Below, piece after piece: positions 1-64,000 of a stretch of DNA of 64,000 nucleotides. The position numbers and the translations under genes are program-made. Location: contig CAVSHT010000003.1 in NCBI GenBank assembly GCA_963727895.1, positions 1-64,000 of the forward strand, given 5' to 3'. The stretch comes from an uncultured Methanosarcinaceae archaeon. GTDB lineage: Archaea > Halobacteriota > Methanosarcinia > Methanosarcinales > Methanosarcinaceae. Under the pieces are notes generated by a model. It saw nothing but the letters and a program-made list of their open reading frames with translations, searched no databases and was not told where the DNA came from. Position 1 is the first letter of the stretch; every line of letters starts with the position of its first letter.

Positions 1-9
1 AGTAAAATC

Positions 10-856
10 GGTTCTGTTGCAAAAAATCATAATAAGGATTCAATTGAATAAGGAGAAAATCAATAGAACGATAATATGCTATCTAATTCCTTTAAGTGGA
101 AACATTACGAAGGAGAAATCATTTTATTAAACGTCAGATGGTACCTAAAATATCCAGTAAGTTATAGAAATTTAGAGGAAATGATGGCAGAGAGGGGAGT
201 AGAAGTTGATCACAGTACTATCATGAGATGGGTACATCAATACTCTCCTGAAATCGAAAAGAAGGTAAGAAGGCATTTAAGACCAACTAATAACTCTTGG
301 AGAGTTGATGAAACTTACATCAGAGTTAAAAGTAAATGGAAATATTTTTACCGAGCAGTTGACTCAAATGGAGATACAATTGATTTCATGTTAAGTGCAA
401 AACGAGATCAAAAAGCAGCAAAACGTTTCTTTAAGAAAGCTTTGAATTCTAATCATAATCAAATTCCAAGAGTAATCACAGTTGATAAAAATCCAGCTTA
501 TCCACCTGCTATAGATAAACTGAAAAATGATAAAATACTACCTATAAACGTAGGCATTAGACAAATCAAGTATTTGAATAACATTATAGAACAAGATCAT
601 AGATCCATTAAACGAATAGTTAATCCAATGTTAGGATTTCAGTCTTTTAACACAGCTATTAAGACTTTAAAAGGAATTGAAGCTATGAATATGATTAAAA
701 AAGGACAAATCAAAAACCTAAATTACTCTGGCTTTAATGAAGCTAAATATATTAATCAATTATTTGGAATAGTTCTATAATCTTTTTGAATATTTGTACT
801 TTTGTTTATTGATTATGGATTTACATGCTTATTCTGAGATTTTTTGCAACGGAACC
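10..856 (+). mobile_element. IS6-family insertion sequence, apparently intact
   Basis: Terminal IRs GGTTCTGTTGCAAAAAA (10) and TTTTTGCAACGGAACC (856) flank a 234 aa DDE transposase. Confidence 0.95.
76..780 (+). CDS. IS6-family transposase
   Basis: WRVDETY, YRAVD, TVDKNPAY and NNIIEQDHR motifs typical of IS6 (IS26/IS240-like). Confidence 0.95.
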   Translation: MLSNSFKWKHYEGEIILLNVRWYLKYPVSYRNLEEMMAERGVEVDHSTIMRWVHQYSPEIEKKVRRHLRPTNNSWRVDETYIRVKSKWKYFYRAVDSNGDTIDFMLSAKRDQKAAKRFFKKALNSNHNQIPRVITVDKNPAYPPAIDKLKNDKILPINVGIRQIKYLNNIIEQDHRSIKRIVNPMLGFQSFNTAIKTLKGIEAMNMIKKGQIKNLNYSGFNEAKYINQLFGIVL

Positions 857-1058
857 CACCTGGCTCATTGTACTTTTCGGCTCCCTTAACAAGGAACTCC
901 ATAGCCATAAGAGTCTTTCCTGAACCCGCACTTCCGTATACAAGTGTTATACGACCTTTTGGGAGTCCACCATAGGCGATATCGTCAAAGCCGTTTATAC
1001 CTGATGGAGATTTTTCCAATAATTTTTCTTTTAGGGTTGTGCTCGTTTCTTCAATCAT
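857..1058 (-). pseudogene. kaiC: KaiC-like ATPase, N-terminal fragment truncated by IS6
   Basis: SGINGFDDIAYGGLPKGRITLVYGSAGSGKTLMAMEFLVKGA..NEPG (Walker A); the frame runs into the IS6 right IR. Confidence 0.85.
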
Positions 1059-1301
1059 TGAGATGCCTCTGGTATCAAAAATGCTGAGAGCACCATAGCA
1101 AAACATCTGCTTTAAATTCATATTAATATATAAAATAATATTATATAAGTGCTCTTTAATTATAGTAACTATCGTTATCGTTAATTTTGAAAGATAATAG
1201 ATAGTAGATGTTTTATATAGTACTGAGAGCCAGAAAATAAATAAGTTTTCATTAAATTAAAGCAAAATTAACTCCTATTATTAAAGACTGATTATTTAAT
1301 A

Positions 1302-1630
1302 GGGTCCAATTGCAAAAAATCTCCGAATAAGTATATAAACGTATGGATAATGAACAAAAATCAAAATATTCAAAAAGATTATAGAACTATTCCAAATAAT
1401 TGATTAATATATTTAGCTTCATTAAGACCAGAGTAATTTAGATTTTTGACTTGTCCCTTTTTAACCATATTCGTTTTGGCTCCAGTAATCGATTTTATTC
1501 GGATCTCCTAAAGCCTAGTCAACATTTTAGACAAAATGTTTCTATTTAAAGGAATTAGATAGCATGTAACTACTTTTGATTTCCTTTTTATTTTATTATA
1601 TCCCTAGCAAATATTTTTTGCAACAGAACC
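1302..1630 (-). mobile_element. IS6-derived non-autonomous element
   Basis: Both IS6 IRs with the transposase 3' and 5' ends joined through a non-transposase linker. Confidence 0.85.
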
Positions 1631-1934
1631 TGTTGTTTTACGTGCAAAGTACATTAAAGGTAGAGGTAACTATAGTACTATTTAGCATATATCCAATAGA
1701 TATATAATAGGCATCTCATATTTATAACTTAGAAAGTTTTTAGTACTTTCAAACAAATCTATATATATTGCAGATATTTCTCATCTGCAGCTCATAAGAT
1801 TAACTTGGGGACATCTATTGTCGTTGATAACCATTAGGTCTCAAATATCTTACAAGGACAGTAGCTGAAGGAAAATAAAACAGTACTCAAGGTGCATGAT
1901 AGTAAAATGCCTGTATTCAGAATCATGATAATAC

Positions 1935-2687
1935 ATGGTGATAATGTTTTTTAATTCACAGTTGATACAAGACAAACAAGAGTTTTATGGAAAAGGAAAG
2001 GGATATGGAATGTTTACGAATACTGAATCTAACCTTATCGAAGGTTACTTTGAAGGAGCTAACCTTATAGGAGCTGATTTTACAGGAGCTAACCTTAAAG
2101 AGTCTTACTTTAAAGGGGCTAATCTCAGAGAAGCTAACCTTGAAAAGGCTGACCTTGAAAGGGCTAACCTTCAGGAAACTAATCTTAAAAGGACTAATCT
2201 CAAAGAAGCTAACCTCATAGAAGCTGATCTTATAGAGGCTAATCTTCAGGAAACTAACCTTAAAGGAGCTAACCTCCAAAGAGCTAATCTTGAAGGGGCT
2301 AATCTTGAAGGAGCTAATCTTAGAGGAGCTAACCTTCAAGGAGCTAACCTTAGAGAAATTAACCTTAGGGGAGCTGAACTTAATTGGACTGTATTTAGAG
2401 GGGCTAACCTTGTAGAATCTTATCTTGCAGGAACTAACTTCACAGGGGCTGACCTTGAAGGGACTAACCTTCAGGAAACTAACCTTGAAGGAGCTAACTT
2501 TACATGGGTTAATTTTGAAGGAGCTAACCTTGAAGGGGCTAATCTTAAAGGAGCTAATTTTACAAATGCTCACTATTTAACATTTGACCAGCTTTCTAAA
2601 GTGAAAACACTTCACAACGCAAAATTAGACAACGTACTCCTCATACCTCTAAAAGATAAGTACCCTGCTCTTTTTAAAAATATCTGA
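1935..2687 (+). CDS. Pentapeptide-repeat protein (start may be ATG 2010)
   Basis: Long run of A(N/D)LxG-type pentapeptides. Confidence 0.9.
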   Translation: MVIMFFNSQLIQDKQEFYGKGKGYGMFTNTESNLIEGYFEGANLIGADFTGANLKESYFKGANLREANLEKADLERANLQETNLKRTNLKEANLIEADLIEANLQETNLKGANLQRANLEGANLEGANLRGANLQGANLREINLRGAELNWTVFRGANLVESYLAGTNFTGADLEGTNLQETNLEGANFTWVNFEGANLEGANLKGANFTNAHYLTFDQLSKVKTLHNAKLDNVLLIPLKDKYPALFKNI

Positions 2688-2901
2688 TACAGAACTTATA
2701 GAACACTATTAATACCTTAATTTGACAGAAGTTGTTAATTTTTAAAATTATTTTTTGGAAAAATGAAAATATCAAAAATCAAAGAACATAGTATATAAAT
2801 TACAGTTGTAGGGGAAAACATAAGCATGTGGCGGATTTATTCCTCATAAGATTTATGCTTCTGTCAAATTCGAGATATATACTAATGATACATATAAATA
2901 A

Positions 2902-3180
2902 TTGAATTCCAAAAATGAGCTTATGGCGTTTACAATTATAGAATTTTCAACGTTGATTCTAGCAATTTTAATAGCTTTTGTGTTGTATGTAATCATTAGG
3001 GAAGGCACTCAACTTGCTATGAATGCAGTACTTGGAATTTTAACATTACTTGCAACAAAATTTTTACTTGGGCTTAAAATAACGATTACCTTACTCACCG
3101 TTATAATTTGCGCATTTGGGGGCATTTTCGGAGCAATTTTAATAATCATATTGAACTATTTCAGAATTGGATTTATTTAA
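2902..3180 (+). CDS. Small membrane protein, BofA-like family
   Basis: Hydrophobic segments with N-A-x-L-G and GGIFGAILII motifs; ATG at 2923 is a plausible start. Confidence 0.65.
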   Translation: MNSKNELMAFTIIEFSTLILAILIAFVLYVIIREGTQLAMNAVLGILTLLATKFLLGLKITITLLTVIICAFGGIFGAILIIILNYFRIGFI

Positions 3181-3466
3181 TATTGGGGATGATTTCTAAA
3201 GTTTTAATAGCTTATAGATTCATTGTTGGATACTGATTTTCAATTTCTCTTTTCTCAGTTTCTGTAAAATCATATCGTTAGATGGAATAGCAAAAAACGA
3301 AAGTGATTAAATTCTACGCCTTCTATAGCTTTTCAATTTGCACAAAAGATAATTCTACCAGTAAGCTTGTGAAAGTCAAGTCATAAGCCCCAAAACATAG
3401 TTTTTGACAAATGCATAAATAAAAAAAGTTGCTGAAGAAGAGAAACTTTTCTTTCAAGCTTAAATT

Positions 3467-5002
3467 TTATTTTACTGTAATATAATTAGACATAGTTTTG
3501 GTACCGCTTCCTGCTGCATTTGTTGCTGTTAAGGTCACAGTAAGTTTTCCTTTTTTAATATAAGTATGGAGCGGATTGTGGGTTGTTGATGTAGTACCAT
3601 CTCCAAAATTCCATTTCCATGAAGTTAGGTTATTAGTACTCTTATCAGTAAACTGCACTTTTAGTGGTTTAGTCCCTGATCTTGGAGAGGCGGTAAAGGC
3701 AGCAACTGGTTTTATTTGGTTTGTTAGTTTTAGATAACTTGTTTTTGTTACCTTACTGCTTCCTGCAGCATTAGTTGCTGTAAGAGTTACCGTAAGGCTT
3801 CCTGCTTTAATATACGTGTGAAGTGGGTTATGAGTTGTTGATGTTGTTCCATCTCCAAAACTCCATTTCCATGAAGTTGGGTTGTTAGTACTCTGGTCAG
3901 TAAACTGCACTTTTAATGGTACATTTCCTGAAGTTGGGGACGCAGAGAAAGCAGCTATCGGCTTTTGTGGACTAGTTATCACTGTCCATAGAGTGGCAAC
4001 TGGATAACCAGATCCAGAACTGCCTACTATCTGTCCATCGTTATTGATGGCGCTGGCAATGCTAAATGTGTTAGCAGGGAGTGAGCCAAGATAAGTCATT
4101 ACTCCATTTTGCCATAGGGTAGCATGTGCGGTGTCACGACCAAAGTTACAACCGCCCACTATCTGCCCATTATTATTGATGGAATCGGCAAAACTATAAT
4201 CTCCTCCAGGGAGTATTCCAAGATCAGTTATCACACCATTTTGCCATAGAACGGCATGTTCGACGCCTGAAGCATTATTGCTATCACCTACAATTTGTCC
4301 TTTGTCATTGATGCTATTTGCATGACAAAATGATCCACTAGGGAGTGTTCCAAGATCAGTTATCACACCATTTTGCCATAGAACAGCATGTTCGACGCCT
4401 GAAGCATTATCACTATCTCCCACAATCTGTCCTTTGTTATTGATGCTATTTGCATGACTAATTGACCCTCCAGGGAGTGTACCAAGATCAGTTATTACTC
4501 CATTGTACCACAGAATCGCATGTACTATGCCAGGTGCTTTATCGCCACAGCCCACTATCTGCCCATTGTCATTTATGCTTGATGGATAACAAAATGATCC
4601 ACCAGGGAGTATTCCAAGATCAGTCATTACTCCATTTTGCCATAGGAAACCACGTGAGCCACACACTCCCACTACCTGCCCATTGTTATTGATACAATCA
4701 GCGTAACAATAATCCTCTCCATGAAGTGTTCCAAGATCAGTTATCACACCATTTTGCCATAGAACGGCATGTTCGTCGTCTGATGCATTAAAGCTATAAC
4801 CCACTATCTGTCCTTTGTTATTGATGCCCTCTGCATAACTCCCTGCATAACTCCCGGATGTCAGGTTTTGAAGGTTTTTTATCGATACAGATGCTGCACC
4901 TACAATACTCACTAACATTAAAACAGCCAGAGCAACAATTCCTAACGCTTTTATAAGAGTAAGCTTTCTGGGAGATTTATAACACATAACTTGATACTTC
5001 AT
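3467..5002 (-). CDS. Secreted HAF-repeat protein with two C-terminal PKD domains
   Basis: Signal peptide; about 7 repeats of A-x-x-INN-x-GQIVG...HAVLWQNGVITDLGTL; two SW-x-W-x-FGDG PKD units. Confidence 0.92.
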   Translation of the reverse strand: MKYQVMCYKSPRKLTLIKALGIVALAVLMLVSIVGAASVSIKNLQNLTSGSYAGSYAEGINNKGQIVGYSFNASDDEHAVLWQNGVITDLGTLHGEDYCYADCINNNGQVVGVCGSRGFLWQNGVMTDLGILPGGSFCYPSSINDNGQIVGCGDKAPGIVHAILWYNGVITDLGTLPGGSISHANSINNKGQIVGDSDNASGVEHAVLWQNGVITDLGTLPSGSFCHANSINDKGQIVGDSNNASGVEHAVLWQNGVITDLGILPGGDYSFADSINNNGQIVGGCNFGRDTAHATLWQNGVMTYLGSLPANTFSIASAINNDGQIVGSSGSGYPVATLWTVITSPQKPIAAFSASPTSGNVPLKVQFTDQSTNNPTSWKWSFGDGTTSTTHNPLHTYIKAGSLTVTLTATNAAGSSKVTKTSYLKLTNQIKPVAAFTASPRSGTKPLKVQFTDKSTNNLTSWKWNFGDGTTSTTHNPLHTYIKKGKLTVTLTATNAAGSGTKTMSNYITVK

Positions 5003-5796
5003 TTAAATCCCTCCTCCTTTTTTGTATTTTTCCTTAATCGCCAAAAAAGAGATATAAAATAAGGAACGAAAAATAAAGTTTAATAAATATTGACAAATTG
5101 TAAATTATACTTTCATATACTTATAAAAATCATATAAATAGTATATATATATATAAATATTTTGAAATCTATTTGTAAATTTTATTTTTTGTGATAATAT
5201 TTGATTCATATAAACGATAAATAGGCCTGCAAAAATCCAATCATGAGCCTGAAAATAAGCCTATGAGTTGAAAAGAGAGATTAGGAAAATTAATTTTGGA
5301 AAAATGAGGAAGAAGAGTATACGCAGATCAAAATTTCATCAAACACATTCATTTTTTGCAGTCGAAGCATACCAATTAAAAAATCGGCCAACATCCTGAA
5401 AACTTCGATTGGGATTACATTTCAGATCATTAGCACAATTAGTAATAAAAAATTAATAATTTGTGATACTCTGTTTATATATTGCTCCAATTTTTACCTA
5501 TATTTCAAGTGGAAAAATGAAATTTAGGCAAGCCTTCTAAAATGACAAATTAAACTGAGATTTTCAGGCAATTTTGTTCACTCGTCTGAAATTACCCGCA
5601 TCGCTTGACGTTGCCTATGTGTTTTTGTTAATATATATTCCAAAGACTATAGACAGGATTTTGAAAAACGTTAGTTAGAGACATGATATTTTGAAGGGCT
5701 ATATTTTGTCTTCGATAACCGTATCCGTTAAGAACTACAAAAATAAGAAACACATAGTCAATTCTGATTTACAAAACTGTCATCACAATATCAATA

Positions 5797-6171
5797 ATCA
5801 ATCAATTATTTGGAATTGTTCTATAATATTGAGAAATCTTCTTGAATATTTTAACTTTTGTTCATTATCTATAGGTTTACATGCTTATTCTGATATTTTT
5901 TGCAACGGAACCACTAAGTGGGTATTTTAAGTACCATCTAACATTCAGAGACTTTTTATTATTTTCTGGTCTTGTATTGATTGCATCCAATTGCTAGTGA
6001 AATTAATGGTAAATTTTGGAAATCCCAGAAGATATTAAAAAGTCTCAACATTCAATAAGATAATTTCACCAACAAAGTACTTTCATTTAAAGGAATTAGA
6101 TAGCATATCACTATCTTTGATTTCATTTTTATTTTATTATTTCCCTAACAGATATTTTTTGCAACGGAACC
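5797..6171. mobile_element. Scrambled IS6 remnants (right end, internal piece, left end)
   Basis: TTTTTGCAACGGAACC at about 5912 and 6171, with transposase fragments. Confidence 0.75.
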
Positions 6172-6413
6172 AGGATTTCTACATAGCCGGTAATTTTTTT
6201 ATATTTAACTTTTTTTATTTTTGTACTTTTGTTCCTTTCGCTCGAGAATCAATTAAGAGTGTGTCCAAAAATATTTTTGCTTTATCAACAGTAGAAACAA
6301 TTTTGTACATTTGCGCTCTTCTATAAATCAACAAATTTTTTGACTGAAAATTTTACGTGACTTATATTATCATAAGCTCTCCAAAAATGGTCAATATATT
6401 TATTTTTGAAAAT

Positions 6414-8078
6414 GTGATTGGTGAGGGATCATTATTAAAGGCAGTCTTTCGATTACGGTAGATATTGAGGATTGGTATCACATTCCTTCAGTGTGTGGCT
6501 CTCCATATTCCGTTTATAAGGATGTGAATGAGTTCTTTAAAAATTGGAAAAGAGAATATGACTTCCTAACTGAACCTACAAAAAAAGTACTGGACCTTCT
6601 CGATGAGTTCAATGTAACTGCCACATTCTTTGTAGTTGCAGATATTGAAGAAAACTATCCGGGATTAATCGAGTTAATTGTAGAAAAAGGGCATGAAATT
6701 GCATGTCATGGCCTTCATCACGCCTGTAAAATTGATTCCGAAACAAAGAAAAGGTTAATAAGTGCTGAGGAATTTGAACAGAGGACACTACAAGCTAAAA
6801 AGATTCTGGAAAAAATTAGCGGGGAAAGAATGGTAGGATATAGAGCCCCAAATGCTCTGGTGGGCGGTTGGATGCTCGATTCTTTGGAACATCTTGGATT
6901 CACTTATGACTGCTCAGTAACAGTAAATTCTCTCTATAATAAAACGGATTCTGCCCTCAGCACAGTCTCGACAATACCTTATTATCCTGTGGAGCACGGG
7001 CTTGAGGTAGGTCCCGATAGAAATTTCGTTGAGTTTCCCTGGCCATATTATCAAAACGTAATTAAAGTCCCGTCATGTGGGGGACCAATACTTCGATTCA
7101 TGGGAGCTTCAGTTGTATTAAATGGACTTATTCAAAGCTTAAAACGAGGACATACATTATTTTATTTTCATCCACTCGATATTTCGTGTACTAAATTTCC
7201 ATCCGGCTTTGATACTTAAACATAGTTATATACTATTAGAAAGTATATTTCTTCATGAACTGCCCCAGATGCAATAGTTCCAGTCACAAAAAGAACGGTA
7301 TAGTTGGCGGGCGTCAACGGTACAAATGCTCTGATTGTGGCTATAACTATACAGTAGAGCTAAAATCAACTGCTTTTTCCGCTTTTGTAAAAAGACAGGC
7401 TTTACAACTCTATCTTGAAGGATTGGGCTTTCGTTCAATAGGACGATTTTTAGGGGTGAGTCATGTTTCTGTCCAAAGATGGATAAAGAAATTTGGTCAG
7501 GAGTTAGAGGACCTAAAAAGTGAAAATGAGATATCTATTGTTGAAATGGATGAAATGCACACTTACATCGGTAACAAAAAAAATATTGCTGGATCTGGAT
7601 TGCTGTTGATAGAGTTGGGAAAAAGTTCATCAACTGCTCTTTTGGTAGCAGAGGAACAGAAACTGGAAAACTACTCTGGGAAAAAGTGAAGAAAAAAGAG
7701 ATTGGAGAAGTAATGACAGATCACTGGAGAGCATATGCAGAGTTTCTTCCAGAAAAGAGTCATACTCAATCAAAAGCAGAAACATTTACAGTTGAGGGAT
7801 ATAACAGCATATTGAGGCATTTTCTAGCAAGATTGAGAAGAAAGACAAAGTGTTATACAAAAAGTCTTGAAATGCTAAAGTACTCGGTTATTCTATTGAT
7901 GAAATACAGAAATAAAGAGTTAACTATGTTTAATTAACAATGCCTTCCATCCATTGGGAATCAGAGACCTTTCTATTGGTATTTAAAAGGAAAGCTTATT
8001 GAAAAGAGGATTCGCTATATCCTTAACAAGTTGGAACATGTTAACAAAATATGCCTGCGGGATTATTTAGAGATGTAA
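6414..8078 (+). pseudogene. Polysaccharide deacetylase family gene, interrupted by IS1 and probably 5'-frameshifted
   Basis: SITVDIEDWYH, ATFFVV, HEIACHG, GYRAP and YFHP motifs; the C-terminus (FPSIGNQRPFYW...YLEM*) resumes after the IS at 7945-8078. Confidence 0.88.
7205..7944 (+). mobile_element. IS1-family element; InsA/InsB joined by a -1 frameshift
   Basis: Ends GGCTTTGAT..ACAATGCC; 8-bp TSD TTCCATCC on both sides; zinc ribbon CPRC..CSDC; A8 run at 7576-7583 links to KKYCWIWIAVD. Confidence 0.93.
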
Positions 8079-8336
8079 ATCCCAACATTAAAAATAATTT
8101 TCTATATATAAACATATAAATATATTCAAAATCAAATTCTGAGTTGTTGACTCAGTTTTGATGGTTAAAATATTTTAATTCACCATATAATAAGTAGTCA
8201 TATCTTCTTAAAAAGTATCATCAACTGTAACCTAGAAGATTTGACAAAATATACTACATATAAATATGCATAAAGTAGAAAAGTTTAATATCTTTAAAAG
8301 TGTACTATACTGTAACTTTGCTATTTTTTATTTCAT

Positions 8337-8466
8337 GAAGCCCTCCCAAAACCAACTTTACTCTCAAAATCATAAAATTTTCAGTATTGCTTTCATAATC
8401 CGAAGCTTAAGTAATTATTGCAAATTCACGATCTATATAAGCGATTTTGAGTTTTGGGATAGGCTC
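8337..8466. mobile_element. About 130 bp MITE, GAGCCTATCCCAAAA family, copy 1
   Basis: Imperfect IRs ending TTTTGGGATAGGCTC; related copies at 11693 and 54228. Confidence 0.7.
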
Positions 8467-8488
8467 TATATCTAAACTGAGATTAAAC

Positions 8489-10861
8489 ATGACAGAAATA
8501 AATAGCAATATAGTACATAAAGGACATAATCTTTTAAAAGTTTTAGGAATAACATTGTTGGTACTTGCTTTACTTATGAGTGTCGTAGGTGCGGAACCAT
8601 CTTCAAATATTACGTTTGTAACTACTGGTTCATCATTTTCACCTATTATTGCAGTTACAGGTAATCCTACAATTCAATGGGTATTTAGTGACGGTTCAAC
8701 ATCTAATTCTAAGTCCCCTATTGTAAATTTTGGTTCCGCAGGGAAAAGAGTAAACACTCTAGTAGTAACACCATGGAGTGCAGTAACTGAAATCAATATA
8801 GGTTATGATGGTTCTGATAGTGGAGCAACTCCAGGTGCCAGTACAATAGCAAATTTAGCGCAACAGAATGTAATAGCTGTTAGCGGTTTAGAAAATGTTG
8901 CACCATACCTTCAAATATGGGCTTCAAATTATAATCCAATAACTTCGCTGGATTTCAGTAATTTTGCTGTACTGGATACGATTGAGTGTTTTTCTTGTAG
9001 ATCACTGGCTACTATCAAACTCCATAATGTTCCATCTCTGACAAGGCTTTGTGTCGAACAATCCAATATTTCTTATCTTGATCTCTCAGAAGCTCCTTTT
9101 CTTGCTGATCTTCGTGGAGCATCTCAGAGAAGCTCGACATATACTATAAATTGGGGTACTACAGGAGCTAATATCTGGCATATATGTGTCAGAGATAATC
9201 CGCAGATAACAAGCGCATTCCCATTCAGTCAGTTCCCACTTTTGAGAGACTTTTATAACTGGAATGACGATCAAAGCGGCACTCTTCACCTAACTTCAAC
9301 AAATTTAAAAAGTGTTCTCTCAACCAATAATCATTATAATGATGCTATTTTTTCTGGCTGTTTCCCTGTAAGTAGAAATGGTGTTGTGGAAATTCAAAAT
9401 AATAACCTCAGAAGTTTAGATATTTCCAATGATCCTGGTCTACTTTATTTAAATGCCAGTCTTAATTCTTTAAATCAAACAGCAGTAGATGAAATACTTC
9501 AAATAATGGATTCCTATAATACTAGCAGCGGATCTTTAGATTTAACTGGAAATGCTGCGCCGTCAATTATAGGAGTAGCACATGTAAATAATTTAATAGC
9601 TAGAGATTGGGAAGTCAAAACATCATCAAAAAATAATCCACCGGTCGCAAATTTTACAAGCAATATTACTTTTGAAACGGTGCCATTAGTAGTTCAATTT
9701 AATGATACAAGTATAAACAATCCAACTACATGGTTATGGGATTTTGGGGATGGAACTTATTCAACTAAGGAATCTCCAGAGCACATTTATCCTTATCCGG
9801 GTAATTACACCGTAACTTTTACGGTAAGGAATTCAAATGGTTTCGATTCTAAAGTTGACGTAATAACCGTTTTAGAACAACCAGTTTTTCCTGTAGCAAA
9901 TTTCAGTATCAATGTCATTGAGAGTTATGTTCCGCTAGATGTGCAATTTAACGACTTGTCGGAAAATACAGAGGATAGATACTGGAACTTTGGAGATGGA
10001 ACTGGTTCAACTGAGATGGATCCAATACATACATATTCAATAGCAGGAACTTATTATGTCAACCTAACTGTAAGCAACGAAAATGGAACTGCCTCAAAAA
10101 CTGCTACAATAAATGTACTTACACCTATTAGCTCAAGCGGTGGGAGTAGTGGAGGAAGTAGTCATAGCAGTTCCAGTGGTGGCGGTGGAGGTGGTTCTCC
10201 TGAACCTCAGAGTAATGTCCAAGTAAAGGAACTTTCACAGGCTGTTATTACAAATGGGAAACCTGTAAAATTTGATTTTACAAAGAATGCAACCTGTGTT
10301 GTGTATGTGAGTTTTGACGCAAAAAAGACCTTTGGGAAGACCACAACCATTGCTGAACAGCTTAAAGGAAAATCTTCTCTGGTTTCAATACTTTATTCGG
10401 GTGAAATATATAAGTACTTCAATCTATGGATTGGAAATGGAGGGATTGCAACCTCAAAGAACATAGCAAACCCAGTTGTTTGTTTCAAGGTTGAAAAAGC
10501 TTGGATAAAGGATAAAAAGATCGATCAGGATTCTATTATTCTTAACATGTACAGCGATAAAAAATGGGAGCAATTTCCAGTAAACCTGTCAGGTGAAGAT
10601 AATAAATTCTTGTATTTCACAGCCAAAACCTCAGGATTTTCTTTATTTGCAATAACTGGTACAGAGAAACTATCTGAAGAAAATGTAAAGGGAATACAGC
10701 TTGCATCAAATAAAACAATTAATAATACAACGTACAAAGAACCTAATACAACATATAAAGAACCGCAAAATCAACAAAAAGAAATTCTGAGCACACCAAG
10801 CTTTGGGGTATATTATGGAATAGTTAGCCTGTTTGCAGCATTTCTGTATAAAAGAAAGTAA
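8489..10861 (+). CDS. Cell-surface protein: LRR-like region, two PKD domains, PGF-pre-PGF domain, C-terminal sorting signal
   Basis: Signal peptide; L-x-x-L-D-L-S repeats; WDFGDG; Ser/Gly linker then SPEPQSNVQVKE; TPSFG plus TM helix plus KRK. Confidence 0.9.
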   Translation: MTEINSNIVHKGHNLLKVLGITLLVLALLMSVVGAEPSSNITFVTTGSSFSPIIAVTGNPTIQWVFSDGSTSNSKSPIVNFGSAGKRVNTLVVTPWSAVTEINIGYDGSDSGATPGASTIANLAQQNVIAVSGLENVAPYLQIWASNYNPITSLDFSNFAVLDTIECFSCRSLATIKLHNVPSLTRLCVEQSNISYLDLSEAPFLADLRGASQRSSTYTINWGTTGANIWHICVRDNPQITSAFPFSQFPLLRDFYNWNDDQSGTLHLTSTNLKSVLSTNNHYNDAIFSGCFPVSRNGVVEIQNNNLRSLDISNDPGLLYLNASLNSLNQTAVDEILQIMDSYNTSSGSLDLTGNAAPSIIGVAHVNNLIARDWEVKTSSKNNPPVANFTSNITFETVPLVVQFNDTSINNPTTWLWDFGDGTYSTKESPEHIYPYPGNYTVTFTVRNSNGFDSKVDVITVLEQPVFPVANFSINVIESYVPLDVQFNDLSENTEDRYWNFGDGTGSTEMDPIHTYSIAGTYYVNLTVSNENGTASKTATINVLTPISSSGGSSGGSSHSSSSGGGGGGSPEPQSNVQVKELSQAVITNGKPVKFDFTKNATCVVYVSFDAKKTFGKTTTIAEQLKGKSSLVSILYSGEIYKYFNLWIGNGGIATSKNIANPVVCFKVEKAWIKDKKIDQDSIILNMYSDKKWEQFPVNLSGEDNKFLYFTAKTSGFSLFAITGTEKLSEENVKGIQLASNKTINNTTYKEPNTTYKEPQNQQKEILSTPSFGVYYGIVSLFAAFLYKRK

Positions 10862-10906
10862 AAAAGCAGGAATCCAAAGTTCGATGTAAAAATGAGGGGT
10901 TAATCC

Positions 10907-11407
10907 GGTTCCGTTGCAAAAAATCTTAGAATAAGCCTGTAAATCTATGAATAATTACTAAAAATTAAAATATTCACAAAGATGTGTCAATATTATAGAA
11001 CTATTCCAAATAATTGATTAATATATTTAGCTTCATTAGGACTAGAGTAGTTTAGATTCTTGACTTGTCCTTTTTTAATCATATTCGTTTTGGCTCCGGT
11101 AATTGAGTTTATGCGGATCTCTTAAAGTCCAGTCAACATTTTAGTCAATATGTTGCTTTTTTCGTATCCTCTTCAAATTGCATGGGTAAAAGTAAATTTC
11201 ACGTATTTGCTGAAAATTTAAAAATTTAGTAAAGATTGAAAACAACATCAATCGACGCATTTGATGTTCATCCAAGGTTATAACTATCAAATAAAATTGT
11301 TGCATGTTTTTCGAGTTGGAAAATTCTCCATTGAATTTGAAGAGGATACCTAATTGTGAAGTTTTTCACTTATTTTGTAAAATAATCAGATTTTTTGCAA
11401 CGGAACC
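10907..11407. mobile_element. Composite IS6-ended non-autonomous element containing a GTATCCTCTTCAAAT MITE (11164-11349)
   Basis: Outer IS6 IRs; inner IRs GTATCCTCTTCAAATT / AATTTGAAGAGGATAC. Confidence 0.8.
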
Positions 11408-11692
11408 ATTAATATCATCATTTGAAATTGATACAATTCGTCCTAACCTGCGTATTATGAACCCCCTTATATTACTGCTGCATTCAATAGCATTTGAACC
11501 AGGCAGTGTTGAAAACTTTTTATGTGATTGAGATGAAACTTTTTTTAATTTAGACATTCTTAAATCAATTTCGTTTGGTGTTTTTCCGTTCATGTCTATG
11601 ACACCTTAAACAAAATTGTTGCTTTATCTTTCTCCATAACACAATATATAGTAAACAACTATAATAAATCAAGTATTATATTACTTTATATA

Positions 11693-11821
11693 GAGCCTAT
11701 CCCAAAAGCCATTTAATTCTTAATCATCAAGAATTTTAGGATTATTTTCATGATCAGAAACTTGATTGATTATTCGGAATACAGGATTCAGAGAAGCAAT
11801 TTTGAGTTTTGGGATCAGCTC
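11693..11821. mobile_element. About 130 bp MITE, GAGCCTATCCCAAAA family, copy 2
   Basis: IRs GAGCCTATCCCAAAA / TTTTGGGATCAGCTC. Confidence 0.75.
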
Positions 11822-12034
11822 ATATATAATTAAAGAAAGCAATTGAAGCCCATAGATCTAAAAAGCCATGGTGAAGATTCTGATAATTATTCTATATAAA
11901 ATATAAATTTTAAAACCTCTGTATTTTTGCCGTTTTTACTCCGATTTTGAGTTTAAATTGAAGCTAAAACTGGGAAATACATAGTTTTTGGCACAAAACC
12001 TATGTATTCATAGAAGGCAGAATTTTGGTGCAAA

Positions 12035-12198
12035 GACAGTGTCGCGACTTTGCTGTAAACTCTAAGTTCAGTTTTTGTATACAGTAGGAAAAATTGATCT
12101 TCTGATATGGAATTTTTGACTCAAAAACTTTTTGAAATTTGTAATTTTACATAACTTATTTTACACTATCAATTTTACAGAAAACTCGCTACACTGCC
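12035..12198. mobile_element. MITE with G(G/A)CAGTGT ends (IS1-like termini)
   Basis: Reverse-complement similarity to 49885-50021; partial copy at about 53010-53071. Confidence 0.65.
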
Positions 12199-12465
12199 TT
12201 TTGCTTTCAACTAATAGAAGATAATTTTCTGCATAGTACAATTTTTGGTGATCATGTAACCTTTGAAGCTCCATGTACCAAAGGCCTATAATTGTATTAA
12301 TTTCTAAAATCGGCCTAAATTTAATTGAAATGAAATTTAAAAATCTATAAATCTATCATACTCTGCTACTGTGAGGACCCATTTTTACTAAAAAAATATA
12401 TATTTATATCATTATGTTTATGCAAACATAACGATTAATCCATAAAAAGTCTTGCAGGTATATCT

Positions 12466-13563
12466 ATGCGTGGTAAAATAGGTACGATATTACTTCTTTC
12501 TATTTTGATTCTGGCTGTTGCATCCTGCGGATGCACAGAAAATATGAATCAACAAACTGCCCAGAACGCTAGCACTACACATATTACTGACATGCTGGAT
12601 AGGCAGTTGACTGTGCCGGCAAATATCTCTTCAGTTGTAGCCACGTCTCCGCCCTCAACTATTCTAGTTTACATGCTTGCTCCGGAAAAACTTGCAGGCT
12701 GGAATTCCAAAAACAATATCACTAAACCTTTTATGGATAAAAATTACTCAAATTTGCCTGTAATAGGTGGCTGGTTTGGAACACAGACCGGGAGCTATGA
12801 AACCATAATCAATATGCATCCTAACATTGTAATTGAAGGGTACACCACAGATGGGGAAATCCATGAAGCTATAGAGCGCAGACAGGAGGATTTTGGAAGC
12901 ATTCCTGTTGTGGGAATCGATGACTCTATTATATTCGTAAACCAGTCTGATGCTACAATACAGTATGTGGGAAAACTGCTTAATTGTGAAAACCAGGCGA
13001 AAAAACTGATAGAATTCCGCAGTTCAATCCTTAACGAGATAAATGACACTGTAAAAAGCATTCCAGAAGACCAGAAAGTACGCGTTTATTATGCCGAAGG
13101 TCCAAAGGGATTAATGACTGATCCTTCAGGTTCTCAGCACTCTCAGGTTATTGATATCTGTGGTGGTATCAATGTTGCAGACTGTCAGCTTACACCAGGA
13201 AATGGAATGACACAGGTTTCAATAGAACAGATCCTAAAGTGGAATCCTCAGGTAATTCTCACATCAAATCCACAATTCTATTCAACAGTGTACTCTGACT
13301 CTACCTGGGCAAGTATAGATGCTGTAAAAAACAAACGAATATATCTTGCTCCTCAAAATCCTTTTTGCTGGATTGACAGACCACAGGGTCCTCATCTCAT
13401 AATCGGAACTGCCTGGACTGCAAAAATGCTGTATCCAGACCGCTTCAAAGATATGGATCTTCCCAATCTGACCCGTGAGTTCTACTCGGAATTCTTCCAC
13501 TATAACCTCACAGATAAAGAACTGAATTCACTACTTAACTCTTCAACAGAGGCTAAGACGTGA
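12466..13563 (+). CDS. Class III (FecB/BtuF/MolA-like) ABC substrate-binding lipoprotein
   Basis: Lipobox-like ASCGC; ITDMLDRQLTVP; VSIEQILKWNPQVI; WASIDAVKNKRIY; PFCWIDRP. Confidence 0.9.
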   Translation: MRGKIGTILLLSILILAVASCGCTENMNQQTAQNASTTHITDMLDRQLTVPANISSVVATSPPSTILVYMLAPEKLAGWNSKNNITKPFMDKNYSNLPVIGGWFGTQTGSYETIINMHPNIVIEGYTTDGEIHEAIERRQEDFGSIPVVGIDDSIIFVNQSDATIQYVGKLLNCENQAKKLIEFRSSILNEINDTVKSIPEDQKVRVYYAEGPKGLMTDPSGSQHSQVIDICGGINVADCQLTPGNGMTQVSIEQILKWNPQVILTSNPQFYSTVYSDSTWASIDAVKNKRIYLAPQNPFCWIDRPQGPHLIIGTAWTAKMLYPDRFKDMDLPNLTREFYSEFFHYNLTDKELNSLLNSSTEAKT

Positions 13564-14183
13564 GTGAGAAAGACAAATCACCGGATTTTCCCTATATTGC
13601 AGAGAATATCTTTGCTCCCATTTACCCTATAATAGCCACTAATATTGTCAAAAAAAGCGGAATAGAAGAAGGAATATGTCTTGACCTGGGATGCGGAATA
13701 GCATCCCTGGGAATCTCTGTTGCGGAAATCACAGAGATGCAGGTATATGGTATTGATATCTCAACTAAAATGTGCAGGCTTTCAAAAAACAAAGCTTTGA
13801 GCCACGGTCTTTCAGGTAAAGTTGTTCCTGTACAGTCTGATGTGCACCTGCTTCCTTTCAGGAATAACTGTGCAGACCTAATAGTAAGCCGAGGATCCGT
13901 ATTTTTCTGGAATGACCTGCCTGTTGCCTTTAAGGAAATCTCTCGTGTGCTTGCTCCAGGTGGGCAGGCATGGGTAGGAGGTGGTTTCGGCACAAAAGAG
14001 TTGAGAGCACAGATTTCAGAACAGATGGTTGAAATAGATCCGGATTGGCATACCAATTCAAAAGAACGTCTCAGTCAAAAAAACCTTCAGGCAATACAGG
14101 AAGCTGGAAGGCAGACTGAGATTCCCTGCCATGTAGTGCAGGATGACTCGGGGTTTTGGATGGTATTAAGCAAGGAAGGTTAA
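13560..14183 (+). CDS. Class I SAM-dependent methyltransferase
   Basis: CLDLGCG, DLIVSRGSVFFW, RVLAPGG; overlaps the upstream stop codon. Confidence 0.92.
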   Translation: MSEKDKSPDFPYIAENIFAPIYPIIATNIVKKSGIEEGICLDLGCGIASLGISVAEITEMQVYGIDISTKMCRLSKNKALSHGLSGKVVPVQSDVHLLPFRNNCADLIVSRGSVFFWNDLPVAFKEISRVLAPGGQAWVGGGFGTKELRAQISEQMVEIDPDWHTNSKERLSQKNLQAIQEAGRQTEIPCHVVQDDSGFWMVLSKEG

Positions 14184-14185
14184 AA

Positions 14186-15958
14186 ATGAAGTGCAATGTG
14201 TGCGAATTCAGGTGTGAACTCGATGAATACAGTAAAGGAAGATGCGGGAACTACTTATGTAAAGGTGATACTATCATCCAAGACCCTGATATCGGATACC
14301 TTGGAGCATATCCTGTTTCTATAGAGACCATTCCCTTACTTCATTACTATCCCTCAGGTAAATTCCTTCAGGTTTTCAGTATTGGATGCAATTTTCAGTG
14401 TTCCGGCTGTGTGGCTCGCTTGCTAGCATCAGGGAAATCGCTTGATATTTCTGTCCTTACCCCATCTCAGGTAGTGGAAAGAGCAGTGCAGCAGAAGTGT
14501 CTGGGCGTAGTTTCCACACTCAATGAACCTGCTGCAAACTATTATCTGTTCAAAGATCTTGCGATAAAGGCAAAAGAAAGAGGTTTACTGGTAGGCTGTT
14601 CCACAAACTGCTATTTCACAGATGAAACCCTGGAAGAGCTTGGAAAGTTTGTAGATTTCATGAATGTAGGAATAAAAGGTTATTCTGATAAGAGCTACAT
14701 AAATTGCGGAGTTCCGTCCTCTGAACCTGTTTTCCGTAATATTTCTCGACTTTTTGATATGGGTGTGCATGTTGAAACATCAGTCGTTTACTTAAAGGGA
14801 AATGAAGACGATGTGATAAATGTTGTCAAAGCATTGTCTGATATTTCCCCTACAATTCCTGTTCAGGTAATGAGATTTATTCCTTTTGGGGATGCTCCGA
14901 TTGAACTTGAACCCTCTGTAGGAGAGGCAGAGAGCCTGTGTACCGCTCTGCGTAAATATGTAGATTATGTTTATCTCTTCAATTCTCCAGGTACGGAATC
15001 ATTAAATACGTACTGTCCCGAGTGTGGTAGTCTTCTTACAGAAAGGGAGTTTTACGGGCCTATGGGTGCCAAGCCTTTAAAACCCTGGATAAATTACTCC
15101 TGCACTTGCGGGAAAAGTATCCCGGTCAAAGGAACAACTGCGACTGAAATCTTTAACGAAGAAGGTTTTATGGGTGGTTACAGGATAAGTCGAGCTTTCA
15201 GTATGGTTCATGCAATACTTATATGTCTGGGCATACTGGATGATCACAGGTTAATTGAAATCTGGGGGAAAGTCTCCAATCCCGAAACCCTAAGGCAAAT
15301 ACACCAGGTAGTACAACAGCCATATTCTTATCTTGAGTTCATCAGGCTTATTGCTGAAAAAGCAAATGTACCGGAAAAAGGTGAAGAACTTATTTCATAT
15401 ATCCGCGAACGTCTGGAAATTGTCGAATCTCTTGCAGAGGAAAATAGTGGTCATAAAGTTTATTATTGTATGGGCTCTCCTCTTTTTGCTCTGAATGCTG
15501 GAAGAATGGAAAATAATCTTGTGGCGTTTTCTGGGGGAGTAAGTATTAATAAACAGATTCAAAAAGAAGGCAAACCAGGTGTAAATGTTTCTCCCTTGTT
15601 TATAAATGAGCAGAATCCGAAAACTATTTTTATTTCAGGTTTTCTTTCCCGTCCTCTCGATGAGTTCTATGACCTTTGCCAGCAATACAGTATATGTGCA
15701 GATGCGGTAAAAGAGCATCGGATCTATGAAATTCCTCCTTCTTGGGATTTCGGAAATCCACGCTGGATACTTGGACTTATGTACATAGCCAACAAATTAA
15801 ATCCAGAAAACTCAGCAATTGACCTGAAAAAGGAAGCAAATGAATTTTATCTACGGTTTTATGGCATACCGTTTGAAGAAGTAAAACCTAATAGATCTTT
15901 TCACAGACCTTCTTCCGGTATCTGGCCCAAAAACGTAGTGAGGTATTCTGATGCATGA
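14186..15958 (+). CDS. Radical SAM protein (AmmeMemoRadiSam/PFL-activase-like N-terminus) fused to a binding-protein-like C-terminal domain
   Basis: CNVCEFRC...GRCG; GCNFQCSGC (CxxxCxxC); TYCPECG; the C-terminus KVYY...AVKEHRIY..WDFGNPRWILGLMYIANKL resembles the upstream SBP. Confidence 0.85.
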   Translation: MKCNVCEFRCELDEYSKGRCGNYLCKGDTIIQDPDIGYLGAYPVSIETIPLLHYYPSGKFLQVFSIGCNFQCSGCVARLLASGKSLDISVLTPSQVVERAVQQKCLGVVSTLNEPAANYYLFKDLAIKAKERGLLVGCSTNCYFTDETLEELGKFVDFMNVGIKGYSDKSYINCGVPSSEPVFRNISRLFDMGVHVETSVVYLKGNEDDVINVVKALSDISPTIPVQVMRFIPFGDAPIELEPSVGEAESLCTALRKYVDYVYLFNSPGTESLNTYCPECGSLLTEREFYGPMGAKPLKPWINYSCTCGKSIPVKGTTATEIFNEEGFMGGYRISRAFSMVHAILICLGILDDHRLIEIWGKVSNPETLRQIHQVVQQPYSYLEFIRLIAEKANVPEKGEELISYIRERLEIVESLAEENSGHKVYYCMGSPLFALNAGRMENNLVAFSGGVSINKQIQKEGKPGVNVSPLFINEQNPKTIFISGFLSRPLDEFYDLCQQYSICADAVKEHRIYEIPPSWDFGNPRWILGLMYIANKLNPENSAIDLKKEANEFYLRFYGIPFEEVKPNRSFHRPSSGIWPKNVVRYSDA

Positions 15959-16970
15959 TTACAGATGTAGTCGCATTACTCTGGTATATCTGTTACCCTT
16001 TGTATTACTTATAATATCTCTTTTTATATGAAGATACCAGACTCCTCTATCAGATGTTTTAAGTGAGAGTGGAAGAGCTTTCTTATCTCTTTTTTTTGGT
16101 ACTCCTGCTTCAGTTTCCGATCAACATACTGTACTTTTCAATGTAAGGTTGCCAAGGATACTCGCAGCTTTACTGGTGGGATCAGCTCTTTCCATAGCTG
16201 GAGCTTCTTTTCAGGGAATATTTCGCAATCCTCTTGTGTCTCCTGATATACTTGGAGTGGGAGCTGGAGCTGGTTTTGGAGCATGCCTTGCAATCCTGCT
16301 CTGGAATAGTTATATGTTTATACAATTGATGGCTTTTGCCTTTGGACTCTTAGCGATGTTTATTGCTATAAGTATGGGTAAAGCCAGCAAAGGTACTGGA
16401 ACTCTGGTATTTGTGCTTTCAGGAATTATTGTTGGTTCGATTTTCACGGCTCTTACGTCACTGGCAAAATACGTGGCAGATCCTTATGATCAACTTCCTG
16501 CAATCGTTTTCTGGCTTATGGGAAGTCTTTCCACTGTAAGGTATACTGATTTACTCTACATATTATTGCCAATATTTATTGGCACTCTTGTACTGCTTCT
16601 TCTCAGGTGGCGTATCAACATTCTGTCTCTAGGGGACGAGGAAGCTAAAGCTCTTGGAATGGATGTGGAAAAAATGCGCCTGATCATAATTGTTTGTGCA
16701 ACCCTTGTAACTTCAGCAGCAGTCAGTATCAGTGGTGTCATTGGCTGGGTAGGACTGGTTGTACCCCATATCTCAAGAATGATGGTAGGTCCCAATTATA
16801 ACCGCCTTTTGCCTATGAGCATGGTTATTGGAGCATCGTTTATGTTGATTGTGGATGACCTTTCAAGGACTATTGCAGCTACAGAAATTCCCCTGGGAAT
16901 CCTTACTGCTCTGGTAGGAGCTCCACTGTTTGCATATCTTGTTAAGAAGGGGAGGATGGGATGGAACTGA
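15951..16970 (+). pseudogene. FecCD/BtuC-family ABC permease with a premature stop
   Basis: ATG 15951 is in frame with the 16149 ORF; TGA at 16029-16031 in SLFI*RY (expected G); RLPR, FRNPLVSPD and GWVGLVVPH motifs. Confidence 0.85.
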
Positions 16971-17733
16971 TGTTGGAAGTAGAGTCCCTTTCTTTCTCTT
17001 ATGGAAACAAGCCAGTCTTTGAAAATGTATCGTTTTCACTAAAAAAGGCGAGATCATGTGTATTCTGGGCCCAAATGGAGCAGGAAAATCTACACTTATC
17101 AAATGTGTTGCAGGAATTCTCAAATCTACTGTCGGATCTATCTATATTCAAGGAGAAGATACAGCTTCTCTTGGTGTAAGAGGTATTGCTAGGCATATAG
17201 GATATGTACCACAGCAGAATGAAGTGGTTTTTCCATTTACCGTATTGGATTTTGTAGTTATGGGACGTGCTCCGCATCTTTCCATGTTTGAATCCCCTGG
17301 CGCCGACGATATTAAACTTGCAAAAGAATCGCTTGCAATGGTAGGAATTTCCAATCTTGCAGAAAGACCGGTTTCCAACCTCAGTGGAGGACAGAGCCAA
17401 ATGGTGCTTATTGCTAGAGCTCTTGTCCAAAAGCCTTCTTTGCTTTTGCTGGATGAACCAACTTCTCACCTTGATTTTGGAAACCAGATCCTTGTGCTGG
17501 AAACTGTCAGAAAACTTGCTTCACTTGGGATGTCTATTATAATGAATACTCATATGCCAGACCATGCTTTTCTTTTAGGTGACAAGGCTGCAGCACTAGC
17601 TGGAGGTAAACTGGTTGCGGTCGGAAAGGTTGAAACTGTAGTGACCAACAAAACGATGTCTTTACTATATGGAGTAAATGTAGCTGTCAGGGAAATTGAA
17701 GATATGAAAAGAAAAGTGTGTTTACCTTTTTAA
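16961..17733 (+). pseudogene. ABC transporter ATPase, frameshifted at an A-run near 17041-17046
   Basis: N-terminus LEVESLSFSYG in one frame; GPNGAGKST, LSGGQ and LLLDEPT in another. Confidence 0.85.
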
Positions 17734-17967
17734 AGTGAATAAACCAAGAATTAATTTTGTTCTTTTTGGTTCTGCCGAATTCATAATAGCTCTAATAAAG
17801 AATCATAATAAACAGGTGTTCTAAGAATTAGAAAATCAGCTAAGAATTTGAAAATCAATTTTGAGGATAAAAGTTTATTTTTATGCAAGAATTCAGTTGA
17901 TTAACCTGTTATAAAAGTTAAACTTAAGGCCATAAGTTAAGGAAATGTAAAGTTAAGGAGATGTAGT

Positions 17968-18759
17968 ATGATAGATTTATTTGAACTATACTTTTACGAA
18001 GATTGTCCATATCAGGATGAAAGTGTTGAATTGCTAGGAATAAGAGGGAAAGGCACCTTAAAAATTACTTCAAGAGAAGCAGGAGTTTGCGCCTGTGCAG
18101 AGGATTTGGCTGACTATTATGAGAAAAAAGGTGTAAAAGTTCTCAAATTTCTTGAAGACGGCAGCAAGTTCAATCCAGGAGACAAAATATTTGAGGCTGA
18201 AGGCGACTTGAAACTCTTGTTCAGGTTGTGGAGGGTTTCTCAGACATTTCTTTCGCTTATGTGCGCCATTGCCGGAAAAACCGCTTCCATTGTGAAAGCA
18301 GGAAGAAAAGAAAACTCTGACCTTATTATTGCAACGACAAGAAAGACTCATCCAGGAACCAGAAAATTTGAGCTTAAAGCTGTCCGAGCAGGTGGAGGAG
18401 ATATTCACAGAAACTCCCTTAGCGATTCCATCCAGATTAGCCAGAACCATTTCGAAGTGGCTGGTGAATTGGGAAAACTCCGGGCTATGAAAAAAATAGA
18501 AATCGAACCAAGATCGCGAAAAGAAGCTCTTAGATATGCAAAAGATGCAGATATAATGCTCCTGGATCACATATCCCCCGAGGAATTGAAAAAGGTCGGG
18601 CCAGAACTTAAACAACTCAATTCCAAACTTGAGCTCGCAGTTGGGGGAATTGAAGCAACGAAGATTCTTGAATACGCTCATTTTGTGGATATTATTGTAA
18701 TAAGTGCTCCCTATTATGCAAAACCTCTTGATTTAACAACAAAAATAGAAAAACTCTAA
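17968..18759 (+). CDS. ModD-like / quinolinate phosphoribosyltransferase-family protein
   Basis: EDCPYQD, TTRKTHPG, AVRAGGG..HR..LSDSI, MLLDH. Confidence 0.8.
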   Translation: MIDLFELYFYEDCPYQDESVELLGIRGKGTLKITSREAGVCACAEDLADYYEKKGVKVLKFLEDGSKFNPGDKIFEAEGDLKLLFRLWRVSQTFLSLMCAIAGKTASIVKAGRKENSDLIIATTRKTHPGTRKFELKAVRAGGGDIHRNSLSDSIQISQNHFEVAGELGKLRAMKKIEIEPRSRKEALRYAKDADIMLLDHISPEELKKVGPELKQLNSKLELAVGGIEATKILEYAHFVDIIVISAPYYAKPLDLTTKIEKL

Positions 18760-18832
18760 AAAACAGAGAATAGATGAGTACTCAAAAAGGAACACGGGGT
18801 CTTAATTTAATATCCAGACGCTAAATGTGGTT

Positions 18833-19074
18833 GTTCTGTTGCAAAAAATCATAATAAGGATTCAATTGAATAGGGAGAAAATTAATAGAACGATAATATG
18901 CTATCTAATTCCTTTAAGTGGAAACATTACGAAGGAGAAATCATTTTATTAAACGTCAGATGGTACCTAAAATATCCATTAAGTTATCGAAATTTAAAGG
19001 AAATGATGATAGAAAGAGGAATTCAAGTTGATTACAGTACTATCATGAGATGGGTACATCAATATTCTCCTGAA
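18833..19074 (+). mobile_element. IS6 left-end fragment (truncated transposase 18898-19074)
   Basis: Left IR plus the first ~59 codons of the transposase. Confidence 0.85.
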
Positions 19075-19245
19075 ACGCTCATGAGTCGTTGACTCATGCA
19101 TGAAGCATGAAAAACTTTCATTATCTTATTTATCCTTCTTAACTTGTTATGGGCAGAGAAGGCTGTTTTCTATTTGTGACTTGATCTCGTTCCTGAAACT
19201 AAGCCATCTTACTCTCGAATGTATGAATGCTGTCTTAGAACGCGT

Positions 19246-20069
19246 ATAAGAAATAAAAATGAAATCAAAGATAGTGATATGCTATCTAATTCCTTTAAAT
19301 GGAAGCACTTTGTTGGTGAAATTATCTTATTGAATGTTAGATGGTACTTAAAATACCCACTTAGTTATAGAAATTTAAAGGAAATGATGACAGAAAGAGG
19401 GGTAATAGTTAACCATACGACCATTATGAGATGGGTACATCAATATTCACCTGAAATCGAAAAGAAGGTCAGAAGGCATTTAAGACCAACAAACGACTCT
19501 TGGAGAGTTGATGAAACTTACATCAGAGTTAAAGGTGAATGGAAATATTTTTACCGAGCAGTTGACTCAAATGGAGATACAATTGATTTCATGTTAAGTG
19601 CAAAACGAGACCAAAAAGCAGCGAATAGATTCTTCAAAAAAGCTTTGAACTCTAATCATAATCAAATTCCAAGAGTAATCACAGTTGACAAAAATCCAGC
19701 TTATCCACCTGCTATAGATAAACTATAAAATGACAAAATACTACCTAGAAACACAGGCATTCGACAAATCAAATATTTGAATAACATTATAGAACAAGAT
19801 CATAGATTCATTAAATGGGTAGTTAATCCAATGTTAGGATTTCAGTCTTTTCGATCTGCTAATAAAACTTTAAAAGGAATTGAAGCGATGAATATGATTA
19901 AAAAAGGACAAGTCAAGAATCTAAATTACTCTGGTTTTAATGAAGCTAAATATATTAATCAATTATTTGGAATAGTTCTATAATATTGATACATCTTATT
20001 GAATATTTTAACTTTTGTTTATTGATTATGGATTTACATGCTTATTCTGAGATTTTTTGCAACGGAACC
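19246..20069 (+). pseudogene. IS6 transposase (19279-19983) with a nonsense codon, plus right IR
   Basis: DKL*ND instead of DKLKND; right IR ends at 20069. Confidence 0.9.
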
Positions 20070-20336
20070 CCATCGCAGATACTATGATTTGTAAATACGT
20101 TTGTGTTGCAAAAATTTTCGTCTCGTACTTTGAGGCTATAATTGATACCTTTATGTATCATTTTTCTGGGGATGAGAATTATTAATTTGCCTAAATGTGT
20201 ATACTCTAGGACTTATGCAGTTGGATTGAGAAATCAATAGCATTAAACCTTTAGCTGTCTAAGATATAAATTTAAACTACAGTGTTTGATGTAATTGATT
20301 TTGTACCTCAAGTGCTATGTCCTAATCTTTTAAAGA

Positions 20337-22764
20337 TCAACCCCTCCGGTCCATTATCTCATAATACTTCACTTTCATAAAATCGGTTATAACAAAAGTC
20401 GCAAGGGCATAGATCCAGACAAAACTCGCCAGTTTCCATCCTATGGGAGATATGTAGAATCCATACACTGCAACGAGTGTTGCCAACACTTTTGTAACTA
20501 CCGCAGCCCAAAAAAGAAGCTTTCCCGGAGGGGGGGACCAGAAGTGCCCCCTGTTGCGGGCAACGAATATGGTCAGGTGTCCGGCTATTGCAAGTTTCAG
20601 GAAAATAAAAGACTGAAGCACATCTGGACTGAGGTAAAGAATTCTGGCTCCTATATAGTATATTACAAACGAAGCAATCACACCTATAATTCCCAGAAAT
20701 GTGGATATCCTCAGGACTTCACGCATGTTCCATTCTTCTGGTTCTTGGGAATAATGTACATTATCATATGCAATAGCCATTATAGGAGCATCGTTGAAAA
20801 GAGCGAGCAAAACGATCATTACAGCAGTTACGGGATAAAAATTAAACACAATTATTGTAGTGGCAATAAAGAAAAGCACCCGGACAGTCTCGGCAATTCT
20901 ATAGATGGAATAGGTCTTCATCCTCTGGAATATCTTTCGACTTTCCTTAATTGCATTAATAATGACCGAGAGACCTGAAATTGTAAACACAATATCTGCA
21001 GCGGATTTTGCAGCGTCAGTAGCCCCAGCAACAGCAATTCCTGCATCAGCCATTTTCAGGGCAGGGACGTCGTTGACTCCATCACCTGTCATGCCGACGA
21101 TATGTTCTTTTTTCTGAAGGAGTTCAACGATCTTGTATTTGTGCTCGGGAAAGACCTGGGCAAAACCGTCTGCCTTCTCTACAATTTCTTGGGCTTCAGA
21201 ATCAGATTTTCCTACAAAATCGTCAGCTGTAATTATGTCCGTGCCTAGGCCTACCTGGCTTGCTATCTCTCTGGCAATGGCTATGTGATCTCCAGTTACC
21301 ATTTTCACTTCTACTTTAAGGGAATTTGCTGTCTTTATGGTCTCAGCGGAATCTTCATGCGGTGGGTCATAAAGTCCCAGAAGCCCTGCAAACCTGTATT
21401 TTCCCTTCTCTTCCACACACACCCCCAGGGCACGATATCCCTTTGAAGCCAGAGAATCTACTTTTTCTTTTATTTGCTGTCCTATTTCTTCTTTATCACT
21501 TGACATGTCCAGAATAACCTGAGGAGCGCCTTTGGCAACTTTTAACTTTCCTTCAGGCCCTTCAACCGTAGCCTCGGTATGCTTTATGACAGGGTCAAAT
21601 GGTGTGAATTTCTTGACTGTATAAGTTTCTATTTTTTTTAAGGGATTCTGTGTCTTTTGCCTTCTGGAGGATTGCATTATCAATCGGGTCATTGTCCTCT
21701 TCCCTTGAAGCCAGAGAACCATAGATCAGAAGGTCATTTTCTTTAAAGTTTCCGAAAGGCACGAATTCAGACAATTTTATTTTGTTTTGGGTGATTGTGC
21801 CGGTTTTATCTGAACATAGAACGTCCATCCCGGCCATTTCTTCTATAGAGACCAGTTTACTGACAATGGCTCCTTTTTTTGCGAGTTCAGTGGCTCCCAC
21901 TGCCATTGAGACGGACATTACAGCAGGAAGAGCTGCCGGAATTGCAGCTACGACCAGCACAAGAGCAAACTGGAGGGTTTCCAGAAAAGGAGTGTGCCTG
22001 AAAAGCTCTACCAGTAAAACAACCGCAACAATACAGCCTGCAAGGACGATTAGGTAGTTTCCGATTTTAAGGACTGCTTGTTGGAAGTGGCTCCTGGTCT
22101 TAATCTCGGCTATCAGTTTGGTTGTCTCTCCAAAATAGGTATTCATGCCCGTAGCCACAACCAGTCCGTTCATCTCCCCTTTCTGGATAACGGACCCTGA
22201 ATAAGCAATGCCATCAGATTTTTTCTCTACAGGCAGGGATTCTCCTGTAAGGGCTGATTCATCTACCTGCAAATATTCTCCTTCGAGGAGCTTAAGGTCG
22301 GCAGGCACAATATCTCCTGAGCGTATGCGGACTACGTCTCCTGGAATCAGTTCCCGTGCAGGTATTTGAGTCCATTGTCCTCCTCTGAGTACCTTGGCAT
22401 TCAGGGCCAGTTTTTGCTTAAGGAGTTCAATGGCATTGTCAGCCTTGTATTCCTGCCAGAACCCCACAACTCCGTTTAGGACCAGGAGCAAGGATATTAT
22501 AACCAGATCTTCCCATTTATGTATAAGTCCTGAAATTACAGCTGCGATTTCGATCATCCATGGAATGGGCCCCCAAAAATAACTTAAAAATTTTTTAAGA
22601 GGGTTGATCTTTTTTTCTTCAAGTTCATTAAAACCATACTGCTTAAGCCGGTTCTCGGCCTCCAATGAAGAAAGTCCCTTGTTACTAGAATCAAGTTTTT
22701 TCAGGACTTCATTTGCAGGCAAATCCTTTATTTCATCAATTTTGAGCTTCACATTTTCTTCCAT
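20337..22764 (-). pseudogene. Plasma-membrane-type H+-exporting P-type ATPase, frameshifted
   Basis: DESALTGES, IPAALP, CSDKTGT, KGAP, MVTGD and MTGDGVND motifs; frame switch at the T8 run 21632-21639. Confidence 0.92.
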
Positions 22765-23975
22765 AAATAGACCCCCGCCCAATCCGTGATTTCTCTCTAA
22801 TCAAAAATGCTCAAAATACTGACGATTTCAGAAAGACACTGAATCATATCAATTATTGAATTTTACTTTAGGTTTATTTTTCCCATCAACCTCTTCCTTT
22901 GAACCTTTCCTTTTCTCGGCTTCGTTTTTAAGAGCAGATTTTTGAATAATTTTTAAAAAGCTGATGTATTTTTTGCAATTGTAAACCTATATCATAAACA
23001 AAATCAAATTCCCATTTCTAACATAGAAGCGGACAAAATAAAAATATATGACATAATTTTATTAATTAGAGAGTGCAGAGGGTCACGAATACCCCGCTCT
23101 TGCAGGACTCTAGACGAAGAACTAATAGAAGATCTTCAAATCAGGGGGTACAAGGGTAGAGAAGGATGTTACTATCCCAAATTTGACAACAGCATAAATA
23201 TTATAATAAAAAAATGTGCTTCATGCTTCTGTTTTCTTTATATAATTGTAATTTCCATGCGATGTTCTTTGATTTTTGATATTTATCATGTTACCTAACG
23301 GTAATATGTCGATGTAATGTGTTTTTCTTAATAAAATACCATATCAATTAATGGAATCTGTCAAATTCGGGTTACTATCATAGTTCATTCGCAACCACAG
23401 GAAGGAGCCGATGACGGGGCAGACAATGAAGGGAAAATAAAGAAGTTGATAGATGAGTTTGTTAAAAGACATGAGCAGCTTAACAAACTGGCAGAACAGA
23501 TCAAGAATACAAAAAGGAATTCATGCGTCTTCGGTTAAGTGAGGAATCGTGACAAATTGCGTCAATTTCTTTTACATTTGTAAAATATGTTTATAGATCC
23601 TGAGCTGGAACAGGATATCGATTTGATGTAGATAAACCAAGATTTAAGGCAGGCTTCTAGTGCAAAATCGATAGCTTTCAGGCAAGAAAATTCCTTAACC
23701 GATGACCAATGAAAAGGAATTATATCATAGGCTGAATAGCTACGATTTCGTAGTTCAACTATGTAATTCCATTGACAATTACGTGATCCTTCACTGCCTT
23801 TTACCTGCAGATTAAAGGAAAAACACGCTGTAGATGGATAAAATGGACTCCTAATAAAATAGGATAGAGAGATTTTTGGGAAAGCGACCCGAATGAAGTA
23901 ACATATATCTTGTATCGAAGAAAAATAGTAGATATAACTATAATTATAAAAATCGGGATGAAATGGGGAGTGTTC

Positions 23976-24146
23976 ATGAACAATACAAATTCGACCTTAT
24001 CTACGGAAACAGATGCAGTTTGCAAAATGGAAGTCAATAAAAGAAAAGCAAAATTCACGAGTGAGTATAAGGGAAAAGCGTACTATTTATGCTCTCTTTC
24101 CTGTAAGGAGGAATTCGATGAAAATCCGGAAAAGTACGTAAATTTC
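23976..24146 (+). CDS. YHS-domain protein; 3' end fused to a MITE
   Basis: DAVCKMEV...SEYKGKAYYLCSLSCKEEFDENPEKY. Confidence 0.85.
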
Positions 24147-24478
24147 GGTTCCGTTGCAAAAAATATGGCTTTTCACAAAATCAGTAAAAACCATCACAAT
24201 TAGGTATCCTCTTCAAATTGTATGGGTAAAAGTAAATTTCATGTATTTGCTGAAAATTTAAAAATTTAACCAAGTATAAGAAACAACCTCAAACAATGCA
24301 TTCAATTTTACAACTGTATGATAAAATTATTGCACATTTTTAGAGTTAGAAAATTCTCCATTGAATTTGAAGAGTATATACAATTAGGAAATTTATATGC
24401 CATAAACATATCAATAATGATACAAAAAGCAATCGTTATAGCCTCAAAAGGCAGTAAAATTATTTTTGCAATGGAACC
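24147..24478. mobile_element. IS6-ended MITE with a nested GTATCCTC MITE (24204-24379)
   Basis: Outer IS6 IRs; inner element flanked by the 8-bp direct repeat ACAATTAG. Confidence 0.85.
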
Positions 24479-24573
24479 AATTTGTGAGTCTTTGCTCTTT
24501 TATAATTACATTTCACGAGAGAACTTCAAAATCCAGAACTCTGCCCCCTATGATTTCATATCTACTTTCCTGA

Positions 24574-26347
24574 TCAATCAGTATCCCGGAATTTTTCTAC
24601 AACTTGTTTGTTGTACGCATTCACGATGTCACTTTGAGTAATGAGTCCAAGGAGTTTCGTTTTATCTTTTATATCGACAACAGGAAGCCTGCCTATTTGC
24701 TTTGATGCCAGGCGTTTGAGGGCAGTATCAAGAGTTTCATCAGGGTAGGCAACTTCCACGTCTCTGGTAGCAACGTCCCATATTTTTTTGCCAATTTCTC
24801 CAGACTTTACTTTGTTCCGGAGGTCTGAGAGTGTTACTATCCCAGAAAGGTTACCTTTAGAATCAACGACAGGAAAACCAACGTGGCGACTTACATTCAT
24901 GAGGGTCTCAAGGGTTTCAACGCTCTTTTCCTCGAAAACGGTCTGGACATTTGTGACCATTGCATTTTTTACAAGAATAGAGGTCATGATATCTACTTCT
25001 TTTCCTTCCCGGATCTTAATCCCCTTCCTGCGGAGTCCTTCCGTAAAAATTGATTCTGGGTACAGGGTATTTGACATTACATTACTGAGGACACAAGCAA
25101 ACATGAGGGGAAGGATTAAGTTATAATCCCTAGTAAGCTCAAAAAGAATCAGAATAGCAGTAAGAGGAGCTCCTGCAGTCCCAGCAAATACTGCACCCAT
25201 ACCCCACAAGGGCATAAGCTCCCGGCCCTGCGGTCATCCCTGGGTATAATATGTTTACAACTGTCCCAAAAGCTCCCCCAAGCATTGTCCCCGTAAAGAG
25301 GGAGGGAATTATCGTTCCACCAAAGCCTCCAGAACCAAGGCTCAGAGAAAAGGTGAGAATTTTAAGGAAAAGCAGTATTAACAAGAGCTTAAAGGTAAAC
25401 TGATTGTTCAGAGCATCCGTAATTACACCATAACCCATCCCAAAGAGTCCGAGGATAAAAAACCCAATGATACCCACTGCAAGTCCTCCTAAAGCAGGTT
25501 TGAAGATCGAATGGATAGATATTTTCGAAAAGATATCTTTTGTGTAGTAAAGTGTTCGGATCAGTATAGTTGAAACTATGCCCGCAAGGAGCCTAAGTAC
25601 AAGATAAAACCCCAATTCTTTGTATGGACTGACAAGTGAGTAAGAAGGAATATGGAGAGTTTCTATTCCAATAATCGAATTTGATACAAGTGTTGCGAAG
25701 ACGGAAGAAATCACTATTGGAATAAAGGTACTTGTCTCAAGCTCCCCATAAATCACTTCTACTACAAAAACCACACCAGCAAGCGGGGCGCTAAATACTG
25801 CTGCGATACCTCCAGCAGCCCCGCAGCCGAGAAGAATCCGGAGTCGTTTTTCCGAACTCTTCATGATTCGCCCCACGAAAGCTCCTGTTCCAGCTCCAGC
25901 CAGGATCGCAGGTGCCTCTTTTCCCAATGAACCTCCTGAACTGATCGTAATGATTGATGCAAAAACCTCAAGAAAAGAATCAGTAAGATTAAGCCTTGCT
26001 CCCCGGATGGCAACCGTTTCAACAAGCCCATCAACCCCGTAGGGCTTTTTTATCATAAAATATGAAATCATCCCAACTATTAGCCCTCCAAGAGCAGGCA
26101 TGAATACAATGTAGTAGGATGGAAACTCGTGTACTGAGAATCCACGTTGCATTCCGAAAAGAGCACTGACGTACAAAAGGGCACGATCATATATGCCAAT
26201 TACCAGTCCTGTAAGAAGACCAATTAGAATAGCAATTGAATTAATCTTTGCTGATTCAATATCAAATCTTCGATTGATGTATGTTTTTAGACGTGAAGAT
26301 TTCCATATGCTATGGAATTTAGACTTATACTTTGTATTAACTTCCAA
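24574..26347 (-). pseudogene. ClC chloride channel with CBS pair, frameshifted near 25205
   Basis: GGSLGKEAP, GAAGGIAAVFSAPL, GSGGFGG, APLTAILILFELT; C-terminal CBS domains. Confidence 0.9.
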
Positions 26348-26588
26348 TGCTCGTATCTCTTGAAGACTTGTGATATTCCAAATATTTAATAAAATAAATC
26401 AAGTAGCAAATATTCTACTTTTCGAATAACTTCATTATTTTTAATCCTATGGGTCTGTAATCCATAAATCACCAATTTGTCTATTTTTATTTAATCGGCT
26501 TTTCAGTCCAGATATATATCCAGGGTAGGAGTTACGCAGTTGACTCTTAGCACATCGTTTTTGGCAACTTAACAAATATGCAAAATAA

Positions 26589-27328
26589 GGCTTTGATAAT
26601 TAACTATAGTTATTTATTATAAGAACCTCTATTTCTTCATGAATTGCCCCAGATGCAATAGTTCTAATCACAATAAGAATGGTATAGTTGGCGGGCGTCA
26701 ACGGTACAAATGCCATGATTGTGGATATAACTATACAGTAGAGTTAAAATCAACTGCTTTTTCTGCTTCTGTAAAAAGACAGGCTTTACAACTTTACCTT
26801 GAATGGTTGGGTTTTCGCTCAATAGGAAGAGTTTTAGGGGTAAGTCATGTTTCTGTCCAAAAATGGATACAGAAATTTGGTCAGGAGTTATAGGACCTAA
26901 AAAGTGAAAGTGAGATATCTATTGTTGAAATGGATGAAATGTACACTTACATCGGTAACAAAAAAAATATTGCTGGATCTGGATTGCTGTTGATAGAGTT
27001 GGGAAAAAGTTCATCAACTGCTCTTTTGGCAGCAGAGGAACAGAAACTGGACAACTACTCTGGGAAAAATTGAAGAAAAAAGAGATTGGAGAAGTGATGA
27101 CAGATCACTGGAGGGCATATGCAGAGTTTCTTCCAGAAAAGAGTCGTACTCAATCAAAAGCAGAAACATTTACAGTTGAGGGATATAACAGCATATTGAG
27201 GCATTTTCTAGCAAGATTAAGAAGAAAGACAAAGTGCTATACGAAGAGTCTTGAAATGCTAAAGTACTCGGTTCTTCTATTGATGAAATACAGAAATAAA
27301 GAACTAGATATATTTAGATAACAATGCC
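26589..27328 (+). mobile_element. IS1-family element, second copy with an in-frame TAG
   Basis: Near-identical to 7205-7944; TAG at 26891-26893 where copy 1 has GAG; no matching TSD. Confidence 0.9.
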
Positions 27329-27357
27329 ACATATCTTTTTTAGGATCAGACATTATA

Positions 27358-27869
27358 GTTCCGTTGCAAAAATCTCAGAATAAAAATATAAATTTATTAC
27401 AAAATATAAATTTATTACAGGATATGTGTGATATCATAATTCCATGTTCAGTATATCTATAACTGGATCTTCTAGTTCTTCAAGTTCTCTTTGAATATCT
27501 GCAGTAGTTATTTTCGAATATCCCATATATTTTAAAAAGCATCAATAAATTATAAATGTTGCTTTTTTACAAAATATCTGCTTCAAAACCCGAGATTTTA
27601 CTGAAAATTGTGAGAAAAAGGCAACAAATTGTCTAAATGTTGACTATGTTTTGGGAGATCTGCATAAACTTGATTATTGGGGCCAAAACGAATACGGTTA
27701 AAAAGAAACAAGTCAAAAATCTAAATTACTCTGGTCTTAATGAAGCTAAATATATTAATCAATTATTTGGAATAGTTCTATAATAGTAATACATCTTTTA
27801 GAATATTTTAACTTTTGTTTATAATCCATAGATTTACAGGCTTATTCTAAGATTTTTTGCAACGGAACC
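27358..27869. mobile_element. About 510 bp IS6-ended non-autonomous element carrying a micro-ORF
   Basis: IS6 IRs at both ends; non-transposase interior shared with 59043-59320. Confidence 0.8.
27434..27526 (-). CDS. Putative 30 aa acidic micro-protein MGYSKITTADIQRELEELEDPVIDILNMEL
   Basis: The second copy differs by synonymous changes and an in-frame 9-nt indel; TTTATAAT box ends about 22 nt upstream of the ATG. Confidence 0.55.
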   Translation of the reverse strand: MGYSKITTADIQRELEELEDPVIDILNMEL

Positions 27870-28004
27870 CTTGAACCCACACTTTCCGCAAGAGCCATTG
27901 CCGAAAGACTTAATATAGGAAAAGATACGGCGCTAAAAGCTAAAAAATATATTAGAGATTCAAGAGCCTCCAGGTATCAAGAAAAAACGCCTGGATTAAT
28001 ATAA
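27870..28004 (+). pseudogene. C-terminal helix-turn-helix fragment, truncated by an IS6 end
   Basis: LSARAIAERLNIGKDTALKA; repeated at 55870-56004. Confidence 0.7.
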
Positions 28005-28210
28005 ACTACTTTCTTCAAACTTTTTACTTTTCGTTCTTTTTCCAGAAATACACTTCTTTTTCGCAGACAGTTTTTAGATTGTTATGGCTGTATAAACAAT
28101 ATGCGTCTACTTATTATATACATTTATACTTATTATCTCATTTTAGTGTCTGCTCTGCCAAAATCAGCATCAGTAGAAAAACATGTCTTGTTATCTATTA
28201 TTAGCTAGAA

Positions 28211-28615
28211 ATGTGTCTGAGAGGACCAGACAGACAGACAAAATTTGTCCTTTTTAGAGTAAAACAAAAACTTGTAAAGAGAACAATTGATAAGTTACCG
28301 GCTACATTTTCCTATCTCTTCAAGGCTTTTCTAGAAAGCAAGAAACCACCAGCACGTAATACTTGGTTTGAGGACCTTGAAAAATGGAGCTACAAAGCCG
28401 GTATTATTCCAAAGGTCAATCCAAAAACTCTTAGGGAGACTATTGAAAGTTGGATGCTGAAATCAGGGATACCAGAGATTGAAATATACAGCAGGCAAGG
28501 ACATGATCATATTACCAGTCTTAGACATTACCAGAGCCTTTCTTTTACAGATTACGAAATGAGAGACATAGAAAAGAGGCTCATAGAATGGGGAATTCTT
28601 ATAAGAAGACTTTGA
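28211..28615 (+). pseudogene. Tyrosine recombinase/integrase, C-terminal fragment
   Basis: PKTLR..ESW...RQGH...SLRHY catalytic-type motifs; N-terminal half absent. Confidence 0.75.
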
Positions 28616-28699
28616 ACAAATATACAAAGTTTTCTGCCCTTATATACTTGACAATTTCAAGATATTCATGTGGATTTATTAAACTTTTAAAAGGAGGCG

Positions 28700-29050
28700 T
28701 TATTCAAAGTTTTGTTCTTCCATTATTTTTTCAATATCCCTTTTTAGTTCAGGTAATCTTTCAGTTGCAGTATTCCAAATAATATTCAAATTTACACCAA
28801 AATAAGCGTGGATTATAACATCCCTTATTCCAGCCATTTTCTTCCAAGGGACAAATGGATATTCATTTCTCATCTCTTCAGGAATATGCTTTGTTGCTTC
28901 TCCAATAATTTCAAGTGCATGATTCACAGCGAAAACTGTTTTTTCGTCGGAAGCAAATTGATCAAAGTTCATTCCTTCAATAAAACTTTCGCAACTTTCT
29001 ATTGTCTCTAAGATATCCTGTAGATAATCTCCTACATCACGCTTGGTCAT
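28700..29050 (-). CDS. HepT-like (DUF86) HEPN ribonuclease toxin
   Basis: LEIIGEA...PWKKMAGIRDVIIHAY (R-x4-H motif). Confidence 0.92.
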   Translation of the reverse strand: MTKRDVGDYLQDILETIESCESFIEGMNFDQFASDEKTVFAVNHALEIIGEATKHIPEEMRNEYPFVPWKKMAGIRDVIIHAYFGVNLNIIWNTATERLPELKRDIEKIMEEQNFE

Positions 29051-29379
29051 ATTTGTATGACCTCTTCAAGAATTCTTTTTCCAATCTTTGGTTTTAATGC
29101 ATTTTTCATGACAAGGTCTACTTCTACACCAAGTATTTCTGAAAGCTCCTGCTTAAGCCCTATAAACTCTAAAAGATCAGGTTCTTTGGAAAACTCTACA
29201 AGAATATCAAGATCACTATTCTCTTTCTGTTCCCCACGAATGTAAGAACCGAAAATACCTAGATAACTAATATTATACTCTTGTGTAAGTCTGGAAAGAT
29301 TTTGCTTTATAAGTTTTGAATAATGTGCTGCATTCTTTGCTTTTTTCTTGCTTGATTTAATGTTTGTATTTATTGTCAT
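29047..29379 (-). CDS. MNT-family nucleotidyltransferase antitoxin
   Basis: GIFGSYIRGEQ..SDLDILVEF, VDLV; overlaps the HEPN gene start. Confidence 0.92.
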   Translation of the reverse strand: MTINTNIKSSKKKAKNAAHYSKLIKQNLSRLTQEYNISYLGIFGSYIRGEQKENSDLDILVEFSKEPDLLEFIGLKQELSEILGVEVDLVMKNALKPKIGKRILEEVIQI

Positions 29380-29803
29380 GTGGTTTCAGGGTCCTGAATT
29401 TGAGTTATTATTCATAAAATTGATTTTATGATATATTTTTGTGTTCTATATCTTCTTTAGTAATCTGGATTCTTATAAAGTTCGCTAATCCTACCTCATG
29501 ATCATTGCAATGATGCAGATCTGAAAGCTGAATGGACTTTCCTCCTATCCTAAATACGTGATCTTGTGATCCAAGGGTATAACATACTGCAGATACAAGC
29601 TTTTCTATTGGAGCGTTTGTAAGTTCAAGTTTGGATCCTGGATAAAGTTTCCTGTAATTTCTGTAATAATAAAATGGAATTATTATCATAGTTATCTTCA
29701 CGTTTTGTAAAATGCATTCCTTTATAACTAACTTTCTTTTATCAGTACTGTATAGTCTTTGGAGATTAGCTCCTTAAACAATTTCATAGTTTACTAACTA
29801 TAG

Positions 29804-30816
29804 TCACCACTTTAAATAATGCGACATTTTATGTTTAAATGTATGTTTCTCCCAAAATTCATTCATTTCTTCCTTTAATGCTTCAATATTTTTAAATGAT
29901 TTTATTGACGTTAAGTTTTCTCTTGTCACTTTCCAACAGTATTCTGTTGGGTTTCTATCTGGAGTAGCTGGAGGGAAAAATATTATTTTCAACCAATGCT
30001 TATTATTTTGATAAAATTCCTTTGCCTTTGCTGATCTATGCTATGTAGCTCTGTTTAGTAAAAGAAATATCCTTGCCCCTATATCTCTTTGAAACTTGAT
30101 TAATGATTTTAAGTAAGAGTCTGTATTCTGTGTAATTCCTAAATCATACCAATAAAACTCTCCATTTTCAATGTAGAATCCTCCAATATTGATTTTTTCT
30201 TTTGAACCACTTGTAAATTTAATAGGTTTTGAGCCCTTTATTGCCCAACATCTTGATCTATTTGAATCCACACAAAAATTACTTTCATCATGGGTAACGA
30301 ATAAATGATTAGGGTTTAGTAATCTGTTTTTTGGACTTCTCTTATGAATTATTTTTTAAGCACCTCATTTCTTCTTTTAGATTGAGGTCGACATGTGATT
30401 TTTCTCAACCCTAAATTTTTTAAAATTTGTCTCATTCTTGATTTGGAATCAGATACTCCAAATTTTTCCTTGACAAATTGAACTGCATCTTTTGTTTGCC
30501 AACCACGAGAATAAACATCATCTGTTGGTATAGGTTCTAAAAATGCCTCTCTTAACTCAGATAATTGTTCTGCAATTAAAAAAGACTTGATTCCTCGACC
30601 AGGTTTACATTTAAGGCTAAACAAACCGTCGGTTTCAGCTTGTTTTATCCAGCGATGAACAGTTGAACGGTGAACTGAAAAATCGTCGGCAGCTTTAGCG
30701 GGACTCAAACCATTTTTGACCAATAATAAGGCTTGAAGTTTAATCTACTCGTTTTTGTTACAGGAATTTATAATAGCTGAAGAAATATCAAAAGTTGTAA
30801 ACATTTTCAAACTCAT
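29804..30816 (-). pseudogene. IS630-family transposase, multiply disrupted
   Basis: HTH region (VHRSTVHRW..KPGRG), HDES-like acidic motif, FFPPATPDRNPTEYCW; split over several frames. Confidence 0.85.
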
Positions 30817-30914
30817 ATATAAAATTAATTTCAGGTATAATAATGTTGCATTAAATACAGAGGTGACTATATTTATTTTAACTTTTATATCATATATTGT
30901 ACCCTATTTTTCGT

Positions 30915-31175
30915 TTATGCTCATTAATTGCGTATACAAATTCAATATCATATGCTCATTTTTACTTATAGTATTGCACAAAATATGAGTATACAATGAA
31001 TATAATAATGAGCACAAAAACGTAATGAGCACTGTATGTGTAATATATGAGCATATGTGTGTTTAAAATCGAAAACTTTCTGTATATGTATGAGCATAAC
31101 TAAAACAAATGGCTGATGAAAAGAGGAGAATAAATGCGTTTGTGCCCACTGAATTGTATGAGCAAGTAATGAGTA
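30915..31175. repeat. Cluster of about 9 WATGAGYA motifs (putative operator/iterons)
   Basis: Inverted copies at about 30916 and 30951; direct copies at about 30984, 31007, 31024, 31046, 31089, 31157 and 31168. Confidence 0.6.
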
Positions 31176-31594
31176 AAGGATACGCAACAATAACCGAAGC
31201 AATAATAAAAGGTTTTGGAAAGCTTTTAGAATATAAGCAATTTATAAACACGCAAGAGGGTGTGCAAGAGTTTAATAGTGGGCTTGTGGCTACCCTTCAA
31301 GCAAGGATAGAAAGTCTAGAAGAACAATTAAAAGTTAAAGATAGTAGTTTTTATGAAAGAATAGAAGACCTTAAAGGACAGCTTAATATTAAGGATAGCC
31401 AGCAAGACGCAAGAATTAAAGATCTGTTAGATCAACTTGTGGTTAAGGATCAACAATTAGAAAAGAAAGATATTCAAATTGAGAATATAACTAACACAAT
31501 GCAATCTCAGGCAATTAATATTCATGATATGCTGAATCAGAAGTCAATAGAAGCACCTGGGGATAAAAAGAAGCCATGGTATAAATTTTGGTAA
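31109..31594 (+). CDS. RHH-like N-terminus plus coiled-coil protein ending KKKPWYKFW (plasmid-type)
   Basis: RRINAFVPTELYE beta-helix pattern; heptad region; C-terminus shared with the 48748 ORF. Confidence 0.7.
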   Translation: MADEKRRINAFVPTELYEQVMSKGYATITEAIIKGFGKLLEYKQFINTQEGVQEFNSGLVATLQARIESLEEQLKVKDSSFYERIEDLKGQLNIKDSQQDARIKDLLDQLVVKDQQLEKKDIQIENITNTMQSQAINIHDMLNQKSIEAPGDKKKPWYKFW

Positions 31595-32004
31595 TTCATA
31601 TTTCACGGTATGCTTTTTTCATGGTCACATGTTATGTTTATGTTGTTTCATTGTCACTAAATTTAATTCTCTATATATATTTATAACTAATCATATATAT
31701 AAATCTTAGCCCCCTCTTTCTAAACTTAATATTTTTTTTTTCAAAATACCGTGACCCAAATTAATACATCGAAAATTTGTAAATTTTGATTGATAGAAAA
31801 GGGTGTGCTGTAGAACAATTTGATAAATCTATACACACAATCCTATTTAAATTAACAAATTATTCATGTAGTTAATAATAATCCAATAACAGTCATTTTA
31901 TAAATTTACATAAATTAAATGTTTCTTATTAAAAGGAACAGATGGAACAGATATAACAACTGTCCCAAGTGCTCCAAAGTTAAAAACATTTACTATTTTC
32001 AATT

Positions 32005-33315
32005 TTATTTCACTGTAATAGACATTGTTTTAGTACTACTTCCAGCAGCGTTCGTTACAGTTAATTTTATAGTATATTTTCCTGCTCTAGTATACTTGTG
32101 TGTTGGACTCTTAGCTGTTGAAGTTGTTTTGTCACCGAGGTTCCAAGACCATGACGTTGGTGAACCTGTACTTTTATCTGTGAATTTCACATTTAATGGA
32201 TGTTTACCAGTAGTTGGAGATGCAGAAAATTTAGCAAACGGTGAGTAGATAAGAGTACCCATGTAAATATCGTAGTTAGTTACATCGTTTTGGTTCCCAT
32301 TACGGCTATCCCTCCAAACTATCCTGTCACCATATATTTCAGGGTCACTTTGACTTGATCCATTAGTGGTGATTTTAGTTTCAGTGGAAGTGGAAATATC
32401 GTACATTATGATATCCGTATTACCAGGATCCATGCCTCCCTCTTCCCATACGATCTTATTGCCATAGATAGCAGCTTGAGAAGCATAACCATTACCATAG
32501 GGGGAACCAATCATATTTAAGGTGGAAGTGGAAAGGTTGTACACATAGACATTGTAGTTTGTACCTGTGCTTTCTGCCATCCATACTATTTTGTCTCCAT
32601 AGATCCTGGGAAAAGACAGAACAAAACAAGCGCTGTCTCCATAATTTACCTGGCTTTCCACAGAAGTGGAAAGATTATACATATAAATCTGCACGTGTAA
32701 ATATGGGTTATATGGGTTCTCTTCCATATTCCGTTCATCGCGCCACACTATTTTGTCTTTGTATATATCAGGACCCGCTTGTGTTAAGTTATTAGTTGTT
32801 ATCTGGTACTCCTTCGAGGTGGAAATGTCGTACATGTAGATATTCCAGTTTCCAACAGGATAATTGTATTCATCAAAGCTTCCCCCATTGCGCCCATCCA
32901 TCCACACTATTCTACTATCGTAAATTTTAGGATAGAGTGCTTTTCCGCTTGTGGTGATCCGGGTTTGTTTTTTAGTAGTAAGATCTTGCAAATAGATATC
33001 ATAGCCTCCATTGCGCTCGTCTTCCCATACTACCCTGTTTCCATAGATAGCAGGCGATACCTGATTTGCCGTATTGGTAGTATGAATTTCCTGGCGAGTT
33101 GAGAGATTATATATGTAGATGTCCCAATTTCCGTTGCGGTCATCCTGCCACACTATGGTGTTACCATAGATATCAGGGTTCAGTGAATTTGATGGATTTG
33201 TTGTTATTTGCTTTTCAGTAATAGACGCTGAAGCCGTGGATGAAATCACAATTAAAAATAACATTAGTAATAATGATACTAAAGCTACTGAATGCAATTT
33301 TTTATTAATTTTCAT
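32005..33315 (-). CDS. Methanosarcina-type beta-propeller repeat surface protein with PKD domain
   Basis: Repeats of P-x-IYG-x-x-IVW-x-D-x-RNG-x-x-DIY; C-terminal PKD. Confidence 0.92.
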   Translation of the reverse strand: MKINKKLHSVALVSLLLMLFLIVISSTASASITEKQITTNPSNSLNPDIYGNTIVWQDDRNGNWDIYIYNLSTRQEIHTTNTANQVSPAIYGNRVVWEDERNGGYDIYLQDLTTKKQTRITTSGKALYPKIYDSRIVWMDGRNGGSFDEYNYPVGNWNIYMYDISTSKEYQITTNNLTQAGPDIYKDKIVWRDERNMEENPYNPYLHVQIYMYNLSTSVESQVNYGDSACFVLSFPRIYGDKIVWMAESTGTNYNVYVYNLSTSTLNMIGSPYGNGYASQAAIYGNKIVWEEGGMDPGNTDIIMYDISTSTETKITTNGSSQSDPEIYGDRIVWRDSRNGNQNDVTNYDIYMGTLIYSPFAKFSASPTTGKHPLNVKFTDKSTGSPTSWSWNLGDKTTSTAKSPTHKYTRAGKYTIKLTVTNAAGSSTKTMSITVK

Positions 33316-33808
33316 TATCCAACCTGATTATCTGTATTTATTTTCATAGAGCTAATGTTTATAATATTAAAGAGTTTAATCCTTAAACTTTTGTATTCAA
33401 AACCAAAATATTATAAAAAAGTGTAACTAAATATTATATTACAGTTTAGGTTAAAAAGAGATGTTAATTAATATTTATAAAATCTTATAATAATAGTATT
33501 AATGCTCTACAGCAGGGTTAACATAATTTCGAATAATTGTGAGATACATTGACAGATAAATTGACAAAATAATAGTTCAGATAATTTTTCCAGCAATTCA
33601 GAAACAATTGATAGAACAAGTATATTATACATTTTATAATATAAACTATATATAAATGTTATGAGTTATCCCACCTATAATTTGTTTGAAAATGATCGGT
33701 ATGCATTTACTGATAAATAATTAAAATTGACTTTATAATTTAAAATAAGAAAAGAATACAATTTAGTATAAATGATCTCGACATTTTATAATAAATATCG
33801 CTGAATGA

Positions 33809-34664
33809 GGTTCCGTTGCAAAAAATCTTAGAATAAGCCTGTAAATCTATGAATAATGAATAAAAGTTAAAATATTCAAAAAGATATGTCAATATTATAG
33901 AACTATTCCAAATAATTGATTAATATATTTAGCTTCATTAAAGCCAGAGTAATTTAAGTTCTTGATTTGTCCTTTTTTAATCATATTCATAGCTTCAATT
34001 CCTTTTAAAGTTTTAATGGCTGTATGAAAAGACTGAAATCCTAACATTGGATTAACTATTCGTTTAATGGATCTATGATCCTGTTCTATAATGTTATTCA
34101 AATATTTGATTTGTCGAATGCCTACGTTTATAGGTAGTATTTTATCATTTTTCAGTTTATCTATAGCAGGTGGATAAGCTGGATTTTTGTCAACTGTGAT
34201 TACTCTTGGAATTTGATTATGATTAGAGTTCAAAGCTTTCTTAAAAAAACGTTTTGCTGCTTTTTGGTCTCGTTTTGCACTTAACATGAAATCAATTGTA
34301 TCTCCATTTGAGTCAACTGCTCGATAAAAATATTTCCATTCACCTCTCACTTTTATATAGGTTTCATCAACTCTCCAAGAGTTATTAGTTGGTCTTAAAT
34401 ATCTACGTACCTTCTTTTCGATTTCAGGAGAGTATTGATGTACCCATCTCATTATCGTAGTGTGATCAACTTCTACTCCTCTTTCTGCCATCATTTCCTT
34501 TAAATTTCGATAACTTAATGGATATTTTAAGTACCATCTAACATTCAATAAGATAATTTCACCTACAAAGTGCTTCCATTTAAAGGAATTAGACAGCATA
34601 TCACTATCTTTGATTTCATTTTTATTTTAATTATATCCTTAGCAGATATTTTTGCAACGGAACC
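33809..34664 (-). mobile_element. IS6-family element, apparently intact (transposase 33895-34599)
   Basis: Both IRs and a 234 aa ORF. Confidence 0.95.
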
Positions 34665-34906
34665 GGTTATTCTGCCATGTAACGGCTGCCTGCAAAGGCG
34701 CCGTTTTCAGCAGTCTTAATGTGGTTAAAAGTCTTATTGATAAGACTTCTACATCAACAGGACTGAAAGTGTTTTCGACTATCAGGGATAAAGTTTATGC
34801 AACGGCAAGAAAAGTAAGTGAAAACTTCAAGGAAAATATGAAAATTGTCTTTGATGAGTATTTGGGAAAATGGAATTATAGAGCAATTCCAGAGGTAAAA
34901 ACTTGA
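34665..34906 (+). pseudogene. ISAzo13-family transposase C-terminal fragment
   Basis: RLFCHVT...TSTSTGLKV...KVY...GKWNY. Confidence 0.75.
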
Positions 34907-34926
34907 ATTTATATTTCAAGTATTCC

Positions 34927-35163
34927 TAAATATATTAATCAATTATTTGGAATAGTTCTATAATAGTAATACATCTTTTAGAATATTTTAACTTTTATTC
35001 ATTATTCATAGATTTACAGGCTTATTCTAAGATTTTTTGCAACGGAATCGATAACTTCACCAACAAAGTGCTTCCATTTAAAGAAATTAGATAGCATGTA
35101 ACTACCTTTGATTCCATTTTTATTTTAATTATATCCTTAGCAGATATTTTTTGCAACGGAACC
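34927..35163. mobile_element. IS6 end remnants
   Basis: A right end (to about 35049) followed by a left end (to 35163). Confidence 0.75.
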
Positions 35164-35188
35164 TAGAGTATGAGATTATATAATTTTC

Positions 35189-36331
35189 TCATTTAGTAAC
35201 TGTAACAAATTGGCTCTTTGAATTACTTCCAATCTTATTAGTTTCCGTTAAAGTAACTTTAAATTTCCCCATTTTTTGATACGTATGTGATGGATTCTTT
35301 AAAGTCGAAATTGTTCTATCTCCAAAGCTCCATTTTTCTGTCATATTTACTCCTTTGCTTATATCTATAAAAGAGACTGTTAATGGTACTTTCCCACTTG
35401 ATTTTGACATTTTGAATAAAGTTACTGGAGACTTAATAGCAACTAGAGGTAAGTAATCAGTATTATTACTGTCTATTTTATAGGGAGAATCTGCAATTCC
35501 ATCATAATTTTTGTCAGCAGCTGTCTGAGAAAAGCCTTTACCATTAGGAGAACCCCAGAAATTTCCACCAATATAAGGTCCTAAAACAATGTTATAATTT
35601 GGAGTCTTAGTGGTATTCCATAAATGATTAACGCTCCATGAAGGATATGACAGATCAAATATTATGTTCTTTTTATTGTTGAAATAATTATCATAAACAG
35701 TAGAAGTAACGTATCCATCAAACTTGATTCCTATATTACAACCAGTTATTGTATTTTCTGAAATACTTGCACTTGTATTTCCTCCAATTCCTTCATCTAA
35801 CTGTATTCCAATATCCACATTCCTAATTTTATTTCCAGTTATGGCCACACCAGAATCTATTAAAATAATTCCCCCGTCTGTGAAATCATTGTTTTTAATA
35901 ATACCCGAAGCCATTTCTCCAGTAATATAAGCATTACATGAATAAAAATAATTATTTTTTATTATTTCATTCTGAGCCCCATAGCCACCTAATTCAATAC
36001 CGTTTTTAATAATAGAAAATCCATTGATATTAATATTACCTTTTTCATATTGAATATAAGGATCTGCATAATCTGTGAATCCATCAACTTTTGGATTATT
36101 TATTCCAAGAATTGTTAAACTGTCTGTTTTAATCTTAACGGTCTCATAATAAGTTCCAGAATTAACAATGATGGTGTCTCCTTTATGTGAGGCGTTTACA
36201 GCACTTTGAATTGTATGATACTTTTCTTTGGTTCCTACTTTTAAAGTAGCAGCTGATACAATAGATAAATTAATAATTATAAACAAAATCATCACTGCTA
36301 ATATAAACACTAATTTTTTAGTAGATTTCAT
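35189..36331 (-). CDS. NosD-like beta-helix surface protein with PKD domain
   Basis: TIQSAVNAS..GDTIIV..GTY; GGNFW..P.G.GFSQ...D.DGIADSPY; PKD tail. Confidence 0.9.
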   Translation of the reverse strand: MKSTKKLVFILAVMILFIIINLSIVSAATLKVGTKEKYHTIQSAVNASHKGDTIIVNSGTYYETVKIKTDSLTILGINNPKVDGFTDYADPYIQYEKGNININGFSIIKNGIELGGYGAQNEIIKNNYFYSCNAYITGEMASGIIKNNDFTDGGIILIDSGVAITGNKIRNVDIGIQLDEGIGGNTSASISENTITGCNIGIKFDGYVTSTVYDNYFNNKKNIIFDLSYPSWSVNHLWNTTKTPNYNIVLGPYIGGNFWGSPNGKGFSQTAADKNYDGIADSPYKIDSNNTDYLPLVAIKSPVTLFKMSKSSGKVPLTVSFIDISKGVNMTEKWSFGDRTISTLKNPSHTYQKMGKFKVTLTETNKIGSNSKSQFVTVTK

Positions 36332-36611
36332 AGTTTGAACTCATATATTTAATTTTAATATTTAACATATATAATGTTTAGATTTATATTAATAACTAGA
36401 AGCAAAATAAAATGACAGCTTTGGAAGCAATGAAAAAAACAGGCATGAAAATAACACCTTTACAGAAGAGTAAAAGTATGAATCAAATGTTTATGCACAC
36501 TAAAAGTACATTATTCCATTTTTTTTGGTACATAGATATTAGATTATATTTTTATTATTTCTGGATGTACCTCTTTTTCTAAAAAATAAAAAGAGTGTTG
36601 CCACTCTTATT

Positions 36612-38561
36612 TCATTTGTATATATATCTATCTTTTGTAGTTAATTTACTTTTACCTACAGGTGTGATCACAGTAACATCAACTGTTCCTTTCTTTCCTG
36701 CAGGAGCAATTACAGAAATCTTTGTATCGGATGTAACAGTTAGCTTACTAACTGATACACTTCCGAACTTCACAGCAGTTGCACCTGTAAATCCAGATCC
36801 ATAGATAGCCACATGATTTCCACCTTTAGTAGATCCAGAAGAAGGAACTAATGAAGTAACTTTTGGTGTTACTTGTTGATATGTGAACTTATCGTTATCA
36901 GAAGTAGAGCTTGTGCCAGTAGGCGAAACTACAGTGACATCAACTGTTTCTGTTCCTGCCGGTGAGGTTGCAACGATATGAGAGTCATCGATAACTTTGA
37001 CACCAGTTGCAGCTTTGCTTCCAAACATAACTTTCTGCACTTCATACAAGTTCGTTCCTGTTATGGTTACCTTTGTACCACCATTTATCGGACCTACACT
37101 CGGTGTAACACTGTCAACTACAGGATTTGGTTTAAATACAAAATAACCTTGCCAAGGATCACTTATTCCACCAGTTGATGTAACTACTACTGACGCATAT
37201 CCGGCATCCTCTTGTGGTGTAATTGCTTTGATTTGAGTATCAGAGATAAAGGTTATCGCTGTGGCTGGGAAGTCCCCAAACATCACTTGTGATATGCCTG
37301 TGAAACCAACACCTTTTAAAGTTACAACTGTACCGCCTTCTGTTGGGCCTATAGCTGGTGATACGCTATAGATTTTTGGATGTGCTATATATGTATATTT
37401 ATCTCTGCTTGAATTAACACTTACTCCACCGGCTGCAGTTACCTGGATGTCAAAAGTTTTTGGAGCTCCTGGTTGAGTAGTCAATTGTGGAACCGTTATG
37501 CTTATTTTATTGTCGGTAACACTTAGGATCGTAGCAATTTTAGAACCAACAACCACTTTAGATGCTCCAGTAAATCCGTATCCAAGTATATCAATTGTGT
37601 TGCCACCATCATATGAGCCAGTTGTAGGTGTTATACTAGTAATGTATGAGACCTGTACATAGGTATACTGGTCAGCAGAGCTGGTACCGCTAGTTCCAAA
37701 TGGGGTTGTAACAGTAACATCGACTGTTCCAGTTCCAGCTGGAACGGTTGCAGTAATCTTGTTGTTATTAACCACGATGACATTTGTAGCTGGGGTAGCT
37801 CCAAAGTTTACATTTGTAGCTCCGGTGAAATATGATCCAGTAATGGTTACTTTATTTCCACCATTAACTGAGCCAGATTTAGGAGATACACTGCTTACTG
37901 ATGGGGCTGTTCCCCATGTAAACTTACTGTTCACCCAAGGCTGGCTTAAACCAGCAGGGGTTTCAACTTCAATGATAGCATTATCACCAAGAGGCCCAGC
38001 AGGTGCAGTTATCGTTATTTGGTTGTCATTATCGACTACCAGGTTTGTACCCAGATATTGCTGACCAAAATGCTGACCAGTAGGATTACTGTCAATAAAA
38101 ATAACTTTATCTGCGCCAGTGAAATACGATCCGCCTATTGTTACTTCCGTGCCTCCTGTGCTTAAACCTATCAAAGGTGATACATCACTGATTGAAGCCA
38201 CTGGCATGTATGTATACAAATCAGCTGAGGTTTCTGAACTCGTTCCTTCTGATGATGTGACATGTACATAGACTTGTCCATAATCCGTTCCAGCGGGGGC
38301 ATTTAATGTAATAGAACCATCATTTACTATACTAAAACCAACTGCTGTTCCTCCAAAATCAACTTGTGTTGCACCTAAAAATCCAGAACCCGTTATAGTC
38401 ACAGCATTTCCTCCGGCAAGTGGGCCGGCACTAGGATGAATACCAGTGACTGATGGTGTCGCTGCTGCAGTTGCAGTTGTTGCAAAAACCACAAGCATGA
38501 ACAATGTCAATGCAAATAGCATATTTCGCTTACTATTCATTATAGAGACCTCTTTTTTCAT
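36612..38561 (-). CDS. Secreted IPT/TIG-repeat protein (about 7 repeats)
   Basis: P-x-V-x-x-V-S-P-x-x-G-x-x-x-GG-x-x-VTITG-x-x-F repeats; signal peptide. Confidence 0.92.
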   Translation of the reverse strand: MKKEVSIMNSKRNMLFALTLFMLVVFATTATAAATPSVTGIHPSAGPLAGGNAVTITGSGFLGATQVDFGGTAVGFSIVNDGSITLNAPAGTDYGQVYVHVTSSEGTSSETSADLYTYMPVASISDVSPLIGLSTGGTEVTIGGSYFTGADKVIFIDSNPTGQHFGQQYLGTNLVVDNDNQITITAPAGPLGDNAIIEVETPAGLSQPWVNSKFTWGTAPSVSSVSPKSGSVNGGNKVTITGSYFTGATNVNFGATPATNVIVVNNNKITATVPAGTGTVDVTVTTPFGTSGTSSADQYTYVQVSYITSITPTTGSYDGGNTIDILGYGFTGASKVVVGSKIATILSVTDNKISITVPQLTTQPGAPKTFDIQVTAAGGVSVNSSRDKYTYIAHPKIYSVSPAIGPTEGGTVVTLKGVGFTGISQVMFGDFPATAITFISDTQIKAITPQEDAGYASVVVTSTGGISDPWQGYFVFKPNPVVDSVTPSVGPINGGTKVTITGTNLYEVQKVMFGSKAATGVKVIDDSHIVATSPAGTETVDVTVVSPTGTSSTSDNDKFTYQQVTPKVTSLVPSSGSTKGGNHVAIYGSGFTGATAVKFGSVSVSKLTVTSDTKISVIAPAGKKGTVDVTVITPVGKSKLTTKDRYIYK

Positions 38562-39181
38562 AGTTCGTCAAATTTACTTATATTAAATTTATTTTTTTAA
38601 AATGGGGAAATTAAATAGTATCTTCAATATATTTTTTGAATTTTTTATACGTTATTTAGTAGAATAATTGGATTAAAACTAATTTTTTAAAATATATTTA
38701 AGAAACTATTTGACATATTAAGTTCTTTAATCAAATTAATAAATGTTTCTCTAAAGATAATTACACATAATATTAAAAATATAATACCATCCCTTATAAA
38801 AGAATAATTTTTTTTATATACTAAAATTGATGTTTATAAAAAAAGTTATGATAATATATATCAATTTGTATATTATAATAATAGAAGATATACCTATATA
38901 TATATACATAATATCGAAATTATAACAAAATCTAAGATTTATGAACCGCATACAATTTAAAAAAAGCGAACAAATGAATCAAAATTTTATGCAATCATAT
39001 CTAAAAACTTAATAATATATATAGGTAGTAATAAATATATGATAACACTCAGAATTAATGGAAAACATATAATTTAAGAAAGAAAAGGAGTAAATCAAAA
39101 CTTTTGATACTTTTTAATATTTTATATTTTGGTTCTTTTTTAAAAATAAATTAATTTGCATCAATAGATACATTTATATAG

Positions 39182-39936
39182 GGTTCCGTTCTAAAAAATC
39201 TTAGAATAAGCATGTAAATCTATGGATTAGGACCAAAAGTTAAAATCTTCAAGAAGATGTATTACTATTATAGAACTATTCCAAATATTAGCAGATTAAA
39301 AAGACTGAAATCCTAACATTGGATTAACTATTCGTTTAATGGATCTATGATCTTGTTCTATGATGTTATTTAAATATTTGATTTATCTAATGCCTACGTT
39401 TATAGGTAGTATTTTATCATTTTTCAGTTTATCTATAGAAGGTGGATAAGCTGGATTTTTATCAACTGTGATTACTCTTGGAATTTGATTATGATTAGAA
39501 TTCAAAGCTTTCTTAAAAAAACGTTTTGCTGCTTTTTGGTCTCGTTTTGCACTTAACATGAAATCAATTGTATCTCCATTTGAGTCAACTGCTCGATAAA
39601 AATATTTCCATTCACCTCTCACTTTTATATAGGTTTCATCAACTCTCCAAGAGTTATTAGTTGGTCTTAAATATCTACGTACCTTCTTTTCGATTTCAGG
39701 AGAGTATTGATGTACCCATCTCATAATGGTTGTATGGTTGACTATTACTCTCCTTTCTGCCATCATTTCCTTTAAATTTCGATAACTTAATGGATATTTT
39801 AAGTACCATCTAACATTCAATAAAATAATTTCACCCACAAAATGCTTCCATTTAAAGGGATTAGATAGCATGTCATTATCCTTTACTTCCCTTTTATTTG
39901 ATTATATCCTTAACAGATATTTTTTGCAGCGGAACC
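39182..39936 (-). pseudogene. IS6 element with a nonsense codon and an internal deletion
   Basis: GIR* instead of GIRQ; 3' part of the transposase deleted; both IRs present. Confidence 0.88.
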
Positions 39937-40004
39937 CCTTTCCATATATTGATGAAATAATATTTCAATATGGAAAATTTACGCAAATATAATGTATCAT
40001 TCAG

Positions 40005-40240
40005 GGTTCCGTTGCAAAAAATCTGAGAATAAGCATGTAAATCTATAGACAATAAACAAAAACCAAAATATTCAAGAAGATTTATCAATTTACGGAACTA
40101 TTCCAAATAATTAATGAACATATTTAGCTTCATTAAGACTAGAGTAATTTAGATTCTTGAGTTGTCCTTTTTTAACCATATTCGTTTTGGCTCCGGTAAT
40201 TGAGTTTATGCAGATCTCCTAAAACCTAGTCAACATTTTG
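40005..40240 (-). mobile_element. Partial IS6-derived composite element (right end plus linker)
   Basis: Same transposase/linker junction as at about 1470, 11085, 27690 and 47930. Confidence 0.75.
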
Positions 40241-40720
40241 ATTTTACTGTTATTAAGCAGGACTTCCTTCGGGATCTGAAGCGTTAAAGTGGATCATAGA
40301 TTATCAACTTGCTAGAAAAAATCAGGTTCCGTTGCAAAAAATCTGGTCATTTTACAAAATGAGTGAAAACCTTCATTACTCCTTATTTTTGATATTAAGT
40401 ACACGTACAACGTAACCAAGTAATTTAAACAAAATTATAAAAACAGCCCAAGTTGCAAAACAAATAACTACAAAATCTAAAATTAATGTAACTATATCTA
40501 TAGTAACTGTATCCATAATCTTATCAACCTGTAAGAATATCGGTAGTGTGTCGAAAGTTCTGTAAGAAAGGATTTGTCAGAATTTTGAGATGTTTGGGAT
40601 TTTCTAAATCAACTGCGCAGGGACACACAAAAACCTCTAAAACATATAATACAACTGAATGCATATATATATATTTATAGTATATTATATAGAATTGTAA
40701 TATATTTATAGTTGATTTTT

Positions 40721-41575
40721 GGTTCCGTTGCAAAAAATTTCAGAATCAGCACGTAAATCTACAGACAATGAACAAAAGTTAAAATATTCAAAAAGATGTG
40801 TCAATATTATAGAACTATTCCAAATAATTGATTAATATATTTAGCTTCATTAAGACCAGAGTAATTTAGATTCTTGACTTGTCCTTTTTTAATCATATTC
40901 ATCGCTTCAATTCCTTTTAAAGTTTTAATGGCTGTATGAAAAGACTGAAATCCTAACATTGGATTAACTATTCGTTTAATGGATCTATGATCTTGTTCTA
41001 TAATGTTATTCAAATACTTGATTTGTCGAATGCCTACGTTTATAGGTAGTATTTTATCATTTTTCAGTTTATTTATAGCAGGTGGATAAGCTGGATTTTT
41101 ATCAACTGTGATTACTCTTGGAATTTGATTATGATTAGAATTCAAAGCTTTCTTAAAGAAACGTTTTGCTGCTTTTTGGTCTCGTTTTGCACTTAACATG
41201 AAATCAATTGTATCTCCATTTGAGTCAACTGCTCGATAAAAATATTTCCATTCACCTCTCACTTTTATATAGGTTTCATCAACTCTCCAAGAGTTATTAG
41301 TTGGTCTTAAATATCTACGTACCTTCTTTTCGATTTCAGGAGAGTATTGATGTACCCATCTCATAATGGTTGTATGGTTGACTATTACTCCCCTTTCTGC
41401 CATCATTTCCTTTAAATTTCGATAACTTAATGGATATTTTAAGTACCATCTAACATTCAATAAAATAATTTCACCCACAAAATGCTTCCATTTAAGGGAT
41501 TAGATAGCATATCATTATCCTTTACTTCCCTTTTATTTGATTATATCCTTAACAGATATTTTTTGCAACGGAACC
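40721..41575 (-). mobile_element. IS6 element; transposase frameshifted near codon 6
   Basis: ATG at 41510 is out of frame with ORF 40807-41478 by a 1-nt loss; both IRs present. Confidence 0.9.
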
Positions 41576-42162
41576 ATATTATTAATATAATCTTCCAATA
41601 TAATTTCAGTTTCTTTTTCTGAATGTTTGATCTCATTTTTATTAACATTTTTATTATTATTTTCATCAACATTCATTGCATAATTCCTCCTAGACGTTAT
41701 AACATAGATATTTAGATAGATTTACATTAATCTTTTCTAAACATTGAAATTAGAACGAAATTTCCTGCTCCAGAGTATCAAATTTCATCCAAATTTTGGG
41801 TATTATAATCAAATCCATAATTAATCAATTTGTCACGATTCCTCACTTAATCAAAGATATATGAAGGTCAACTCTAATATATTTAAACCTTTTATAAAAA
41901 TAAAATATAAAATAGAACATTTTTTATAACATCAGTTAAGAATTTTATATTTATAAAAGAACATAATATTCAATATGTTTATAGTTTTGATAAACATAAA
42001 TCAAAAATAGAATTTTACCATATTTTATCCTTTTTAGGACATTTATCCTCATATCATATACAATGAGAATCTTAAAAGACCCTAAAAAGGAAATATAAAG
42101 TTATTTCAGACATAAAGCCATTATAATATATAAATATATTTTTTTAAAAAGAGGTTCCAAAA

Positions 42163-43218
42163 ATGGATAAACGATTTTTAGTGCTTATTACACTACTGAT
42201 ACTATTATCAAGTTCTGGAATATGTATTACAGCTGCTGAATCATCAAGTGGTAACTCCACAAATACGGATACTGTTAGTAATGAATTAACTAGTACTGGA
42301 TCAACTGATGATAATTCAATAAGTGATAATTCGGTAAATGATACTTATGTAGATAATGCCTCTACAGACAATACTTCTATAGATGATACCTCTACAGATA
42401 ATAATTCAGTAAGTAATGTTTCTACAGATGACACTTCTGTAGATAATGCTTCTGCAGATAATAATTCAGTAAGTGATGTTTCTACAGATAATAATTCTGT
42501 AGATGATGCTTCTGTAGATAATAATTCTGGATATAGTACTTCTACAGAAACTAATTCTGAAAATAACGCATCAACTGCAAGTAACCTGACAAATGAAAAT
42601 GAGTTAAACTCATCTGAACCACAGACTAATATTCAACATACAGAAATAAGTCAGGTATATATCAATAATTCACAAAATGTAAACATAAGCATTACAAACT
42701 ACAATTCGGTTGTCAATAACATAAACTTCGATGCAACAAAATCTTTAGGCAAGACTACTGTTGTTGTGGAGGATCTAAAAGATAAATCTCACTTAATTAA
42801 TAATCCACCTACAGATAATATCTACAAGTCATTCAATATATGGATCAACAACGGAAATATAAATAATAATTATATTAAAAACACAGTTGTTAATTTCCAA
42901 GTTGAAAAATCATGGCTCAAGAAGAACAATTTTAAAAACTCAGCTATCGTCCTGAATAGATACAGTAACGGGAAATGGATAAAAATACCTGTGACCATAA
43001 CAGGATATAATACAAAGTATGTATATTTCAAAGCTAAAGTTTCTGGCTATTCTTCATTTACAATAACCGGAAAAACAGATCAGGCAACGGTAACTACAAA
43101 GCCTATACAACAAGTAAACAGTAATTCTGTATCCAGTAATTCTGGATCTCAGAATGAGATTATACGTCTTTTAAATGAAATCATAAATCGTTTGGATGAA
43201 ATCATTAAACTGATATAA
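42163..43218 (+). CDS. Secreted PGF-pre-PGF domain protein with D/N/S/T-rich repeats
   Basis: Signal peptide; SVDNASTDN-type repeats; YKSFNIW...VVNFQVEKSW...GYSSFTITG. Confidence 0.85.
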   Translation: MDKRFLVLITLLILLSSSGICITAAESSSGNSTNTDTVSNELTSTGSTDDNSISDNSVNDTYVDNASTDNTSIDDTSTDNNSVSNVSTDDTSVDNASADNNSVSDVSTDNNSVDDASVDNNSGYSTSTETNSENNASTASNLTNENELNSSEPQTNIQHTEISQVYINNSQNVNISITNYNSVVNNINFDATKSLGKTTVVVEDLKDKSHLINNPPTDNIYKSFNIWINNGNINNNYIKNTVVNFQVEKSWLKKNNFKNSAIVLNRYSNGKWIKIPVTITGYNTKYVYFKAKVSGYSSFTITGKTDQATVTTKPIQQVNSNSVSSNSGSQNEIIRLLNEIINRLDEIIKLI

Positions 43219-43677
43219 TAAATTTCGTTTTGCAGTACTGTGTAGTTTACAAATCTGATTAGACTACACAACACCTGCTAAACAATATATTTTTCAGCAT
43301 TGGTAGAATAAAATTGATCATGCCTATTATAATATAGACAAGCGTCTGTGCGCCCGAGACGACAGACAAGACAAAACCCTTAAGAAAAATCGTAAATTTA
43401 CTGAGTTTCTTAGGATCCTTCAAAATCATTGAGCCTTTAATAATTCCTCAATCGAAACTCACTGTGACCAAGTCACGTACTTTACCAAATTAATTTCAAA
43501 ATAGATTTTCTTAATTTCTTTTTTATAATTTTATTTTTATATATTATACACTAACCGTATTAAATTTAGACCATTTTTAGTCAACCCTTGACTTTAATCT
43601 TAGAAGACTTTTTCATTTATTATCAGGATTTCATGAGATCCTTGTTTTTGCTTTCAACCTTCTTTCTGGCTTGTCTG

Positions 43678-44355
43678 TTACGCAGTTACTGTCTGTTCCG
43701 GTGAACCTGTCAACCATAATTCTTCAGTTGGAATTTGTCTTGCGAAAATCAACCTTAGCTCTTTTCTGCCGTGGTCTGCTTTATCGATGAATATATCATT
43801 AGTAGAACATCTCTTTTCAACTGTATCAAAAACGTCACGTTTTAGTTTTCTCAGATTCTTTGTAGACTCAGGCTGGTATTCCTTAGGTAGATAATTTTCA
43901 ACGAATTTTTTAAAATTCCTTGAATCCATTATCCTGGAATCTATATTTGCAAACGGTGAAACCGCCTTAGGAAGGTCTGTACTTTTTTTCATGTAGTCTA
44001 TTAAAAAATCTGCACGAATCTCAGTAATATTCTTAGAAGGAGAAATTAGAGATCGGTCAAGGATTTCAGGCTTTAATGTAGTGTTTATTTTAGACACCAT
44101 ATCATATAGCCTGGTTATATGATCTGGAATCGTGGGTTCGTGGTCTTCATCATCATAAGAAAAATCATCAATTCCTAAAACAGTTTCAATTTCTGCAAGT
44201 CTCTGAACTGGTTTTATCTCTGAAGTTGCTAGTCTCGCGTCAAAAGAGGTGTTTACAAATTTATCCATATAAGGAGCAATCAAATCCACAAATTCTATCC
44301 TTTCCGGTTCAGATGCGTTTTTAAAGGCTTGACTGATATCTGACAGGGAAATCAT
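43678..44355 (-). CDS. Hypothetical protein, paralogue of 57071-57757
   Basis: Open in both copies with conservative changes. Confidence 0.8.
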   Translation of the reverse strand: MISLSDISQAFKNASEPERIEFVDLIAPYMDKFVNTSFDARLATSEIKPVQRLAEIETVLGIDDFSYDDEDHEPTIPDHITRLYDMVSKINTTLKPEILDRSLISPSKNITEIRADFLIDYMKKSTDLPKAVSPFANIDSRIMDSRNFKKFVENYLPKEYQPESTKNLRKLKRDVFDTVEKRCSTNDIFIDKADHGRKELRLIFARQIPTEELWLTGSPEQTVTA

Positions 44356-44447
44356 AGATATCTTTCCCCCATTCCTATGATCTCGAGAAATTCTTGATCA
44401 GAAAATAGAGGAATATACTTTATATGTACATAATCAGCGAGGCTCAT
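44352..44447 (-). CDS. Putative 31 aa leader protein MSLADYVHIKYIPLFSDQEFLEIIGMGERYL
   Basis: AGGAGG RBS; stop overlaps the next start (ATGA); identical in copy B. Confidence 0.6.
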   Translation of the reverse strand: MSLADYVHIKYIPLFSDQEFLEIIGMGERYL

Positions 44448-44860
44448 TTTAAGCCTCCTGTATAAAAACAGTTTTTAGAAGTGCTAAAAATTCATTTATT
44501 TTGCTATCCTGTTCAGTACGATCGAAAAGTTTATACCTATCGGTGTCTATATAACTACTAAGCAATGTTATCCCTCTTATACTGGGGGTCAGGGTTCTTT
44601 GTTGGAAGCGCGGAACCCTGCCAATTAATCTTTTTTATAACTAAAAAGAGTCAATTATATTAAAACCTGTTTCTCCATTCTTTTTACTTGTTCTCTTCTT
44701 TTATTTTTTAGATATTCAAAACATGTTCATTTTTTTGCAGTTGAAATTTCTCCTTACAAAAATAAGCTAAATTCTTGAAAATTTCTATGGAAAAAAGAGA
44801 TTTTAGTCAAATTTTTCTTGAGGATTAGATATTGGGGAATTTAAATCCGGCTAAAATGAG

Positions 44861-47050
44861 TGTCAATGCCGGTGAATAATTCCTCATTTTAGCCGGATTT
44901 AAATTCCCCAATATCTAATCCTCAAGAAAAGCTTGAGGATCGTAAATAATGCTGAAAATGGAGGAATGGCTATTGATACGAGATTTGTATTCACAAGGCT
45001 TTAGCATCAGTGAAATCGCCAGAAAAACAGGCTTTGACAGGAAAACTGTGAAGAAATATATTCGGCTGAAAACCTTGCCTGAGCCCCAGAAACGTCCTGG
45101 AAGAAAGAGCAAGCTTCAAAACTTATATTCTTGAAAAACTCAAAGAAGGTTCCTATACTGCTGCTCGCCTATTTCGTGAAATAAGAGAAATGGGTTTTGA
45201 TGGAGGAAAAACCATAGTCAAGGACTTTGTACAAAAAGTTCGACCTGAGCAGGAAACCCCTGCTGTATTTCGCTACGAAACAAAACCAGGTGTACAGGCT
45301 CAGGTAGACTGGGGAAAGATGGGAACAGTTGAAGTTGATGGAAAAACAAAGAAACTATTTTGCTTCAACATGATTCTTGGATATTCAAGAATGAGATATG
45401 TTGAATTTACACTGAGCATAGACACTCCAACTCTAATTCAGTGTCATTTGAATGCTTTTGAGTATTTTGAAGGATTTACACAGGAAATTCTCTATGATAA
45501 CATGAAACAAGTTGTTATCAAAAGAGCCTTAAAATCATCAGATTCTAAATGGAACTCACAGTTTGAGGATTTCTTCAAATGCTTTGGTTTTATTCCCAGA
45601 TTATGCAGGCCTTACAGGCCTCAAACAAAAGGTAAAATTGAAAATACAGTAGGTTACGTCAAAAGGGATTTCTTCCTTGGAAGAAGGTTTACCTCTCTTG
45701 AAGAACTGAATGGCCAAGTTAACAGTTGGTTAGAAAAAGTAAATTCAACTGTCCATGGAACAACCTATCAAATCCCTCTTGAATGCTTTAAGGAGGAGGA
45801 CCTGAACCCTCTGGGTCAGGTTCCTCCTTACAAAGTTGTTCAGAAGGAGACCAGAAAGGTCTCCGGATACTGTTATATTTCATTTCTTGGAAATAAGTAT
45901 TCTGTTCCTTACAGGTATGCAGGAAGAACTGCAGAGATTCATATTTTTGAAGAAAAATTAGAGATCTATGTTGATTATGAAAAGATCTGTGAACATGCAA
46001 TTCTCCCAGGTAACTGCAGAGTTTCAAGGAAAAAGGAACATTTCCAGGGTTTACTGAGTGAGATTCTTAAAGAGAACTCAAAATGCAAGAAAAATTCACA
46101 GATTCCGTTGAAATCCTCAGGTCCTGAAGTTGAAAAAAGGTCTCTTGATGTCTATGAAATATTTAGCCAGGGAGGTTTTGAATGAACAATTTTAGCTATG
46201 GGAGGCTTCACAACAATCTGCAATACCTGAAACTGAATACTGTTGAAGAGCTCCTTGACAACTTTCTTGAAATTGTTGTAAGGGACAACAAGACAACAAT
46301 GGAAGTTCTTGATTATCTATTTGAACAGGAAAAGAAACACAGAGAAGCTGTTGCAATTGAGAGAAAGATGAAAAGTACAGTTTTTCCTATTAAAAAGACT
46401 CTTGAGGAATTCTATTTTGAGTTTCAGAAATCCATTGATAAGAAGATAATCGAAGACCTTGCAACCTTGAGATTTGTTCATAATTCAGAGAATGTTGTTT
46501 TATTTGGTCCATCAGGTGTTGGCAAGTCTCACCTTGTAATTGCTCTTGGAATCGAAGCAGTAAAGTCGGGGATTTCGGTTTACTTTACCAATACAGGAAA
46601 CCTTATTGAAAGGTTGAAAACAGCAAATCAAGAAGGAATGCTTGAAAAGAAACTCAGGGACTTGATGAAGTATAAAGTGCTGATTATTGATGAAATAGGA
46701 TATCTCCCATTTAACGAAGAAAGAACTCACTGTTTATTTCAGCTAATCTCAAGACGTTATGAAAGGAATTCAATGATCTTAACATCGAATAAGTCGTATG
46801 GAGAATGGGAGAGATATTCAAGGACCATGTAATAACGGCTGCTGTGCTTGATAGGCTTCTCCATCATTCTACGACGATTAATATCAAAGGGGAAAGTTAC
46901 AGGCTGAAAGAAAGGAAAAAACAGGGTATAAAAACAGGAAATCTATACCAGTAATTTTTAACAAGTTCATGAAAAATTGAATAAACTTTATATCACAAAG
47001 TGGGGAAAATTAATCCGGCCAAAATGGGGAAAAGTAAACCGGCATTGACA
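44861..47050 (+). mobile_element. IS21-family element; istA (44949-46185) and istB (46182-46954) both frameshifted
   Basis: TGTCAATGCCGG..CCGGCATTGACA IRs; QAQVDWG, YDNMK, PQTKGKIE; GPSGVGKSH, IIDEIGY. Confidence 0.93.
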
Positions 47051-47232
47051 ATTGCAAATCTCATTATGGGGCGATCTTTTTCTGCACGCATATTTAAAGA
47101 TGAAATTAATGCTGCGAAGCCTATCAATATAAGGATAACAAGGTTATTTATACCATACACAAACAACCCTATTATACCAATGAGTATCATTAAAAAAGAA
47201 ATAATAATGCCAATGGTACCCCGTTTTTTCAT
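47051..47232 (-). pseudogene. Small membrane protein gene truncated by IS21
   Basis: MKKRG followed by two TM helices; the frame runs into the IS21 right IR. Confidence 0.5.
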
Positions 47233-47539
47233 ATTAACTTTCGAGCTTCGCATATTTTCAAATCCTATGCTTAATTTGTTTATTTATTGTATAAAAACTT
47301 ATACAAAAATTTTAATTTACTGAAATGAGTAGAAATTCTAGGAGTATATTTTATGGATTCCATTGCAAAAATCTAGTTTTTTAGGATATTTCGAGATACG
47401 AACTTTAATTTCTAAAACGTTCGTTCATATTCAGTTTTTAAGGTAAAAACTATGCATTCATATAAGTCAAAATTTGTTTTTAATTATTGCTTTAAGATTA
47501 GGTAGTAAGTTAAGTATTTTGAAAAAGAACATACATAAT

Positions 47540-47881
47540 ATGAAAAAAAAGTTCATTATTTATTTTGTAATAATACTTAGTTTAATATCTATTGTACTGT
47601 TTTTTTATATTCCCTTTGCTATTTTGTCCCAAAAAATCAATGTGATTCTTGGAAGTATGTTTGGATTTGTTTTGTTGTATTTTATTGTTATGAATGTACT
47701 TTGGTTAAATTCTTTATTACCACATACAAATAAGATAATAAAAAACAAGACTATAATACCCAAAGAGGTCCAATTGTGGTTTACAGTGGTAGAAATCTTT
47801 TTAATAATACTCTGGATAATCCATAGATTTAAGTCAAAACCTACATATTTGAGTAGGGCAACATTTTGTCTAAAATGTTGA
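47540..47881 (+). CDS. Hypothetical membrane protein; 3' end abuts an IS6-derived element (about 47860-48106)
   Basis: MKKKFII followed by three hydrophobic segments. Confidence 0.5.
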   Translation: MKKKFIIYFVIILSLISIVLFFYIPFAILSQKINVILGSMFGFVLLYFIVMNVLWLNSLLPHTNKIIKNKTIIPKEVQLWFTVVEIFLIILWIIHRFKSKPTYLSRATFCLKC

Positions 47882-48106
47882 CTAGACTTCAGGAAATCCA
47901 CATAAATTCGATTACGGGGGCCAAAACGAATATGATTAAAAAAGGACAAGTTAAGAATCTAAATTACTCTGGTCTTAATGAAGCTAAATATATTAATCAA
48001 TTATTTGGAATAGTTCGATAATATTGATAAATCTTCTTACATATTTTAATTTTTGTTCTTTGTCTGTAGATTTACATTTTTATTCTGATATTTTTGCAAC
48101 AGAATC

Positions 48107-48272
48107 TCTTAAAAAATGGTTGAAATTCTGTCATGTGATTAATAGCATCATTTTTAAGCTGTCTATAGATTCCACAGTAGTGTTTATCAAAATCTTTTGT
48201 ATATGTATATGAATTGTCTTGGTATACAGTACATTTCAAAGCGTATTTACATTTAGTGTCAGGCATATCCAT
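48107..48272 (-). CDS. Small Cys-containing hypothetical protein, fused to an IS6 end
   Basis: MPDTKCKYALKCTVY...YCGIYRQ; AGGAA RBS-like sequence upstream. Confidence 0.45.
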
Positions 48273-48747
48273 TTCCTTTTTAACTTCAATTACGGTCCTT
48301 ATGAAACCTATGAGCTACATATGAGAAACATATCCAGATCATAAAGATCTGATTGAAGGTACTAGAAACTACTTAATAATATTTAGAATAAAGTATATAT
48401 ATATACTTTTTGGATATATTCTATGTTGAAATATGGATAACTATATGGCTCACATGTAAATAGTCCTCATTTTGGCAGGTTAATTACGAAAAAAAATTAT
48501 AAAATTGCCTCGTTGAAATCCGTATAAATTTAATAGAGTCGTGGTGCAAAAATCTGGTTCTACAAGATATTTAACATACGAATTTTTTTGAATTAGAACG
48601 TTCGTGTATTTACCATTTTTAGCTCAATTTCCAAACTGGATTATTTTTATAAAATTCAAAATACGAGCGTTTTAACATTTAGTTCGTATATTTATTTTAT
48701 GGAGAATAACAGAAATCCTTTTTTAGTGTAAACATCTTGTAAACATT

Positions 48748-49194
48748 ATGCTAAAACCAAAAGTTATGGTAAGTGCAAGGATTCCAAAAGAATTGTCTAC
48801 ATTTTGTTTACAGCATTATGAGAACATGAGTATTGCAATTAATACAGCTTTAGAATTACTGCGAGATCAAGAGAGTATACAAAATGAAAACAACTGTATA
48901 CAGAACGAAAACATTTGTAAACAGGATCAGGAGGGAGAACTAAATGGATTACAAGAGCAAATAATATCTAATGATGAAAATTATAAAGAGATAATTAATG
49001 GTTACAAAGTTAGGATAGAAGAGAGAGATCAGTACATAGAAACTTTGAAAAGAGAACTTGAAAAAGCTCATCAGGACAAAGATAATATCCAAAATATCTA
49101 TGACAATTATATGCGACAAATGCAAACATTAATTCAGCAGAAAGCAATTGAAGTACCTGGGGATAAAAAGAAGCCATGGTATAAATTTTGGTGA
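48748..49194 (+). CDS. RHH-like N-terminus plus coiled-coil protein ending KKKPWYKFW
   Basis: KVMVSARIPKEL beta-helix pattern; 3' end and downstream DNA similar to the 31109 ORF. Confidence 0.7.
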   Translation: MLKPKVMVSARIPKELSTFCLQHYENMSIAINTALELLRDQESIQNENNCIQNENICKQDQEGELNGLQEQIISNDENYKEIINGYKVRIEERDQYIETLKRELEKAHQDKDNIQNIYDNYMRQMQTLIQQKAIEVPGDKKKPWYKFW

Positions 49195-49689
49195 TTCACA
49201 TTTTCAACAGTGCGTTTCTTTCATGGTCACATTATGCTGTTTTATTGTCATTAGATTTAATTCTCTAATTAGATTTATAATTAATTATATATATTAATTT
49301 TAGCTTGCACTTGAATCATATTGATCATTTTACCACATACAGGTGTGTTAAATATGGTTCTAATAATTGTTAGACGCAACGACAGAAAAATTGATTGAAG
49401 TACTGATAGGGTAATAGTCCAGGCAATTTCTCTATCACTTTCTCCAGAGATGTGTCAAACGATAATTAAAGCAATTGATCAAGCGATATCACTAACAATG
49501 CCAACTATTTTTATAGACCCCTCTCCTTAAATTTTAAGAAATGAATTTTTAAATACCGGGGTCCAAGTGATTATGTACAAAACAAGAAGTCAAAAGTGAT
49601 ACTAATATTACTCTTAATATTCTATTTCAAGTAATTCTACATATTTCAGACAGAAACATTATCTTCTACTATCATTTATTGGTTATATG

Positions 49690-50088
49690 GTATCCTCTTT
49701 AAATTGTATGGGTAAAAGTAAATTTCATGTATTCGCTGAAAATTTAAAAATTTATCAACGTTTAGAAAACAACCTCAAGCAACGCATTCAACTTTACAAC
49801 TGTTTAATAAACTTGTTGCATATTTTTTGAGTTGGAAAATTCTCCATTGAATTTGAAGAGGATACGAATAATTTAAGAATTAATGACAGTGTAACATAAG
49901 TTCTATAAAATTACAAATTTTAAAAAGTTTTTGAGCCAAAAATTCCATATCAGAAGATCAATTTTTATTTACTGTATACAAAAAATTAACTTAGAATTTA
50001 CAGCAAATTCGCAACACTGCCTTAACTTTTCTAATTATGATGGTTTTCAGTGATTTTGTAAAATCGCCATATTTTTTGCAACGGAACC
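49690..50088. mobile_element. MITE cluster: GTATCCTC element (49690-49865), G(G/A)CAGTGT element (49885-50021) and an IS6-type end
   Basis: Terminal IRs and similarity to the other copies in this window. Confidence 0.75.
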
Positions 50089-50191
50089 AAAAAAATATTG
50101 TAACTTTGTATAAATCAATAACAATCGACAACATTATCAGAAAAATAATCTATACTCAAAACTTAATCAGTACCAGCAACTAATATTTGAG

Positions 50192-50485
50192 GTGATCTTT
50201 ATAACCGACATGAGAAATTTCGTACTACGAGACGAAGAAGGAAATGAGCATGGAGTCTTCATCGGGAAACAACCTCATCAGGCTGCTCTGAAAGCTGCAA
50301 ATAGATGCAAGGGAACAAAATCAAAACCAGTTACTCTTATTCTCAGGGAACGTGGAACTAAAAAAGTGCACATTTTCAAGGCATGGAAACAAACTGTTAA
50401 AGCCCCAGAAAAACGGCCTGAATGGATGCCAGAGAAAATAAGCAAACCCTTTGTTATGAAAGAGAGAATAGAAACAATAGATTAA
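50192..50485 (+). CDS. Non-histone chromosomal protein MC1 paralogue
   Basis: RNFVLRDEEGNEHGVF.GKQP.QAALKAANR...LRERGTKKVH.FKAW...WMPEKISKPFV.KERIE; start uncertain (ATG 50210). Confidence 0.95.
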   Translation: MIFITDMRNFVLRDEEGNEHGVFIGKQPHQAALKAANRCKGTKSKPVTLILRERGTKKVHIFKAWKQTVKAPEKRPEWMPEKISKPFVMKERIETID

Positions 50486-50562
50486 AGAAGTTATTCTCCG
50501 ATTGTTTGGAACATTTTCAAGACATGTCGGAATTCACTTATACTATTTTTACTATTTTTTTT

Positions 50563-50706
50563 ATTTGTATTCGATTAAGGAATCTGTTAACGTTATAAAT
50601 TACTACTGAAATCCTCTACACATCTCGATTTTCATTTATAGGTCTACAGAAAAGGCAACAAAAATAACACATTTCTTATAGATCCTATCTTAACTGACTA
50701 CAAATG
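50563..50706. mobile_element. About 145 bp MITE, CATTTGTATTCGGTTAAG family (other copy at 55202-55345)
   Basis: Terminal IRs; reverse-complement similarity between the two copies. Confidence 0.75.
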
Positions 50707-51041
50707 AATTTCATCTACGAAGTTTTTTCATTTAAAGGAATCGAATAGCATATTACTACTTTTAATTTCCTCCTTTTTCGACTGAATCCTTATTATGAAT
50801 TTTTGCAACAGAACCGCTTTTCTTTCCTCCGATTTCAGAGAATTTCTGTAAAGCCAAAAAAGGAGACTTTTTAATATCTTCTAAGATCACTAATTACCAG
50901 TAATTCTACTTGTAGTTGATTGCAATGAATCAAAGACTCAGAAGATAATAGAAAGGTCCAAGATTCAATACTTCTTTGTGAAGATTACTCCCCAGTGAAG
51001 CATTTGCTTACTTGCTTGCTGATATTTTATCCTGCTTAAAT

Positions 51042-51461
51042 TCAGACAGAAGTTTCCTTACTCATGATATAAGCAATCATTTTAGGATTAAACCTATAGC
51101 ACCTTGAAACGTTTGCTTCAATATCCTCATTGAGTTTTCCTTCAGATTTCATTTCCTTTATTTTTACAGTCACTGAGGACGGAACAGTATAATACTCGTT
51201 TATATCTTTTCTATGACCCCAGACGTCGCCTTCTATAGGCTGGATTTGCTGCATTTCAAAGAACATTTCTATGGATTTTGAGATCGTAGACATGTAAGAC
51301 TTAGGTAACTGAATTACCTCAAGTTTTGGGCAGGTTTCAACCAATCCAAAGATGTCTTTATTTGACGGCCTAAAGGCCAGGTGGACAATACGCTCATTAG
51401 GATTTAATGTAAAGATTTCTTCTCTTGAACTAACTACTCGAATTTTCATACTTTCCCCCAC
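51042..51461 (-). CDS. DUF1699-family protein
   Basis: MKIRVVSSREEI..LNPNER.VHLAFRPSNKD...IEGDVWGHRKDINEYY. Confidence 0.88.
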   Translation of the reverse strand: MGESMKIRVVSSREEIFTLNPNERIVHLAFRPSNKDIFGLVETCPKLEVIQLPKSYMSTISKSIEMFFEMQQIQPIEGDVWGHRKDINEYYTVPSSVTVKIKEMKSEGKLNEDIEANVSRCYRFNPKMIAYIMSKETSV

Positions 51462-52409
51462 TCTAATTTTTTTTAAATTGTACTTTGATATACACTACAT
51501 ATACTGATTATAAATAATTATCTCATTGAACTAACATTATTTAAATAGTGTTTGAAAAACATCTACGAACTAAATATTAAAACATTCATATTTGGTAAAA
51601 AATATTCTAAATATTGATAAAAAATAAGTGATTTTCTCTTAAAATACGACATTCTAAGTCAAAAAGTTCGTATATCAATACTTTTTGAAAAAGTGGTTTT
51701 TTAGGAAAATGTATAGGTTTTACAACGAAATTTTCGCTACATTTTTTAGATTTTGCATTGCAACTTAGGTACTAAATTTTGATCTTTACCTCATTTAAAT
51801 TAAATTTAAAATATCTATTATTATTTATATGGTTAATGTACTGTTATATCATATACGGTATGAAATAAATCTAAATATATAATTTCTCTGCATAACAGGG
51901 ATGGGGTAAAAACATGAGTAAAACAGACAAAAATATTGTGCTAGACGTTACAAGCAAAACTAATGCTGCAATAAAAACAAAAAATATTTCACAATTCACC
52001 TCTACTACCCAATTTTGGTACTTCCCATTACTAAAAGTAGTCCAATTTGTGGTTCCATTGCAAAAATCTGGCTTTTTCATAAAATAAGTAAAAACCATCG
52101 CAATTCGGGAAGTTAATCATTTTTCTTCGGGAAAAAATTATACATAAAAGTGAAAATTATAGTGTAAAATTGCAGAAATATTTTTTTTTGCAATGGAACT
52201 AGAATTATAGTATCAAACTGAGGAAATATCATTTTTGCACCACAACCTGATCGTGGATTCGAGTTATAGAAAGCCGTAAACATAAGACTATATTTAGTTT
52301 TTTATTAAATGTGAGAGATATACTCGTTTTTTCGAAAACGATCAATAACCCAGATACACAACCCACAACCTTAAATAAATTTAATAAACCCAAATTTGGG
52401 GAGTATAAT

Positions 52410-52781
52410 ATGAAAAAAGAGATATTGGGGAACGCATTTAAGAGACTAGCTATTTTACTAGTAATTCTTTTTGTAATATCAGTGATAGTTACGCCAGTGA
52501 TAGCTACGTCAGCAAAGAATAAGTTTATGCAAGCTGATTTTTCTGCAAGTCCTACATCTGGACATAAGCCACTTGCAGTGCATTTTACTGACCATAGTAA
52601 AAGTCACTTGAAGGTCTTATATTGGTCTTGGAGTTTTGGAGATAAAAGTACTTCATCATTAAAGAATCCTACACATGTATACAAAAATCCCGGAAGATAC
52701 ACTGTTAGCTTAACAGTAAAATGTCCACACGGTGTTATCGACACTAAAAAAGTATATAATTATATTAAAGTGATAAAGTAA
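52410..52781 (+). CDS. Small secreted single-PKD protein
   Basis: GGGGAG RBS; signal peptide; ADFSASPTSG..PL.VHFTD..WSWSFGD. Confidence 0.85.
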   Translation: MKKEILGNAFKRLAILLVILFVISVIVTPVIATSAKNKFMQADFSASPTSGHKPLAVHFTDHSKSHLKVLYWSWSFGDKSTSSLKNPTHVYKNPGRYTVSLTVKCPHGVIDTKKVYNYIKVIK

Positions 52782-52791
52782 GTGAATATCT

Positions 52792-52899
52792 GGTTCTGTT
52801 GCAAAAAATATCTGCTAAGTGCCCGCAACGAAATGACCTATGCAACTTAACAGAACCTATTTTATTATATTCCTAGCAGATATTTTTTGCAACAGAACC
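52792..52899. mobile_element. 108 bp element made of two IS6 left ends
   Basis: GGTTCTGTTGCAAAAAATATCTGCTA is inverted at both termini. Confidence 0.75.
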
Positions 52900-53176
52900 A
52901 TTATTTCCATACTGCATAATTGATAACAGACTAATGCTTACCAGCAATTGATTTCATCGCAAAGTACTAAAATTAAAGATCAAAATTGATAAGTCGGTTA
53001 TTCTAAAACCTGTGTATTTCCATAATACACAAAAACTTGACTTCAAATTTACAGCAAATTTGCACACTGCCTATAATTAATACCTTTATATAATATTTTT
53101 TAGAGCGTCTTTGCAACGGAACCATTAAAAGAGATAAAAGATATAATGAGTGAATATACATTAGGAGTTGAGATGT

Positions 53177-53548
53177 ATGGGAATAGTTGAAGAAACACAA
53201 GTTGCAAAGAACATGACTTTTGTGCCGGTAACTGAGATAAAAGGATCTAAAATCTTCACTGTTAAAAACGAAGAACTCGGAAAAATTGAAGAAGTCATGA
53301 TTGACTCTGAACGGGGAAGAATAGCATACGTAGTACTTGCTTGTGATTGTTTCCTTGGTATGTCCTGTAAATTATTTGCCGTTCCTTGGGAAGTTCTTGA
53401 AGAAAATAGAGGCGATTATCTCCTTAGAATTGAGAAAGGAGCACTCGAAGCGGCAGAAGGCTTAGACGACGATGTGTGGACTTTAACCAGTAATGATTTG
53501 GCTAAAGTGTATGAACAGTATAAACTTCATCCTTACTGGGAAATTTAA
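53177..53548 (+). CDS. PRC-barrel domain protein
   Basis: EELGKIEEVMID...GRIAYVVL...FLG...KLFAVPW. Confidence 0.9.
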   Translation: MGIVEETQVAKNMTFVPVTEIKGSKIFTVKNEELGKIEEVMIDSERGRIAYVVLACDCFLGMSCKLFAVPWEVLEENRGDYLLRIEKGALEAAEGLDDDVWTLTSNDLAKVYEQYKLHPYWEI

Positions 53549-53595
53549 AAACTCATTTTTGTGGTGCAAAAAATCTGGTAATGGTCGGGTTCCGT

Positions 53596-53745
53596 GGTTC
53601 CGTTGCAAAAATAATTTTTCTGTACGTTGAGGTTATTCTTCGTTCCTTAAAATATCATTTTAATCCATATGTACTCACCAAACTTATCTTATTGTGAAGG
53701 TTTTCAACGATTTTGTAAAATGCTCTGATTTTTTGCAACGGAACC
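53596..53745 (-). mobile_element. About 150 bp IS6-ended MITE (copies at 54374-54519 and 55449-55598)
   Basis: IS6 IRs and a conserved non-transposase interior in three nearby copies. Confidence 0.85.
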
Positions 53746-54091
53746 TTTAATTCTGTATCACAGATTCAAAATGTATATCTGCATTCAGTTTTATTATATA
53801 CTTTAGAGGTTTTTGTGCGTCCCTGCTTAGTCGATTTCAAAAATCCCAAACATCTCAAAACCCTAAAAAATTATTTTTAATGACGCACCACCTCCAATAG
53901 AATTACAAAATGAGTAGTTAACATTTGTCTGTGATTTGATTTCTCAATGTTTATTTTCTCAGCTGTTTATTTGTCAGATTTCTGATAAGTGGAATTTTTA
54001 CCACAATTTTTTAGAAAAATGTATCAAAAGTCTTATGAGATATAAAATAAACCGTAAAGATTACTGTAAAAGTAATGGGGGTATTAAATTT

Positions 54092-54229
54092 ATGAATAAA
54101 AATGATTCCAAATGCAGCAAAAAATCTACTTACGAAGAAAGTGACTTGCTCGCCTTTGCATTACTAGCTCTGCTTGTCTTATTTGCATTCAAGTACATTA
54201 TTTATCCCGATATTGTCGTTTATCTATGA
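54092..54229 (+). CDS. Small single-TM hypothetical protein (45 aa)
   Basis: GGGGG RBS-like sequence; hydrophobic C-terminus; stop coincides with a MITE start. Confidence 0.45.
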   Translation: MNKNDSKCSKKSTYEESDLLAFALLALLVLFAFKYIIYPDIVVYL

Positions 54230-54357
54230 GCTCATCTCAAAACTTGAAATTTGCTTCTTTAGCCTTGTATTTCAAATAGTCAATAAGGCTCAAGATCATG
54301 AAAACAACTTTGAAACTTCCAAACGATTAAGAATTTAGTGACTTTTGGGATAGGCTC
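54228..54357. mobile_element. About 130 bp MITE, GAGCCTATCCCAAAA family, copy 3
   Basis: IRs GAGCTCATCTCAAAA / TTTTGGGATAGGCTC. Confidence 0.7.
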
Positions 54358-55599
54358 TATAAATCAATAAATTGTTCCGTTGCAAAAAATCAAAGCATTT
54401 TACAAAATCATCGAAAACCTCCACAATAGGATAATTTTGATGAGTAAATTTGGGTTAAAATGACATTTAAAGGAAAGAAAAATTACCTCAAAGTACAGAA
54501 ATTTTTTTGCAACGGAACCAAAAATAGAATGTTTAAAGGCTTCTATGTATGGCATATACAGCTGTAGAAGTTCCTTGTATAAATTTTAACATAATGTAAT
54601 AAAAATTACGAGGCAACCCTTATAATTACTTAACACTAAAATTTAAATAGTTTTAAATTAATTATATATCTGGACCCAATCAGCTGGGATCTTCAACCAC
54701 ATCTAGGCAGGTCTAATCATTCATCCTGTTCACTCAAGCTTGGGCGGATTAATCTCTCCCGCCCTTTACCTCCTGCTTTTTTGAAATTTTAACCTTCATA
54801 TCCACAGACCTCCTGCAGTAACACTCAATTAAACTCCCGAGGAATTCCATATTTTCATTGGACTTTGATAGTTAAATGATAAATGCTCAACTAAATTGTA
54901 TATATTTTTCGCAATCAAAGAAGGTCTCTGGATATGAACCTTAATATTCTTATATTTGACCTCTTAGAATAAACACTTGTTCGTTTTCGCTATCTTGAGA
55001 CACTTTTCACTATGCTCTATTATACTATATAGTCATGTGCGTGTGCGGCACAGCCGCCAACACCGCCAAAATAGTTAAGTTATAAAAAATTAGGAGAAAG
55101 GTTTATTGAAATAAGTAGAAAATTAAGGATTCTGTTACAAAAATTATATGATATAAGTAAACTCTGTTATGCAGTAAATGATCTAAAAATCTAATTTTTA
55201 ACATTTGTATTCGGTTAAGATACGATCTATAAAAAATGTGTTATCTTTGTTGCCATTTCTGTAAACCTATAAATGTAAATCGAGATACATAGATTATTGC
55301 AGTAGTCATTATAACGTTAACAGATTCCTTAACCGAATACAAATGAATTTTTAAGGATAATTTAAGATACGAACCTTTTTTTGATCTAGAACATTCGGAT
55401 TTTAAGTAAAATTTTGCAAGTTTTGCCATCCTATCCCTCAGGAATAAGGGTTCCGTTGCAAAAAATCAGAGCATTTTACAAAATTGTTGAAAACCTTCAC
55501 AATAAGATAAGTTTGGTGAGTACATATGGATTAAAATGACATTTTAAGGAAAGAAGAATAACCTCAACGTACAGAAAAATTATTTTTGCAACGGAACCT

Positions 55600-55869
55600 A
55601 GGCTCATCTATAAAGCGAATCGTTAATCCAATGTTAGGATTTCAGTCTTTTCATACAGCCATTAAAACTTTAAAAGGAATTGAAGCGATGAATTTGATTA
55701 AAAAAGGACAAGTCAAGAATCTAAATTACTCTGGCTTTAATGGAGCTAAATATATTAGTCAATTATTTGGAATAGTTCTATAATATTGACGCATCTTTTT
55801 GAATATTTTAACTTTTATTCATTATTCATAGATTTACAGGCTTATTCTAAGATTTTTTGCAACGGAACC
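55600..55869 (+). mobile_element. IS6 3' fragment with right IR
   Basis: IKRIVNPMLGFQSF...QLFGIVL followed by the IR. Confidence 0.85.
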
Positions 55870-56243
55870 CTTGAACCCACACTTTCCGCAAGAGCCATTG
55901 CCGAAAGACTTAATATAGGAAAAGATACGGCGCTAAAAGCTATAAAATACATTAGAGATTCAAGAGCCTCCAGGTATCAAGAAAAAACGCCTGGATTAAT
56001 ATGAACTACTTTCTTCAAAATTTTTACTTTTTTTTATTTTTCCAGAAATACACTTCTTTTTCGCAGACAGTTTTTAGACTGTTGCTTTCATACAAACACT
56101 ATGCGTACACTTCTTACAAACATTTTACTTATCATCTCATTTTTTGTGTCTGCTCCAATAAAACCAGTATCAGAAGGAAAAAATGACTTGTTACTTATTA
56201 CTAACTAGACATGCGTCTGAGAGTAGCAGACAGACAGACAAAA
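55870..56243 (+). repeat. About 375 bp direct repeat of 27870-28243 (HTH fragment plus downstream DNA)
   Basis: Identical IS6/HTH junction; similarity extends to CAGACAGACAGACAAAA. Confidence 0.9.
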
Positions 56244-57070
56244 CGAAAATTGCTTTTTGCTAGTGGTGGAAGGATTGAGTTTTAAGGGGAGTTTTTCTAA
56301 AGAGTTGCAGAAATGGCTTTGAAGATTTTGAAACATGCAAGCCATGCGAAAACGCTATCATTGGAAACAGACAGGTGGTCTTTTTTGTATCTCTAAATGA
56401 TTATATAGACGTGCAAGGCACAAGGAGCAGCCAGCCAGAAGAACACACCAATATTTCAACGAATCAGCCGATATTATTGTAAACATTTTATATATATTTA
56501 AACACATATAATATAATCACTTACTAAAAGTTTTGTTACCATTAAAAACATTGCAGGAGTTCTCTATCACCTCTCCTACACCCTCCTGATGAAGCCGTTC
56601 GTCTTTGGGCGACACTTCCTGCTGTTAGGGTTTTTCAAGCTTTCCCTGACAGCACACTCCTCTTTTCCTCTCATTATTTTCTAAAGCAACAGAAATCCTA
56701 CTTATGGATCTTGAAGAGCACATACCCCCCTATTCTAAGGCTATAGGAAAGGTTTAAAAAAATGGTAAGGTGGTAATTTGCTTATGGCTCAGGAGTTTGG
56801 GGCTGTAAGGGCAAATCTGAGGCGTTTGTTTTAGTCCTTGAAATGTTGTAACCAACTGTGACCAGGTAACGTACTTTACAAGATTTATCTCAAGATTAGT
56901 TTTCTTAATTTCTTTTTTATAATTATATTTTTATATACCCTACACTAATCGTATCAAATTTAGACTATTTTCAGTCAATTCTTAACTTAAATTTTAGTAG
57001 CTTTTCTTTTTAACGGTGGGATTTCATGAGATCCTTGTTTTTGCTTTCAACCTTCTTTTTTGCTTGTCCG

Positions 57071-57757
57071 TTACGCAGTTACGGTCTGTTCCGGTGAACC
57101 TGTCAACCACATAGGCAGTTCTTCATCTGGGATTTGTCTTGCGAAAATTAATCTAAGTTCGTTTCTGCCATGATCTGCTTTGTCAACAAAAATATCATTA
57201 GTGGAGCATCTCTTTTCAGCAGCTGCGAATACATCTCGTTTTAGTTTTCTCAGATTCTTCATGGATTCAGGCTGGTACTCCTCAGGTAGATAATTTTCAA
57301 CGAATTTTTTAAAATCCCCTGAATCCATTATCCTGGTATCTATATTTGCAAAAGGAGATGCAGCTTTAGGAAGCATGTCCTTATTGTTTTTTATATACTC
57401 AACGAGAAAATCAGCGCGAATTTCTGTGATATTTTTAGAAGGAGAAATTAGAGATCGATCAATAAGTTCAGGCTTTAATGTAGTGTTTATTTTAGACACC
57501 ATATTGTTTAGCCTTGTAATTTGTTCAGGGATGGTAGGTTCGTGGTCTTCATCATCATAAGAATAGTCATCAATTCCAAGAGCAGTCTCAATTTTGGCAA
57601 GTCTCTGAACTGGTCTTATCTCTGAAGTTGCTAGTTTCGCGTCAAAAGAGGTGTTTACAAATTTATTCATATAAGGAGCAATCAAATCAACAAATTCTAT
57701 CCTTTCCGATTCAGATGCGTTTTTAAAGGCTTGACTGATATCTGATAGGGAAATCAT
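57071..57757 (-). CDS. Hypothetical protein, paralogue of 43678-44355
   Basis: 228 aa, colinear with copy A. Confidence 0.8.
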   Translation of the reverse strand: MISLSDISQAFKNASESERIEFVDLIAPYMNKFVNTSFDAKLATSEIRPVQRLAKIETALGIDDYSYDDEDHEPTIPEQITRLNNMVSKINTTLKPELIDRSLISPSKNITEIRADFLVEYIKNNKDMLPKAASPFANIDTRIMDSGDFKKFVENYLPEEYQPESMKNLRKLKRDVFAAAEKRCSTNDIFVDKADHGRNELRLIFARQIPDEELPMWLTGSPEQTVTA

Positions 57758-57849
57758 AGATATCTTTCCCCCATTCCTATGATCTCGAGAAATTCTTGAT
57801 CAGAAAATAGAGGAATATACTTTATATGTACATAATCAGCGAGGCTCAT
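57754..57849 (-). CDS. Putative 31 aa leader protein, copy B
   Basis: Same as 44352-44447. Confidence 0.6.
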   Translation of the reverse strand: MSLADYVHIKYIPLFSDQEFLEIIGMGERYL

Positions 57850-58211
57850 TTTAAGCCTCCTGTATAAAAACAGTTTTTAGAAGTGCTAAAAATTGGTTTA
57901 CTTTACTATTCTGTTCAATACGATCGAAAAGTTTATACCTATCGGTGTCTATGTAACTACTAAGCACTAATATCCCTCTTATACTGGGGGTCAGGGTTCT
58001 TCGTTGGTAGCTTGGAACCCTACCAAATTAATCTTTTTTATAACTAAAAAGAGTCAATTATATTAAAACCTGTTTCTCCATTCTTTTTACTTGTTTTCTT
58101 CTTTTATTTTTTAGATGTTCAAAACATGTTCATTTTTGTGCAATTGAAATCTACCCTTAAAAAATAAGCTAAATTTGTGAAAATTTATATGGAAAAAATA
58201 GATTTTAGTCA

Positions 58212-58285
58212 AGCTTTTCTTGAGGATTGGAAATTTGGGAATTTTAATCCCGGCCAAAATGAGAAATTATTCACTGGCCTTGCCA
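58212..58285 (-). mobile_element. Degenerate IS21 left-end remnant
   Basis: Reverse complement resembles 44861-44933. Confidence 0.7.
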
Positions 58286-58424
58286 CTATGAATTAAAAGA
58301 AGCTCTCAAAATCGCAAAATGTGCGTGTAAACTATATTCAGAAGAATACCACATTGAGAAGATAAGGAATAAAAAGTGTGATTGGAAACTTGTATATGTC
58401 TCTAAAATGAAAAAAATTAGGAAA

Positions 58425-58934
58425 TTATAATGTATAAGTATCAGTTTCGGTTAGAAAATCGATAGTGTCATATGTTGAATATAATTGATTCAAGATTGCT
58501 TCATAATCCGGCATCGGAGTTTTTCTTTGGTTCTCAACCAATTCTTTGAATCTTTTTGACATTTCATGGGGAAGTTCTATTAACTTCAGAGCCTTCACTA
58601 TGCCCGTCATTCCATCAATTAAAACGACTTGGACCGTATAACCTGTCTTCTTGTCTGTAAGTTCTTGTAATTCATAAGGCTGTGATAGAGCAACATTATA
58701 AGGTGTATCCATCCAGGGTAAATGTCCGAATTTAAAAAGAAGAAATATAATTCTTTTTTCTTCAATGAGCCTGAGTTTTATTTCCCCATCTTTGATTTCT
58801 TTAATTTCCGAATCAAGAGGACTATCAAAGACTATCTGGAGAAAGCCACCACCTTGATTGAAAAAGAAAGTGAAGCCTTCAGGAATTCGTTTTAATCCTG
58901 CATGATATGGTTTTCCTACTTCTAATTATTGCAT
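58425..58934 (-). pseudogene. Hypothetical protein with a nonsense codon at codon 3
   Basis: MQ*LEVGKPY...FKFGHLPWMDTPY is continuous in frame with the 95 aa ORF. Confidence 0.65.
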
Positions 58935-59100
58935 ATTGGATACATTTATGTTCAGAATGTTAACTCTTGTGTTTTTTTCTCTTTTATCTGGAAGTTCTTT
59001 AACATAAAATAAAAAAGAATATAATGGCTCTGTAGAAGTCTTGGTTCCGTTGCAAAAATCTCAGAATAAAAATATAAATTATTACAGGATATGTGTGATA

Positions 59101-59202
59101 TCATAACTCCATGTTCAGTATATCTATAACTGGATCTTCTAGTTCTTCGAGTTCTTTAAGTTCTCTTTGAATATCTGCAGTAGTTATTTTCGAGTATCCC
59201 AT
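59101..59202 (-). CDS. Putative 33 aa micro-protein, second copy (in IS6-ended segment 59043-59320)
   Basis: MGYSKITTADIQRELKELEELEDPVIDILNMEL. Confidence 0.55.
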   Translation of the reverse strand: MGYSKITTADIQRELKELEELEDPVIDILNMEL

Positions 59203-59867
59203 ATGACTTAAAAAGCATCACTAGATTATAAATGTTGCTTTTTAAGAGAATATCTGCTTCAAAACCCGAGATTTTACTGAAAATTGTGAGAAAAAGGCAA
59301 CAAATTGACCAAAATGTTGTCTTCTTGAGTAAAAAAGTTTTACCTCAAAAACCTCTGTATCATAAATTAGAATTTACAGAACTTTTGATTACTGCCAATT
59401 CAAAACTATAGTTCTATATATTGGAGAAAATTATTGCATAACCATGCCCGACTTTTTTGAGAATTTTCTCTCTAATTTAAAAAGAAAAATTCCACTTTTG
59501 AATAAAGATTACGTAACTTCAGAATTCGTTCTTGGAGTATTGATGCACTTATTCCTTTTTATTTGCATTATTACCTTATTGTATTTACTATCAATACATT
59601 TGCAATTGTTATCTTCAACGTAGGCGTATGGTAGGGTCTCAAATCCTCTATAAAATTCACTCCATATTTTATGCATAGATTAAAACCCTTGCATAAGCGT
59701 GATTATTCCGTTCAAATTCTTTGTTATAATATTCACAGATATATAAACAAAAATCACAGGTTATGCTATAAAACCTATATATTCTTTCACTTCAGTTGCA
59801 ACATTTCTAATTCTAGAAAATACAAAATTATTTTAGGATAAAACAGTTTACAATTCAAAATTTAAAG

Positions 59868-60311
59868 TTAAAAAATACCTAGATCTTGTTCTTCTTCCCT
59901 CTTTTTTTCAGATGCAATTTCTTTTCTTAGGCTTTTTATGTTTTTATTAGCCCACTTATGTACATTATAATTTGTATGATTCAATATCTGCTCCATAATA
60001 TTAATTTGCTTTTCATAATATGGAATTACTGAGCCACTCCATGAAAAAGTACCTAAGTTTCGGTCTATTTCTAATAATACATCAGAACGGTAGCCAAAAT
60101 TATCAATTAATAATTTTGCAAGAGGATGTAATGACCAAGAACCTTTGTTTTTTGAAAAAATCGGCACCATTCTAGCAAGTAGAACTGGAGCTTTTTCAGA
60201 TTCTTTTCTACACCATAAAAGAGTAATTGAAAAGGCTAGAAACTTATTCCCGGAATCTGTTTCCGTAAATAAAAGTAAATACGGAAGGCATGAAACAAGA
60301 GTAATTTTCAA
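59868..60311 (-). pseudogene. C-terminal fragment of a larger hypothetical protein
   Basis: Protein-like helical sequence (FSWSGS..PYYE...VHKWA) lacking a credible start. Confidence 0.5.
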
Positions 60312-60480
60312 ATTTAGTCCTGGAAACGTACCAATGAAAAGGAACGGTACATTAAATCTAAATTTAAGCTAAATAAAATAGCAGCTGAACAGGGTAAATT
60401 TCTGTCGAAAAATCGGAAACTATTTTCTTATAGGATAGAACTATCCAGTACATTATTATAATTTTACTCGGCTAGTGTAG

Positions 60481-62391
60481 CTTGACATTGTCACATTAAC
60501 CCATTTTTGCATATATTACAGCCTATTTCCACCCAAATTCACATCATTTTGAAATTTATACCTTCCTATTTTTGTTTCTTCCATTTTTGTCGTAATCAAC
60601 AGTTTCATTATTTTCACTTTAGTGATTTTTTCCTTTCAAGATTGCATACTTACCAGTAACCAGAACAAGAATCTAATTTATCTACTCCTAAAAATTATGA
60701 ACGTCTTAACCTGCTAACTCTTGCCTTCCTTCTCAGATCATTATCTTTATTTAAAATTCTTGCAATTTCCCAAGCATCGATTCTTTTCAATGGATTATGG
60801 TACTTCAGTATCCATATAACTCCAGGAATTGAAATCTTACATATTTTTTTGAATTTTTTCTGATAAGAGAGTAAAATAAGCATCGCAAGCATTACCAATG
60901 CCATATGATGATGCCATGCATTCCAATTTATTACCATATATTCTGCCATTCCACAGTTTCCTTTTGCATCCTGAAATGCTCTCTCAATCCAATACCTTGA
61001 ACTTTGCATTTTTGCAAGTTCATCTAATGGAGTAGCCTCAGAAGCATTACATAGTGAATATTTAATTTCATTCGATTCTACATCTTTACTTATGAGAAGC
61101 CATAAAGGCTTCTCACAAGGTAAGTTATTCTGTCGTCTTCAAACCTTTATAGCCTTAAAATCAAATTGCGTGCGGCCACCCCACCCTAAAGGATGGGGTA
61201 TGCTTCGGGCCGCCCGCCCGGTTAATTGGAGACAGATGATTAAGCATCCTTTAACAAGGTTTCCTTACTATAAGTGATTGAAATTTTGACCTCGGTTTCC
61301 TATCCGATTTACTATCTACTTAATAGGAAGCTATGGTTTAGATATTCAAAGAGAAATAAGAAGAGGCGAGGGTCCACTTCATCCCCAATCTAAAGAATGG
61401 GGTATTCGTGACCCTCTGCGCTCCTGTTGTAATAAACTTTTTTGTACCCTTTTTTCGTTTTTCTAACATTGATAAGTTTCCATTCCTCTATTGAGCTGGA
61501 AAGAGAACCAATTCTTGTTGAGAATGTATTCAAAACCTTAGGTATAGTAGGGTTTCTTCCTCTTATTCCTTTTTTTTCAGGAATCCCAACTAATGGTTCA
61601 TCAATATAAACGAGAGTATCAACAGCTACATCTGCAACAAAAGTTAAGCCTCTACTTTTGAGTTCTGTCAATAGCTCAGGATTTTCACCGTAGAATCCAT
61701 CCATTATGACATAAGAAAAAAGAATACCTTCTTCTATTGCATTATCAATCATTTCAAGTCCAAGCTCATACTTGGTTCTAAATTTTATCTCCTCAAGAGG
61801 AACTTTAGCCTTTAAACAACGTGCTTCGTCGTCAATCCATTTTTGAGGGAGATATAATCTCCCATCAATCAACATTCTCTTCTTCTTTTTGAAATAAGCA
61901 AGGAATACACCAACCTGACAATTATCCTTTTTTCCAAGATTACCGCAATACTGATAAGAAACTCCAACCGAACTATTTCCAGATTTTTTTATGCTTGATT
62001 CGTCAAGTATAAGAACACCATTTTTGCCTATAGTTTGAATGGCTTTTGTTCGAACAGATTTGAGGAGATCTGCAGAACGCCAAGGAGAACTTGAGACAAA
62101 ATGGCTTAGTGATTGGTTGTTAGAATATTTACAACAGTAAATTGCCATTTTTCTCATATTTGTCCTATATGGAAGAAGCATCAAACCATTAAGGTAATCA
62201 ATACACGTTGAAACAACACAACGAGTTTTCGTTTGAAAATAGAAGTCAAGATGCTTTTCAGAAATGTATTTTTCTACAGAGATAATGTTTGACTTGATAA
62301 AGTCTCCTGTTATTTGTTTCACTATCTTAGATTCATACAAATAATATTATACTCCGCGGTAGGCGTAAAAAGGAAATGTGACAAAGTCAAG
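60481..62391 (-). mobile_element. IS701-family element; transposase (60695-62340) disrupted
   Basis: IRs CTTGACATTGTCACAT / ATGTGACAAAGTCAAG; LILDES..KSG..SVGV..QYCG.LGK..NCQVGV; RYWIERAFQDAK; W.AWHHHM. Confidence 0.92.
61161..61431. mobile_element. IS200/IS605-type non-autonomous element inserted in the IS701 transposase
   Basis: Two subterminal hairpins (CCCCACCCTAAAGGATGGGG; CCCCAATCTAAAGAATGGGG); no TSD; removing it restores KVYFKAIKV. Confidence 0.8.
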
Positions 62392-62957
62392 GTAAAGTAT
62401 ATTTATAAATATAGTTTTAATATAACTTTTTCTTTCCTTGTATTCTATTTTGATTGTACCATACCTATTGATTGGTACGGTAGGTACGATTTTAGGTTTA
62501 GAAACAGTTTGACTGTCTTCATGAGTTATATTTATTTAGCTTGATAGTATTTTTTGAGAATTAATTTCTATATTTTGAGCTACTTTATCAACTGCATCAG
62601 CAAACTTTTCAACACGTTCTGCGGTAGTATGACTTACGTTTTGTTGTTTAGCTATTTTATAGGCAGTAGGTTTTACCGCATATATTCCAAGCAGCACTTC
62701 ATACACTTTATAACTAAGTTGCACAATAAAGAACAGTGGTGAAACAATGACAGCACGTAGGCAAAAAGAAAAGGCGAGTAAAAAAGCTGCAGCTGACGCA
62801 GAAAGAAAAGTACAGAAGCGAATGGTCCAGACTCCACGTGTCTAAACCTATTAACCACATGCCTGTAAGCTAACGGAAACGGGTCATAGGATTAGGTGGA
62901 ATCTGATCTATTCACTTTCATCCAGGCAGCCAATAGGCGGAACTGTGCAGTATCGTG

Positions 62958-63045
62958 CTAGTGTCGCGTCAATTCTCAAAAATTCAACGATTACGAATAA
63001 ATACAATCGATTTTATACGGCATTTTGCTGTTGACCCGACACTAG
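62958..63045. mobile_element. 88 bp MITE
   Basis: IRs CTAGTGTCGCGTCAA / TTGACCCGACACTAG. Confidence 0.7.
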
Positions 63046-63048
63046 TAT

Positions 63049-64000
63049 CTATTTTTCGAAAGAAATTGTTAAATCTGTGAGTTCAGAGTTACTTCCAATT
63101 CTTATTGGTGGACCCCATGTGCCGAATCCAGAGGAAACAACTACCTGATATTCTTCTTTTCTCAAATAGCCCCAACTGTTTTCAAATATATGCTTGGCAA
63201 TCAAATTGTTGGGGAAAAATTGTCCGTTATGCGTATGCCCAGACAATTGTAAATCGATTCCATTTCGCTGTCCTTCCTTCAGATTAACGGGTTGGTGATC
63301 TAACAGAATAATCGGGAGATTGTTGTCGATACCATCTACAAGGCTAGATAGCTGAAGACGTGATTTTCCGAACATACGACCAGCTATGCGATCATCTCTA
63401 CCAATTATATAAAATTGATTATTTATTTTTATGCATTCATCAACCAGCACATTAATCCCAGCCTGATGCAAATATTTCACGGCTAGCTCACTATTGCCGC
63501 CAAGATATTCATGGTTTCCTAAAACTGCATATAAGCCGTACTTGGATCTGAGTTTTTTCAGTATTTCCGGCATTTTATTATTGGCAAACAATCTCACATC
63601 CTCGTCTATTGTATCCCCAACAAGAAAAACAATGTCTGGATCAAGTTCGTTGATTTTATTAACCATTGCATCAAGACGATTATTATCAACTACTAGCCCA
63701 AGATGTATGTCGGATACCATAACAGCATGAATTTCTGACAAATTTTGTACCTTTTTTTTAATGGTGATATCATAATGCACAACGTGTGGATGATTCGCAT
63801 TCCAGGTTCCATATATTAAAAGAAGAAAAACCAAGGATAAAACTAAAAATCCCCAGTAAAATGATGGATATTGAATAATCGGAGTCGTTGGGAATATGAG
63901 ATTAATTAAGTGATGAAGAATATCCGTACCGATCCATATCAAAAAAGAGTAGTAAACAGCAGCTAGCCAGTAATCGCCTGTTATAGAAATAAGATCATTA
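63049..64000 (-). CDS. Metallophosphoesterase (YkuE-like), 5' end beyond the window
   Basis: SDIHLG, GD, GNHE, LLDHQP, LSGHTHNGQ, GTWGPPIR; frame stays open to the window edge. Confidence 0.93.
   Translation of the reverse strand, partial: NDLISITGDYWLAAVYYSFLIWIGTDILHHLINLIFPTTPIIQYPSFYWGFLVLSLVFLLLIYGTWNANHPHVVHYDITIKKKVQNLSEIHAVMVSDIHLGLVVDNNRLDAMVNKINELDPDIVFLVGDTIDEDVRLFANNKMPEILKKLRSKYGLYAVLGNHEYLGGNSELAVKYLHQAGINVLVDECIKINNQFYIIGRDDRIAGRMFGKSRLQLSSLVDGIDNNLPIILLDHQPVNLKEGQRNGIDLQLSGHTHNGQFFPNNLIAKHIFENSWGYLRKEEYQVVVSSGFGTWGPPIRIGSNSELTDLTISFEK

Follow-up and report, generated by a model that had tools for sequence, protein, structure and literature searches.

A MolA-like importer operon with a conserved ModE operator and a radical SAM enzyme fused to half a binding protein in an uncultured Methanosarcinaceae archaeon

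Gene content and layout of the locus

Within the window (the whole 64-kb stretch of DNA analyzed here, 64,000 nt), six co-oriented genes on the + strand encode a substrate-binding protein (SBP), a methyltransferase, a radical SAM fusion protein, a permease, an ATPase, and a ModD-like protein. These genes and the elements upstream of them are as follows:

12403..12409, + strand: TATA-like box TTTATAT adjoining the operator, read from the sequence; predicted promoter element
12411..12432, + strand: ATTATGTTTATGCAAACATAAC, a perfect match to the ModE operator motif RTTATGT-N8-RCATAAY, with the SBP start codon 33 nt downstream
12466..13563, + strand: class III (Peripla_BP_2) SBP, a MolA-like lipoprotein with a lipoprotein-like N-terminus (Pfam E 1.6e-22)
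13560..14183, + strand: class I SAM-dependent methyltransferase (Methyltransf_11 E 5.3e-20; PDB 3dlc E 2.9e-51), 4-nt overlap with the SBP gene
14186..15958, + strand: radical SAM fusion, with an AmrS/PflA-like core at residues ~1-330 and a helical linker plus SBP backbone helix and C-lobe at residues ~330-575 (DNA 15173-15958)
15951..16970, + strand: FecCD-type permease, interrupted (ATG 15951; 8-nt overlap with the fusion gene; FecCD E 1.9e-84 on 16149-16970)
16961..17733, + strand: ABC ATPase with a 1-nt frameshift (ATG 16961; 10-nt overlap with the permease gene; ABC_tran E 2.6e-29)
17968..18759, + strand: ModD-like QPRTase paralogue, a lineage-specific neighbor (QRPTase_C/N, Pfam)

The initial annotation had described six co-oriented genes, the first five overlapping or abutting, and both points held: all six were called on the + strand, with the overlaps listed above and a 2-nt spacing before the fusion gene. 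The true start of the fusion is most likely the ATG at 14186 (MKCNVCE..., the common start in all relatives), 2 nt past the methyltransferase stop. The ModD-like gene follows the end of the ATPase gene after a gap of 234 nt. A second copy of the operon, 95% identical, is present on contig C13 and is likewise broken.

Neither of the two interruptions in the window copy appeared in the initial annotation. Codon 27 of the permease is an in-frame TGA (16029-16031) at a position where relatives and the C13 copy carry a Gly codon (GGA/GGG); FecCD (PF01032) was matched with 283.8 bits on the portion after the stop, and the permease is not intact over its full length. Within the ATPase gene, the frame slips by 1 nt at an A6G2 run near 17040-17047, such that the N-terminal 27 residues are read in another frame, and relatives keep ...FSLKKGEIMCILGPNG in a single frame. 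This frameshift is common to both operon copies and falls in a homopolymer run, and a systematic assembly error is therefore possible. When contigs of four public read runs were compared with 15900-17300, none spanned either site (16029 for the TGA, near 17040 for the frameshift), which is compatible with real lesions as well as with assembly errors. Because of the permease nonsense codon and the ATPase frameshift, the operon copy in the present assembly may be inactive.

In a phmmer search of the PDB, the SBP was closest to 4pag (E 6.3e-56), whose title names no ligand, followed by MolA (HI_1472), the molybdate binder of Haemophilus influenzae (1.5e-27), and 4ovk (2.1e-24). The MolA alignment pairs SBP residues 40-345 with MolA residues 4-320 of 326 and supports homology over nearly the full length. 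At the level of sequence, the importer resembles MolBC-A of H. influenzae (HI1470/71 plus MolA), a type II molybdate/tungstate importer, in its class III SBP, FecCD-type permease, and ATPase; it differs in its company, as MolBC-A is not known to have a radical SAM enzyme or methyltransferase beside it. Among NCBIfam models, those of corrinoid, F420-0, and heme systems came closest to the permease and ATPase, but none of the scores reached its cut-off.

A radical SAM enzyme fused to half a binding protein

The fusion protein was assigned to the radical SAM superfamily by Pfam (PF04055, E 1.9e-14, 54.6 bits against a gathering threshold of 29.5). Its CxxxCxxC motif (C68/C72/C75, numbered from the M at 14186) is invariant in 62 sequences. 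An N-terminal set of cysteines (C3/C6/C10/C20) is invariant as well, and a CxxC...CxC ribbon is near-invariant. No signal peptide was found, the N-terminus being the radical SAM domain itself. The core resembles those of the TIGR04337 (AmmeMemoRadiSam) enzyme and pyruvate formate-lyase activase, with which it has the N-terminal Cys motif and the Cys ribbon in common. However, residues 10-301 reached only 89.2 bits against TIGR04337, and a paralogue on contig C11 only 101.2 bits, below the cut-off of 220, and an extra half-SBP of ~260 residues is unique to the fusion family.

Several lines of evidence identify this extra domain as half of a class III SBP, made up of the backbone helix and the C-lobe. 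By BLASTP, the C-terminus of the fusion is 27% identical to the SBP of its own operon over 187 residues (E 3e-8). The single-sequence match to Pfam Peripla_BP_2 is below gathering (E 6.6e-4; 19.6 bits against 27.5), and the family profile searched against the PDB found 4pag as the best match (E 5.6e-15), aligned to residues 116-316 of 324, with MolA at 5.3e-8. An AlphaFold2 (AF2) model of the fusion (pLDDT 89.9, pTM 0.89) matched the SBP 4ovk in Foldseek (E 2.1e-10), the nearest solved fold for the protein being the pyruvate formate-lyase activase PflA-AE (TMt 0.72-0.74). The SBP matches span only target residues ~116-320, rather than both lobes behind a secretion signal. The initial annotation had noted the cysteine motifs, the missing signal peptide, and a C-terminus resembling the C-lobe of the operon's own SBP, and had suggested profile searches and structure prediction for that C-terminus; the sequence, its relatives, and the searches and model reported here agree with it on each count.

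Conservation of the gene unit and of its ModE operator

Among related loci, the methyltransferase gene lies directly upstream of the fusion gene in 74 of 77, and SBP, permease, and ATPase genes are all present in 30 of the 36 with full flanks. Five of the six genes (all but that for ModD) therefore constitute a conserved unit. The Atlas cluster that includes the enzyme pair has 855 members, and the family extends through methanogens and sulfate reducers. F430 or another methanogen-only cofactor was dropped as a candidate ligand because the family occurs in Desulfobacula, Desulfosarcina, and Pelotomaculum. In relatives, the system also has an O-methyltransferase gene and additional methyltransferase genes as neighbors.

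The initial annotation counted ModD as part of the system and proposed gene co-occurrence as a check; the wide linkage of methyltransferase, fusion, and class III transporter stands, whereas just two of the 79 related loci (L006 and L009) have a ModD gene after the transporter. ModD was accordingly dropped as a core member, and a phosphoribosyl step falls outside the conserved unit. The ModD-like protein scored 134 bits against TIGR01334 (modD; cut-off 178.85) and 134.8 bits against nadC (cut-off 198.4), and a true NadC is encoded elsewhere in the genome (C3:89757-90557, 310.9 bits). ModD is present again on contig C6, behind modABC, and in the present genome it is an occasional add-on marking Mo transport loci. 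Presumably, a modD gene also adjoins molABC in H. influenzae.

Other neighbors recur at low frequency. In 4 of 79 loci, representing four lineages (L012, L061, L066, and L075), genes similar to modA or modB are found no more than 8 kb away, and in L012 one ORF holds both a ModA/WtpA-like domain and a class III SBP. DUF364 genes occur in 6 of 79 loci (L024, L043, L048, L053, L068, and L078) and are absent from most, including the window. TonB-dependent receptors are encoded in three bacterial loci (L066, L075, and L078), for which a bulky chelate would be a better fit than free molybdate.

The window has no other perfect ModE operator, and the 3.67-Mb genome has six in all; 150 permuted half-site controls gave 0.45 matches on average and never as many as six. 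All six sites precede Mo-related genes: the window operon, its C13 duplicate, a FecCD/NifV cluster beside vnf, the intergenic region between vnfH and a fusion paralogue, modB, and fmdB. Among related loci, 23 of the 24 whose fusion proteins are at least 50% identical to that of the window (L001-L021, L056, L060, and L063) have the operator in front of the first operon gene, the one exception, L013, being without upstream DNA. It is absent from the operon start in the other 55 loci and thus confined to Methanosarcinaceae. In an alignment of 11 upstream sequences, the block of TATA-like box and operator is conserved as a footprint amid diverging flanks, consistent with a promoter role for the box. 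With a perfect site in the promoter region of 23 loci, the operon is a predicted member of the ModE regulon, and a ModE-like gene was found at C6:34978-35223, though with 58.9 bits it does not reach the model's cut-off of 98.5.

In the M. acetivorans ModE study, RTTATGT-N8-RCATAAY is bound by ModE in EMSA, and the same 33-nt operator distance is given in Table 1 for ma1200-1197 and ma1234-1224, FecCD-type clusters of the ModE regulon that its authors read as Fe transporters for alternative nitrogenases (PMC12327845). ModE also bound a site before ma1204, a gene that runs divergently from anfH and is described as encoding a "radical SAM protein"; the available text gives its role as unknown and makes no remark on a binding-protein lobe, and in the available supplement text ma1204 appears in a figure legend only (PMC12327845). 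MA1204 probably belongs to the fusion family, and AAM04623 is, judging from context, probably this protein. The genome studied here has a counterpart: a fusion paralogue divergent from vnfH, which shares 68% identity and a subfamily insertion with one of two family members in M. acetivorans. MA1204 and this paralogue both stand divergent from a nitrogenase H gene, with the operator 235 bp (PMC12327845) and 224 bp upstream, respectively. M. acetivorans also has an operon orthologous to that of the window, which includes the gene for AAM07874. MA1204 differs from the window system in standing alone, with no methyltransferase or transporter gene in the same operon. The conserved operator ahead of the full operon is new here and, at the level of sequence, puts an uncharacterized enzyme pair in testable link with molybdenum supply.

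Predicted function and alternatives

The ligands initially suggested for the two binding domains (Mo, W, V, and Fe chelates, corrinoids, and F430) are narrowed by the ModE operator toward a molybdenum-starvation response. The operator is compatible with iron uptake under Mo shortage as well as with Mo/W/V uptake, since the ModE regulon also holds transporters read as iron importers. Given the observed domain architecture, fold, gene linkage, and operator conservation, we put at about even odds (a probability of roughly 0.5) the reading that this is a ModE-controlled operon, derepressed at low Mo, which joins a MolA-like class III (type II) ABC importer to a cytoplasmic methyltransferase/radical SAM module. 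When Mo is replete, ModE would sit on the operator abutting the TATA-like box and block transcription. When Mo is short, the importer would supply the cell with Mo/W (or V), more likely in chelated form than as an oxyanion; the half binding protein would hold the imported ligand at the radical SAM active site, and radical SAM and methyl-transfer chemistry would make the metal usable for cofactor synthesis. In favor of a Mo/W setting are the closeness of the SBP to 4pag and MolA, the best match of the fused lobe, again 4pag, and the ModA/ModB-like and ModD genes described above. Points that weigh against this reading are the restriction of the operator to Methanosarcinaceae, the TonB-dependent receptors of three bacterial loci, the NCBIfam placement of permease and ATPase, the low score of the ModE-like gene, and the broken state of both operon copies.

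A bolder extension, which we offer tentatively and consider clearly less likely than not, is that the fusion and methyltransferase may represent an undescribed cytoplasmic step of Mo/W/V supply in anoxic habitats, freeing or tailoring metal species (a chelate or thiolated form) from a MolA-like importer for cofactor assembly; in Methanosarcina this step would be under ModE, with a dedicated paralogue beside alternative nitrogenase genes. Of the uptake-and-processing scheme in the initial annotation, the C-lobe fold and the linkage of methyltransferase, fusion, and transporter survive and the ModD/phosphoribosyl step does not, and its remark that no pathway of this kind has been characterized agrees with the literature searched, where we found none. 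The same literature contained neither a fusion of Peripla_BP_2 with radical SAM nor any of six family-member accessions, and the best matches to queries on ModD/radical SAM/binding-protein systems and on TunR tungstate-responsive radical SAM systems held nothing relevant. The available portions of an M. maripaludis Mo-source transcriptome paper and of an RB-TnSeq preprint do not mention the system.

Acquisition of Mo, W, and V by strict anaerobes in sulfidic settings is poorly understood, as are the roles of the "iron-type" transporters and radical SAM gene in the methanogen ModE regulon. The present locus ties a widespread uncharacterized enzyme pair, whose radical SAM member has acquired half of the importer's binding protein, to that regulon. 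If the proposed function is correct, trace-metal supply for methanogenesis enzymes and nitrogenases would include an extra processing step, and the fusion would be a rare instance of an enzyme whose substrate is held by a lobe taken over from a binding protein. Both ideas could be tested in the genetically tractable M. acetivorans.

Alternatively, the operon might serve iron uptake under Mo shortage, with an iron chelate or heme feeding alternative nitrogenases and Fe-S assembly and the radical SAM enzyme and methyltransferase freeing iron anaerobically, following the logic of ChuW/HutW. ChuW and HutW are HemN-like, anaerobic heme-degrading radical SAM methyltransferases of heme uptake operons. 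They parallel the operon studied here in pairing a class III importer with cytoplasmic processing of the imported metal complex by radical SAM and methyl-transfer chemistry without oxygen, and differ in being single HemN-like enzymes, whereas the present operon encodes two proteins of other families, with an AmrS/PflA-like radical SAM core, in a Mo-responsive rather than an iron/heme context. The ModE-regulated clusters ma1234-1224 and ma1200-1197, read as Fe transporters by the authors of the ModE study (PMC12327845), are a precedent for iron, to which the TonB-dependent receptors of three bacterial loci and below-cut-off NCBIfam matches (heme-type for the ATPase, IsdE for the SBP) can be added. 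The SBP matches YiuA iron-siderophore binders (PDB phmmer, E 2.8e-16) but is far nearer to 4pag and MolA than to any iron binder, and ModA/ModB-like and ModD genes recur near the system; we therefore regard iron uptake as unlikely. The enzymes might instead act in biosynthesis rather than breakdown, helping to make a small metal chelator that the half-SBP recognizes and whose metal-loaded form the importer retrieves. Synthesis and uptake of opine metallophores are usually encoded in one operon. The DUF364, O-methyltransferase, and additional methyltransferase genes adjoining the system would suit such a role. One DUF364 enzyme converts methyl-SAM to an azetidine amino acid (PMC12930334). This seems quite unlikely, since no exporter conserved within the unit was found among the relatives' loci, the DUF364 set is missing from most loci, the window included, and 30 of the 36 fully flanked loci have importer genes linked to the pair.

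A role as a PflA-type protein maturase, in which the radical SAM enzyme modifies a protein (e.g., a Mo/W enzyme) and the half-SBP is a docking domain, would fit pyruvate formate-lyase activase as the nearest solved fold and a weak match to TIGR04317 (tungsten cofactor oxidoreductase radical SAM maturase; 33.6 bits, cut-off 380). We judge it distinctly improbable, as the genes tightly linked to the enzyme are those of an importer and of a methyltransferase of small-molecule type, and the relatives' loci yielded no conserved candidate protein substrate. Salvage and remodeling of a corrinoid or other tetrapyrrole is very improbable. The top NCBIfam models for permease and ATPase were archaeal BtuC (2e-63) and a corrinoid ABC ATPase (3.8e-52), and BtuF was among those matching the SBP (3.5e-8), yet all scored below the BtuCDF cut-offs (215 against 461 bits, 177.7 against 537, and 32.9 against 234, respectively). 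Rfam returned zero matches, and therefore no cobalamin riboswitch, in the window or in nine bacterial loci (143 kb), the ModE operator points elsewhere, and in the PDB search the SBP matched BtuF at 3.3e-8 against 6.3e-56 for 4pag.

Fusion protein and its conserved gene neighborhood

Six genes lie on the plus strand between positions 12466 and 18759 of the window:

Genes of the window locus
12466-13563, +, class III binding lipoprotein (Peripla_BP_2, E 1.6e-22)
13560-14183, +, class I SAM methyltransferase
likely start 14186, +, radical SAM fusion, 590 residues
ATG 15951, +, FecCD permease
ATG 16961, +, ABC ATPase
17968-18759, +, ModD-like QPRTase paralogue, after a 234-nt gap

The start listed for the fusion gene (TTG at 14156) is probably wrong, because 14 of 14 aligned relatives start at the Met whose codon lies at 14186, 2 nt past the methyltransferase stop. 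With starts at 14186, ATG 15951 and ATG 16961, neighbors among the first five genes overlap or lie end to end, in agreement with the initial annotation.

Sequence and alignment also bear out its account of a fusion protein with a CxxxCxxC motif and extra Cys clusters (an invariant N-terminal set, C3, C6, C10, and C20, and a near-invariant ribbon) and without a signal peptide. The core is nearest to the AmmeMemoRadiSam radical SAM family, at 89.2 bits falling below that family's cut-off of 220, with pyruvate formate-lyase activase as another near neighbor (Foldseek TMt 0.72-0.74). Residues ~396-569 align with the operon's own binding protein (27% identity, E 3e-8), and a 15-sequence family profile matched solved class III binding proteins (PDB 4pag, E 5.6e-15; 4hn9, 2.7e-14; 4ovk, 6.1e-14), among them H. 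pylori CeuE (1.3e-8) and the H. influenzae molybdate binder MolA (HI_1472; 5.3e-8), always over the second half of the target. An AlphaFold model from 62 sequences (pLDDT 89.9, pTM 0.89) places an alpha/beta lobe behind a helical linker, and Foldseek recovered the same class III binding proteins with it (E 2e-10 to 5e-8). The suggested resemblance to a binding-protein C-lobe is thus upheld by a modeled fold; as judged from sequence and predicted structure, the C-terminus is half a binding protein and the fusion is genuine. Searched against 1.84 billion representatives, the last 261 residues gave 273 matches at E ≤ 1e-3 and 14 at E ≤ 1e-30; the best were fusion proteins (~570-604 residues) or fragments, with ordinary binding proteins appearing from ~E 5e-14.

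Among the best 120 of 500 matches, full-length relatives (45-87% identity) were found in archaea (Methanosarcina, Methanolobus, Methanothrix, Methanococcoides, Methanotorris, Methanococcus, and Methanoculleus) and bacteria (Desulfobacula and Desulfatiglandales). Archaea account for 62% of the 855 members of the fusion's Atlas cluster, and 249 of 284 candidate stretches in species genomes encode a relative. The six window proteins served as tblastn queries against the best 79 of these loci. Where more than 700 bp of upstream sequence was available (77 loci), the gene immediately before the fusion, on its strand, is the methyltransferase in 74 cases (all but L039, L057, and L078). Thirty-six loci have flanks of 6 kb or more in both directions: each of the three transporter genes (binding protein, permease, ATPase) is present in 31 of them, the full trio in 30, and none of the trio in four. 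ModD occurred in 2 of 79 loci (L006 and L009) and in none of the 36. Given these counts, the conserved unit is five genes with methyltransferase and fusion as its core, and ModD is a local addition; the co-occurrence proposed for all six genes therefore stands for five, whereas ModD drops out.

The position after the ATPase varies between loci. Sister Methanosarcina loci (L007, 11739-13040; L010, L019, L056, and L063) have there a secreted ~430-residue protein with one S-layer domain (PF07752), and a single-S-layer-domain protein heads the operon of L016 (4969-6234), right behind the ModE site; such a protein could capture the ligand at the cell surface. In Methanoculleus, Methanolinea, and Desulfosarcina (L043:13211-16052, L048, L053, L068, and L078:3550-5629), the system adjoins a recurrent side cluster in which a second class III binding protein is accompanied by an O-methyltransferase, DUF364/DUF4213, and another methyltransferase. 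Desulfobacula-type loci (L027:1454-7134, L038, L041, L057, and L074) carry, all upstream of the methyltransferase-fusion pair, a second binding protein/permease/ATPase set followed by a short radical SAM paralogue (~340-360 residues) without the lobe, a ~400-residue protein with no Pfam match, and, except in L057, a cytidine-deaminase-like gene. One locus of an uncultured Methanosarcinales genome (L018:1-9755) carries two fusion copies along with a tandem run of five class III binding-protein genes.

ModE operator sites and related copies in the genome

The window has a single perfect match to the ModE motif RTTATGT-N8-RCATAAY, at 12411-12432. A TATA-like TTTATAT immediately precedes it, and the start of the binding-protein gene follows 33 nt further on. 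Gel shifts showed that M. acetivorans ModE binds this motif, and the same study places sites ahead of vnf, anf, mod genes, and fmd and, at 33 bp from the start codon, ahead of two "Fe ABC transporters" (PMC12327845). It also lists a ModE-shifted site at 235 bp before ma1204, described as a "radical SAM protein" of unknown role whose gene runs divergently from anfH.

The genome contains four fusion matches: the window copy, a copy on contig C13, a 67% identical paralogue on contig C11, and an AmrS-like gene (29%). On C13 (178495-183820, L087) the whole operon is duplicated at 93-95% identity, without ModD and with its own perfect ModE site; this copy is flanked by IS1-type transposase fragments close to the contig end. 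The C11 paralogue (642 residues) is divergent from a V-nitrogenase cluster, vnfH-I1-I2-D-G-K-E-N-X, whose VnfD, VnfG, and VnfK score above curated cut-offs. The surrounding region (C11:16832-36338; L084, L085) holds vnfH, two PII genes, vnfD, vnfG, vnfK, a membrane protein gene, vnfE, vnfN, and a nifX-like gene, together with class III binding proteins, a FecCD permease, an ATPase, a split NifV, and two perfect and two one-mismatch ModE sites.

Six perfect operator matches were found in the 3.67-Mb genome: before the window operon, its C13 duplicate, a FecCD/ATPase/NifV cluster beside vnf, modB, and fmdB, and between vnfH and the paralogue (224 bp before the latter's Met). In a control with 150 half-sites permuted at constant composition, matches averaged 0.45 and never reached six. 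Across the 79 loci (1.08 Mb), 23 of 26 matches with at most one mismatch were at an operon start; these comprise all loci of at least 50% identity (L001-L021, L056, L060, and L063) except L013, which has no upstream DNA, and the same scan found no operon-start site in the other 55 loci. Alignment of 11 upstream regions showed an invariant TATA-operator block between diverged flanks. The perfect site, the genome count against its control, the 23-locus conservation, and the alignment are strong indirect evidence for the predicted repression of the operon by ModE under sufficient Mo.

Candidate ligand and proposed function

The nearest match of the operon's binding protein is 4pag (E 6.3e-56), which is also the best match of the fused lobe; MolA (1.5e-27) and 4ovk (2.1e-24) come next for the binding protein. 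Four of the 79 loci (L012, L061, L066, and L075), each from a different lineage, have ModA/ModB-like genes no more than 8 kb away. In L012 (5390-7399) a 669-residue ORF at the operon head carries both a ModA/WtpA-like domain (SBP_bac_11, E 8.6e-61) and the class III binding protein, and a one-mismatch ModE site at 5182 precedes it. L066 and L075 encode a regulator with HTH and PBP_like domains, which we take to resemble the tungstate-responsive TunR, and contig C6 of the window's genome has a second, broken ModD copy behind modA-modB-modC. These are further hints toward Mo/W, those from the 79 loci lying outside Methanosarcinaceae. TonB-dependent receptors in three bacterial loci (L066, L075, and L078), CobW-type GTPases in two (L066 and L078), and DUF364 beside extra methyltransferases in six would suit a chelated metal and speak against free oxyanions. 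One DUF364 enzyme converts methyl-SAM to an azetidine amino acid (PMC12930334).

We propose, with a probability of about 0.5, that under Mo shortage the importer would take up a Mo/W (or V) species, that the half binding protein would keep it at the radical SAM active site, and that radical SAM and methyl-transfer chemistry would make the metal usable. What the analyses establish is the architecture, the fold, the linkage, and the operator. Uptake of an iron chelate or heme with anaerobic release is distinctly less probable. The binding protein has weaker matches to YiuA-type iron-siderophore binders (2.8e-16). The authors of the ModE regulon study read its FecCD-type clusters as iron importers (PMC12327845), a reading with which our data are compatible. 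We consider chelator biosynthesis improbable, protein maturation still more so, and corrinoid salvage very improbable, the match to BtuF being at 3.3e-8.

The known systems closest to the operon are MolBC-A, ma1204 of the ModE regulon, and the AmrS/PflA radical SAM clade, with ChuW/HutW alike in logic only. In the literature searched, neither the fusion nor the unit that it forms with methyltransferase and importer is described; for the fusion family, the present analysis adds a ModE and Mo context.

State of the window operon

Two defects escaped the initial annotation: permease codon 27, which encodes Gly in relatives and in the second genomic copy, is TGA (16029-16031), and the ATPase has a one-base frame shift in an A6G2 run near 17040-17047, common to both operon copies at the same homopolymer run. 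The C13 copy has an in-frame TGA in the fusion gene and a split permease; NifV and ModC elsewhere in the genome are also split, and genome completeness was scored at 84%. Public contigs checked over the permease TGA and the ATPase frameshift covered neither site. The defects fit either real decay in an insertion-sequence-rich region or homopolymer assembly errors.

Just downstream of ModD is a truncated IS240/IS6-type transposase ORF (19219-19728, +; DDE_Tnp_IS240, profile positions 2-77 of 139). The reading frame of a P-type cation ATPase (20337-22782, −) is broken into two ORFs whose shared stretch contains a T8 run, either by a frameshift or by a homopolymer assembly error. Coding density is low across the window (29 ORFs of at least 200 residues in 64 kb), and two large PKD-domain surface proteins are encoded upstream of the operon (3467-5002, −; 8447-10861, +).
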